From: an uncultured Clostridia bacterium
GTDB lineage: Bacteria > Bacillota > Clostridia > Christensenellales > UBA1242
Reading direction: 5' to 3'
Length of the DNA stretch: 43,214 nt
Assembly (NCBI GenBank): GCA_945937975.1
Contig: CAMEUD010000002.1
Location: 1-43,214 of the forward strand
Shown: positions 1-43,214 of the stretch, in pieces
Numbering within the stretch: the stretch's first letter is position 1
Layout of the letters: every line of letters starts with the position of its first letter
Position numbers and translations under genes: made by a program
Notes under the pieces: model-generated
What the model was told of the DNA's origin: nothing
Database searches by the model: none
What the model saw: the letters and a program-made list of their open reading frames with translations, nothing else

Positions 1-22
1 GATGAAGATAACAATAATAACT

Positions 23-57
23 AAAAAAGACTGGTGTAATTCACCCAGTCTTTTTTT
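23..57. terminator. Bidirectional intrinsic terminator hairpin
   Basis: AAAAAAGACTGG-loop-CCAGTCTTTTTTT. It has an A-run on one side and a T-run on the other, and lies immediately 3' of the minus-strand CDS that ends at 59. Confidence 0.7.
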
Positions 58-58
58 G

Positions 59-1471
59 TTAACAAGTTTGTTCCATTTCTGTTTTTTTACAATTATTTTG
101 AGTTGTTGTTTGTTTTTCAAATATATTAAATTCTGGATATCTTTCACAGAATCTTTTTAGATTGTCATACGAAAAGCGAGACAATTTGTTTTTGATAAAG
201 AATTTTTCTTCTTTTGTCTTATTATTTTTTAAAATGTATTTTACCCTTGAATATGCTTCTTCCTTTGTAAAGTTATTCTTTTTTAGTACAGCAAGAATCA
301 TTGCTACTAGTTGACCAAGTTCTATTGGTTTACTTTGAGATTTTAAACAATTAAAGCATAACTCGTGGTCATCCAACAAATCTTTCCTTACTTTTTTGTC
401 GATTTCTTTTGACATTTTTATTTCATCGTTAATGTTATACTTCCTTCTCAATTCAATGCAATTGTTTATCATATGATTCAAAAGACTTCTGTTTGGTCTT
501 GCATCTTCATCCACTACCGAACTAGGTATATCAGTTATATAGTTATAACTTAATTTTGCGTTTGAATCTAACACATTCATTAATTGTGCAATTCCACGTT
601 TTTCTGTCATCTCATCAGTTTTTAGTTCATAAAATGAATATTTTAACATATCAAGAGGTACCAAAAATGAAGCCAATGCAAACTTATTAGATTCATTTTT
701 CCTTTTTGTGTCGGAAGTTGGATCAATATAATAATATCCATTCAAATTATATTTTTCATCTTTAAGGTAAACAATTGCTGTCATATGACTATAGTCTATG
801 TTATTTTCATTTACCATTAGAAAATTCTCAAACATTACAACATTGTTTTTATCAATTCTTGCCATTATTTCTTTTAGTAACTCAACATATCCAACGCAAA
901 CAATTTTATTAGAATTTAGTATTGAATATATTGCTCTTGAAATATTCTTGTTCTCATCATCACTTTCTTTTTGATATGGTATACTTGTGATATCAAAATA
1001 TGCCATAAGCAATTGCTCTGCTGGTGATAAATCTAACTTTTTAATTTTGTCAGCAATATCATCCAATTTTTGATTTGCTTTTATTATGTCATAAACTCCC
1101 CAAGTTATATCGGCATCTTCTATCCCCAAATTGATATAAGGGTATTTTTGTGCTAACTCATATAACCTTTTACAAGTTACATTGCTATCAACATATGCAT
1201 TTGAACTATGCCTAAATGAAATAATAATATTATCTTTGTTTATCTTCCATTTTAATTTGCGATAAGCATTTTCAATTCTATCTTCAAGACTTTTATTTAA
1301 GAAAGGCTCTGAATCGAATTGTAATTCTTTTTCTTCAAATAAATATACAAACTTAATATCAGTTCGCCCCAACTCTTTACACTTTTCTTTGTAATCTTTT
1401 ATATTTTTGTCAAAATCATTGTTGACTTCTGCATATATTGCCGGATAATAAAATTTGATTTCTTTTTTCAT
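59..1471 (-). CDS. Transglutaminase-like (Cys-His-Asp) superfamily protein, paralog 1
   Basis: 470-aa ORF. The motif order C (KIVCVGYVELLKEIMAR), H (DYSHMTAIVYL), D (YYYIDPTSD) matches the transglutaminase-core triad. It is a clear paralog of 1922..3274. Confidence 0.6.
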   Translation of the reverse strand: MKKEIKFYYPAIYAEVNNDFDKNIKDYKEKCKELGRTDIKFVYLFEEKELQFDSEPFLNKSLEDRIENAYRKLKWKINKDNIIISFRHSSNAYVDSNVTCKRLYELAQKYPYINLGIEDADITWGVYDIIKANQKLDDIADKIKKLDLSPAEQLLMAYFDITSIPYQKESDDENKNISRAIYSILNSNKIVCVGYVELLKEIMARIDKNNVVMFENFLMVNENNIDYSHMTAIVYLKDEKYNLNGYYYIDPTSDTKRKNESNKFALASFLVPLDMLKYSFYELKTDEMTEKRGIAQLMNVLDSNAKLSYNYITDIPSSVVDEDARPNRSLLNHMINNCIELRRKYNINDEIKMSKEIDKKVRKDLLDDHELCFNCLKSQSKPIELGQLVAMILAVLKKNNFTKEEAYSRVKYILKNNKTKEEKFFIKNKLSRFSYDNLKRFCERYPEFNIFEKQTTTQNNCKKTEMEQTC

Positions 1472-1589
1472 ATTCCCTTCGTTTTTATTTTATCACAAAA
1501 CAAATATGTGGTCAATACTTGCATTTTTGTACACATATGTAATTAAGGTTATAACAAATAAATATATCAATCATTTGACAAAAAAATTT

Positions 1590-1598
1590 TGTTATAAT
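1590..1598 (+). promoter_or_regulatory. Extended -10 promoter (TGtTATAAT) for tRNA-Gly
   Basis: TGTTATAAT lies about 15 nt upstream of the tRNA 5' end. The nearby TTGACA is only 12 nt away, so it is not a proper -35. Confidence 0.45.
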
Positions 1599-1613
1599 AT
1601 ATTGTACTATGAT

Positions 1614-1687
1614 GCAGGTGTAGTTTAGTGGTAAAACAAAAGCTTCCCAAGCTTTGGTCGTGAGTTCGATTCTCATCACTTGCTCCA
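1614..1687 (+). tRNA. tRNA-Gly (anticodon CCC)
   Basis: Cloverleaf read by hand. Acceptor GCAGGTG/CACTTGC, D stem GTTT/AAAC, anticodon stem AAAGC/GCTTT with loop TTCCCAA, T arm GTGAG-TTCGATT-CTCAT, discriminator T and encoded CCA. Confidence 0.9.
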
Positions 1688-1690
1688 TAG

Positions 1691-1760
1691 AAAAAACATC
1701 GCCCTTTTGATTTGATTTGAAATTATCATTTCAAATTTTCATCTTTTGGGCGTGTTTTTT
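1691..1760 (+). terminator. Long compound terminator hairpin after tRNA-Gly
   Basis: The outer stem is AAAAAACA-CGCCC / GGGCG-TGTTTTTT. It encloses a perfect inner hairpin ATTTGAAAT-tatc-ATTTCAAAT and ends in a T-run. Confidence 0.6.
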
Positions 1761-1906
1761 CTTTTTACCCACCAATCGAAAACTCCACTTCGCTAAGGAG
1801 TTTTGTGGGTGCTTTCCTTTATAGTATGGTTTCGCTTTTATAGATTTATTAGAAAATTTTATTCTATAAAATATTCTTTATACTTTTACTTTTTCATTCA
1901 CCGTTC

Positions 1907-1936
1907 AAAAAAAAGAGATTATCACATCTCTTTTTC
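1907..1936 (-). terminator. Intrinsic terminator of paralog 2 gene
   Basis: AAGAGAT-tatcac-ATCTCTT with flanking A and T runs. It overlaps the stop codon of 1922..3274. Confidence 0.6.
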
Positions 1937-3274
1937 TTTATTTTTTGGTATTACACTTAACAAAATTTCTTTTGTTGATTTATCTAAATTTTTATTATTT
2001 AACGCCATTCTATTTTGATATAATGAAAAACTTGAGAATGCATTTCTCCCAAACTTTTGTTGCGTTGTATAATAATTGTCTTTATATATTCGACAAACCT
2101 TTTGATTTATTATTTCATCGGTATCATCTTTATTTGTTGCCTTTAACACATTTTTAATAAGTTTTAGCATCGTGTCCAGCGAATATTCTTTGCTTCTTTG
2201 CCTTATTAAGGAATATGTAAATTGTGGGGATTTTTTATATATGTCCTTTATTGGCAAATTTGTAAATTCATTTTCTTTACCTATCAATGCCCTCAACCTT
2301 TTGTCGTTGTTCAAAAATTCTTCAAAAGTTTCCGTTAATACAACGCTAGTTTGGCCAAGGCTTACTTGGTCAGCATATTGAGGTCTGTGATATGTCGCAA
2401 TATTGTTGTATGTTGCTGTTATGTGTTCAACTGTATCATACCTTATTGGATATGTTTGTATCAAGGAATTTATATTTCTTATTTCTCTTATTGGCAACAT
2501 AAAATATGCTAATCTTATACTTGTGTCGCCATCTCGTTTTGAGTCCCATGTCGGATCACAATAATAGTATCCGTCAAGATTGTATTTTTCATCTTTTAAA
2601 TAAATAATACAAGTTTCGTGATATTCTGTTCTATTCTTATTCGGCAATTTAACTTTATTCGAAAAAATCTGTATATCATTTCCTAGTCCAAGCCTTGCCA
2701 TTATCTCTTTAAGCAGTTCAACATAACCAACACAGACAATTTTGTCAGAGTTCAATACTCCAAAAACTTCTCTTGAAGTGTACAAACTTTCAATACTTGA
2801 TGCTTCCTTGTATATTTTTTGAGTAATAATTGTGTATACCAAAAATAGTTGTTCAAGTTTTGACAAATCTTTACTTTTTACTTCTTTAACGATGTCTTCT
2901 ATTTTTTTGTTTGCATTTATAATTTGTTCACTTGACCATGTTACATCTCCTGACTCAATACCCAAATGATAACCATCAAAATGCTTTTCCAATTCATATA
3001 GCACTTTACAACTTTCATTGGAATTTGTTTTTAAAGTTTTATCATGCAAAAAAGAAATGATAAACTCATCTTTTTTTATTCCATTTTTTGTCATTAACTC
3101 AATAATTTTATTAATATTTTCTATTTGACAATTTAAGTCGCCTTTAAGTAAATCCTTTTCCCTTAATATGTAAACAAACTTGGCATTACCTTTTTGCCTT
3201 AAACTTTTAAAAAATTTTACATAACTATCAAAGGAATAACCATTTGTTGCATCGTAATAATATTTTTGTTCCAT
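1922..3274 (-). CDS. Transglutaminase-like (Cys-His-Asp) superfamily protein, paralog 2
   Basis: 450-aa ORF. It shares an identical KIVCVGYVELLKEIMAR block, H in EYHETCIIYLKDEKYNL and D in YYYCDPTWD with 59..1471. The nucleotide sequences differ at synonymous sites, which indicates an old duplication. Confidence 0.6.
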   Translation of the reverse strand: MEQKYYYDATNGYSFDSYVKFFKSLRQKGNAKFVYILREKDLLKGDLNCQIENINKIIELMTKNGIKKDEFIISFLHDKTLKTNSNESCKVLYELEKHFDGYHLGIESGDVTWSSEQIINANKKIEDIVKEVKSKDLSKLEQLFLVYTIITQKIYKEASSIESLYTSREVFGVLNSDKIVCVGYVELLKEIMARLGLGNDIQIFSNKVKLPNKNRTEYHETCIIYLKDEKYNLDGYYYCDPTWDSKRDGDTSIRLAYFMLPIREIRNINSLIQTYPIRYDTVEHITATYNNIATYHRPQYADQVSLGQTSVVLTETFEEFLNNDKRLRALIGKENEFTNLPIKDIYKKSPQFTYSLIRQRSKEYSLDTMLKLIKNVLKATNKDDTDEIINQKVCRIYKDNYYTTQQKFGRNAFSSFSLYQNRMALNNKNLDKSTKEILLSVIPKNKEKEM

Positions 3275-3316
3275 ACTTTTAGTATAATAATAATGTTGAA
3301 ATTTGTCAAGATTACA

Positions 3317-3904
3317 TCATTTTTGAGTTATATCTTTTGTGATTATAAAAATAAGCACAATAATTGTTTGAAGCGGTATTCCTAGCAAAAATATTGGCCA
3401 TGCAATAGTTCGTGGTAACAGAACAACAAAAACAGATGCCAAAATCGACCATATACAAAGCGAAGACAATGTAAAAGTGCAAGTTCTATTCCACCATTTT
3501 CTGCTACAAAATATTGAAATTAAAAGTGCAATACTTGTTGCAATTACAAAAACTTTCCAAGTGTTTGATTGATTTATTAAAATATTGTAAACAAATATAA
3601 TTGTTGCCAAAGTATAACAACTGACAACCAAAAGTAATGCAATCGCAATTTTTATTTGGGCTTTTATATTATTTTTCTGTTTTGGTACTTCTTCGTGCGA
3701 ATGAATTAACCAGTCAAACTCAACGCCATAAAATTCACATAGTTTTAATAACACATCAATATCTGGCATAGAATCACCAATTTCCCATCTTGACACTGCT
3801 TTATCTGAATAATTAAACTCTCTTGCAACATCTTTTTGAGTTAATTTTTTATTTTTTCTAAGCATTATTAAATTTTTTGATATGTTTTGTTTTATATCTT
3901 CCAT
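3317..3904 (-). CDS. XRE-family helix-turn-helix regulator fused to four predicted transmembrane helices
   Basis: The N-terminus LRKNKKLTQKDVAREFNYSDKAVSRWEIGDSMPDIDVLLKLCEFYGV is a typical HTH_3 domain. The C-terminal half is four hydrophobic segments. There is no SD, and a TAATAT -10 lies 6 nt upstream of the ATG, so the mRNA is probably leaderless. Confidence 0.8.
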   Translation of the reverse strand: MEDIKQNISKNLIMLRKNKKLTQKDVAREFNYSDKAVSRWEIGDSMPDIDVLLKLCEFYGVEFDWLIHSHEEVPKQKNNIKAQIKIAIALLLVVSCYTLATIIFVYNILINQSNTWKVFVIATSIALLISIFCSRKWWNRTCTFTLSSLCIWSILASVFVVLLPRTIAWPIFLLGIPLQTIIVLIFIITKDITQK

Positions 3905-3950
3905 ATAAATATATTAACATTTTTAAGCAAAATACTCAAACAAAAAACCT

Positions 3951-4000
3951 AATTCTATTTTAAATAGAGTTTAAATTTTATGGTAAGTCAAAATAGAATT
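3951..4000. promoter_or_regulatory. 11-bp perfect inverted repeat (candidate operator) upstream of the XRE gene
   Basis: AATTCTATTTT (3951..3961) and AAAATAGAATT (3990..4000) are exact reverse complements. They lie just upstream of the putative -35 (TTGAGT, 3939..3934) of the XRE gene. Confidence 0.35.
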
Positions 4001-4116
4001 AATTTTGAGAATACATTTTTAATTTTTCTCTTGATAGTTTTTTTATTTACATATATACTCTATAATACAATTATTTTTAAAAATTTACATAAGATAAAAA
4101 AGGGTACTTGATAAAA

Positions 4117-4902
4117 ATGAATAAAGTCGAAATATTAAAAAGAATTGATGAATGTGAAAGAGTAAAAGATTTTTCTGCACACACAACCCCACCCAACACA
4201 AAAAAGATTTTACCAGTTGCTGATAATTACGATTATATGCAAAAAGGGTTTTTTACTCAAACAGGTTGTTTGTTTGGAAAGACATTATTTAATGTTGCAA
4301 AGTTTGTTATTCCACCATATTTTAGATTTAAAGTTGTTGGCAAAGAAAATTTGAAAGGACTTAAAAAAGCAATTTTAACTTCAAATCATATCAACAATAT
4401 GGATTCAATTTTAATAAAACGAGCAGTTGGTCATCACAAATTAAGAATAACTGTTGCACCTTTTAACAATTACAAAAGTTTACTTGGAAAATGTATGCGT
4501 GGAGCTGGGATTATGCCCATTGGAGAAAGTTTGCCAAGTTTAAGACATTTTTCGAGTGCAATAACAAATTATCTTAACAAAAACAATTTTGTTTTATTTT
4601 ACCCAGAAGGCTCACTTTGGTGGTGTTATGAAAAACCAAGACCACTATATAATGGTGCATATTTTTATGCAGTTAAAAACAATGTCCCTATTGTCCCTAT
4701 GTTTTTTACTTTTAAGAATTTAAGAAAGAAAAAGAATGGAATATACAAAAAACAATTTATTCTTCATATTGGTAAACCTATTTATGCCAAAGATAATTTG
4801 ACAGATAAAGAAAATATTAAATATATGCAAGAACAAAATATGGAGTTCAATATCAAAACTTATGAAGAATTTTATGGTAAAAAATTAGAATATCTTGATT
4901 AA
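4117..4902 (+). CDS. plsC: 1-acyl-sn-glycerol-3-phosphate acyltransferase family (PlsC-like)
   Basis: HX4D motif (SNHINNMDS) and FYPEGS motif. The ATG at 4117 follows AAGGG; the ORF track starts at a TTG at 4108. Confidence 0.75.
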   Translation: MNKVEILKRIDECERVKDFSAHTTPPNTKKILPVADNYDYMQKGFFTQTGCLFGKTLFNVAKFVIPPYFRFKVVGKENLKGLKKAILTSNHINNMDSILIKRAVGHHKLRITVAPFNNYKSLLGKCMRGAGIMPIGESLPSLRHFSSAITNYLNKNNFVLFYPEGSLWWCYEKPRPLYNGAYFYAVKNNVPIVPMFFTFKNLRKKKNGIYKKQFILHIGKPIYAKDNLTDKENIKYMQEQNMEFNIKTYEEFYGKKLEYLD

Positions 4903-4932
4903 AAAGCACAACAAAACTTGTTGTGTTTTTTT
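4901..4932. terminator. Bidirectional terminator between plsC and glnN
   Basis: AAAAAG-CACAACAA-aac-TTGTTGTG-TTTTTTT, between convergent stop codons. Confidence 0.7.
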
Positions 4933-6984
4933 CTAATATAACATATCATTGTAAGTTGGAATATCTAACAAATTTGATGGCAAAAGTTTTTCTATTTCAT
5001 CATACACACTTCTTACCTTTGACATTTGTGGTAAAAATTCTAGTTTTATAAATTCAATATCTTCACTAAATTTTTCAAAAGTCAAAGTAGATAATTTTAA
5101 TGCTTGCTTATATAATTCTTCATAAAGTTTTGTAATTGTCATTAATGTTTTTGTTCTTGCATTTGAATTTGACATAAGCACAGATAATGAATTTATATAA
5201 GTGTTAATTGCTGGGAAAATTTGTTTGTTTAACATTTCCAACATTGTTTTTGCTTCAAGTTTTATTGTATTTATATATTTTGATGTTAATGCCTGTTTTC
5301 TTAAACATAACTCATCTTTGTTTAATACATTAGTGTCTTTAAATAATTCAACAATGTCATCATCTAATAATTTATCATAAACACTTAAACCATCTTTATA
5401 TTCAATAAGTCCCCTTGAAAGTGCTTCATCTTTCCAATTTTTGTCATAACAGTTTCCATTGTTAATAACTTTACCATGCAATGTTATAAGATTTTTTAAT
5501 TCATCTATTAATATTTCTCTAACATTTTCTTTATCTTTTAATTTACCATACAAATCTTTAATCATTTTTGAAAGAGATGTTGAAATGCAAGTTAAAGGGA
5601 ATGCCAAAGACTGACTTGAACCAACCATTCTAAATTCGAATTTATTACCAACAAAAGCAAATGGACTAGTTCTATTTCTATCACAATAATCTTTTTGTGC
5701 TTGTGGCAAACTTTTTACTTTTGTATCCAAATATTTCTTTTTGTCAAAATGTTTTTTATCATCAAAAAACATATTTAATGAATTTAATACATAATCACTT
5801 GCAAACGCAGACACAATCGCAGGTGGGGCTTCATCTCCACCCAATCTTAAATCATTATCTCTATATGCAGTTGATAACCTTATTAACTTATTATATTTGT
5901 CTATGCTAGACACCATACAAACAAAGAATGTGTAAAATAATAATCTATCATCAAGTCCTAAATCAAACAAATTTATACCAGTATCTGTGCTAATTGATAA
6001 GTTAGCATGCTTACCACTTCCATTAATTCCATTAAAAGGTTTTTCGCTAAAAAGTGCAGTCATATTATATTTGTTTGCAGTTTCTTTAATTGTTTGAAGT
6101 ATTAAATAGTTTTGGTCGCAACTAATATTTGCCAAACTATAAATTGGGACAATTTCATATTGATTTGGTGCAACTTCGTTATGTTGCAATTTTGCACTTA
6201 TTCCCATTTTCCATAATGTGTTATTTACTTCATTCATAAATATGCTTATTTTATCTTCAATAACACCAAAATAATGAGAACACAACTCTTGTGATTTTAC
6301 AGGCTTTGCTCCAAGCAAAGTTCTTCCAACAATTTTTAAATCAAAACGCTTATTGAAATCATTTGAGTTAATCAAAAAGTATTCTTGTTCTGCTCCGACA
6401 CTCAAATTTACTTTTTTAACATTTTTGTAACCCAAAACATGAATTAATTTAACTGAATTTTCACTAAGGCTTTCAAGGGCTCTTAATAATGGTGTTTTTT
6501 CATCTAAACATGTTCCATTATATGAGCAAAATGCAGTTGGAATATATACAACTCTATTTTTTGCACTATCTTCTTTTATAAAAATTGGCGAAGTGTAATC
6601 CCAAACTGTATATCCCCTTGCTTCAAATGTCATTCGTTCTCCACCATTAGGAAAACTTGATGCATCTGTTTCACCTTTAATCAAATCTTTTGCCGAAAAC
6701 TTTTCTATAAACTTATTAGCTTTTGTTGGTTCAATAAAAGACACTTGTTTCCCTGCACTTTGATTCGTTAGTGGCATAAACCAATGAGTATAATGAGATG
6801 CTTTTTTATCTTTTGCCCATTTCATGATTGATTTTGCTATTTTTTGTGCAATATCATAAGTTAATGCTCCACCTTCATTTTTTATTTTTTTGTATGTATG
6901 AAATGAGAATATGTCGAGATATTTTTTCATAACTCTATCACTAAATACAAATTCTCCAAATAATTTTTCCGTTTTTGACTTCAT
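4933..6984 (-). CDS. glnN: Glutamine synthetase, type III
   Basis: 683 aa. GS motifs HNEVAPNQYEI and KPFNGINGSGKHANLS are present, and the length and long N-terminal extension are typical of GSIII. SD AAGGAG lies 7 nt upstream. Confidence 0.85.
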   Translation of the reverse strand: MKSKTEKLFGEFVFSDRVMKKYLDIFSFHTYKKIKNEGGALTYDIAQKIAKSIMKWAKDKKASHYTHWFMPLTNQSAGKQVSFIEPTKANKFIEKFSAKDLIKGETDASSFPNGGERMTFEARGYTVWDYTSPIFIKEDSAKNRVVYIPTAFCSYNGTCLDEKTPLLRALESLSENSVKLIHVLGYKNVKKVNLSVGAEQEYFLINSNDFNKRFDLKIVGRTLLGAKPVKSQELCSHYFGVIEDKISIFMNEVNNTLWKMGISAKLQHNEVAPNQYEIVPIYSLANISCDQNYLILQTIKETANKYNMTALFSEKPFNGINGSGKHANLSISTDTGINLFDLGLDDRLLFYTFFVCMVSSIDKYNKLIRLSTAYRDNDLRLGGDEAPPAIVSAFASDYVLNSLNMFFDDKKHFDKKKYLDTKVKSLPQAQKDYCDRNRTSPFAFVGNKFEFRMVGSSQSLAFPLTCISTSLSKMIKDLYGKLKDKENVREILIDELKNLITLHGKVINNGNCYDKNWKDEALSRGLIEYKDGLSVYDKLLDDDIVELFKDTNVLNKDELCLRKQALTSKYINTIKLEAKTMLEMLNKQIFPAINTYINSLSVLMSNSNARTKTLMTITKLYEELYKQALKLSTLTFEKFSEDIEFIKLEFLPQMSKVRSVYDEIEKLLPSNLLDIPTYNDMLY

Positions 6985-7000
6985 AAAATTCTCCTTTTAA

Positions 7001-7032
7001 ACAAAAAAACAACCAAATTTGCTTTGGTTGTT
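7001..7032 (-). terminator. Leader (attenuator) terminator directly upstream of glnN
   Basis: On the minus strand: AACAACCAAA-gcaaa-TTTGGTTGTT followed by TTTTTGTTT. It ends about 10 nt before the glnN SD, so it lies inside the 5' leader rather than after a gene. Confidence 0.6.
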
Positions 7033-7078
7033 CTTACTTTTTTAATTTTTTACACAACAAAACAATTGTAACAAATAT

Positions 7079-7123
7079 TTACAATAAAAGAATATTTTGT
7101 TGTTGTTGTTGAAATTTTTTCAT
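7079..7123 (-). CDS. Candidate Gln-rich leader peptide MKKFQQQQQNILLL
   Basis: ATG AAA AAA TTT CAA CAA CAA CAA CAA AAT ATT CTT TTA TTG TAA read from the minus strand. It sits between the promoter and the attenuator hairpin. There is no SD, and the ATG is 9 nt downstream of the -10, so it would be near-leaderless. Confidence 0.45.
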   Translation of the reverse strand: MKKFQQQQQNILLL

Positions 7124-7132
7124 ACAATATTT

Positions 7133-7161
7133 ATATTACTCGCCTTAAAAAAATTTGTCAA
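7133..7161 (-). promoter_or_regulatory. Sigma-A-like promoter of the glnN leader
   Basis: TTGACA (7161..7156), a 17-nt spacer, then TAATAT (7138..7133) on the minus strand. Confidence 0.55.
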
Positions 7162-7282
7162 TATATATTATGATAATTTTTTTATTTGTGTTAAATTTTT
7201 TAAAATACTAAATTTTAACAACTTTTAAAAACTAAATATTGAATAAAATCATTAAGTTTTGTTTTGTTTTTTAATTTTTCTT

Positions 7283-7291
7283 TGCTATAAT
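7283..7291 (+). promoter_or_regulatory. Extended -10 promoter (TGcTATAAT) of hpf
   Basis: TGCTATAAT lies 24 nt upstream of the hpf start, followed by SD AGGGAGG. Confidence 0.5.
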
Positions 7292-7314
7292 ACAGATATC
7301 AAAGGGAGGCAATT

Positions 7315-7845
7315 ATGAAAATAGAAATTATTGAAAGGAATTATGATGTAGGAGTTAGACTTCGTGCATTATTTGAAAAGAAAATAGAAAAACTTGATAG
7401 ATATTTTAATGATGATGCAATCGCAAAAGTTGTATGTGCAAAAGAAGGTAAAAGATTTAAACTTGAACTTACAATTATAAACAAAGGTAATATTTATAGA
7501 AGTGAAACATATGGCGAAAATATGTATGAAAATATTGATATAGTTTTGCCAAAAATTGAAAAGCAAATTATCAAATATTCAACAAAAAATCGTGATAAAC
7601 TTAAAAAAGGTGCATTTGATTTACCAAAATATGAATTTTTGGATAAAGAACCAAAAGAGAAAGAAAAAACTATCTACAAGAAAAAATCATTTAATCTTGA
7701 TCCACTCACAATCAATGATGCAGAAGAATTTTTGGAAAACTTGGAACATGATTTCTTTGTATTCCTTAATGCTGAAACAGGCAAAGTAAACATTTTATAC
7801 AACAGAAAAGATGGTGAACTTGGACTTATTGAATGTAATGTTTAA
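7315..7845 (+). CDS. hpf: Ribosome hibernation promoting factor, long form
   Basis: The S30AE/sigma-54 modulation fold starts at the N-terminus (MKIEIIERNYDVGVRLRALFEKKIEKLDRYF). A C-terminal dimerisation domain (FVFLNAETGKVNILYNRKDGELGLIE) is also present. Confidence 0.9.
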   Translation: MKIEIIERNYDVGVRLRALFEKKIEKLDRYFNDDAIAKVVCAKEGKRFKLELTIINKGNIYRSETYGENMYENIDIVLPKIEKQIIKYSTKNRDKLKKGAFDLPKYEFLDKEPKEKEKTIYKKKSFNLDPLTINDAEEFLENLEHDFFVFLNAETGKVNILYNRKDGELGLIECNV

Positions 7846-7871
7846 TTTATGTTTTAAATTTTAAAAATAGT

Positions 7872-7901
7872 AAATACTCTCTATAAAGGAGAGTATTTTT
7901 T
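7872..7901 (+). terminator. hpf terminator hairpin that contains the SD of the next gene
   Basis: AAATACTCTC-tataaag-GAGAGTATTT followed by T-run. The 3' arm includes GGAGAG, the only SD for the ATG at 7902. Confidence 0.6.
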
Positions 7902-8402
7902 ATGCTTAAAAAATTATTTATAATCGTTTTATCATTTGCAATGTTTATGGTATCAGCATGTGGAGCTAACGAACATCATATGTGTGCAAACTTTACAAAT
8001 ATAACAAATTCAGGTTCAACTGATATTACATTTAAAGTTACCTTTGAAGAAGAAAAAAGATATTTTGATAAAGGTTTTGACATTTTAATTAAATCAAATA
8101 CAGATACCACCGAATTTGTAATTAAAAAAGAACTAGAAGATTTTGTAAAGATAACACTCAAAGAAAAAGACACTTATTATAGTTTATATAGATTAATGGC
8201 TGATGCAAAAAATGAAAAATTTGAATACACCGCATACAAAAATTCAGTGTCAAAAATTTTTATCATTAACAGCGAAAATGATTTTACTTTAACACTTAAA
8301 GTTGTTGCTGGGGAAATTTCCGAATACAAATCTTCCCTACTCAATATCTTTGATATTTCAAAATCTTTTGACCTTGATGTAAAAAAGTCCAACAAAGACT
8401 AA
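7902..8402 (+). CDS. Putative lipoprotein, unknown function
   Basis: Signal peptide with lipobox: MLKKLFIIVLSFAMFMVSAC-G. Confidence 0.6.
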   Translation: MLKKLFIIVLSFAMFMVSACGANEHHMCANFTNITNSGSTDITFKVTFEEEKRYFDKGFDILIKSNTDTTEFVIKKELEDFVKITLKEKDTYYSLYRLMADAKNEKFEYTAYKNSVSKIFIINSENDFTLTLKVVAGEISEYKSSLLNIFDISKSFDLDVKKSNKD

Positions 8403-8462
8403 AATACACAAAATACTTGGAAAATTGAAAAAATTGTAGTATATTTATTTATAGGTGAAATT

Positions 8463-9104
8463 ATGATAGAAATAAAAAACTTATATCTTAAATATATACG
8501 AGAATATTATGCTCTTTATGACATAAATATAAAAATTCAAAAAGGCGAAAGTGTTGCGCTTGTTGGCAATGAAGGCAGTGGAAAAACAACACTTCTTCGT
8601 GTTCTTGCAAAACTTGAAAAATTTGATAAAGGCGAAGTTTATATAAAAGATATTTCACTAAAAAAACTTGATTTTAAGACAGATATTAGTCTTGGTTATA
8701 TTTCTTATGCCCCAGTTTTTTTGGAAAATAAAACTGTTTATGAAAATCTTAAATATGTTTTATCTTCAAGAAAAGTTAAACCTGTTGACATAGAAAACAA
8801 AATAAACACTTGTCTAATTGAGTTTGGTCTTGAAAAATATCGCAACACAAAAGCAAAAGATTTAACACTTTTTGAGAAATATGTTATTTCAATCGCAAGA
8901 CTTACCCTTCGCCCACTTGATATAGTTCTTGTTGATGATATTTTTGAGAAACTTGATGATGAACAAAAGAATTACATTGTAACACTCATCAAAAAATTAT
9001 TTATAGACAAAAAAGTTACAACTTTGGTTGCAACAAGTGATGAAGAACTTTTAAAGAAAGTTTGCAAAAGAACTATACATTTTACCAATGGTTCAATAGA
9101 CTAA
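8463..9104 (+). CDS. Orphan ABC-type ATPase with degenerate catalytic motifs
   Basis: Walker A GNEGSGKTT is intact. The signature reads LTLFEK rather than LSGGQ. Walker B is followed by D (VLVDDI) rather than E. The H-loop His is replaced (VATSDEE), and no Q-loop Gln is recognisable. There is no adjacent permease. Confidence 0.7.
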   Translation: MIEIKNLYLKYIREYYALYDINIKIQKGESVALVGNEGSGKTTLLRVLAKLEKFDKGEVYIKDISLKKLDFKTDISLGYISYAPVFLENKTVYENLKYVLSSRKVKPVDIENKINTCLIEFGLEKYRNTKAKDLTLFEKYVISIARLTLRPLDIVLVDDIFEKLDDEQKNYIVTLIKKLFIDKKVTTLVATSDEELLKKVCKRTIHFTNGSID

Positions 9105-9123
9105 CAAAAGATATGGAGAAATT

Positions 9124-10914
9124 ATGGACTTATTTAAAAAAGTAGACAATGACCTTTTGGTCGTTATAAAAGATTATCTAGGTTGTGCTTACACACAAAA
9201 TGAAAGATTACAAAATGCAATAAAATTTGTTATCCCCCCAATTCAAACTGGTTCGGATTATTCAACAAATGTTGCAATGGTATTTTCAAAGGCACTTGGC
9301 AAAAAACCTTTTGATATTGCAAATGAACTTTGTGAAAAAATTAAAGTGCTTGATTTTGTTCAAGAAGCAAATGCTATTAATGGATATATCAATATCACAT
9401 TCAAACCACAAATTTGGGAACACTTTTTGGCCGATATTGAGAATGAAAAAGAACATTTTGGTGATGGAGATAAAAAAGAAAAGGTTTTGCTTGAATTTAT
9501 ATCAGCAAACCCAACTGGTCCACTTCATGTTGGACACTGTCGTGGTGCAATTCTTGGACTTGCCATTGCAAAACTTATGCAAAAAGCAGGCTATGACATT
9601 ACAAAAGAATACTATATAAATGACTATGGCGTTCAAATTAGAACACTTGTAAAATCTGTTCAATTTAGATATGAACAAAACTTTGGACTTCACACAAATG
9701 AAAATATGCCAGAAGGTTGCTACCCTGGTGAATACTTGGTTGACTATGCAAAAATTTTTGCAAACAAATGTGGCGACAAATTTATCAATTTAAGTGAAGA
9801 TGAATTTTACAAAGACTTTAAAAAAGAAATCGTTTTGGCAATGATGGATGTAATTAGGGCTGACCTTAAACTTCTTGGTCTTGAATATGATTCTTTTGTT
9901 TCAGAAACAGATATTGTTGAACAAGGCAAAATTGATGAAGCAATAAACTATTTGGCAGACAAGTATAAAGAAGTAACAGATGAAAATGGAAACACCGAAA
10001 AACTTTATTATATCTACAAAGGTAAACTTGATGCTCCTGTTGGTAAAAGTGCAAACGAAGAAGAACAAGAAGAATCAAAATATTCTGGCGAAGACCAAAC
10101 TCTTTTCCGTTCTACCCTATTTGGCGATGACAAAGACAGAGTTGTAAAAAGACCAGATGGAACAACAACTTATTTTGCATCTGATATTGCATATCATAAA
10201 TATAAAGTTGACAGGGGTTACACAAAACTTATTGATATTTTTGGTGCAGACCATGGTGGTTATGTAAAAAGAATTACAAGTGCAGTTGATGCTTTAAGTG
10301 AACATAAAGCAAACTTGGAAGTTGTGCTTTGTCAAATGGTTGCGCTTGAAAAGAATGGCCAACCATTTAAGATGTCAAAAAGAAAAGGAACATTTGTACT
10401 TCTTCGTGATGTTGCAGAAACAATTAATGTTGATGAATTAAAATTGTTTATGCTTTCAAAAAGCCCAGACACCCAAATGACTTTTGACCTTGTAAAAGTA
10501 AAAGAAAAATCAAAAGAAAATCTTGTTTACTATATTCAATATGCGTACGCAAGGTCAAATTCTGTGCTTCGTAATTTTGAATCAAAGTTTGGTTACAAAT
10601 ATGAATATAATCCAGAAGATTTAAACGATTTTATGCAAGAGCCAAACAAGTTAATAAAAGAACTTGTTGTGTTTATGGCAAAATACCCACAAGTAATTTT
10701 GTCATCAGCAAAAAAGCATGCACCAAATATGATTGTTGACTACCTTAAAGATTTTGCTTCACTTTTCCATTCAATTTGGAGTGCAGACATAAAACTTGTT
10801 GATACAAACAATGAAAAACACACAAAAGCAATGATGGCATTTGTAACTTGTGTAAAAACTGTAATCAAAAATGCACTTGAAACAATATCCATAAATGCAC
10901 CAGAAAAAATGTAA
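9124..10914 (+). CDS. argS: Arginine--tRNA ligase
   Basis: HIGH-type motif ANPTGPLHVGHCRGA, KMSK motif (FKMSKRKG), and a 596-aa class I ArgRS layout. Confidence 0.95.
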   Translation: MDLFKKVDNDLLVVIKDYLGCAYTQNERLQNAIKFVIPPIQTGSDYSTNVAMVFSKALGKKPFDIANELCEKIKVLDFVQEANAINGYINITFKPQIWEHFLADIENEKEHFGDGDKKEKVLLEFISANPTGPLHVGHCRGAILGLAIAKLMQKAGYDITKEYYINDYGVQIRTLVKSVQFRYEQNFGLHTNENMPEGCYPGEYLVDYAKIFANKCGDKFINLSEDEFYKDFKKEIVLAMMDVIRADLKLLGLEYDSFVSETDIVEQGKIDEAINYLADKYKEVTDENGNTEKLYYIYKGKLDAPVGKSANEEEQEESKYSGEDQTLFRSTLFGDDKDRVVKRPDGTTTYFASDIAYHKYKVDRGYTKLIDIFGADHGGYVKRITSAVDALSEHKANLEVVLCQMVALEKNGQPFKMSKRKGTFVLLRDVAETINVDELKLFMLSKSPDTQMTFDLVKVKEKSKENLVYYIQYAYARSNSVLRNFESKFGYKYEYNPEDLNDFMQEPNKLIKELVVFMAKYPQVILSSAKKHAPNMIVDYLKDFASLFHSIWSADIKLVDTNNEKHTKAMMAFVTCVKTVIKNALETISINAPEKM

Positions 10915-10915
10915 T

Positions 10916-10945
10916 AAAAAAATCTAGCGTTTGCTAGATTTTTTT
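10916..10945. terminator. Bidirectional terminator shared by argS and tRNA-Glu
   Basis: AAAAAAA-AATCTAGC-gttt-GCTAGATT-TTTTTT. Confidence 0.75.
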
Positions 10946-11020
10946 TGGTAGCCTTAACGAGAATCGAACTCGTGATTTCACCTTGAGAGGGTGACGTCTT
11001 AACCGCTTGACCATAAGGCC
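10946..11020 (-). tRNA. tRNA-Glu (anticodon CUC)
   Basis: The reverse complement is GGCCTTA-TG-GTC..GAC-G-TCACC-CTCTCAA-GGTGA-AATC-ACGAG-TTCGATT-CTCGT-TAAGGCT-A-CCA. The 3-bp D stem is typical of tRNA-Glu. Confidence 0.85.
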
Positions 11021-11140
11021 ATATTTTTAACGCACATAGTGTACCAAATTTTTCTTAATTTTGCAAGCATTAACAAAAATGTTTTTATTTAAAGAAGTTG
11101 GAATTTTTTTATATTGTGTTTATAATAAAAATATATACTA

Positions 11141-12631
11141 ATGAAAAAGATAAATTTTAGAATAATTTTCTTTTGTGCAATATCTTTTATGCTTGCACTT
11201 GTTTTTGCAAGATATATTTTTGATTTATCTATTCCATATATTATCTTTTTATCTTTAATAATATTTGCACTACTTTTTGTTTGTATAAAATACAAATGTT
11301 TTAAAAGATTTACTCTGCTTTTTTGTGTTTTTGTTTTTGGTATTGGTTATTATTTCTTGGGATTTTACACTTTTTCAGGAATAGACTACTCGCAAAGTGT
11401 TTTAATAGAAGCAAGAGTTGAAAGCATTACAAATTACACAAACTTTTCTACCTGCATTTTAGATGATGTAAAAATAAATGGGAACAATAAACCATTTAAA
11501 ATTACTGCAACTTTAAACAATGATGAAATTAAACAAAGCAATATAATTGTTTTTGAAAATAAAATAACCAAAGTTCAACTTTTTGATGATGATGGATTTA
11601 ACTCTTTTTATTATAAAAATGACACACCATATAAAACTACGATTAATAATGTTATTGCAATAAAAAATGGTTACAAAAAACTCAATGAAAAAATACATGA
11701 TGCTTTTAATAATTTTGTTGAAACACATTTTGATAGCGACATTGGTGGAGTTATTAAAAGTGTGATAATTGGAGATAAAAGTACACTTAACAAAGATATA
11801 AAAAATTCTTTTTCTTCAAGTGGTATTGCCCACCTACTTGCAATAAGTGGACTACATATTTCAATTATTATTCTTTGCATAAATTTTATTCTCAAGAAAT
11901 TTAGGTTAAAAGAAAAATATAACTTTATTATTTTACTTATCTTGCTCGCTTTTTATTGTTATATCTGCAATTTTTCGCCTTCGGTTGTAAGAGCAAGTTT
12001 AATGAGTTTGATTTTTATATTTTCAAATGTTGTTGGCAGAAAATATGATAAACTCACTTCATTATCTTTGTGTGCAATTTTAATTTTGCTATTTAAACCA
12101 CTATATATTTTTGATGCTGGATTTTTACTTTCATTTGGTTGTGTATATTGCATTTTTGTTATTTCTCCAAGCATTTGTAAGTTACTAGAAAAAACAAAAA
12201 TTAACAAAAAGATTTGTCAAAATTTATCTATTGTTTTTTCTGTTCAACTTGGACTTATTCCACTCACTTCTTTATTTTATTCTTCAACAAATTTACTTTC
12301 TCTTTTGTGTAATATCATATGCGTGCCACTTTTTGAATTTGCTTTTGTTCTCACCTTTGCAATTTTATTTATTTGTGTAATTTTGCCATTTATGTCATTT
12401 TTAACAAAATTAATCGAATTTTTGTATTGGTTGATAATAAATATTTCAATACTATTCAGTAATGCAACTTTTGCATTTTTAACATTGCCAAAAATGAACT
12501 CAATATTTGTTATTGGTTTTTATTCTTCGTGTTTTTATATATCTAATTTTATAAATGAAAAACATTTAGACAAATTAACTGTATGTTCAAGTCTTTTGGT
12601 TATTAGTTATGTTTGCTCTCTATTTGTATGA
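11141..12631 (+). CDS. comEC: ComEC/Rec2 DNA-uptake channel protein, short form without the metallo-beta-lactamase domain
   Basis: Polytopic membrane protein with the hallmark GIAHLLAISGLHISII competence-domain motif. At 496 aa it ends before any beta-lactamase-like domain. holA follows, as in the Bacillus comE locus. Confidence 0.8.
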   Translation: MKKINFRIIFFCAISFMLALVFARYIFDLSIPYIIFLSLIIFALLFVCIKYKCFKRFTLLFCVFVFGIGYYFLGFYTFSGIDYSQSVLIEARVESITNYTNFSTCILDDVKINGNNKPFKITATLNNDEIKQSNIIVFENKITKVQLFDDDGFNSFYYKNDTPYKTTINNVIAIKNGYKKLNEKIHDAFNNFVETHFDSDIGGVIKSVIIGDKSTLNKDIKNSFSSSGIAHLLAISGLHISIIILCINFILKKFRLKEKYNFIILLILLAFYCYICNFSPSVVRASLMSLIFIFSNVVGRKYDKLTSLSLCAILILLFKPLYIFDAGFLLSFGCVYCIFVISPSICKLLEKTKINKKICQNLSIVFSVQLGLIPLTSLFYSSTNLLSLLCNIICVPLFEFAFVLTFAILFICVILPFMSFLTKLIEFLYWLIINISILFSNATFAFLTLPKMNSIFVIGFYSSCFYISNFINEKHLDKLTVCSSLLVISYVCSLFV

Positions 12632-12685
12632 TTATATGTTAATTTTTGTTGTTTAAAATAAATATAAATGATAAAATAATATTGA

Positions 12686-13627
12686 ATGAATTTAAAGAGC
12701 TTGAGTAATTACGACAACTTTTATGGTTGTTTTATACTTTGTGGCGACACATATCTTACAAGTTGTGCCGTAGACTTTATTAAGCAAAAAATGAACATTA
12801 CTAATTCATTTGATATATCTATTTTTGATAGTGAAAATTTTTCAAGTAACTCAATTATTGAAAGTTGTGAACAGGTTTCATTTTTTACAACAAACAGATT
12901 GGTTATTGTAAAGAATGTTTTTCAAGTTTTGGAAAGCGATAAGAAAAAACTTTTGGAATATATACCAAAAATGAACCCAACTTGCACATTACTAATTTTA
13001 GACAATATGCAAGTGTTTGACTTTTTAAAATGTACAAAACTCAACTTTACTTTAACCGACATTGAACTTGTGCAAGAAACACAAAGACTTGCAAAAGAAA
13101 AAGGTAAATCAATTTCAAAAGAAGATGCTCTGTATCTTGCAAATCTTGTAAATAAAGATTTAAGCTCAATAAACACCGAACTTGAAAAATTATCTATGTA
13201 CACAACAAATGACACGATTTTAAAAGAAGATATTAACAGTGTTGTAACAAAAACTGATGATGTAGTTGTTTTTGAACTCACAACAGCACTTGGTAAAAAA
13301 GATGCGAATAAAACATTGAATATTCTTTTTAATTTGTTAAAGCAAGACAATCAAGCAAGCAAACTTTTGCCACTTATGTCTAACAATTTTACAAGATTAT
13401 TTACAATAAGTGTTTCAAAAAATTTAACAGATGAACTTTTGGCACAAAAACTTGGAGTAAAACCTTTTGCTGTTACAAAACTACGAAGCCAACTAAAAAA
13501 CTTTAATCCAGTCAAATTAAAAAACATAGTTTATGAATTTTGCGATGTTGACTATATGATAAAAAGTGGATTAATGCAAGCTGACACTGCCCTTATTTAT
13601 ATTGTTGAATATATTTTAAATATTTAA
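12686..13627 (+). CDS. holA: DNA polymerase III subunit delta
   Basis: 313 aa, with conserved synteny comEC-holA-(rpsT). The N-terminal pattern (FILCGDTYL...FDSENFS...FFTTNRLVIVKN) is typical of HolA. Confidence 0.75.
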   Translation: MNLKSLSNYDNFYGCFILCGDTYLTSCAVDFIKQKMNITNSFDISIFDSENFSSNSIIESCEQVSFFTTNRLVIVKNVFQVLESDKKKLLEYIPKMNPTCTLLILDNMQVFDFLKCTKLNFTLTDIELVQETQRLAKEKGKSISKEDALYLANLVNKDLSSINTELEKLSMYTTNDTILKEDINSVVTKTDDVVVFELTTALGKKDANKTLNILFNLLKQDNQASKLLPLMSNNFTRLFTISVSKNLTDELLAQKLGVKPFAVTKLRSQLKNFNPVKLKNIVYEFCDVDYMIKSGLMQADTALIYIVEYILNI

Positions 13628-13628
13628 A

Positions 13629-13657
13629 AAACTGTAAGAAATTTTCTTACAGTTTTT
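13629..13657. terminator. Bidirectional terminator
   Basis: AAAAA-ACTGTAAGAAA-TTTCTTACAGT-TTTTT, between convergent genes. Confidence 0.75.
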
Positions 13658-13659
13658 GT

Positions 13660-14280
13660 TTACTTGTTTAAATCAACATCAAATAAGAATTTTATGTTAT
13701 TATTAAATTCAAATTTTTTGTTAAATTTAGTTAATTTGAATTTGATTTTTATATACTTGATTGAATTTACAGGAACTGTTATTGTTTCTATTGCACTTTG
13801 GTCATTTGATGTTACTCTTTCCAATCTTTCATCATCAAAACTTTCTTCGCTGTCGGCTATTTCATAAAATGTTTGAAGTCTATTTTCTGTATCAAAAGCA
13901 AAATTTGATGTGCTAATCTTTAAAGCATATTCTGCATTAAGGTTTCTAAATGAATAAACCATTTCCATTTCTTGTTCTTCATATGACAAATTTGTTTTGC
14001 CCAAGTTCCAACCATCAATCAAAACTTCTGTATCTTTGAAGGCTTGTGAATTATTTTTATCAAGTCTGTAATAATAAATATCACTATAACCACTTTGAAG
14101 TGTTGGACCAGAATATTTACCATTTATTTCAACAAATACATTTTCATTTCCACTAACAAAAGTTGTTGTGTTTGCAATACCTTTGTTGCTTGTGATAGCA
14201 GACACAACTCCAAATGTTAAGGCACACAACATTAAAACAAGCATTGTTATGGTAATCCAAAGTCTTGATTTGTTATTCAT
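13660..14280 (-). CDS. Secreted or membrane-anchored protein, unknown function
   Basis: N-terminal hydrophobic signal/anchor: MNNKSRLWITITMLVLMLCALTFGVVSA. No recognisable domain. Confidence 0.5.
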   Translation of the reverse strand: MNNKSRLWITITMLVLMLCALTFGVVSAITSNKGIANTTTFVSGNENVFVEINGKYSGPTLQSGYSDIYYYRLDKNNSQAFKDTEVLIDGWNLGKTNLSYEEQEMEMVYSFRNLNAEYALKISTSNFAFDTENRLQTFYEIADSEESFDDERLERVTSNDQSAIETITVPVNSIKYIKIKFKLTKFNKKFEFNNNIKFLFDVDLNK

Positions 14281-14397
14281 TTTGCCTCCTATAAACTATT
14301 TTCTAGTATATAGTATAAACATTTTTAGCAAAAAATCAAACAAATTAAGCATAATGAAATTTTAAATAAGTTATAAATTGAAAAATAAAAAAAATAG

Positions 14398-14426
14398 TTG
14401 CATAAAAAAAACTTATGTGCTAAAAT
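14398..14426 (+). promoter_or_regulatory. Sigma-A-like promoter of rpsT
   Basis: TTGCAT, a 17-nt spacer, then TAAAAT, upstream of SD AAAGGAG. Confidence 0.55.
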
Positions 14427-14463
14427 ATCGTAGATTTATAAAAAATACGCAAAGGAGATAAAA

Positions 14464-14727
14464 ATGCCAAATATAAAATCAGCAATAAAAAGAGTTAATG
14501 TTAACGCAAAGAAAAATGCAGAAAACAGAATGGTTAAATCTCAAATTAACACTGTAACAAGAAAATTTGAAGATGCTGTTAGCAAAAAAGATAAAGAACT
14601 TGCAACAAAATTATATTCAGAAGTTGTAAGCACACTTGACAAAGCTGTTTCAAAAAATGTTATCCACAAAAACACAGCTTCAAGACGCGCTTCAAGACTT
14701 GCAACAAAATTAGCAGGATTGAACTAA
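14464..14727 (+). CDS. rpsT: 30S ribosomal protein S20
   Basis: MPNIKSAIKRVNVNAKKNAENR... is the canonical S20 N-terminus. 87 aa. Confidence 0.95.
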   Translation: MPNIKSAIKRVNVNAKKNAENRMVKSQINTVTRKFEDAVSKKDKELATKLYSEVVSTLDKAVSKNVIHKNTASRRASRLATKLAGLN

Positions 14728-14732
14728 TAATT

Positions 14733-14763
14733 AAAGAAAGGTTTTTGACCTTTCTTTTTTTAT
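14733..14763. terminator. Bidirectional terminator
   Basis: AAAGAAAGGT-ttttg-ACCTTTCTTT plus T-run. Confidence 0.75.
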
Positions 14764-14764
14764 T

Positions 14765-15823
14765 CTATTTCATAAAATTTTCTAATAGTTTTTTATTTAA
14801 CAAAAATTCTTTTGTTTGTTTTATTTCGCCTGCTTTTTCATTATAATAATTTGACTTTTGATAATCTTTTAAGTAAAAATACGAACAACAAAGTCCCATA
14901 TATGGATAATAATTGTAATAAACTTGTTCCACAAACCCACCTTTATCTATAACATCTTTTGCAAATGTTGCCTGTTTATACCAATACACACTTTGTTCAT
15001 ACATTTGATTTGAATAAAAATAATCTGCAATTTTGCAACATATGTTTGCTCGTGGTGTATCATATTTGAATGTTTGAAATAAATACATTAACGACTTCTC
15101 TTTGTCGCCCAAATTTTGATAACATTGAGATAAAATATTTAAACTTTCAATTCTATTTTCAGTCCAAACATTTGGCATTTTTTGAAGTTTTTGCAAGTTT
15201 GTTACACATTGTTTATATTTTTTATGGTCAAAAAGTTCTCTTGAATAATAATATTGTTCTCTTGCATTAAGAGTTCTTTCTTTTTTTATTTTGTTATAAA
15301 TTCTTAAATTTCTATTAGTATCTCCACTTTTTACTTTTTTATGATTTATTGCAACATCAAGTCTTTCAATTTTTCCAAATGGGGTAATACATTCATGAAC
15401 TGCTCCAACAAATTTACACCTATTATCATTTTTTAATATTCTTTCCCTATAAAATGAAAATGTTGGCTTTTCATTGTCAAATGCAACATTATACTTTAAC
15501 ATATAGCAATCTTTCGTTAAATTTGGTTTTAGTTTTATCAAAAACTTTTGTGTTTCTTCTGGCACAACATCATCAGCATCAAGCCACATAATATACTCAT
15601 ATGATGCTTTGCTTATTGCATAATTTCGTGCTTTTGAAAAATCATCGCACCAAACAAAATCATAAATTTTGTCTGTAAATTTTTTAACAACTTGTTTTGT
15701 TTTATCTATTGAGCCAGTATCCACAACAATTATTTCATCAACAAAATTTTTTACACTATTTAAACATCTTTCAATCACATCTTCTTCATTTTTGACAATC
15801 ATACATAAACTAATTTTTGACAT
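14765..15823 (-). CDS. Family 2 glycosyltransferase with C-terminal TPR-like repeats
   Basis: The N-terminus ISLCMIVKNEEDVIERCLNSV...IIVVDTGSIDKT and DAD motif (WLDADD) indicate a GT-A fold. The C-terminal half is helical-repeat-like (YYNEKAGE, YWYKQA). Confidence 0.75.
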   Translation of the reverse strand: MSKISLCMIVKNEEDVIERCLNSVKNFVDEIIVVDTGSIDKTKQVVKKFTDKIYDFVWCDDFSKARNYAISKASYEYIMWLDADDVVPEETQKFLIKLKPNLTKDCYMLKYNVAFDNEKPTFSFYRERILKNDNRCKFVGAVHECITPFGKIERLDVAINHKKVKSGDTNRNLRIYNKIKKERTLNAREQYYYSRELFDHKKYKQCVTNLQKLQKMPNVWTENRIESLNILSQCYQNLGDKEKSLMYLFQTFKYDTPRANICCKIADYFYSNQMYEQSVYWYKQATFAKDVIDKGGFVEQVYYNYYPYMGLCCSYFYLKDYQKSNYYNEKAGEIKQTKEFLLNKKLLENFMK

Positions 15824-15932
15824 ACTTGTTTTTATGATTTTGCAAAGACTTTTGACACTAGTATATAATTGACAAAAATATAAAAAAGTTATAAACTTAT
15901 GCTAGTTTTATTACCTAATTGGAGAGCAAAAA

Positions 15933-17231
15933 ATGAAAGAAATTGAACTAAAAAACCTTAAAGGGACAACAGACTTCCCACCAGAAGAACAAGCATTAAG
16001 AAATAAAATTATAGATAGTCTTAAAAACACTTTTGAAAAATATGGATATATGCCACTCGAAACACCAATGCTTAATAGTTTTGATTTACTTAAATATAAA
16101 TATGAAGATGGTGCTGAAATTTTAAATGAAGTTTATAAAATGAAAGACCAAGGGAATAGAGATATTGGTCTTAGATTTGATTTAACTGTGCCATTTTGTA
16201 AATTTATTGGATTAAATCATGACCTTGTTATGCCTTTTAGAAGATATGAAATTGGCAAAGTATTTCGTGATGGACCAGTAAAACTTGGCAGAGCAAGAGA
16301 ATTTTATCAATGCGATGTTGATGTTGTTGGTCTTGATGGAAGATTTATTGAAATTGAACAAATGCAAATGGTTATAAATGTTTTTAATTCTCTTGGAATT
16401 GACATTGTTATAAAATGGAATAACCGTACACTTATGAGTGGACTTATTTCAACTCTTGGAATAAGCGAAGATAAAATTGCTGACACAATTTCACTTATTG
16501 ACAGACTTGAAAAAATTTCAAAACAAGAACTTGATTATGAATTTGAAAAAATTGGGATTAGTTCAAGTAAAGTTGATGAGTTATTAAACTTATTTAGTTT
16601 ATCACTTGATGAGTATGTTGAAAGATATTCAACCACAGACAATGAATTATTAAAACAAGGTTTAATCGAATGTCAAGATATTACAAAATTAATTAAAGAG
16701 TTAAATCTTGAAAACAACACTCAATTCTCACCTACTCTTGCTCGTGGATTAAGTATTTACACTGGCACAATATTTGAATTTTTTGACAAGCAAAAAAGAA
16801 TCACATCATCTCTTGGTGGCGGTGGAAGATATGACAAAATAATAACCGACTTTATGAATAATGGACAATCTTATCCTGCTTGTGGACTCACTTTTGGTCT
16901 TGAACCAATTTATGCCATTTTGAAAAACAATAACAAAGAACAATTTATTGATGTTTTGATTGTACCAATGGGAACAGAAACAAAATGCCTTGAAATTGCA
17001 AACAAGTTAAGAGATGTTAATGCAAATGTTGTAACAGATTTTTCTGGTAAAAAAATAAAGAAATCATTTGAATATGCAAATAAATTAAATATAAAGTATG
17101 TTATGGTAATTGGAGAAAACGAAATCAATTCAAATAAATACTCACTAAAAGATATGGAAAAAGGTGAACAAATTGAAGTTGATGAAAACACATTAATAAA
17201 TACCATAAAAAACTATAAACTTAAAAAATAG
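15933..17231 (+). CDS. hisS: Histidine--tRNA ligase
   Basis: Class II motifs RRYEIGKVFRDGP...GRAREFYQCDVD and GGGGRYD are present. 432 aa. Confidence 0.95.
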   Translation: MKEIELKNLKGTTDFPPEEQALRNKIIDSLKNTFEKYGYMPLETPMLNSFDLLKYKYEDGAEILNEVYKMKDQGNRDIGLRFDLTVPFCKFIGLNHDLVMPFRRYEIGKVFRDGPVKLGRAREFYQCDVDVVGLDGRFIEIEQMQMVINVFNSLGIDIVIKWNNRTLMSGLISTLGISEDKIADTISLIDRLEKISKQELDYEFEKIGISSSKVDELLNLFSLSLDEYVERYSTTDNELLKQGLIECQDITKLIKELNLENNTQFSPTLARGLSIYTGTIFEFFDKQKRITSSLGGGGRYDKIITDFMNNGQSYPACGLTFGLEPIYAILKNNNKEQFIDVLIVPMGTETKCLEIANKLRDVNANVVTDFSGKKIKKSFEYANKLNIKYVMVIGENEINSNKYSLKDMEKGEQIEVDENTLINTIKNYKLKK

Positions 17232-17233
17232 AG

Positions 17234-17262
17234 TTGACTAAATAACTGTGTTATGTTAAAAT
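17234..17262 (+). promoter_or_regulatory. Candidate promoter for tRNA-His
   Basis: TTGACT, a 17-nt spacer, then TAAAAT, ending 12 nt before the tRNA. It overlaps a 9-bp hairpin, CTGTGTTAT/ATAACACAG (17246..17269). Confidence 0.45.
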
Positions 17263-17274
17263 AACACAGCATAT

Positions 17275-17353
17275 GGTGGTTATAGCGTAGCTGGTCTAAC
17301 GCGCAAGATTGTGGCTCTTGAGACCGTGGGTTCAAATCCCACTAATCACCCCA
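17275..17353 (+). tRNA. tRNA-His (anticodon GUG) with encoded G-1
   Basis: G-1 is opposite C73. Acceptor GTGGTTA/TAATCAC, anticodon stem CAAGA/TCTTG with loop TTGTGGC, T arm GTGGG-TTCAAAT-CCCAC, encoded CCA. Confidence 0.9.
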
Positions 17354-17358
17354 TAAAT

Positions 17359-17390
17359 AAAAGGAACTTCTTTTTGAAGTTCCTTTTTAT
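17359..17390. terminator. Bidirectional terminator
   Basis: AAGGAACTTC-ttttt-GAAGTTCCTT plus T-run, between tRNA-His and the convergent rmlA-like gene. Confidence 0.75.
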
Positions 17391-17391
17391 T

Positions 17392-18258
17392 TTATTTAAG
17401 ATAATTATCATATAAATATTGTCCGTATAATGTTTTCTTTAATTTTTCATAATTTTTTTGTAATTGCTCTTTAGTGATATAACCTTTTTGATATGCTATT
17501 TCATCAATACACCCAATTTGCTTTTTTGTTTTCTTTATTGTTTTAAAAACAAAATTACTTGCTTTTAGTAATGTTTCACTTGTTCCAGCATCAAGCCAAA
17601 AATTCTTTTTGGGGACTTTACAAAGTTTAAGTTCTCCACGAGATAAATACATTTTATTTAGGTCCGTAACTTCATATTCTCCCCTTTTTGAAAGTCCAAC
17701 CTTTTGTGCAAGTTCACTACACTTTTCGTCATAAACATAAATACCTGTTACACACATATTGCTTTCAGGCTTTTCAGGTTTTTCAACAAGCTTTGTTACA
17801 TTCCCTTGTTTATCAAAACTTGCCACACCAAATGCTCTTGGGTCTTTTACCGGATAACCAAAAACATATGCTCCGTTTGGATTGTTTACAGCATACTCTA
17901 ATTCTTTTTCAAATTCTTTGCCATAAAAGAAATTATCTCCCAAAACAAAACATACTTTTTGGTTTTTGGTATACTCCAAGCACTTATTAAAGGCACCAAT
18001 AGTACCTTTAATTTCTGTATCTTTCACAATGGTAAGATTAATACCCCATTCTTCACCATTACCTAGTTGTTTTTGATATAAATCAAAATTTTCACCATTT
18101 ACAACAATGTAAATATCTCTTATTCCAACTTTCATAAGCATTGAAATTGGATAATAAATTAATGGTTTGTCATAAAGTGGCAAAAGTTGTTTACTCAAAA
18201 AATTTGTGCAAGGCATAAGCCTTGTGCTTTTACCTGCACAAGCAATTACTCCAATCAT
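17392..18258 (-). CDS. rfbA: Glucose-1-phosphate thymidylyltransferase-like sugar nucleotidyltransferase
   Basis: The N-terminus GVIACAGKSTRLMPCTNFLSKQLLPLYDKPLIYYPISMLMKVGIRDIYIV closely parallels RmlA (GGSGTRLYPIT..SKQLLPIYDKPMIYYPLS). 288 aa. Confidence 0.8.
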   Translation of the reverse strand: MIGVIACAGKSTRLMPCTNFLSKQLLPLYDKPLIYYPISMLMKVGIRDIYIVVNGENFDLYQKQLGNGEEWGINLTIVKDTEIKGTIGAFNKCLEYTKNQKVCFVLGDNFFYGKEFEKELEYAVNNPNGAYVFGYPVKDPRAFGVASFDKQGNVTKLVEKPEKPESNMCVTGIYVYDEKCSELAQKVGLSKRGEYEVTDLNKMYLSRGELKLCKVPKKNFWLDAGTSETLLKASNFVFKTIKKTKKQIGCIDEIAYQKGYITKEQLQKNYEKLKKTLYGQYLYDNYLK

Positions 18259-18260
18259 AT

Positions 18261-20021
18261 TTACTCCCTATTTTCTAATTTGAGTTTTGCAAATGAAATA
18301 AATTCTTCAATCTCCATTTCTTTTGATTCATTTGTTCCACGAACACGAACAGAAACAGTACCATTGTTTATTTCATTTTCACCCATTACTAGTATATATG
18401 GAATTTTTTGAGAAATTGCACTTCTTATTTTGTAACCAATCTTCTCATTTCTCTCATCAAGTTCAACTCTGAACCCTTGTTTTTTAAGTTCCATTTCAAC
18501 ATCTTTACATTTGTCGATAAATTTATCACTAATTGGCAAAATTTCCATTTGAACAGGTGCAAGCCAAAGTGGAAGAACACCTTTTGTTTCTTCAAGTAAG
18601 AATGCAACAAATCTATCAAGTGAACCAAGAATTGCTCTGTGAATAACAACAGGTCTTACTCTTTCATTGTTTTCATCAACATATTCAAGTTCAAATTTTT
18701 CTGGAAGTTGATAGTCAAGTTGAACAGTTGAAAGTGTTACATCATGTCCAAGAGCACTTCTAACTTGAACATCAATCTTTGGTCCATAGAATGCTGCTTC
18801 ACCTTTTGCTTCATAAAATTCAGCACCACTGTCTTGCAAAATTTTTCTTAAAGCATTTTCACTCTTTTCCCAAAGTTCATCATTACCAAAATATTTTTCA
18901 GCATTATTTTCATCACGAAGTGAAAGTCTAAAACTATATTTTTGGAAACCAAAATCTTTGTATACATCAAGAATTAGTTTTATAACATTATCAACTTCAC
19001 TTTCAATTTGGTCTGGTCTACAGAAAATATGTGAATCGTTTTGAGTAAATGCTCTGGCTCTTTCAATACCACAAAGAGAACCACTGCCTTCAAATCTAAA
19101 ATCATTTGCAATTTCTGCAATGCGAAGTGGCAAATCTTTGTATGAATGCATAAAGTTTTTATAAATCATCATATGATGTGGGCAGTTCATTGGACGAAGT
19201 ACATATTCTTCATCATCATCTTCCCTTTTCATTGATGGGAACATATCTTCATGATAATGGTCCCAATGTCCTGATGTTTTATATAAATCAACTGTTGCCA
19301 AACTTGGTGTCATAACATGCTTATATCCAAGTGCAATTTCTTTGTCCATAATATAATCACTTAATGCTCTACGAACAATAAATCCATTTGGAAGCCACAT
19401 TGGAAGTCCACGACCAACAAGGTCAGAGAACATAAATATTCCAAGGTCTTTGCCAAGTTTTCTGTGGTCTCTTTCTTGTGCTTCTTTAACAAGTGCCAAA
19501 TGTTCTTTAAGGTCTTGTTTGTCCAAGAAGCCATAAACATAAATTCTTTGCATCATTTTGTTTTTTTCGCTTCCACGCCAATATGCACCACTAACACGAT
19601 TTATTTTGAATGCAAAATTTCTTAACATTTTTGTGTTTTCAACATGAGGTCCTTTGCAAAGGTCAGTAAAGACATCACCAAGTTTGTAAATAGAAATTTC
19701 TTCATTTTCTGGCAAGTCATTGATAAGTTCAACCTTGTATGGTTGGTTTTTAAACATTTCTAATGCTTCTTGCTTTGAAATAACTTCTTTTGTCATATCA
19801 AGATTTTGATTGATTATTTCGTGCATTTTTGTTTCAATTTTTTCAAAATCTTCTGGAGTTAAACTTTCTTCCATATCAAAGTCATAATAGAACCCGTCTT
19901 CAATGGCAGGTCCAATACCAAACTTTACATCTTCTCCAAACAAACTTTTGATTGCACCAGCAAGTACATGGCTTGCCGTATGTCTTGCTTTATGTTGTAA
20001 TTCTTCTTTTTCTTTATCCAT
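18261..20021 (-). CDS. thrS: Threonine--tRNA ligase lacking the N-terminal TGS domain
   Basis: The editing-domain HxxxH (HTASHVLAGAI) already appears at residue 14. The class II core (RPMNCPHH, FRFEGSGSLCGIERARAFTQNDSHIF) and anticodon-binding domain are present. 586 aa. Confidence 0.95.
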   Translation of the reverse strand: MDKEKEELQHKARHTASHVLAGAIKSLFGEDVKFGIGPAIEDGFYYDFDMEESLTPEDFEKIETKMHEIINQNLDMTKEVISKQEALEMFKNQPYKVELINDLPENEEISIYKLGDVFTDLCKGPHVENTKMLRNFAFKINRVSGAYWRGSEKNKMMQRIYVYGFLDKQDLKEHLALVKEAQERDHRKLGKDLGIFMFSDLVGRGLPMWLPNGFIVRRALSDYIMDKEIALGYKHVMTPSLATVDLYKTSGHWDHYHEDMFPSMKREDDDEEYVLRPMNCPHHMMIYKNFMHSYKDLPLRIAEIANDFRFEGSGSLCGIERARAFTQNDSHIFCRPDQIESEVDNVIKLILDVYKDFGFQKYSFRLSLRDENNAEKYFGNDELWEKSENALRKILQDSGAEFYEAKGEAAFYGPKIDVQVRSALGHDVTLSTVQLDYQLPEKFELEYVDENNERVRPVVIHRAILGSLDRFVAFLLEETKGVLPLWLAPVQMEILPISDKFIDKCKDVEMELKKQGFRVELDERNEKIGYKIRSAISQKIPYILVMGENEINNGTVSVRVRGTNESKEMEIEEFISFAKLKLENRE

Positions 20022-20034
20022 TTTTCGCTCCTTT

Positions 20035-20230
20035 TAAATAAAAAAAGTCCATAAGAGATAAACTCTTAAGGACGATAATTTGTACCGTGTTTCCACCTTA
20101 ATTGCAAAATAAATTTGCCACTTAATTTCTAACTATGGTAGTTAGCAACCTTACCTTAAAAGTGGTTTCATACAAAAGTGTTTTTAAACAGCTTTCAGCC
20201 ACGACTGTTACTCTCTACAAAAACATTATT
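20035..20230 (-). promoter_or_regulatory. T-box riboswitch leader, Thr specifier (ACC)
   Basis: On the minus strand: AGAGAG at the stem I base, and specifier loop GAA-ACC-A (ACC at 20166..20164). The T-box sequence is AATTAAGGTGGAAACACGGTAC. The terminator GTCCTTAAGAG-tttat-CTCTTATGGAC plus T7 lies just before the thrS SD. Confidence 0.85.
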
Positions 20231-20274
20231 TTTGACTACTTGTCTTTTATTCGGTAAATTCAAATTACACTTGT

Positions 20275-20303
20275 ATACTAATACAAAATATTAATATTGT
20301 CAA
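20275..20303 (-). promoter_or_regulatory. Promoter of the thrS T-box leader
   Basis: TTGACA (20303..20298), a 17-nt spacer, then TAGTAT (20280..20275). Confidence 0.5.
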
Positions 20304-20362
20304 CATTTTTATAAAAAATAATCAATTTTAGTCTATTTTAACCTTTCTAATATGCTTTTTGT

Positions 20363-20391
20363 TTGCAATAAAAATATTAAAACTGTATAAT
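20363..20391 (+). promoter_or_regulatory. Near-consensus promoter of the HicB-like/nuclease cassette
   Basis: TTGCAA, a 17-nt spacer, then TATAAT, 20 nt upstream of the ATG at 20412. Confidence 0.55.
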
Positions 20392-20411
20392 AATAAAAAA
20401 GGGAAAATATC

Positions 20412-20732
20412 ATGGCTTTTAAAAAACAAGATAAATTTATATTTGAAGATGTGACAATAAATCAAGATACAAGTGATGTCATTTCTGTTCCACTTGTAAT
20501 TGTTAAAGGTACAAATAAATATCAAGGTTTTGTGCCAGGTTTTGTTATGAAAGATATTGTGAGTGAAAATCTTGAAGACTGCAAACAAAAACTTATTGAA
20601 CACACAAAAAATCTTATTAGAACAAAAATTAAAAATAATCAAGGTTTTCCATTCTTCCCTACAAATGAAGAAATAAAACAAGACTTTAAGAATGCTGTTC
20701 TAATCAAAAGAATGAATGTGAAAGTTAGATAA
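20412..20732 (+). CDS. Small HicB-like (UPF0150-fold) protein, tentative
   Basis: 106 aa. The segment YQGFVPGFVMKDIVSENLEDCKQKLIEHTKNLI...GFPFFPTNEEI follows the HicB N-domain pattern (Y-x-a-x-vPdlpG ... leea ... iP-P). SD GGGA is present. No HTH or RHH tail is evident. Confidence 0.45.
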   Translation: MAFKKQDKFIFEDVTINQDTSDVISVPLVIVKGTNKYQGFVPGFVMKDIVSENLEDCKQKLIEHTKNLIRTKIKNNQGFPFFPTNEEIKQDFKNAVLIKRMNVKVR

Positions 20733-20747
20733 AAGGTTGATATTTTA

Positions 20748-21809
20748 GTGAGTAAAAATTTAAACTCTGAAGAATTAAGTATATTTAATAACTATAGCCA
20801 AAAAGAAAATCGAACAACTGCATATTGTGGCTTGATATTAAAACTGGTCTATAATGAGAATCCAAAACTTTTTGAAGATATTATTGTTTCACTAGTAAAC
20901 GATAGTAGTGATTTCTCAACACAATTTACATTGCAACCATTGTTTGATACACAAGTTAAAAAATCTAAAAGTATTCCAGATTTATGTATAAGTCAAAGAT
21001 CTTTTGCAATATATTTTGAAGATAAAAATACCGATTGGTTTACTCCTGAACAAATCAATAACCATATCCATGGTATGCTTAAAAATAATAAGTCAGACTA
21101 TATGATTATCTTTTTGATGACAAATGATTTTTCAAATGTCATAGACGACAAAATAAAAGAATGCTACAATAAAGCCCAAAAAAATAGTATAAGTTTAGTC
21201 AAAATTACTTTTTCAAAATATATTGATACAATAAAAAGTATTTGCAAAAATAATGTTAATAAATTAATAGAAAATTTAATTGATGAATTTGAAAATTATT
21301 TGGATAGGAATAATCTCTTATATGATTGGAAAAATCGTATAGACATAATATCTTGTAGAAACACACAGAATGAAATAACTCAATTATTATATGCATGCCC
21401 TAATCAAAATGGAGCTTATAGTCACAAAAAAAGTAAATATTTTGGATCATATATTGCAAACAGAAAAATTAACTATGTGGCAAATATTGATGCTGTTGTT
21501 ATTAGAGAATTGGATAAATATACTGGGAAAGTTGTATATAGTACTAAATGGAAGAATATAAAAGAAAGTGATCAAAAGTTACATGATATTGCTGAAACAA
21601 GATTCCAAAAATGTGAACAATGGAGAATTGACGAAGGAAAACAAAAGGCTTTACAATTATTTTTACTAAGTGACTTAAGACCTATTAACCTTATTAGGAA
21701 AAAGGGATGTGTGGAAACAAAAACCTATGTAACTGTGAAAGCTAAAAATTTAGATGAACTAATAACTGAACTTAAAAATAATAATGATTTCTACTGTGAA
21801 GAATTATAA
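20748..21809 (+). CDS. PD-(D/E)xK nuclease-superfamily protein with an uncharacterised C-terminal half
   Basis: 353 aa with a GTG start. The N-terminal pattern E(NRTTAY)...IPDLCISQRSFAIYFEDKNTDWFTPEQINNH gives E ... PD ... ExK ... Q, as in PDDEXK families. Confidence 0.5.
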   Translation: MSKNLNSEELSIFNNYSQKENRTTAYCGLILKLVYNENPKLFEDIIVSLVNDSSDFSTQFTLQPLFDTQVKKSKSIPDLCISQRSFAIYFEDKNTDWFTPEQINNHIHGMLKNNKSDYMIIFLMTNDFSNVIDDKIKECYNKAQKNSISLVKITFSKYIDTIKSICKNNVNKLIENLIDEFENYLDRNNLLYDWKNRIDIISCRNTQNEITQLLYACPNQNGAYSHKKSKYFGSYIANRKINYVANIDAVVIRELDKYTGKVVYSTKWKNIKESDQKLHDIAETRFQKCEQWRIDEGKQKALQLFLLSDLRPINLIRKKGCVETKTYVTVKAKNLDELITELKNNNDFYCEEL

Positions 21810-21852
21810 ATTCAAACAATAATAATTTTTAAAACATAAAAGATGATAAAAA

Positions 21853-21878
21853 AATATGTGAGATTATTCTCACATATT
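21853..21878. terminator. Bidirectional terminator
   Basis: AATATGTGAGA-ttat-TCTCACATATT with A and T runs. It overlaps the stop of the convergent 21870..22205 gene. Confidence 0.7.
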
Positions 21879-22205
21879 TTTATTTAAAATTTCACAAACT
21901 TTTGTATCAATTTCTTCTTTTATAAGATTATAGCAATCTAAAAAAACATTTTTAATTTTTGCATAATCACATGATTTGTTTTTGTCTTTTTCTGCAAAAA
22001 GTTTTGAATTTCTATTAAAATAAACAACTGCTGTTTCATAACTATTCTTTAATGCAGTTAAGTCTGTTCCAGATAGTTCTTTTAACAAGTTTTTGAAATA
22101 ATCTCTATCTTTTTTATAACAAACATCATTATAATTACTATCATCAAGAACCTTACTGATAATGCTTTTTACAACATTATCTATTGTTTTTATTTCAACT
22201 TTCAT
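21870..22205 (-). CDS. Small cytoplasmic protein, unknown function
   Basis: 111-aa ORF with helical-looking composition and its own terminator. No recognisable motif. Confidence 0.45.
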   Translation of the reverse strand: MKVEIKTIDNVVKSIISKVLDDSNYNDVCYKKDRDYFKNLLKELSGTDLTALKNSYETAVVYFNRNSKLFAEKDKNKSCDYAKIKNVFLDCYNLIKEEIDTKVCEILNKNM

Positions 22206-22263
22206 AACTTACCCCTTCAACTAATTTTTATCACAATAACATATTTATGTCAATATGCAAAAA

Positions 22264-24036
22264 TTAGAATTGGCTGTTATAGAGTTCAGCATAAACACCA
22301 CCTTTTGCCAAAAGTTCTTGGTGCGTGCCTTGTTCAACAATATTCCCGTCCTTCATAACTAGTATTTGGTCAGCGTTTTTGATTGTTGAGAGTCTATGTG
22401 CAATAACAAAACTTGTTCTACCTTTTGTTAGTGTATCCATTGCTTTTTGAATTTGTTGTTCTGTTCTCGTATCAACAGATGATGTTGCTTCATCAAGAAT
22501 GAGCATTGGAGCATTGTTTACCATTGCTCTTGCAATAGTAAGTAATTGTCTTTGACCTTGGCTTATGTTTGCTGTTTCATCAAGCACCATATCATATCCA
22601 CCTGGAAGTGAACGAATAAAGTGATCAATATGAGCAAAACTGCAAGCATTTTCAATTTGTTCATTTGTTAAACCTTTTGTTCCAAATGAAACATTTTCTC
22701 TTATTGTTCCATCAAATATCCAAGTATCTTGAAGAACCATTCCAAACAAACTTCTAACATATTCTCTTGACATATCTTTTGTTGAAACACCATCAATAGT
22801 GATTTCACCAGAATCTATCTCATAGAAACGCATAAGCAAGTTTACCAAAGTTGTTTTACCTGCACCAGTTGGCCCAACGATTGCAACTTTTTGACCTGGA
22901 AGAATTTTCGCTGAGAAATTCTTTATAATTTGTTTGTCTTTTGTGTAACCAAAACTTACATTTTTAAATTCAACTAAACCTTTGACATTTTCAAGAGTAG
23001 TTTTGTCGCCAGTTTCAACTTCTTGTTCTTCTTCACTCAAAAATTCAACAACCCTTTCTGTTGCAGCTGCACCACTTTGGAGAGTTGAACTTATTTGAGA
23101 AATTTGACTTATTTGTTGGTTAAATATTCTCATATATTCAACAAATGCAACAACAGTAACTGCAAATAATGGGTCGCTTATTGCCATAATTCCACCAACA
23201 ACACAAACTATTGTGTATGCCAAGTTGTTGATAAAATTCATTGTTGGATACATTGTACCAGATATAAATTGCGACATAAATGCAGAATTTTTTAATTCTT
23301 TGTTTACTTTTTCAAAATCATTTTGTGCTTTTTGTTCAGCATTGAATGTTTTTACAATATTGTGTGCTGAATAATTTTCTTCAACAATACCATTTAATTC
23401 TCCAAGAGATTTTTGTTGTTTTACAAAGTATTTTTGAGAAAATTTTACTAAAATCAAAACAAGTCCCATACTAATTGGCAAAGCACACAAAGTAATTAAT
23501 GTTAATTGCCATGAGTTTACAAACATCATAACAAGTGAACCAATAAACATTGTTACACAAGTTATAACATTTGAAATACTTTCGTTAAGTGTTTGACCTA
23601 TTGTTGAAACATCGTTTGTAACTCTGCTTAAAATATCTCCATAGCTTGAGTTATCAAAATATTTTAGTGGTAATTTGTTAATTTTTTCAGAAATAAGAGT
23701 TCTATATTTTTGAGTGATTTTTGCAGTTACGCCACTCATTATAAAACCTTGGAAATAACTAAACACACTCGACACTGTACACATAACCAAAAGCCATATA
23801 CATAGTGATGTTACTTTTTGTAAATTGATAGGAAGTCCAAGTGCTGAAACAAATATTTCTTTTCCAACATCTTTCAATAAATTTGGCAATATTAATGCAA
23901 TAACTGTTCCAATAACAGCAAATAACAATGCAACAACAACTGCCCAACGATAAGGTTTTAGTGATTTTATCAATAGCATTAATGATTTTTTACCATTTTT
24001 TGGTTTTTGACTGATATTTTTATTATGTCTTGCCAT
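22264..24036 (-). CDS. Heterodimeric ABC exporter, permease-ATPase subunit with the canonical (consensus) site
   Basis: Six-TM domain plus NBD. Walker A GPTGAGKTT, Walker B LILDEATSSVD and H-loop AHRLSTI are canonical, but the signature is degenerate (ISQGQ). Confidence 0.9.
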   Translation of the reverse strand: MARHNKNISQKPKNGKKSLMLLIKSLKPYRWAVVVALLFAVIGTVIALILPNLLKDVGKEIFVSALGLPINLQKVTSLCIWLLVMCTVSSVFSYFQGFIMSGVTAKITQKYRTLISEKINKLPLKYFDNSSYGDILSRVTNDVSTIGQTLNESISNVITCVTMFIGSLVMMFVNSWQLTLITLCALPISMGLVLILVKFSQKYFVKQQKSLGELNGIVEENYSAHNIVKTFNAEQKAQNDFEKVNKELKNSAFMSQFISGTMYPTMNFINNLAYTIVCVVGGIMAISDPLFAVTVVAFVEYMRIFNQQISQISQISSTLQSGAAATERVVEFLSEEEQEVETGDKTTLENVKGLVEFKNVSFGYTKDKQIIKNFSAKILPGQKVAIVGPTGAGKTTLVNLLMRFYEIDSGEITIDGVSTKDMSREYVRSLFGMVLQDTWIFDGTIRENVSFGTKGLTNEQIENACSFAHIDHFIRSLPGGYDMVLDETANISQGQRQLLTIARAMVNNAPMLILDEATSSVDTRTEQQIQKAMDTLTKGRTSFVIAHRLSTIKNADQILVMKDGNIVEQGTHQELLAKGGVYAELYNSQF

Positions 24037-24037
24037 T

Positions 24038-25771
24038 TTATAACTCCTCCTTATCTAATTGTGAAAGTGCAATTTCTTTGTATACATCGCAAGTTTCAAG
24101 TAACTCCTTATGCGTTCCAACTCCAACAATTCTGCCTTCCGAAAGGACAACAATTTTGTCTGCATCCATAATTGTTCCAACTCTTTGTGCAACAATTATT
24201 TTTGTTGCATCTTTTGTATATTTTGATAATTCCTTTCTAAGAGTTTTATCTGTTTTATAGTCAAGAGCAGAAAAACTATCATCAAATATATAAAATTCAG
24301 GGTTTTTGATTATTGCTCTTGCAATGCTCAATCTTTGTCTTTGCCCACCAGATACATTTGTTCCACCTTGAGCAATTTCTGCATTCACTCCACCTTCAAG
24401 ATTTTTTACAAAATCGCTTTGACTTATTTCTAATGCTTTTTCAATTTGTTCATCTGTTGCATTTTCATTGCCATAAAGTAAGTTAGATCTCACTGTTCCA
24501 GAGAATAAATATCCTTGTTGTGGAACATAACCTATTTTGTTATTAAGGTCGCTAATTTTATAGTTTTTAATATTTTCGCCATCTATCAAGACTTCACCAA
24601 AACTTGCGTCATAAAATCTTGTGATTAAATTTACAAGTGTACTCTTTCCACTACCTGTTGAACCAATAAATGCAATAGTTTGACCTTTGTTTACTTTAAA
24701 TGAAATGTTTTCCAATGTATTCATTTCTGCATCTGGGTATCTAAATGACACATTTCTAAATTCAATTTCACCTGCCAAGTTATCTTCTTTTATGCCATTT
24801 CCATCTTGAACCTTTGATACTGTTCCAAGGACTTCATTTATTCTTCTGCCAGAAACAACACCCCTTGGAATAACAACAAACAACATTGCAATAAACATAA
24901 AACTCATAACAACATGCATTGAATATGAAACAAACACAACAAGGTCAGGATAAACCAAACTTCCACCGTCAATTAAGAATGCACCAATAAAGTAAATTGC
25001 AATACTTAATGCGTTCATAATTAGGTCCATACCTGGCCACATAAGTGCCATTGCCCTATTTACAAAAAGTTGAGTTTTTGTTAAATCATTATTAATATTA
25101 TTAAACTTTTGTTCTTGCTCATTTTCGGCTGCATATGCACGAACAACTCTTATACCTGTCAAGTTTTCACGAGTAACATTGTTAATTCTGTCTGTTTTCT
25201 TTTGAATTTGAGAAAACTTTGGGACTGCAACAAAAAATAAAAACATAACCAATGCCAATAGTGCAATAACAGCACCTGCAGTTGTCCAAGTTAATGTTAC
25301 TGATGAATTTACAATTTTTGAAATTGCATAAGCTCCCATAACAGGAGCAGTAATTGCCATACGAAGTGTAACAAAAACTGTTTGTTCAACTTGTTTTACA
25401 TCGTTGGTCGTTCTTGTAATTAAACTTGCAACAGAAAACTTGTTCATTTCTTCCATAGAAAATGAGTTTACCTTTTTAAACACATTTGTTCTTAATGTTT
25501 TTGCAAAATTTGAAGACACCGTTGATGCCAAGAAATTTATAAGCACAACACTTGCACAAATTCCAAGTGCAATAAGTATCATTTTTATGCCAATATCCCA
25601 AAACATTGAACTTGTAACAGTTTCGGTTGCTGTTTTTTGAATAAGGGCAATAATATCTCCCATTTTGGCAATAAGTTCCATTTCAAGATTTACTTGAAAC
25701 ACAATTATTCCAACTACCAAGGCACACAAAACCCATGTGTACCACTTGAAAAATCTAAGTAATTTTAACAT
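24038..25771 (-). CDS. Heterodimeric ABC exporter, permease-ATPase subunit contributing the degenerate site
   Basis: Walker A GSTGSGKST and signature VSGGQ are canonical. Walker B is followed by D (IFDDSFSALD) and the H-loop is AQRVGT. There is a 1-nt gap to the partner gene. Confidence 0.9.
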   Translation of the reverse strand: MLKLLRFFKWYTWVLCALVVGIIVFQVNLEMELIAKMGDIIALIQKTATETVTSSMFWDIGIKMILIALGICASVVLINFLASTVSSNFAKTLRTNVFKKVNSFSMEEMNKFSVASLITRTTNDVKQVEQTVFVTLRMAITAPVMGAYAISKIVNSSVTLTWTTAGAVIALLALVMFLFFVAVPKFSQIQKKTDRINNVTRENLTGIRVVRAYAAENEQEQKFNNINNDLTKTQLFVNRAMALMWPGMDLIMNALSIAIYFIGAFLIDGGSLVYPDLVVFVSYSMHVVMSFMFIAMLFVVIPRGVVSGRRINEVLGTVSKVQDGNGIKEDNLAGEIEFRNVSFRYPDAEMNTLENISFKVNKGQTIAFIGSTGSGKSTLVNLITRFYDASFGEVLIDGENIKNYKISDLNNKIGYVPQQGYLFSGTVRSNLLYGNENATDEQIEKALEISQSDFVKNLEGGVNAEIAQGGTNVSGGQRQRLSIARAIIKNPEFYIFDDSFSALDYKTDKTLRKELSKYTKDATKIIVAQRVGTIMDADKIVVLSEGRIVGVGTHKELLETCDVYKEIALSQLDKEEL

Positions 25772-25816
25772 ACTCTTCCGTCCCTTTTTATTAAATTAAA
25801 TAGTCATATGGTTAGT

Positions 25817-25845
25817 ATTATATGCACATTTTTTAAAATTGTCAA
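25817..25845 (-). promoter_or_regulatory. Consensus sigma-A promoter of the ABC exporter operon
   Basis: TTGACA (25845..25840), a 17-nt spacer, then TATAAT (25822..25817). Confidence 0.6.
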
Positions 25846-25869
25846 CATTAAATAGCACCAAAAAAACAC

Positions 25870-25901
25870 AAAAAATCTCAAGCATTTACTTGAGATTTTT
25901 T
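25870..25901 (-). terminator. Terminator after the P-type ATPase gene
   Basis: ATCTCAAG-loop-CTTGAGAT flanked by A and T runs. Confidence 0.7.
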
Positions 25902-28388
25902 CTATTTTTCTATTTTTTCTTCTGTTTTTGTATTAATTTTATTTTCAACATTTTGTGAGCTATTTTGTGTCAAAAGTTTTTGTTCTGCCTTTTGTTTCCT
26001 TTTTTCTTCTTGGGCTTGTTTGTTTTTCTTTCTAACTTCATCAACTTTTCTAACAAGTTTTGGAATAAATATATGAAGTGGAATTGATATTAAAATAAAT
26101 CCAAGGAGTAACAAAATTACTTTTAATGTAAATGCAGTCATTCCAAAGAAATCACCCATAACACAAATTGCCAAAATAATAAAGAAGATTGAAAGAGATA
26201 AACACCCTATTCTTATTTTTGTGAGTGGTAAACATAAGAAGAATAAATTTACATAACCAGTAAATATCAAAACAAGTGTTGCAAGTGTGTAATATTCTTC
26301 AGCATTCAAAACACCAAATCTCATTAATATTATAACTGCAAACACATTCATAAACATAAGTAATCCACTTGGGATACTGCGTTTGAGTACCACAGGTATA
26401 AAATCACCTTGAATAAGTTTTGTGTTCGGTTGAAGTGCAAGAATTACCGATGGCATACCAATTACAAATAATTCAAGAATAAACAAATTCTTTGGTGAGA
26501 ATGGATATTGTGATAATGTTACAATCGAGAACAATGACAATAATATTGTAAACAATGTTTTCATTAAGAACAATGTTGATGATTGTTGTACATTGTTAAT
26601 AACTTGTCTGCCTTCCCTTACAACTGCTGGAAGTGAAGAAAATTTTGAGTCCATAAGAACAAGATTACTAAGCCCCCTTGCAACATCACTACCATCTGCC
26701 ATTGCGATTGAACAATCTGCTTCTTTTAGTGCCAAAGTATCATTAACACCATCACCAGTCATTGCAACAATATTACCTTGTTTTTTGAGTGATTTAACTA
26801 ATATCAGTTTTTGCTCTGGACTTACCCTTCCAAAAACTGTAAACATATTTGCATATTGTTCAACTTGTTGATTTGACACACCTTCAAGCGAAACAAAGTT
26901 TTCGGCATTTTCAACACCAACTCTTTGAGCAATCTTGCTGACCGTTACCGGATTATCTCCAGAAATGATTTTTATTTGAACATTATTTTGTTTAAACCAT
27001 TCAATAGTTTCCATTGCATCTTCTCTTATATGGTCCTCAATGGCAATAAGCAACAATGGTTCACAATTCTTTGGTGCTTCTTCTTTTTCGTTTAACATTG
27101 ATTTTGAATGTGCCAAAAGCAAAACTCTTTGACCTTTTGATGTATGTTCAAAAATTTTGTCTTTTAATTCATCATTAATCTTACTATTTGTAAATTCAGG
27201 CGCTCCCAAAACAAAAGTTCCCAAATCTTCAAAAGATGTCAAAGTACATTTTCTTTTTGATGAAAATTCAATATTATATGCCAAATGCAAATCATTATTT
27301 TTGCCAAATTCAATTAGCATTGCATTGCTTGTTGCATTTGATGTTGTTTGATTATATAAAATATTTGCAATAATATTTTTATTTTCAACTTTTTTTAGTT
27401 TGCCAATTTCTTCAACTTCGCAAACACGCATTGTTCCATCTGTTATTGTTCCTGTTTTATCAAGACACAAAACATTGCTTCTTGCAAGCATTTCAATGGA
27501 GAATAAATCTTTTACCAGTGTCTTTTTCCTACTTAACTTTATAACTCCAACAGCAAGTGCTATTGTTACAAGAAGGAACATTCCAGCAGGAACCATTCCT
27601 GTAAGCGCCCCACAAGTTTTGATAACTGTCATTGTAAGGTTATGGTCATATGAATAATAGTTACTTGCGAACATTATTCCACCAACAGGTATAATTCCAA
27701 TGCCAATATATTTTATTATTGAATTAAGGTCTTTATATAAGTTTGAATTTGGGCTTTTGAATTGTTTTGCCTGTTGAGCGATTGATTGAATATAGTTATC
27801 TTTTCCAATCTTATCAACTCTTGCTTTGCAACTTCCAGAAATAATAAAACTTCCTGCATAAATAGTGTCGCCCACATTCTTTTTTACGGCATCACTTTCC
27901 CCTGTAAGCAAACTTTCGTTTACTTCCATTTTGCCGTCAATTACAACTGCATCAGCTGGAATAGAATTTCCTATTTCAAGCAAAATTATATCATCTAAAA
28001 CAAGTTTATCTGCATTAACTTCTATTTCTTCACCATCTCTAATTGCTTTTACCTTTGGTGTTGTTACAATAGATAGTTTTTGAACTACCATTTTTGCTTT
28101 ACATTCTTGAATAATAGAAATTAAAGTGTTTAAAAAGATAACAACAATAAATAATAAATCGCTATAACTTTGAACAGCAACAAGTGCTGAAAAAATAACT
28201 AACCAAATAAAGTTAAAAAATGTAAATATATTTTCACAAATTATTCTTAAATATGATTTTCCAGTGCTTTGCTTTGTTTTATTAAAAAGTTTTTCTTTTA
28301 CTCTTTCTTCATATTGAGCAGTGGTCAGCCCCTGCTCTACACTTGGATTATATCTTGTGATTTCTTGTTGCTTTTTTATTAATTTCAT
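25902..28388 (-). CDS. Cation-translocating P-type ATPase (P2-like, substrate unknown)
   Basis: TGES, DKTGTITDG and MTGDGVNDTLALKEAD motifs, with about 10 TM segments. TM4 reads VPAGM instead of the PEGL of Ca-ATPases. It has a Lys/Glu-rich C-terminal tail. Confidence 0.85.
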   Translation of the reverse strand: MKLIKKQQEITRYNPSVEQGLTTAQYEERVKEKLFNKTKQSTGKSYLRIICENIFTFFNFIWLVIFSALVAVQSYSDLLFIVVIFLNTLISIIQECKAKMVVQKLSIVTTPKVKAIRDGEEIEVNADKLVLDDIILLEIGNSIPADAVVIDGKMEVNESLLTGESDAVKKNVGDTIYAGSFIISGSCKARVDKIGKDNYIQSIAQQAKQFKSPNSNLYKDLNSIIKYIGIGIIPVGGIMFASNYYSYDHNLTMTVIKTCGALTGMVPAGMFLLVTIALAVGVIKLSRKKTLVKDLFSIEMLARSNVLCLDKTGTITDGTMRVCEVEEIGKLKKVENKNIIANILYNQTTSNATSNAMLIEFGKNNDLHLAYNIEFSSKRKCTLTSFEDLGTFVLGAPEFTNSKINDELKDKIFEHTSKGQRVLLLAHSKSMLNEKEEAPKNCEPLLLIAIEDHIREDAMETIEWFKQNNVQIKIISGDNPVTVSKIAQRVGVENAENFVSLEGVSNQQVEQYANMFTVFGRVSPEQKLILVKSLKKQGNIVAMTGDGVNDTLALKEADCSIAMADGSDVARGLSNLVLMDSKFSSLPAVVREGRQVINNVQQSSTLFLMKTLFTILLSLFSIVTLSQYPFSPKNLFILELFVIGMPSVILALQPNTKLIQGDFIPVVLKRSIPSGLLMFMNVFAVIILMRFGVLNAEEYYTLATLVLIFTGYVNLFFLCLPLTKIRIGCLSLSIFFIILAICVMGDFFGMTAFTLKVILLLLGFILISIPLHIFIPKLVRKVDEVRKKNKQAQEEKRKQKAEQKLLTQNSSQNVENKINTKTEEKIEK

Positions 28389-28460
28389 CTTTCCCTTTAG
28401 TATATGCTTATTTCATTTTATTTTATCATTTTATAAAAAGATAAGTCAACTTTTATATAT

Positions 28461-28487
28461 GAAAAAGCCACCAAAAAAATGGTGGCT
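28461..28487 (-). terminator. Terminator of the three-paralog operon
   Basis: AGCCACCA-(T6)-TGGTGGCT plus T-run on the minus strand, 5 nt after the stop at 28493. Confidence 0.7.
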
Positions 28488-28492
28488 AAAAA

Positions 28493-28942
28493 TTACCTAG
28501 ATATTTCATCTTCTTTGTTTTGAATGTTTACAATTTCACTTTTGTAAACAACTTTGTCTTGATTTAACACACTTATTGATGAAGTGTTTGTGTCTGCATT
28601 TATTCTTATTTTTGTTCCTTTTGGCATAATTTCTTCAAGACCTTTACCCAAATATCCCAAAATTATGCAATCAAGATTAATAAAGATATTATCTTTATCA
28701 TCTTCCTTTGGGAATTCATTAAATGTTGCATTAAATTTTCCATTTGTGCAAAGCATAAAAGCAAATTCATCTGTGAGTCTTGGCTCCAAATCATATGTGT
28801 TTGCATTAAATTCTTTTAATAATTCTCTTTTTTGTTCAACTGTTAAATTATTATTTGCTCTCAAATTTTTAACATATTGTTCTCTTATAACTGATATAAA
28901 ACTTCCTGTTATATCTTCAATGTAACTTGCTACAATTTCCAT
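28493..28942 (-). CDS. Unknown-function 149-aa protein, tandem paralog 3 of 3
   Basis: It shares Y-x-E-x-IT...V-x-R-x-Y, NGKF, PK-x-(T/S)KI-x-IN and C-terminal I-x-NKE-x-E blocks with 29424..29873. It has its own SD (AAGGAGAA) 11 nt after the upstream stop. Confidence 0.6.
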   Translation of the reverse strand: MEIVASYIEDITGSFISVIREQYVKNLRANNNLTVEQKRELLKEFNANTYDLEPRLTDEFAFMLCTNGKFNATFNEFPKEDDKDNIFINLDCIILGYLGKGLEEIMPKGTKIRINADTNTSSISVLNQDKVVYKSEIVNIQNKEDEISR

Positions 28943-28953
28943 ATTTATTCTCC

Positions 28954-29412
28954 TTATCTTACCATAGTGTCATCATTTGTTAAATCTTTGTTTTCAATTT
29001 TTCTGCAAACAACAGATTCAAACCCACGAGAAACACCAATATTTGTTCTTCTGTTATTACCTATCATAGTTATGCTTAATCCACCTTGAAGTAAATCTGT
29101 CATATCTATTTTTGCACCCTCTAATAATGTTGTGTAAATATCCATTGCCAAACTGCTATCATAGTTATAGAACAAATCATTAAAGTCAAGATGTATTCCA
29201 CCATTATTCAATGCGCTTGAAAACATATCATTGATAAATCCAGAAATGTCTATCATTCTATTATCAAAACTTTCAAGTTTTTTGAAAAATTCATTTTTTG
29301 CTTCTTCATCTAATGGTCTAAGTGCATTATCTGTTTCTTTGTCTATGTAAAGTTGTCTTACAATATCACAAAATTCTTCTGTTATTTTTTCTACATATAT
29401 TTTATTGTCCAT
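28954..29412 (-). CDS. Unknown-function 152-aa protein, tandem paralog 2 of 3 (most divergent)
   Basis: Same length and N-terminal Y-x-EKIT..F..IVRQLY block, NNGG, and terminal IENKD. It has its own SD (AAGGAGAG). Confidence 0.55.
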   Translation of the reverse strand: MDNKIYVEKITEEFCDIVRQLYIDKETDNALRPLDEEAKNEFFKKLESFDNRMIDISGFINDMFSSALNNGGIHLDFNDLFYNYDSSLAMDIYTTLLEGAKIDMTDLLQGGLSITMIGNNRRTNIGVSRGFESVVCRKIENKDLTNDDTMVR

Positions 29413-29423
29413 TTTTACTCTCC

Positions 29424-29873
29424 TTATTTTTGAAATTCATTTTCTTTGTTTTCTATATTCTTTGAAAATTCATTCCCGTCACCTATGATAAGTTTTATCT
29501 CTGACATATAATTGTTCCCATTTATCTTTATCTTGCTGTTTTTTGGCAAAACTTGAACTGGACTCATTCCAATATAGTCAGAAAAAATTGATTCAAACTC
29601 TTTGTTTAGTGATGCTGGGTTTTCTGTGTTTGCAGACATAGTATCAATAACAAATTTGCCATTATTTTTTAGCTTTAAAGAAATACACATACTGATTTCT
29701 TCAAACATATTGTCAATTCCTTTGTCAAATTCTGTCAATTGATTATCATAATATCTTTTAAACTTTTTAATGTCAAGATTTGGATATTCTTGATTTAGGT
29801 GTTCAACAAAATACCTTCTATATACCGAAAGCATATTCTTTGTAATTTCATTTGCGTATTTTTTATTTTGCAT
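29424..29873 (-). CDS. Unknown-function 149-aa protein, tandem paralog 1 of 3
   Basis: First gene of the operon. Blocks YANEIT, NNGKFVID, LPKNSKIKINGNN, IENKENE. Confidence 0.6.
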   Translation of the reverse strand: MQNKKYANEITKNMLSVYRRYFVEHLNQEYPNLDIKKFKRYYDNQLTEFDKGIDNMFEEISMCISLKLKNNGKFVIDTMSANTENPASLNKEFESIFSDYIGMSPVQVLPKNSKIKINGNNYMSEIKLIIGDGNEFSKNIENKENEFQK

Positions 29874-29896
29874 TCTCTTTTGTCCTTTACTGACTT

Positions 29897-29925
29897 ATTA
29901 TAGCACCTATATATTTTATTTTCAA
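29897..29925 (-). promoter_or_regulatory. Strong extended -10 promoter of the three-paralog operon
   Basis: TTGAAA (29925..29920), a 17-nt spacer ending in TGc, then TATAAT (29902..29897). Confidence 0.55.
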
Positions 29926-29984
29926 TACCCAAAGATGTGTCAAATATAACTATTTTTTCGTAATATATCATACAAGGAGAAATT

Positions 29985-31766
29985 ATGTGTGGCATTATTG
30001 GATATATAAGCAGTACCAAAGATTTTATCACAAAACAAATGATAAACTCGCTAAAAAAACTTGAATATCGTGGTTATGATAGTTCGGGCATATGTCTTTT
30101 GTGCGATGACCAATTCAAAGTGTACAAAAGTCTTGGCGAAATAAAAAACTTGGAGCAAGTTGCAAACAATAATATTTTATCGCATATGGCAATTGCTCAC
30201 ACAAGATGGGCAACTCATGGCAAAGTCTGTTTTGAGAACATTCACCCACACACTTCGCAAAAAGGAAACTGGGCACTTGTTCACAACGGAATAATTGAAA
30301 ACTACTTGGAATTAAAATCAACCTACTTAAAAGATGTTGATTTTTATGGAGAAACCAATACCGAAGTTTTGCCAAATCTAATGGAAAAATTTGGTTTTTT
30401 TGAAACTTTAAAATTGCTTAAAGGCAGTTTTGGAATTTGTGCCATAAACAAAAATGAACCAAACAAAATGTATATTGCAAGACAGCATAGTCCACTTTAT
30501 GTGGCAACTAATAATAATGCAAGTATGGTTGCAAGCGACCCAATAGTTTTTGCAGACAAATTTGAATATTACACACCACTTCAAGAACAAAGTTATGCAG
30601 TTGTTGAGTTTAATAAAGTAAAATTTTTTGATTTTAATAATGAAGAAATATCTCCACAAAAGCATAAACTTGGTGTGTTTGAAAAATCTGCACAAAAAGG
30701 AAATTACCCATATTTTGCCGAAAAAGAAATAAAAGAAATTCCAAGAGTATTGGAAAATGTTATAGAAAATTATGAACAAACTCCGTACCTTGAAAAAATA
30801 GATTATAACTTTTTAAAAAATATAGAAAAAATATATTTAATTGGCTGTGGCACTGCTTATCATGCGTGTCTTATGGGTGAAAAATATATCGAAAAAAATG
30901 CAAAAATTCCTTGTAAGGCTTTTTATGCAAGTGAATTTAGATATTCTCCACCAATAATAAATGAAAAGACATTATGTATTTATTCAAGTCAAAGTGGAGA
31001 AACTGCTGACACACTTATGTCGCTTAATCTTGCAAAAGAAAAAGGTGCAAAAACCATTGCTTTAGTTAATGTTCCATATTCAAGTATTGCAAAAAATTGT
31101 GATATAATTTTGCCAATTTGTGCAGGTATGGAAATTGCTGTTATTTCAACAAAAGCATATTCTTCAATGTTATTTGTTTTTTACTTGCTTGCAAAACATT
31201 TAGAAAATATTAAAAATAATAAAAAATATGACAAAAATATAATAAATAATTTAAAAATATTAAAAAAATGTAATTTTTTAAAAAATATTAATAAAATAAA
31301 TAAATTTGTAAATTTAATAAATAATAACGAAAAAATATTCTTTATTGGAAAAGATGAAGACTATATCACAAGTATGGAAGCAAGTTTAAAACTAAAAGAA
31401 ATAACATATATAAATTGCATTAGTATTCCAAGTGGCGAGTTAAAGCATGGCACTCTTGCCCTTGTTGATGACAAAAGTTTGGTATTTGTTACTGCAACAA
31501 ACAAAGATGTTTTGGACAAAAATCTTGCAAGTGCAAGTGAGATAAAATCAAGGCTTGGCAAAATTGTTTTGGTAACAAATCTTACCTTATCAAAACAAGA
31601 TTTAAAAAATGTTGATTATCTATTTACTTTTGATAGTTGTCCAATGGAACTTTCTAGTATGCTTGCAATAACATTCTATCAATATCTTGCTTACAAAACT
31701 TGTATATCAAAAAAACTTAACCCAGACAAACCTCGAAATCTTGCAAAAAGTGTAACAGTGGAATAA
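29985..31766 (+). CDS. glmS: Glutamine--fructose-6-phosphate aminotransferase (isomerising)
   Basis: N-terminal MCGIIGY nucleophile, two SIS domains, and canonical C-terminus KSVTVE. It has an Asn/Lys-rich low-complexity insert between the SIS domains. Confidence 0.95.
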   Translation: MCGIIGYISSTKDFITKQMINSLKKLEYRGYDSSGICLLCDDQFKVYKSLGEIKNLEQVANNNILSHMAIAHTRWATHGKVCFENIHPHTSQKGNWALVHNGIIENYLELKSTYLKDVDFYGETNTEVLPNLMEKFGFFETLKLLKGSFGICAINKNEPNKMYIARQHSPLYVATNNNASMVASDPIVFADKFEYYTPLQEQSYAVVEFNKVKFFDFNNEEISPQKHKLGVFEKSAQKGNYPYFAEKEIKEIPRVLENVIENYEQTPYLEKIDYNFLKNIEKIYLIGCGTAYHACLMGEKYIEKNAKIPCKAFYASEFRYSPPIINEKTLCIYSSQSGETADTLMSLNLAKEKGAKTIALVNVPYSSIAKNCDIILPICAGMEIAVISTKAYSSMLFVFYLLAKHLENIKNNKKYDKNIINNLKILKKCNFLKNINKINKFVNLINNNEKIFFIGKDEDYITSMEASLKLKEITYINCISIPSGELKHGTLALVDDKSLVFVTATNKDVLDKNLASASEIKSRLGKIVLVTNLTLSKQDLKNVDYLFTFDSCPMELSSMLAITFYQYLAYKTCISKKLNPDKPRNLAKSVTVE

Positions 31767-31778
31767 CATTTCCATAAT

Positions 31779-31807
31779 AAATGCAAACCAAAAGGTTTGC
31801 ATTTTTG
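31779..31807. terminator. Bidirectional terminator after glmS
   Basis: AATGCAAACC-aaaa-GGTTTGCATT plus T-run. Confidence 0.75.
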
Positions 31808-31947
31808 TTTGTTTTGCTTAAATAGATTTTTTCAAAGTCAGTCGTTGGGGTCGGCAGTCGAAATGATATAGAATATTTTTAAATTGCATTTCGCTCCCTT
31901 ACTCCCTTGATAGACAAACGAGAAATCCTAACTGTTTAAATTGTTTT

Positions 31948-34224
31948 TTAATATACCTTTGCAACCAAAATTGTCATATCATCAAGAGCAATTCCGTGGT
32001 TATTTTCAACTGCTTTGTCCATAAGTTCGTCTGCTACTTCTTGTGGACTATATGAGTTTATATTGTTTATATAATTCGCCATTTCTTCATCGCTTGCAAA
32101 ACTATCTGTAACACCATCAGTTGTAATAATAATCATATCACCGCTATATAGCATTGAACTTTTTATTGTTGGAACAATGTTAGACACAATGCCAAGTGGA
32201 AGTGCATTGCAAGAAATTGTGGAAATTGTATCTTTGTGTTTTATATATCCATTTGTTGCACCCAACTTAATAAAATCTACCCCACCTGTTTTTAGGTCAA
32301 TTATTGACATATCCAAGCATGAGAATATATTGTCATTACCAAGTGCCAAAAACTTATTTACAATAGATAATATAACTTCATTTTCAAAACCAGCTTTATA
32401 AAAGTTTTCAATAAGTCCAATAGCAGTTTCACTTGCTTTTTGAGCTTTTTCACCACTACCCATACCATCACAAAGTGCCATCAAAATTTTGCCATCTTCC
32501 ATTCTTACAATAGAATAGCAATCTCCACTTTTTTGAGATGATGATTTTGTCATCGCACTAGTACCAAAAATCACATTGTATTTTGGTGCAGGTTTTAGAT
32601 TTAAAATTTTCCAGCCAGCGTGTTCACTAACATTTTCTGTTTCGACTGACATTTTTGTGTTACAAACTTTTGAAACAACTTGCACAATTTTTGATTTTAA
32701 ACTATCTTCGTTTTTAACTTCCAAAACTGCATTAACATCATTTGTATCATGATAAACTATGGCATCACTGCAAAGAATATCATTATACAAAAGTTCATCA
32801 ATTATTTCTTTTTCCATACCTTTGTCAAAATCAACATTTTTACCTATATCATTTGACAAGTTTTTCATAACAGTACTTATTCCATATAATTGTTCACTAA
32901 TTAATATTTTGCTAGAATCCAAACTATTTACCATTTGGGCATAACTTTTGTATTGTTCCAATAGGTTGTTTATTTCATACACCATTTGATTTACTTTAAA
33001 ACATCTACTTGTAAGAACGCTTGGAATATCTAATAATGTTACCCTGCCTTTTTCGTAACCAACATTAATTAAATTTGCAAGAATTTTATTTGTTTCTTCA
33101 CTATATTGCTTTAAACATTTTGATTTGTTTTCACAATCACTACACATCATTCCTTTTGTTTCTGTAAGCATTAAAGTTTTTAAATCACTTTCACTTGTCT
33201 TATCTTTTATCATCGACCTATAAACTTTATCCATTTCTGCAAATATTTGACTTAGGTTATTAAGTTTTTTATAAATTGTTTTTCTGTTTCGATTGATAAG
33301 AGTTTCGGTACTTCGCTTACAAAAACTTGAATTGTATTTTTCTATCATACTAACATAGTATTTTTTTGGTATACACAAACAAATTAAAAAAGTTAATACA
33401 CTTGGAATTAAAACTAGATATGAATTTGTGTAATAAAAATTAAAGTAGTAATTACAAAGCACATCACAAACAATAAGTGCTAACCCACAAAATACTCTGT
33501 GTTTTCCACGAAAACAATTTACTCCCAACCAAATAATTAAACTTGGTGCAAGAAGGTATGGATTGTTATCATAAAGAACTGTTCCCAAACTAAACACCAT
33601 ACTAACAAGCAAACTATCAAACATTGGCAAAACAAGAGAAGAAAATAGTATGCAAAACATAAGTGCAAATTTTATCACTGAAAATTCGTAAAAATTAAAA
33701 TAACATAAACCACAAGGAATACTTACCAAAAACATAGAAAGACAAATAACCTGCGACATTGTAAGTCTTTTTGAAAATCCACGAACAACAACACTTTCAA
33801 AAATTTTCATACACGAGAACATATACAAAAGTCCAAAAACAAGTTCAACGAAAACTATCCAAATTTTTTGTCCACTATATATTTTTAAAAAGACATTTAA
33901 GAACGAACAAATAAGTGCATACACAAGCATTAGCATTGGTTTTATTGGCTTTTTTAATTTGTAATGTATTCCATAGATAATGCACATAACTACGCACATA
34001 AATATTGCAGAATATAAATCAAACAAATTAAAATTGCTTATATAACTTGCTCCAATATATAAAGATGAAAGTGCCAAAATGTTTTGATTGCACCAAATTA
34101 ACGCAAAATAAACACCAAATGTAAATGGGTTTATTGTATTATTGATTTTTGCTTTAAATAATATATAAAAAATAAGTAAATAAATAAAATATTGTGCTAG
34201 TTTTAACCATTTGTTTTGTTTCAT
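31948..34224 (-). CDS. spoIIE: Stage II sporulation protein E-like membrane PP2C phosphatase
   Basis: About 10 N-terminal TM helices, a central region, and a C-terminal PP2C/SpoIIE domain (GDCYSIV...LCDGMGSGEKAQ...ITTDGVTDSF...DDMTILVAKVY). The ATG at 34224 follows GGAGG; the ORF track starts at a TTG at 34236. Confidence 0.85.
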   Translation of the reverse strand: MKQNKWLKLAQYFIYLLIFYILFKAKINNTINPFTFGVYFALIWCNQNILALSSLYIGASYISNFNLFDLYSAIFMCVVMCIIYGIHYKLKKPIKPMLMLVYALICSFLNVFLKIYSGQKIWIVFVELVFGLLYMFSCMKIFESVVVRGFSKRLTMSQVICLSMFLVSIPCGLCYFNFYEFSVIKFALMFCILFSSLVLPMFDSLLVSMVFSLGTVLYDNNPYLLAPSLIIWLGVNCFRGKHRVFCGLALIVCDVLCNYYFNFYYTNSYLVLIPSVLTFLICLCIPKKYYVSMIEKYNSSFCKRSTETLINRNRKTIYKKLNNLSQIFAEMDKVYRSMIKDKTSESDLKTLMLTETKGMMCSDCENKSKCLKQYSEETNKILANLINVGYEKGRVTLLDIPSVLTSRCFKVNQMVYEINNLLEQYKSYAQMVNSLDSSKILISEQLYGISTVMKNLSNDIGKNVDFDKGMEKEIIDELLYNDILCSDAIVYHDTNDVNAVLEVKNEDSLKSKIVQVVSKVCNTKMSVETENVSEHAGWKILNLKPAPKYNVIFGTSAMTKSSSQKSGDCYSIVRMEDGKILMALCDGMGSGEKAQKASETAIGLIENFYKAGFENEVILSIVNKFLALGNDNIFSCLDMSIIDLKTGGVDFIKLGATNGYIKHKDTISTISCNALPLGIVSNIVPTIKSSMLYSGDMIIITTDGVTDSFASDEEMANYINNINSYSPQEVADELMDKAVENNHGIALDDMTILVAKVY

Positions 34225-34368
34225 AAAATCCTCCAAATTCGCTTACAAAAAAATGATAAAATAATTTGAAGATATTTTAAAACAATAAAATTAGGATATT
34301 TATTAAATAAATGTCATATTTTTTACTTAATTTATGTTATTTTTTGTCAATTTATTTATTTTTTATTT

Positions 34369-34646
34369 TTCGACAATTTTTATAATTTAAAATGGAAAAG
34401 ATTTTTTTATTTGCTCGACAAATTTACTCCGTTTGACAAATACAAAAGAATGAAAAAGAACCCCAAGAACGAGACTCAATATTTTTACATAAAAACTAAA
34501 AAATAACAGCATATTCAAGGCTCGACAAATTCGCCAGCCTTGATAGAAATAAAAATGAAAAAAGAGCACAAAATTCGAGGTTCAATACATTTGTTAGTTT
34601 TGATAAAAATACTAAAAAATGAAAAAGAACCCCAAGAACGAGGCTC
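34369..34646. repeat. Degenerate tandem repeat array (about 55-65-nt units) carrying terminator-like hairpins and TGTCGAR boxes
   Basis: The 28-mer ATGAAAAAGAACCCCAAGAACGAG(A/G)CTC occurs at 34450..34477 and 34619..34646 with 1 mismatch, and a decayed copy lies near 34545. The flanking TTGA(C/T)A(A/G)AAATA and (T/C)TCGACAAATT motifs recur 3-4 times. Confidence 0.7.
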
Positions 34647-34733
34647 GGTGAGTTCCAACACGCAGGAGTTTGCTAACGCAAATGACTGTGTGTTGGATGC
34701 TCACCAGTAAACAAAGTTATTGGGAGTCCTTTT

Positions 34734-35189
34734 TCATTTTTTTATATAGACAGGAATTTTAAACCGATATATACACACATCAACAATATCAAATAACCAC
34801 ATAAATGCTTGAATACCTGTTATTAGCATTAAAAGTGTACTTATTTCCACTGGAGTTATACTATTTATACTTAAATAACACGCTATTGCAGATATAAGCC
34901 CAAATACCAACATCAAAAATGCTTTTTTATATCTTCCAACATAAAAGCAATGTGCTCCAAAAAAGCCAAGAAAGATTGTGTATAATATAAGTTTTGAGCG
35001 TTTTAAATCACTTGGTGTATCCTTTATATAAACAACATCTTTTCCATTACCTTCTTTTATTGCAAGTTTGGCATCTCTGTTTGTGGCAAGTTTAAGTCGT
35101 TCAAAAATAAGCCCACAACCAGTGCACCTTACATCTTGTTCTAAATGTTTTGTCCCACAGCGTGGACATTTTTGTCTTAATGCTCTCAT
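34734..35189 (-). CDS. Zinc-ribbon plus TM2-domain membrane protein
   Basis: CPRCGTKH...CTGCG zinc ribbon, then a TM2-like FLGFFGAHCFYVGRYKKAFLML. The start is placed at the ATG that forms an ATGA overlap with the upstream stop; the ORF track start at 35219 is an alternative. Confidence 0.7.
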   Translation of the reverse strand: MRALRQKCPRCGTKHLEQDVRCTGCGLIFERLKLATNRDAKLAIKEGNGKDVVYIKDTPSDLKRSKLILYTIFLGFFGAHCFYVGRYKKAFLMLVFGLISAIACYLSINSITPVEISTLLMLITGIQAFMWLFDIVDVCIYRFKIPVYIKK

Positions 35190-35848
35190 TCTTTTTTTGT
35201 TGCTCCACAAGAAGGACATTTGTTTAACGAACTTTCATAAACACTTCCACAATAAACACAAGTTGTTTTGCCATAAAAACTTGCATCACTTGGAGTGATT
35301 ATAATTTCATTTAATTTTTTGCAAATAAATTTTGCATCTTTTATATCATTAAATATTATTGAATTTTCGTTTGATAATATTGTTATATCTGCAACTCTTG
35401 CAAGTTTGTCAGAAAATGTTTGATTGACTTGGCAAGATGTAATGTTATTTAGGTTTATACTATTTGAAATGAACATATCTTTTCCGTCAATAACAATAAC
35501 TCTTTTGTTTGTTATCACATATTTTATATCTTTTACTTTTGCATATGCTTTTACTATTGATGCAATATAAATCCACACTGGAGCCATATGGAGAGCAAAA
35601 AATGGAATTAAAAACCATAAAAATGCAGAGTTATCCATTGTTGTAACCAATGTTACAATTATGCTTATATCAATAATCGCCCAAATCAATGCAACAGGCA
35701 AAGTTTTTATCGTTCTTTGCATAACAAAACTTCTCTTTTTGGGAGATTGTTGCCATAGCACTTTTTCACCTTTAATCAAAAGGTCATCAACTGATGATTC
35801 TTTATTTTTATCATCATTAACAAAAAATTGTTCATCTAATTTTTTCAT
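35186..35848 (-). CDS. Membrane bPH (YdbS/YdbT-like) domain protein with C-terminal zinc ribbon
   Basis: Two TM helices, then YVITNKRVIVIDG...ITSCQVNQTFSDKLARVADITI (bacterial PH pattern). It ends with CVYCGS...CPSCG. Confidence 0.6.
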   Translation of the reverse strand: MKKLDEQFFVNDDKNKESSVDDLLIKGEKVLWQQSPKKRSFVMQRTIKTLPVALIWAIIDISIIVTLVTTMDNSAFLWFLIPFFALHMAPVWIYIASIVKAYAKVKDIKYVITNKRVIVIDGKDMFISNSINLNNITSCQVNQTFSDKLARVADITILSNENSIIFNDIKDAKFICKKLNEIIITPSDASFYGKTTCVYCGSVYESSLNKCPSCGATKKE

Positions 35849-35873
35849 ATATTATATGTATATCAAAAAATAA

Positions 35874-35911
35874 CAAAAAAATCAATCCAAATTGCTTGAA
35901 TTGATTTTTTT
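35874..35911 (-). terminator. Terminator after rplL
   Basis: ATCAATCCAA-attgc-TTGAATTGAT (9 of 10 bp) with A and T runs. Confidence 0.65.
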
Positions 35912-35937
35912 CATACAAATCTCTATATATGTTAAAA

Positions 35938-36303
35938 TTACTTAAGTTCTACAACTGCGCCAGCTTCTTTAAGTTTTGCTTCGATAGCTTTAGCTTCTTC
36001 TGCTGGAACATTTTCTTTAACATTTGCAGGAGCACCATCAACAAGTGCTTTTGCTTCGCCAAGACCAAGTCCTGTGATTTCTCTAACTGCTTTGATTGCA
36101 GCGATTTTGTTTGCGCCAGCTTCTTTAAGAACAACTGTAAATTCAGTTTTTTCTTCAGCTGCTGCTGCAGGAGCTGCACCACCAGCTACTACTGCTGCTG
36201 CGGCACTAACACCAAATTCTTCTTCTAATTTTTTAACAAGGTCGTTTAATTCTACGACTGTCATTCCTTTAACTTCTTCAACAAATTTATTAAGATCTGC
36301 CAT
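35938..36303 (-). CDS. rplL: 50S ribosomal protein L7/L12
   Basis: Ala-rich hinge [22 protein letters not shown] and C-terminal domain [27 protein letters not shown]. Confidence 0.97.
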
Positions 36304-36341
36304 TTTTTTATACTTCCTTTTTTTATATTTTTATTTTTTTA

Positions 36342-36827
36342 TTATTGTTTGTCTGCAATAGCTTTAAGACATACTGCCAAGCCACGCATAGGTGATGAAA
36401 GCATACCAACAAGTTGAGCAAGTAATACTTCTCTTGATGGGATACTTGCAAGTTTTTTAACTTCATTTGCATCAATAACTGCACCGTTGTAAATACCAAA
36501 CTTGATTGGGAATTCGCAGTTTTCTGCTTTTGCACCAACAACAAGTTTTGCAGGAGCAACTTCATCTTCATATCCGAAAGCGATTGCGTTTGTTCCTTCC
36601 AAATAACTATCACAACCTGTGAATCCAAGTTCATTTAATGCACGAAGAATAAGTCTGTTTTTGTAAACTCTGTATTCTGCGCTATTTTTTCTGAATTCAG
36701 CACGAAGTTTTGTGTCTTGTTCAACTGTAATTCCACGATAGTCAGCAACAACAACTGTTTTTGCTTTTTGAAGTTTTTCTTTTATTTCTTCGACTAATGC
36801 TTGTTTTGCATCTAAATTTGCACTCAT
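36342..36827 (-). CDS. rplJ: 50S ribosomal protein L10
   Basis: The pattern AKQALVEEIKEKLQKAKTVVVADYRGITVEQDTKLR is typical of L10. It lies immediately upstream of rplL. Confidence 0.95.
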   Translation of the reverse strand: MSANLDAKQALVEEIKEKLQKAKTVVVADYRGITVEQDTKLRAEFRKNSAEYRVYKNRLILRALNELGFTGCDSYLEGTNAIAFGYEDEVAPAKLVVGAKAENCEFPIKFGIYNGAVIDANEVKKLASIPSREVLLAQLVGMLSSPMRGLAVCLKAIADKQ

Positions 36828-37005
36828 TATTTTGCCTCCTTTATAGATTTGTATGTTAAAAATTAAAAAAACCTTTCGTGCCGATTAAAAGCAGAAAGGT
36901 TAATATTTTAGCCATTCAAATCTTTACCTCGGCAAGCACATAAATGTTTACGATAATGATATCACTTGCTGTCTATGGACAAAGGATTTATTTAATTTTC
37001 GTGTG
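36828..37005 (-). promoter_or_regulatory. rplJ (L10) leader with attenuator hairpin
   Basis: A 5' UTR of about 175 nt lies between a consensus promoter and rplJ. It contains AACCTTTC...GAAAGGTT plus T7 (36901..36865). This is consistent with the Firmicute L10-leader autoregulatory attenuator. Confidence 0.65.
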
Positions 37006-37007
37006 TG

Positions 37008-37036
37008 ATTATATCACTATATATATTTTTTGTCAA
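37008..37036 (-). promoter_or_regulatory. Consensus sigma-A promoter of rplJL
   Basis: TTGACA (37036..37031), a 17-nt spacer, then TATAAT (37013..37008). Confidence 0.65.
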
Positions 37037-37045
37037 CAACTTTTA

Positions 37046-38887
37046 TTAAAGTTCTTTATCTTCTTCTTTATACTCTGTTGTTTCTTCTGTATTTGGTTTG
37101 CAACTATTATTTGAACCAGTTTCTTCAATTAATTCGACATATGTTGAAGTCTTTTTATCTTTACTTGCCTTGCCTGTTTTTGAACTATCTGCAAGATTTG
37201 ATAATTCTTTAAAAAAGATAAAATCTTTTCTTGATATATGATCAACACCTGTCGTGTCAAAATAGTTCTTTACCCCTTCAACAGTCCAACCACGCTTAAC
37301 TATCCATGTTTTGTGTCTATCAAATAATGAATTATCTAATTCAACAGTTCCATTTTGTCTGTTATAAAAACCAATTTGTTGTCTATCTTTGAACCTATGT
37401 TTATTTTTAACCAGCCCAATAAATGGCATATAAACTAATGTGTTATCAATAGCATAAGAATTTGCTTTGTCGATTCTTTGTTGAAGTTCATCTTCTGGCA
37501 TTGTAAACAAATCACCATTTGGACTGTATATAAAACTTTTATCAAAACAGCGTGAGATAATATTTGATGTGTGAAGATTTGGTCCATGGTGGTCGCTTCC
37601 ACCTGTTAAATATAGATTATATTTTCTTGCTATATCATAAAGGACTTTACTTTTTGCACCACTTAAATTTAGTTTGTTAAAGATTTCAAAACCAAAATTA
37701 TTATCGCCCCTTATTTGAATAACTTTTTTAACAAAGTCTTCAATATTTCTTCCAAATGTAAAAGTAATATACATTTGATAAATTTCATCTGCTGAATAAT
37801 TTTTGTTACATGAAGAATTTATTGCAGTAACCTTTGACAAGATTACATATTTATCGATATAAGATAAGTTCCTAAAAGTTTCAAAAGCATTATCTTTTGT
37901 TGTTAAAATAAGTGCATCAACAAACTCATTATTGCAAGCAAGTTCTTCAGTGGCTGTCCTTTTTTTCTTAATGCTGTATGGGTGTGCAATAGCAAAATAT
38001 CCACCTGCATTTCTGGTTGCTTGCATAAATTCATCAAGTTCCCATTTTGAACCATTTATCGCATTATCATTACCCCTTGCAGTAAAATCAAAACATTCTT
38101 CTATTTCAGGCATTTTTCTAAAATTTCTTGTTGGGTAATGTTCTTTTAGATAACTATAAAATTTATTTTTTGCATGTAAACATGATTGTGTGTTATTAAC
38201 AATGAAACCTAAATCTCTAATAGGTATTGTTTCGCCCGTTATATCATCAACTCTCTTTTTTGCCAACAAAATCATTTTGCCAATTTCAATACCAAATCTG
38301 CTTGTTGTTGTGTCATCAATTCTATCATATTTAAAGTTGTATAATCTTGAAAAGGCGTTTAAATCTGGGTGTCCAATATCATATCCATATGCTAATGTGT
38401 GGCATTTTTTGAAAGAAGAAAAACCTTCTTCGTTTATACCCATACATCTTAGCCCTGCATTGACTTCTATGCCTGGTATAAAATCAATTGCTGTATATTT
38501 TTGTGAGTGTTTTTTTATCAATTTTATTGCTTCTTTTGAACCTTGTACATTTTGGTGGTCAGTAATTGAGATGCAACATTTTGTGTTATTAATAATATAA
38601 TCTTTTAATGTTTGAACTTTGTTTCCTGAATTTAATATTAAATCTCGTATTTGTTCTTGCTCTTCTTTTTTGTCTGCGAAATAAGGAGATAACTCAATTA
38701 TAAGTTTGTCTAATTCTTCTTCACTGCCACCTGCCACACATTCGTTTACTCTTTCTATCATTGAATTTTGAACTTTTTTCACAGTTGCGAGTGTGTTTTC
38801 CAAAATTTCTTCTGGCGTTGCATCACAATCCGTTTCAAACGAATAAACACTGTGTATGTGAAGGTCAATAAACAAATAATTTCTCAT
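37046..38887 (-). CDS. Oversized PHP-domain phosphoesterase with inserts and an acidic/Lys-rich tail
   Basis: The PHP motifs appear in order: DLHIHS, ITDHQ, GIEVN, CHTLAYG, AIAHP, GGSDHHG. At 613 aa it is about twice the size of a minimal PHP protein. Confidence 0.7.
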   Translation of the reverse strand: MRNYLFIDLHIHSVYSFETDCDATPEEILENTLATVKKVQNSMIERVNECVAGGSEEELDKLIIELSPYFADKKEEQEQIRDLILNSGNKVQTLKDYIINNTKCCISITDHQNVQGSKEAIKLIKKHSQKYTAIDFIPGIEVNAGLRCMGINEEGFSSFKKCHTLAYGYDIGHPDLNAFSRLYNFKYDRIDDTTTSRFGIEIGKMILLAKKRVDDITGETIPIRDLGFIVNNTQSCLHAKNKFYSYLKEHYPTRNFRKMPEIEECFDFTARGNDNAINGSKWELDEFMQATRNAGGYFAIAHPYSIKKKRTATEELACNNEFVDALILTTKDNAFETFRNLSYIDKYVILSKVTAINSSCNKNYSADEIYQMYITFTFGRNIEDFVKKVIQIRGDNNFGFEIFNKLNLSGAKSKVLYDIARKYNLYLTGGSDHHGPNLHTSNIISRCFDKSFIYSPNGDLFTMPEDELQQRIDKANSYAIDNTLVYMPFIGLVKNKHRFKDRQQIGFYNRQNGTVELDNSLFDRHKTWIVKRGWTVEGVKNYFDTTGVDHISRKDFIFFKELSNLADSSKTGKASKDKKTSTYVELIEETGSNNSCKPNTEETTEYKEEDKEL

Positions 38888-38899
38888 AGGTTTTTCCTT

Positions 38900-39595
38900 T
38901 TATTTCTTTTCTTCAAGTTTTGATTTTGTATAGTCAATTAAATTTGATTGTATATCAAGTTTTTTTAATTGTTCAAACTCTTGAATTGCTTTTTCATTTT
39001 CGCCAATATTATTTAATGTTATTATATACATTATCTTTGTATAAACATTATCTGCTGGTTTGTACATTTCAACAATGGCTTTTTGATTTTTTAATATGCT
39101 TTTTTGCATACTTTCAATGAATAAATCAATTTGATTTCTTTCTTCAATTTCATCATCATCGTAATCTTCAAATTTACTTAAATTTATCACTTTGATTGTT
39201 GCGAGTTTTAATTCAACTGCTCTATATAAATACCTTATGCTTTCTTCGTAATTTTTTTGACTTGCCATAACATAAGAATAACTTTCATAAAGACTTGGTA
39301 CATATCTTTCAAGTTCATATGTGTCAACCTTGTCAAGATTTTTGATGTAGCCATAATCATACAAATACTTAAATTTGTCAGAATTTGCTATTTCATTAAA
39401 ATTTTGCGGTTTGTCATTTGTTATGTCTTGTGCAATAAATCCACAATGTGGACAAACAGACAAACCAATGTTCTTATAAAAATTAAAACTTGCCAAATCG
39501 TTTTCCGTATAAACAATATCGGCATTAACATCAACTGCAATGTCTACATTCTTTTTACAATTTTGACAAGTTCCTTTAATATATTTTATTTTCAT
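38900..39595 (-). CDS. DUF2225-like zinc-ribbon plus TPR-like protein
   Basis: CQNCKK...DLASFNFYKNIGLSVCPHCGFIA matches the split zinc ribbon of DUF2225. The C-terminal half is helical-repeat. The start is taken at the ATG 6 nt after GGAG; ATGs at 39601 and 39607 are also possible. Confidence 0.55.
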   Translation of the reverse strand: MKIKYIKGTCQNCKKNVDIAVDVNADIVYTENDLASFNFYKNIGLSVCPHCGFIAQDITNDKPQNFNEIANSDKFKYLYDYGYIKNLDKVDTYELERYVPSLYESYSYVMASQKNYEESIRYLYRAVELKLATIKVINLSKFEDYDDDEIEERNQIDLFIESMQKSILKNQKAIVEMYKPADNVYTKIMYIITLNNIGENEKAIQEFEQLKKLDIQSNLIDYTKSKLEEKK

Positions 39596-39656
39596 CTTCA
39601 TCTCCATTTTAGCATAATATTAATTAGTTTTCAATACCCAACTTATAACAATAAAA

Positions 39657-39682
39657 AATGCAACATCAAAAGATATTGCATT
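39657..39682 (-). terminator. Terminator after the 39693..40106 gene
   Basis: AATGCAA-ATATC-tttt-GATGT-TGCATT plus T-run on the minus strand. Confidence 0.6.
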
Positions 39683-39692
39683 TTTGTTTTTA

Positions 39693-40106
39693 TTACTTGT
39701 TTTCTTCTTGTGCCTTATCTTCTTTTGGTTGTTCTTCTTTATAATTCTTGTCTGAAAGAATTGCTGGTATAAAACATAACAAGAATAGTGCAAATAAAAT
39801 TATTTGTGGCAAAAAATATGCCAAGAATGAAACATTAACAAACATAAAAACTGTTCCAAGTATCATTTCAACAATAAAATACATTACACTCATTGTTCCG
39901 ACAGGAAGACCAACAACTTGCTTTTTTATATTATCATGGCTTACATACATAAGTGAAAAATCCATAAATAAGTATGCAAGTGTTACAAAGCCAAATGAAA
40001 TCCAAAATCCTTGTGGAAATGTTTTTGATACCAAAAATACCACCAAGCAATATGTTGCATAAAATATAAGTAATGTGATAGGCAAAATAAGTCTACTTTT
40101 TTTCAT
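39693..40106 (-). CDS. Small four-TM membrane protein, unknown function
   Basis: Hydrophobic ORF. The start is placed at MKKSRL, preceded by GGAGGG at 7 nt; the ORF track start at 40139 lacks an SD. Confidence 0.55.
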   Translation of the reverse strand: MKKSRLILPITLLIFYATYCLVVFLVSKTFPQGFWISFGFVTLAYLFMDFSLMYVSHDNIKKQVVGLPVGTMSVMYFIVEMILGTVFMFVNVSFLAYFLPQIILFALFLLCFIPAILSDKNYKEEQPKEDKAQEENK

Positions 40107-40257
40107 AAATTCCCTCCAAACTCGTATAAAGTATAACATAAAAATTTATGAAATAAAAACAAATATTATAACTTTTAGCGTTTTAATTTGTAATATTAGA
40201 GAAATACCTAATCATTTTTATTAAAATAAAATTATATACAACTTTGAACCTTTATAG

Positions 40258-40845
40258 TTATGAACCAACTTTTAACATAACAGAACCTTGCTTTGCTTTA
40301 CAAAGTGGACAAGTATCCCAAGCTTCAAGACCTTCTGCTTCATAGCCACATTCAGAACATTTCCATTTTACCTTTTTTTCTTTCTTATATAATGTTTCAG
40401 TACTCATTTGATTATATAAGTCTTTTAATAGTTTTTTATGGCAACTTTCCACTTGAATTATATTTTCATAAAGTTGTGCGATTTCTTCAAAACCTTCTTC
40501 CCTTGCAACTTTTGCATATTCTGGATAAATAACAGTTTCTTCAAGTTCTTCATCTTCACTTGCAAGTCTTAAATTTTCAACCAAGTCCCATTTCTCTTTA
40601 AAAGGATAACCTGATGCAATGTCTATGTTTGCAATGGTTTCATTTGATGCTTTTTGTAAATAAGTGTAAAACATTCTTGCGTGTTGAAATTCATTATATA
40701 CCAAAGTGTCAATCATCTCTGCCATACATTTGTAACCTTGCTTTCTTGCTCCATATTCAATAAATTTGTATCTTATATGTGCTTGGCACTCTCCTGCATA
40801 TGACTTTGCCAAGTTTTTATAAGTTTTGCTTTCAATTAGTTTCAT
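40258..40845 (-). CDS. rbr: Rubrerythrin
   Basis: Diiron four-helix-bundle ligands (ExxH pairs: EFQHARMF, ESCHKKL) plus a C-terminal rubredoxin-like CSECG...CPLCK. The start is at MKLIESKTYKNL, preceded by GGAGG. Confidence 0.9.
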   Translation of the reverse strand: MKLIESKTYKNLAKSYAGECQAHIRYKFIEYGARKQGYKCMAEMIDTLVYNEFQHARMFYTYLQKASNETIANIDIASGYPFKEKWDLVENLRLASEDEELEETVIYPEYAKVAREEGFEEIAQLYENIIQVESCHKKLLKDLYNQMSTETLYKKEKKVKWKCSECGYEAEGLEAWDTCPLCKAKQGSVMLKVGS

Positions 40846-40936
40846 AATAACCTCCAAGTGTATTTTTTGCAAAATAAGGACATAATATACATAGCAAAAT
40901 TTTACAAAAAAAATATTTTGAAAAATTTTTAAAAAT

Positions 40937-40979
40937 TTAGCACTCTTTTGTTGACATTGCTAGCACATTGTGATATTAT
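40937..40979 (+). promoter_or_regulatory. hsp20 promoter overlapped by a CIRCE-like element
   Basis: TTAGCACTC-N9-CATTGCTAG compared with the CIRCE consensus TTAGCACTC-N9-GAGTGCTAA: left half 9/9, right half 6/9. TTGACA, a 17-nt spacer, then TATTAT is embedded at 40951..40979. Confidence 0.4.
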
Positions 40980-41012
40980 ATGCTCGTACAAAAGAAATGG
41001 AGGTACAAATTT

Positions 41013-41510
41013 ATGAGTAATTTTAATAATAACAATAATAATAATCATCATTGCAATCATGAGAATTGCGAATGTAAAGGTAATGAAAAAATGGCACCAA
41101 AAGGCAGACATGATTTTGATTTGTTTGACCCACTTGGAGAATTGTTTAACTTACCTGTTTTTGCAAAAGACACAAGATTTAACGGTATAATGAAAACTGA
41201 TATAAAGGAATTTGACAACAATTACTTACTTGAAGTAGATATGCCAGGATATGACAAAAAAGATGTTGTAATTGACTACGATAACGGTTATCTTACAATA
41301 ACTGCCGAAAAGAAAGAAACAAATAATGAAAACGACCCAAAACATAAATACATTAGAAAAGAAAGATTTGTTGGCAAAACATCAAGAAGTTTTTATGTTG
41401 GAGATATAGACCAAAAAGAAATTTCAGCAAAACTTGAAAATGGTACTTTGGTTGTTAATGTTCCAAAAGAACACAAAAATGAAGAAAAAAAACATATTGA
41501 AATTCAATAA
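41013..41510 (+). CDS. Hsp20/alpha-crystallin small heat-shock protein with Asn/His/Cys-rich N-terminal extension
   Basis: Alpha-crystallin core: MKTDIKEFDNNYLLEVDMPGYDKKDVVIDYDNGYLTITAEK...GTLVVNVPK. The start is at MSNFNNN, preceded by GGAGG at 9 nt. Confidence 0.85.
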   Translation: MSNFNNNNNNNHHCNHENCECKGNEKMAPKGRHDFDLFDPLGELFNLPVFAKDTRFNGIMKTDIKEFDNNYLLEVDMPGYDKKDVVIDYDNGYLTITAEKKETNNENDPKHKYIRKERFVGKTSRSFYVGDIDQKEISAKLENGTLVVNVPKEHKNEEKKHIEIQ

Positions 41511-41549
41511 TGTTTTTAGTATATAGATATTTCTTACTCCTTATGAAAG

Positions 41550-41576
41550 ATGCATCACTTTATGTGGTGCATTTTT
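41550..41576 (+). terminator. hsp20 terminator (overlaps the dapL stop)
   Basis: ATGCATCAC-tttat-GTGGTGCAT plus T5. Confidence 0.65.
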
Positions 41577-42756
41577 CTTTTATCATATATTTATAAATTT
41601 CTTCACACGCTTTGATTGTATTTTCCATTGAGTTAAATCCAGAAAGTCTTACATAACCTTCTCCACATTTACCAAATCCACACCCTGGTACAACAATCAC
41701 AGCACAATTATTAAGTAAATCATTAAAAAATTGCCAACTACTTTTCCCTTTTGGACATTTTAGCCAAACATATGGAGTAGACTTTGATGACACAAAATCT
41801 AATTTAAGTTTGCTTAAATAATAGCATATTATTTTTACATTATTTTTGTAATAGTCTATATTTTTTTGTTGTTCAATTTGTCCTTGAGTTGACAAAACAT
41901 ATTCTGCCCCAACCTGAACAAAATATGGCACTCCATTAAACTTTGTTAATTGTCGTTTTAAAAAACTTGAATTTAGATTAACATTTTCTCTCTTGATTGC
42001 TTTTGGAATGATTGTATATGAACATCTAAGATTTGTAAAACCAGACATTTTTGAAAAACTACAAAATTCAATAACACATTTTTTTGCACCAGCAATAGTA
42101 TAAGTTGTATGTGGCAATTTTTCTTGAATAAAAAATTCATATGCAAGGTCAAGCAAAATTATTGAATTGGTTTTATTTGCAAAATCAATCCATTCTTTTA
42201 ATTGCTTTTTTGTGTATGTATAGCCTGTTGGATTATTTGGCGAACACAAATAAATTAAATATTGCTTTGGTTCAACAACATTTGGCAACACGCAAAAATC
42301 ATTTTCTTTTGTTGCATTAAGCACATGTGGAGTTTTTCCATTCAACACACTTGACGCAAAATATGCAGGATATGTTGGCTCAATTATTAATGGTGTGTAA
42401 TCTTGAAACATATCCAAAATATTTGCAATATCACAACCTATTCCATTACCTATAAAGATTTCATCGACACTCAAATTTACATTAAAAGTTTTGTATCTCT
42501 CTTTGATTTTTTCTCGCAAAAACAAATAACCTTGCTCTGGTGGATAACCTTTGAATGTACTTGCAAATTGTTGTTCTAATAACGCATTAACCATAATGTT
42601 TGTAAGTTTGTCACTAAAAGGTCTTGTAACATCACCAATCCCAAGACTAATTATTTGTGTGTTTGGATTATTCTTTGAAAACAAATTTACTTTTTGCCCA
42701 ATTTTATAAAACACATTATCAAGTTTATTTGTATAATTTTGATTAACAAAACTCAT
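41560..42756 (-). CDS. dapL: LL-diaminopimelate aminotransferase
   Basis: DapL-type N-terminus (NPNTQIISLGIGDVTRPF), PLP-lysine block SFSKMSGFTNLR, and placement next to dapF. Confidence 0.8.
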   Translation of the reverse strand: MSFVNQNYTNKLDNVFYKIGQKVNLFSKNNPNTQIISLGIGDVTRPFSDKLTNIMVNALLEQQFASTFKGYPPEQGYLFLREKIKERYKTFNVNLSVDEIFIGNGIGCDIANILDMFQDYTPLIIEPTYPAYFASSVLNGKTPHVLNATKENDFCVLPNVVEPKQYLIYLCSPNNPTGYTYTKKQLKEWIDFANKTNSIILLDLAYEFFIQEKLPHTTYTIAGAKKCVIEFCSFSKMSGFTNLRCSYTIIPKAIKRENVNLNSSFLKRQLTKFNGVPYFVQVGAEYVLSTQGQIEQQKNIDYYKNNVKIICYYLSKLKLDFVSSKSTPYVWLKCPKGKSSWQFFNDLLNNCAVIVVPGCGFGKCGEGYVRLSGFNSMENTIKACEEIYKYMIKEKCTT

Positions 42757-43214
42757 CTAAATCAGTTTCCCCCTTATACACAATTTGTGCTTCTCCAAAC
42801 ATAAATATTTTTTTGTTATATCTGTAAATATCAAGTTCACCGCCATCAAGAATAACCTTTACTTTTGCATTTTGAGTGTTCTTTTTAAGATATGCAACCA
42901 CACTTGCAACTGCACCACTTCCACATGCTTTTGTTATTCCACTTCCCCTTTCGTAAACTTTTACTTGCAATTTATCTTTTGCCAACACTTTTACAAACTC
43001 AATGTTTGCCTTGTTTTTTATTTGATTGTTTAGTTTTATTCCAGTTTTTTCAATATCAAAATTGTAATCTCTAACAAAAATTACAATATGTAAGTTTCCA
43101 CAATTTATCAAGTGCTTATTATCTTTTGATTTTATTATTTTTGCATCATTCCATTTCGTTAAAACTTTTGCCTTTGTTTTGTCTATTTTATATACAACAC
43201 TCATTAATACTTTG
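42743..43214 (-). CDS. dapF: Diaminopimelate epimerase (C-terminal part; the reading frame stays open to the window edge)
   Basis: NCGNLHIVIFV (GNPH-like) and the second catalytic Cys block ERGSGITKACGSGAVASVV. The frame is open beyond 43204 up to 43214. It overlaps dapL by 14 nt. Confidence 0.8.
   Translation of the reverse strand, partial: KVLMSVVYKIDKTKAKVLTKWNDAKIIKSKDNKHLINCGNLHIVIFVRDYNFDIEKTGIKLNNQIKNKANIEFVKVLAKDKLQVKVYERGSGITKACGSGAVASVVAYLKKNTQNAKVKVILDGGELDIYRYNKKIFMFGEAQIVYKGETDLDEFC

Follow-up and report, generated by a model that had tools for sequence, protein, structure and literature searches.

A candidate glutamine-codon leader-peptide attenuator upstream of type III glutamine synthetase in uncultured low-GC Clostridia

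The type III glutamine synthetase (GSIII) gene, glnN, of an uncultured Clostridia bacterium is preceded by a leader, the layout of which is common to about 25 related gut Clostridia, that is best read as a new glutamine-specific leader-peptide attenuator, its function being inferred. It is likely that this leader places the GSIII gene under ribosome-mediated transcription attenuation in response to the supply of Gln-tRNA(Gln), a reading drawn from sequence analysis without experimental data. There is also a reasonable probability that these leaders constitute the first recognised family of glutamine-specific leader-peptide attenuators, in which stalling at CAA codons on leaderless or near-leaderless mRNA would switch GSIII in uncultured, low-GC gut Clostridia. 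An earlier note on this DNA had put forward this interpretation, which is supported in that all of the tests it suggested at the level of sequence gave favourable outcomes, with translation of the leader and dependence on glutamine remaining inferences. Its author knew of no leader peptide rich in glutamine codons controlling a glutamine synthetase, and a full-text search of the literature likewise found no description of a glutamine leader peptide, nor of attenuation of glnN or glnA.

Organisation of the glnN leader

Reading 5' to 3' on the minus strand of the window (the whole stretch of 43,214 nucleotides that was analysed), to which all coordinates refer, the start of glnN is preceded by a promoter, a 15-codon ORF, a hairpin involving the run of CAA codons, an intrinsic terminator and a Shine-Dalgarno (SD) sequence, the whole element being about 125 nt long. 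The putative promoter is of the sigma-70 type (TTGACA-17-TAATAT, 7133..7161), with the -35 hexamer at 7161..7156, the -10 hexamer at 7138..7133 and a 17-nt spacer, and the end of its -10 lies 9 nt from the leader ATG. By itself this match is not significant, with nine such promoters found against 9.5 expected; it is meaningful only through its conservation in relatives, where the position of the predicted promoter is kept and divergence is seen in the intergenic DNA 5' of the -35. The leader ORF (7079..7123) has its ATG at 7123 and encodes the 14-residue peptide MKKFQQQQQNILLL before a TAA at 7081..7079. Five consecutive CAA codons for glutamine (7097..7111) form the presumptive control codons, and relatives have between three and five. 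The glnN ORF itself (6984..4933, with its ATG at 6984) has the Pfam domains GSIII_N (6.5e-61), Gln-synt_C and Gln-synt_C-ter, and with the GGAG of its SD sequence (6994..6991) occupies 4933..6994. The promoter and the leader ORF are where the earlier note had placed them, and the other elements that it described are present as well.

Between the control codons and glnN lie the segments from which the alternative structures can be built. In minimum free energy (MFE) folds, segment 1 (7093..7106), consisting of part of the glutamine run and AAAAU, pairs with segment 2 (UGUUUUGUUGUGU, 7052..7064) to form helix 1:2, the anti-antiterminator, in which the CAA run is matched with UUGUUUUGUUGU. This helix is capped by an apical hairpin (AUUGUAA/UUACAAU, 7065..7085) that holds the leader stop codon and can also be read as a palindrome, TGTAA-N7-TTACA. 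Constrained folds, alignment and energies indicate that segment 2 can take as its partner either segment 1 or segment 3 (ACAA-c-CAAAGCA, 7020..7031), which comprises the 5' arm and loop of the terminator and is the target of helix 2:3 in the folds and energy calculations. Segment 2 and the terminator are separated by an A-rich spacer (7036..7051), the sequence of which is not conserved in the alignment and the length of which ranges from 8 to 35 nt in relatives. The intrinsic terminator, helix 3:4 and its U-run (6999..7035), does fall within the 5' leader of glnN as had been claimed, and consists of a 13-pair hairpin at 7035..7005 with a T-run at 7009..6999; the U-run ends only about 4-7 nt before the SD, where a distance of about 10 nt had been given.

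The arrangement of these elements is not due to chance. The leader fold has a free energy of -29.8 kcal/mol (z = -3.3), with none of 200 shuffled sequences being equally stable, and three terminator-like sites are found in 6500..7900 against 0.3 expected. CAACAACAACAA occurs once in the 43-kb window, at the leader, with 0.08 occurrences expected.

Conservation and distribution in related genomes

Among the fetched loci, 27 from low-GC uncultured Clostridia have this layout ahead of GSIII, with glutamine synthetase identity as low as 45%. A covariance model built from the leaders detects all 27 at E < 1e-5, every one directly 5' of GSIII, and finds no element at those of the fetched GSIII loci that have an identity of 44% or less. 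The prediction that the upstream regions of glnN in relatives would retain a short ORF with a glutamine run followed by a terminator is borne out to this level of divergence, with the run comprising three to five in-frame glutamine codons and the terminator lying just before glnN.

The reading frame is conserved. In all 24 of the leader-carrying sequences tested, an ATG four to seven codons ahead of the glutamine run and a stop five to eight codons past it are in frame with the run, whereas an ATG in either of the other frames occurs in only two of 48 cases; shuffling puts the chance of such an ORF at approximately 0.06 per sequence (about 6%). Of 19 non-redundant leaders, 18 are positive in this test; L014 is negative only through a script artefact, since its ORF is visible in the frame analysis. 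The codons flanking the run vary between species, and across the 24 sequences the peptide is not conserved outside the run, in which CAG replaces CAA in L031 and L207. An asparagine codon is frequently found immediately after the run.

Each of the 22 leaders analysed has a terminator. The distance from it to the glnN ATG, about 20 nt in the window and 17-47 nt across the leaders, includes the SD; this leaves no space for a separate glnN promoter and makes read-through obligatory for expression of the gene. Retained throughout the family is either CAAC[CU]AAA or a similar A-rich stretch with complementarity to segment 2. A hairpin containing the stop codon, or directly following it, is predicted in most of 25 leaders, with differing sequences and loop sizes.

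Scanning metagenomes for relatives of GSIII yielded five further close loci and no more; of four more distant GSIII proteins that were looked up, two proved to have a further leader at their locus and two had none. No glutamine-run leader was found at the higher-GC and distant GSIII loci L035-L083 and L208-L282; the occurrences of CAGCAACAA in L072 and L080 are attributable to chance, as the leader architecture is absent from both. A scan of 185,579 species genomes with a three-part pattern gave 45 matches, of which all 18 with the ORF and terminator lay directly 5' of GSIII, while 26 of the other 27 lacked a short ORF and none had a credible terminator. The association of the complete element with GSIII is therefore exclusive in these data. 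The three-part pattern replaced an earlier two-part one (CAACAACAAAA-N20-45-TTTTGTTGT), the listed matches of which were mostly palindromic chance occurrences.

Initiation of the leader ORF

The leader ORF in the window has no SD, and its ATG is only 9 nt past the -10, which had been noted as a difficulty. The geometries found in relatives resolve it, as these are either leaderless or have a 5' UTR of 20-39 nt. In L007, L008, L018, L021, L026, L027, L030, L031 and L327, 6 nt separate the predicted -10 from the ATG and there is no SD; this spacing, exact in at least nine leaders, implies that the A of the ATG would be the +1 nucleotide. The window, L006, L009, L010 and L207 have 8-9 nt between -10 and ATG, and the 9-nt spacing suggests that the mRNA in the window is not strictly leaderless, having instead a leader of 1-3 nt. 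The longer UTRs, of 20-39 nt, are found in L011, L014, L015, L016, L017, L019, L022 and L325, and a motif scan scored an SD-like purine run in seven of the eight, L011 being the exception. The leader ORFs have a usable start codon and a geometry that would permit initiation, although translation itself has not been shown. In the absence of transcription start data, leaderless or near-leaderless initiation in most members is likewise an inference, made from the -10 spacing.

Predicted alternative pairings of the leader transcript

Three mutually exclusive pairings, 1:2, 2:3 and 3:4, with the control codons inside segment 1, are supported by the folds, energies and controls. In the window, helix 1:2 with its apical hairpin amounts to -12.8 kcal/mol, the AU/GU-rich antiterminator 2:3 to -7.4 kcal/mol over 11 bp and the terminator 3:4 to -13.8 kcal/mol over 13 bp. 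The register originally proposed for helix 2:3, with eight of nine positions paired, is not the best one, which joins 7064..7054 to 7031..7020 in 11 bp with one bulged C and extends into the terminator loop.

Compensatory changes are found at 13 of the 13 pairs of helix 3:4, the covariation that the earlier note had suggested looking for. Helix 1:2 is 84% paired across 24 leaders and its core is invariant at the nucleotide level. Helix 2:3 is also retained in relatives, with 85.7% of alignment cells paired against 40-58% in controls in which one strand was slid relative to the other, a level reached by none of 500 shuffles. The mean energy of the duplex between segments 2 and 3 is about -6.5 to -6.9 kcal/mol, compared with -2.6 to -2.8 kcal/mol for control duplexes with 28-39 unrelated terminators from the same genomes. 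Within helices 1:2 and 2:3, most of the covariation affects one side only (G-C to G-U), which reflects segment 2 being locked by the CAA codons. Some caution is needed in that these sequences are not phylogenetically independent, and one of them served to derive the 2:3 structure. A MAFFT alignment analysed with RNAalifold recovered the 1:2 core and the terminator, and nothing else; the apical hairpin aligns poorly, with approximately 60% pairing in the model-based alignment, and was therefore assessed sequence by sequence.

It had been suggested that the leader be folded with the glutamine codons masked. When this is done and the 3' arm of the terminator is omitted, segment 2 is released and pairs with segment 3 in most of the leaders shown; in the full-length equilibrium fold there is no switch to the antiterminator, and the terminator remains the MFE structure. 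As the terminator (-13.8 kcal/mol) outcompetes the antiterminator (-7.4 kcal/mol) at equilibrium, any switch must be kinetic.

The comparison with classical attenuators holds for the pairings and is doubtful, in the window, for the masking of segment 2 by a ribosome at the stop codon. Such a ribosome would reach approximately 12-13 nt downstream, while the stop codon is 17 nt from the first paired base and 19 nt from the U-run of segment 2; termination would consequently have to rely on release of the ribosome and re-formation of helix 1:2. In L015, L016, L019, L026, L027, L030 and L031 the distance from stop codon to segment 2 is 7-13 nt, and classical masking would work.

Alternative explanations

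The pairings described above could also be operated by a sensor other than the ribosome, with a protein or ligand binding the (CAA)n/(AAC)n run or the 1:2 hairpin to free segment 2, and the ORF being incidental. An Hfq-like binder of A-R-N repeats, a nitrogen-regulated RNA-binding protein and a small riboswitch are the candidates. The invariance of the 1:2 core does resemble that of a binding site, (AAC)n fits the A-R-N repeats bound by the distal face of Hfq, and many attenuators in Bacillota use proteins or ligands and not ribosomes. We regard this as unlikely, however, because it leaves unexplained the ATG that is always in frame and the frame that remains open through variable flanking codons, the alternation between leaderless and SD-led starts, and the location of the stop codon, which nearly all leaders have within the apical hairpin or beside it. 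Nor is there support from Rfam. A search of the whole window at gathering score found no Trp, His, Leu or Thr leader, riboswitch or T-box family matching the leader, and relaxing the threshold to E values of up to 10 over 6900..7320 revealed no riboswitch (including the glnA RNA and Glutamine-II), T-box or leader family, while the thrS T-box in the same window, serving as a positive control in the same scan mode, scored 78 bits. The lack of a match to any Rfam leader family also implies that these leaders form a separate, undescribed family.

That the ORF and terminator constitute an independent small gene or small RNA, or a constitutive partial stop setting a low basal level of glnN without any sensing of glutamine, seems very doubtful. 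Small upstream ORFs are common in AT-rich DNA and thermodynamically the terminator prevails in every fold, but an independent gene is difficult to reconcile with a peptide that is unconserved apart from its glutamine run and with the want of room for a glnN promoter past the terminator. Furthermore, the complementarity of segments 2 and 3 and the conserved 5' arm of the terminator would be purposeless, and the run of glutamine codons is in every case specific to an enzyme that makes glutamine.

Finally, the palindrome TGTAA-N7-TTACA (7067..7083) perfectly matches the TGTNA-N7-TNACA pattern of a GlnR/TnrA operator ahead of a glutamine synthetase gene, GlnR/TnrA being the usual regulators of this enzyme in low-GC Gram-positive bacteria, yet a roadblock to glnN transcription by such a MerR-family nitrogen repressor, with ORF and terminator secondary, can scarcely be entertained: the pattern occurs four times in the window against 2.8 expected (33 of 100 shuffles equal this), the palindrome is located some 40-57 nt past the inferred start and not over the promoter, and no glnR gene is seen in the window, although 43 kb is only partly informative in this respect. 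An N7 spacing is found in only six of 25 leaders, the others having N5, N6 or different stems such as UAUAU/AUAUA and GGGUGU/ACACUU; variation in both spacing and stem sequence, the latter with covarying pairs, is the behaviour of an RNA hairpin and not of an operator with fixed spacing, and the operator is rejected as an explanation for the family as a whole.

A model for attenuation of glnN

Ribosome-mediated attenuation, the preferred reading, would operate as follows. Transcription is inferred to start at the leader AUG or within 1-3 nt of it, and a ribosome, by a further inference, to translate the 14-codon ORF close behind the RNA polymerase. When glutamine is scarce, the ribosome would stall at the five CAA codons and cover segment 1; segment 2, thereby freed, would pair with the upper part of the terminator 5' arm and with its loop the moment these have been transcribed, and if it prevails in this presumed kinetic competition it would prevent nucleation of the terminator hairpin, so that the polymerase continues into glnN. 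When glutamine is plentiful, the ribosome would get to the stop codon within the apical hairpin and then depart. Following its release, or if the ORF is not translated at all, segment 1 would re-pair with segment 2 (-12.8 against -7.4 kcal/mol), the terminator would form and transcription would stop about 20 nt ahead of glnN. The direction of the response, and the dependence of read-through on leader translation and on the level of charged tRNA, are likewise inferred; the elements themselves, the conservation of ORF, frame and terminator, and the conserved potential for alternative pairing are observations. The repeated codons specify the product amino acid of the enzyme thought to be regulated, which makes physiological sense. 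Counting against the proposal, Bacillota are thought, from work on B. subtilis, to couple transcription and translation poorly, and a leader-peptide mechanism is consequently less common there.

Comparison with known regulatory systems

The proteobacterial attenuators (trpL, hisL, leuL, thrL, pheL and ilvL) share with the glnN leader an ORF containing a run of codons for the end product, the 1:2/2:3/3:4 alternatives with control codons in segment 1, and a terminator just before the structural gene. There is no relationship in sequence, to judge from the lack of an Rfam match, and the glnN leader, hosted by a lineage of Clostridia, is concerned with glutamine and a single enzyme of nitrogen assimilation, rather than with a multi-step biosynthetic operon. 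It differs further in its initiation, inferred to be mostly leaderless or near-leaderless, in an antiterminator that targets the upper arm and loop of the terminator, and in a stop codon that, in the window, appears too distant for a terminating ribosome to mask segment 2.

In mycobacteria, leaderless short ORFs encoding polycysteine are reported to be cysteine-responsive attenuators (bioRxiv 10.1101/834739). These are similar in being leaderless first-cistron ORFs in which the progress of the ribosome along repeated codons for a single amino acid is coupled to the expression of downstream genes for the metabolism of that amino acid. They differ in belonging to Actinobacteria and responding to cysteine; in the glnN leader a canonical intrinsic terminator with 1:2/2:3/3:4 alternatives is evident. 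Leader-peptide attenuators reported in Bacillota and relatives are computationally defined uORFs with codon runs adjoining terminators, namely the His leader upstream of hisS paralogues and hisZ in bacilli (PMC2965389), the Phe uORF uORFC-13-1 upstream of aroF in Acholeplasma and the Cys uORF uORFC-8-2 upstream of cysS in Rhodobacterales (both PMC8632094). These show ribosome-mediated attenuation outside the Proteobacteria and Actinobacteria, but involve other amino acids and genes, with none concerning glutamine or glutamine synthetase.

GlnR/TnrA operators, glutamine riboswitches and T-boxes resemble the glnN leader in their connection with glutamine synthetase or nitrogen status, and the latter two also in being situated in the 5' leader. 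Neither the glutamine riboswitch models nor the T-box models match it, and, unlike a GlnR/TnrA operator, its palindrome is not conserved in spacing and lies downstream of the promoter.

Conclusions

Glutamine synthetase is the entry point of nitrogen into biomass, and its known controls include GlnR/TnrA, NtrC, NtcA, PII, adenylylation, small RNAs and glutamine riboswitches. If the proposed mechanism is correct, the glutamine-codon leader would add another logic to these, in which charged tRNA(Gln) is sensed through the speed of translation, and would add an amino acid hitherto missing from those that attenuators are known to read. The cell would be measuring Gln-tRNA(Gln), and not free glutamine, 2-oxoglutarate or the status of PII; should this tRNA be charged by GatCAB transamidation, a route that is undetermined, the signal would directly integrate the supply of amide nitrogen, and the frequent asparagine codon after the glutamine run could sense the same pool. 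Regulation in Clostridia is dominated by T-boxes and riboswitches, and transcription is considered to be only weakly coupled to translation; the leader, if it functions as proposed, would imply that ribosome-mediated attenuation, partly on leaderless mRNAs, operates there as well. Being small, sharply defined and conserved, the element could be of use in gut metatranscriptomes as an indicator of nitrogen limitation.

Organisation of the glnN leader

The leader of the type III glutamine synthetase gene (glnN; GSIII) lies on the minus strand of the window, and a divergent gene for a ribosome hibernation factor (7315..7845, +) is found upstream. It begins with a promoter (-35 TTGACA, 7161..7156; 17-nt spacer; -10 TAATAT, 7138..7133), followed, with the ATG 9 nt past the -10, by the leader ORF ATG AAA AAA TTT CAA CAA CAA CAA CAA AAT ATT CTT TTA TTG TAA (7123..7079). 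The stop codon lies within an apical hairpin (AUUGUAA/UUACAAU, 7085..7065), after which come segment 2 (UGUUUUGUUGUGU, 7064..7052), a 16-nt A-rich spacer between segment 2 and the terminator, and a terminator hairpin of 13 pairs (7035..7005; U-run 7009..6999). The glnN SD, GGAG (6994..6991), precedes the ATG at 6984, the start of a 683-aa ORF with the Pfam domains GSIII_N (6.5e-61), Gln-synt_C and Gln-synt_C-ter. The earlier note, read on the minus strand, gave its coordinates and sequences correctly.

CAACAACAACAA occurs once in the whole window (0.08 expected), and the terminator scan returned three terminator-like sites against 0.3 expected. The 146-nt leader has a predicted fold energy of -29.8 kcal/mol (z = -3.3); in the minimum free energy structure, the CAA run and the UUGUUUUGUUG stretch form a helix capped by the apical hairpin, and the terminator follows. 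The leader terminator also scores as terminator-like on the plus strand (7008-7032), because A-runs flank the hairpin, and it could act bidirectionally, for instance against antisense transcripts through glnN.

Distribution among relatives

In the three closest genomes (uncultured Clostridia and 'Christensenella sp. UBA5893'; synthetase 89-98% identical), the leader is kept almost base for base, with four or five CAA codons; the intergenic sequence 5' of the -35 is divergent. The CAA codon number runs 5, 4, 5, 4 across the window and these genomes (window 7097-7111; locus L001 1375-1386; L003 1381-1392), a pattern that suggests slippage at the repeat, by which attenuator sensitivity could be tuned.

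More widely, 33 GSIII proteins were aligned and 80 GSIII loci (L-numbers) fetched, one genome per species. The same layout is present at nearly all loci with synthetase identity of about 45-69% to the window (L006-L022, L026, L027, L030 and L031), which come from gut and rumen MAGs of 26-38% GC labelled as Clostridia, Christensenella, Candidatus Caccovivens or Lachnospiraceae. Comparison of glnN upstream regions, by which the earlier note proposed to judge its reading, thus came out in its favour, as a short ORF with a Gln run and then a terminator is kept across most of this range. Within the 45-50% identity band, L024, L025, L028, L029, L032, L033 and L036 have no leader, and none was found at GSIII loci of 44% identity or less. 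Extra look-ups of GSIII loci found the leader in L325, L327 and L207 and not in L326 or L328. At L034 (45% identical), a decayed copy (1056-1170; covariance model score 28.7 bits, E 0.08) retains the terminator and a segment-2-like CAAUUUUUGUGG, without the ATG or Gln run, and has the look of an attenuator whose sensor has been lost.

When 91 sources were searched with a covariance model built from 21 leaders, 27 sites scored E < 1e-5; every one directly precedes GSIII, and three had not contributed to the model. The exact three-part pattern of Gln run, segment 2 and segment 3 (the 5' arm and loop of the terminator) matched 45 times over 185,579 species genomes. The 18 matches also having an in-frame ORF and terminator are all directly upstream of GSIII; of the remaining 27, a credible terminator is absent throughout and the short ORF is missing from 26. 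The scan points to no other target genes; as its pattern covers the main subgroup only, the member count is a lower bound.

Coding potential of the leader ORF

All 24 leader-carrying sequences examined have the Gln run in a frame that opens with an ATG 4-7 codons before it and closes with a stop 5-8 codons after it; an ATG in the other two frames is found in 2 of 48 cases, and with shuffled flanks such an ORF arises in about 6% of trials for each sequence. The ORF test was positive for 18 of 19 non-redundant leaders, the one negative, L014, being an artefact of segment 2 delimitation, as its ORF is present in the frame check. The peptides differ outside the Gln run (MKNIQQQQNSALL, MIKHLQQQQNNFLLL, MIIFRAQQQQNFGEIV, MFTLIQQQQVNINFIL, MFYTLNQQQQNKFYLIVQ, MKKIVFLQQQQQIYAYINI and MIKKFSQQQQQILSVYLI), and therefore the reading frame has been kept through sequence turnover. 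One Gln codon is CAG in L031 and L207. In most of the peptides an Asn codon (AAU or AAC) directly follows the Gln run (QQQQN; window 7094-7096). Its role may be no more than to provide the AAAAU for pairing with segment 2, or it could also sense amide-nitrogen supply, if synthesis of Asn or Asn-tRNA is glutamine-dependent.

The main caveat of the earlier note, that the ORF has no SD and its ATG is only 9 nt past the -10, is answered by two initiation classes among the relatives. In nine leaders the -10 hexamer is followed by 6 nt and then the ATG, placing its A at the usual +1, and five more, the window included, have 8-9 nt in this interval; none of these 14 has an SD. In eight others the -10 is located 20-39 nt upstream of the ATG, and in all except L011 the motif scan scored an SD-like run (AAGG, GGAG, GAGT or GAGA) 4-14 nt before it. 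That one ORF should have two apparent initiation solutions would be difficult to account for if it were not translated. Sensing of the CAA run or of the hairpin it forms with segment 2 by a protein, Hfq or a ligand, rather than by a ribosome, cannot be excluded, but would leave unexplained the conserved frame, the two initiation classes and the placement of the stop codon, which in most leaders is contained in or directly followed by the apical hairpin.

Predicted alternative RNA structures

The apical hairpin is predicted in nearly all of 25 leaders, with loops of 3-7 nt and varying sequence (AUUGUAA/UUACAAU, UAUAU/AUAUA, GGGUGU/ACACUU). In the window it coincides with a perfect TGTAA-N7-TTACA palindrome (7067-7083), fitting the GlnR/TnrA operator consensus TGTNA-N7-TNACA. 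Yet this pattern is no commoner in the window than chance, the N7 spacing survives in just 6 of the 25 leaders and the stem shows RNA-like covariation, so an RNA stem is the probable reading, although a dual role in the window species is not excluded.

A terminator of -9 to -20 kcal/mol is found in all 22 leaders analysed. In the model-based alignment it has compensatory changes at 13 of 13 pairs, with 90% of cells paired. Helix 1:2, between part of the Gln run with its AAAAU tail (segment 1, 7106..7093) and segment 2, is 84% paired with an invariant core, as expected because one strand must remain CAA codons.

The earlier note proposed a fold with the Gln codons masked; in most leaders folded in this way, segment 2 is predicted to pair with segment 3 once the terminator 3' arm is excluded. 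With the transcript ended before that arm and a ribosome-sized mask over the Gln codons, 7064..7054 pairs with 7031..7020 in the window (11 bp, one bulged C), overlapping three bases of the terminator loop as well as the upper half of its 5' arm. A similar 2:3 helix is predicted in most other leaders, including the L026/L027/L030/L031 subgroup, where segments 2 (CAAUUUUUUGUUGG) and 3 (ACCAUUGGAAAUUG) are both different. In a MAFFT alignment, 85.7% of 2:3 cells hold standard pairs; sliding the partner by 1-3 columns lowers this to 40-58%, and none of the shuffles equals the real alignment in pairing or in covariation score. Most changes affect one side only (G-C to G-U, U-A to U-G). Segment 2 binds its own terminator arm and loop with a mean of about -6.5 to -6.9 kcal/mol, compared with -2.6 to -2.8 kcal/mol for 28-39 other terminators of the same genomes. 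Across species the 5' arm keeps CAAC[CU]AAA or a different A-rich sequence able to pair with segment 2, and the spacers share no sequence; an ordinary terminator would not keep such an arm. An independent small gene or a constitutive terminator would explain neither this complementarity nor the tie of Gln codons to a glutamine-making enzyme.

Proposed mechanism

Between the terminator and the glnN ATG there are 17-47 nt, too few for another promoter, and therefore every glnN transcript must read through it. Predicted energies in the window (1:2 with apical hairpin, -12.8; 2:3, -7.4; 3:4, the terminator, -13.8 kcal/mol) follow the hierarchy of the classical model: 1:2 would beat 2:3 while segment 1 is free, and 2:3 would win only by forming first, with segment 1 held in the ribosome. 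With CAA codon two, three, four or five in the A site, all of segment 1 would be covered; with the first, only its AAAAU tail would be exposed. Because it occupies the loop and loop-proximal 5' arm, 2:3 would block the nucleation site of the terminator hairpin, which may be why a modest helix suffices.

Under replete conditions the window would depart from the textbook. With 17-19 nt between its stop codon and segment 2, a terminating ribosome would leave segment 2 unmasked; instead, the ribosome would have to be released and 1:2 to re-form while the polymerase crosses the A-rich spacer. In seven relatives this distance is 7-13 nt, and masking would work there. The comparative evidence strongly supports the earlier note's interpretation, and the leader probably acts as a Gln-responsive, ribosome-mediated attenuator of glnN, with the transcription start, translation, stalling and glutamine response all inferred from sequence.

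Relationship to known regulatory elements

The operation of the leader would resemble that of the trp, his and leu attenuators, whose structural criteria it meets. It matches no Rfam family, the leader families included, either at gathering score or at E up to 10 over 6900..7320. Sensitivity in so AT-rich a genome was checked at thrS (18261..20021, -): the permissive mode picks up a T-box upstream of it (20065-20255, -; 78 bits, E 2.3e-17), absent from the default scan because the gathering score is 93. Elsewhere in the window, an Rfam match to a ribosomal protein L10 leader (36857-36996, -; 64.8 bits) is an ordinary feature, followed downstream by two short ORFs, presumably rplJ and rplL (36342-36827 and 35938-36303, -). 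The upstream regions of hisS (15824-15932, +) and glmS (29874-29984, +) are short, about 110 nt, and have no T-box or glmS ribozyme match at gathering score, an absence that is unusual for Bacillota.

Nearest in principle are the His leader peptides of bacilli (PMC2965389), candidate Cys and Phe uORFs (PMC8632094) and mycobacterial polycysteine leaderless short ORFs (bioRxiv 10.1101/834739). Full-text literature searches found no Gln-codon leader peptide and no attenuation of glnN or glnA; journal coverage is incomplete, and a prior description is not fully excluded. The glnN leader is classified, as a prediction, as a new, glutamine-specific leader-peptide attenuator. At least one aminoacyl-tRNA synthetase gene of the organism, thrS, is served by a T-box, beside this putative leader-peptide device at glnN. 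The device would belong to an attenuator family numbering about 25 or more species-level lineages and confined to the GSIII genes of low-GC uncultured Clostridia.
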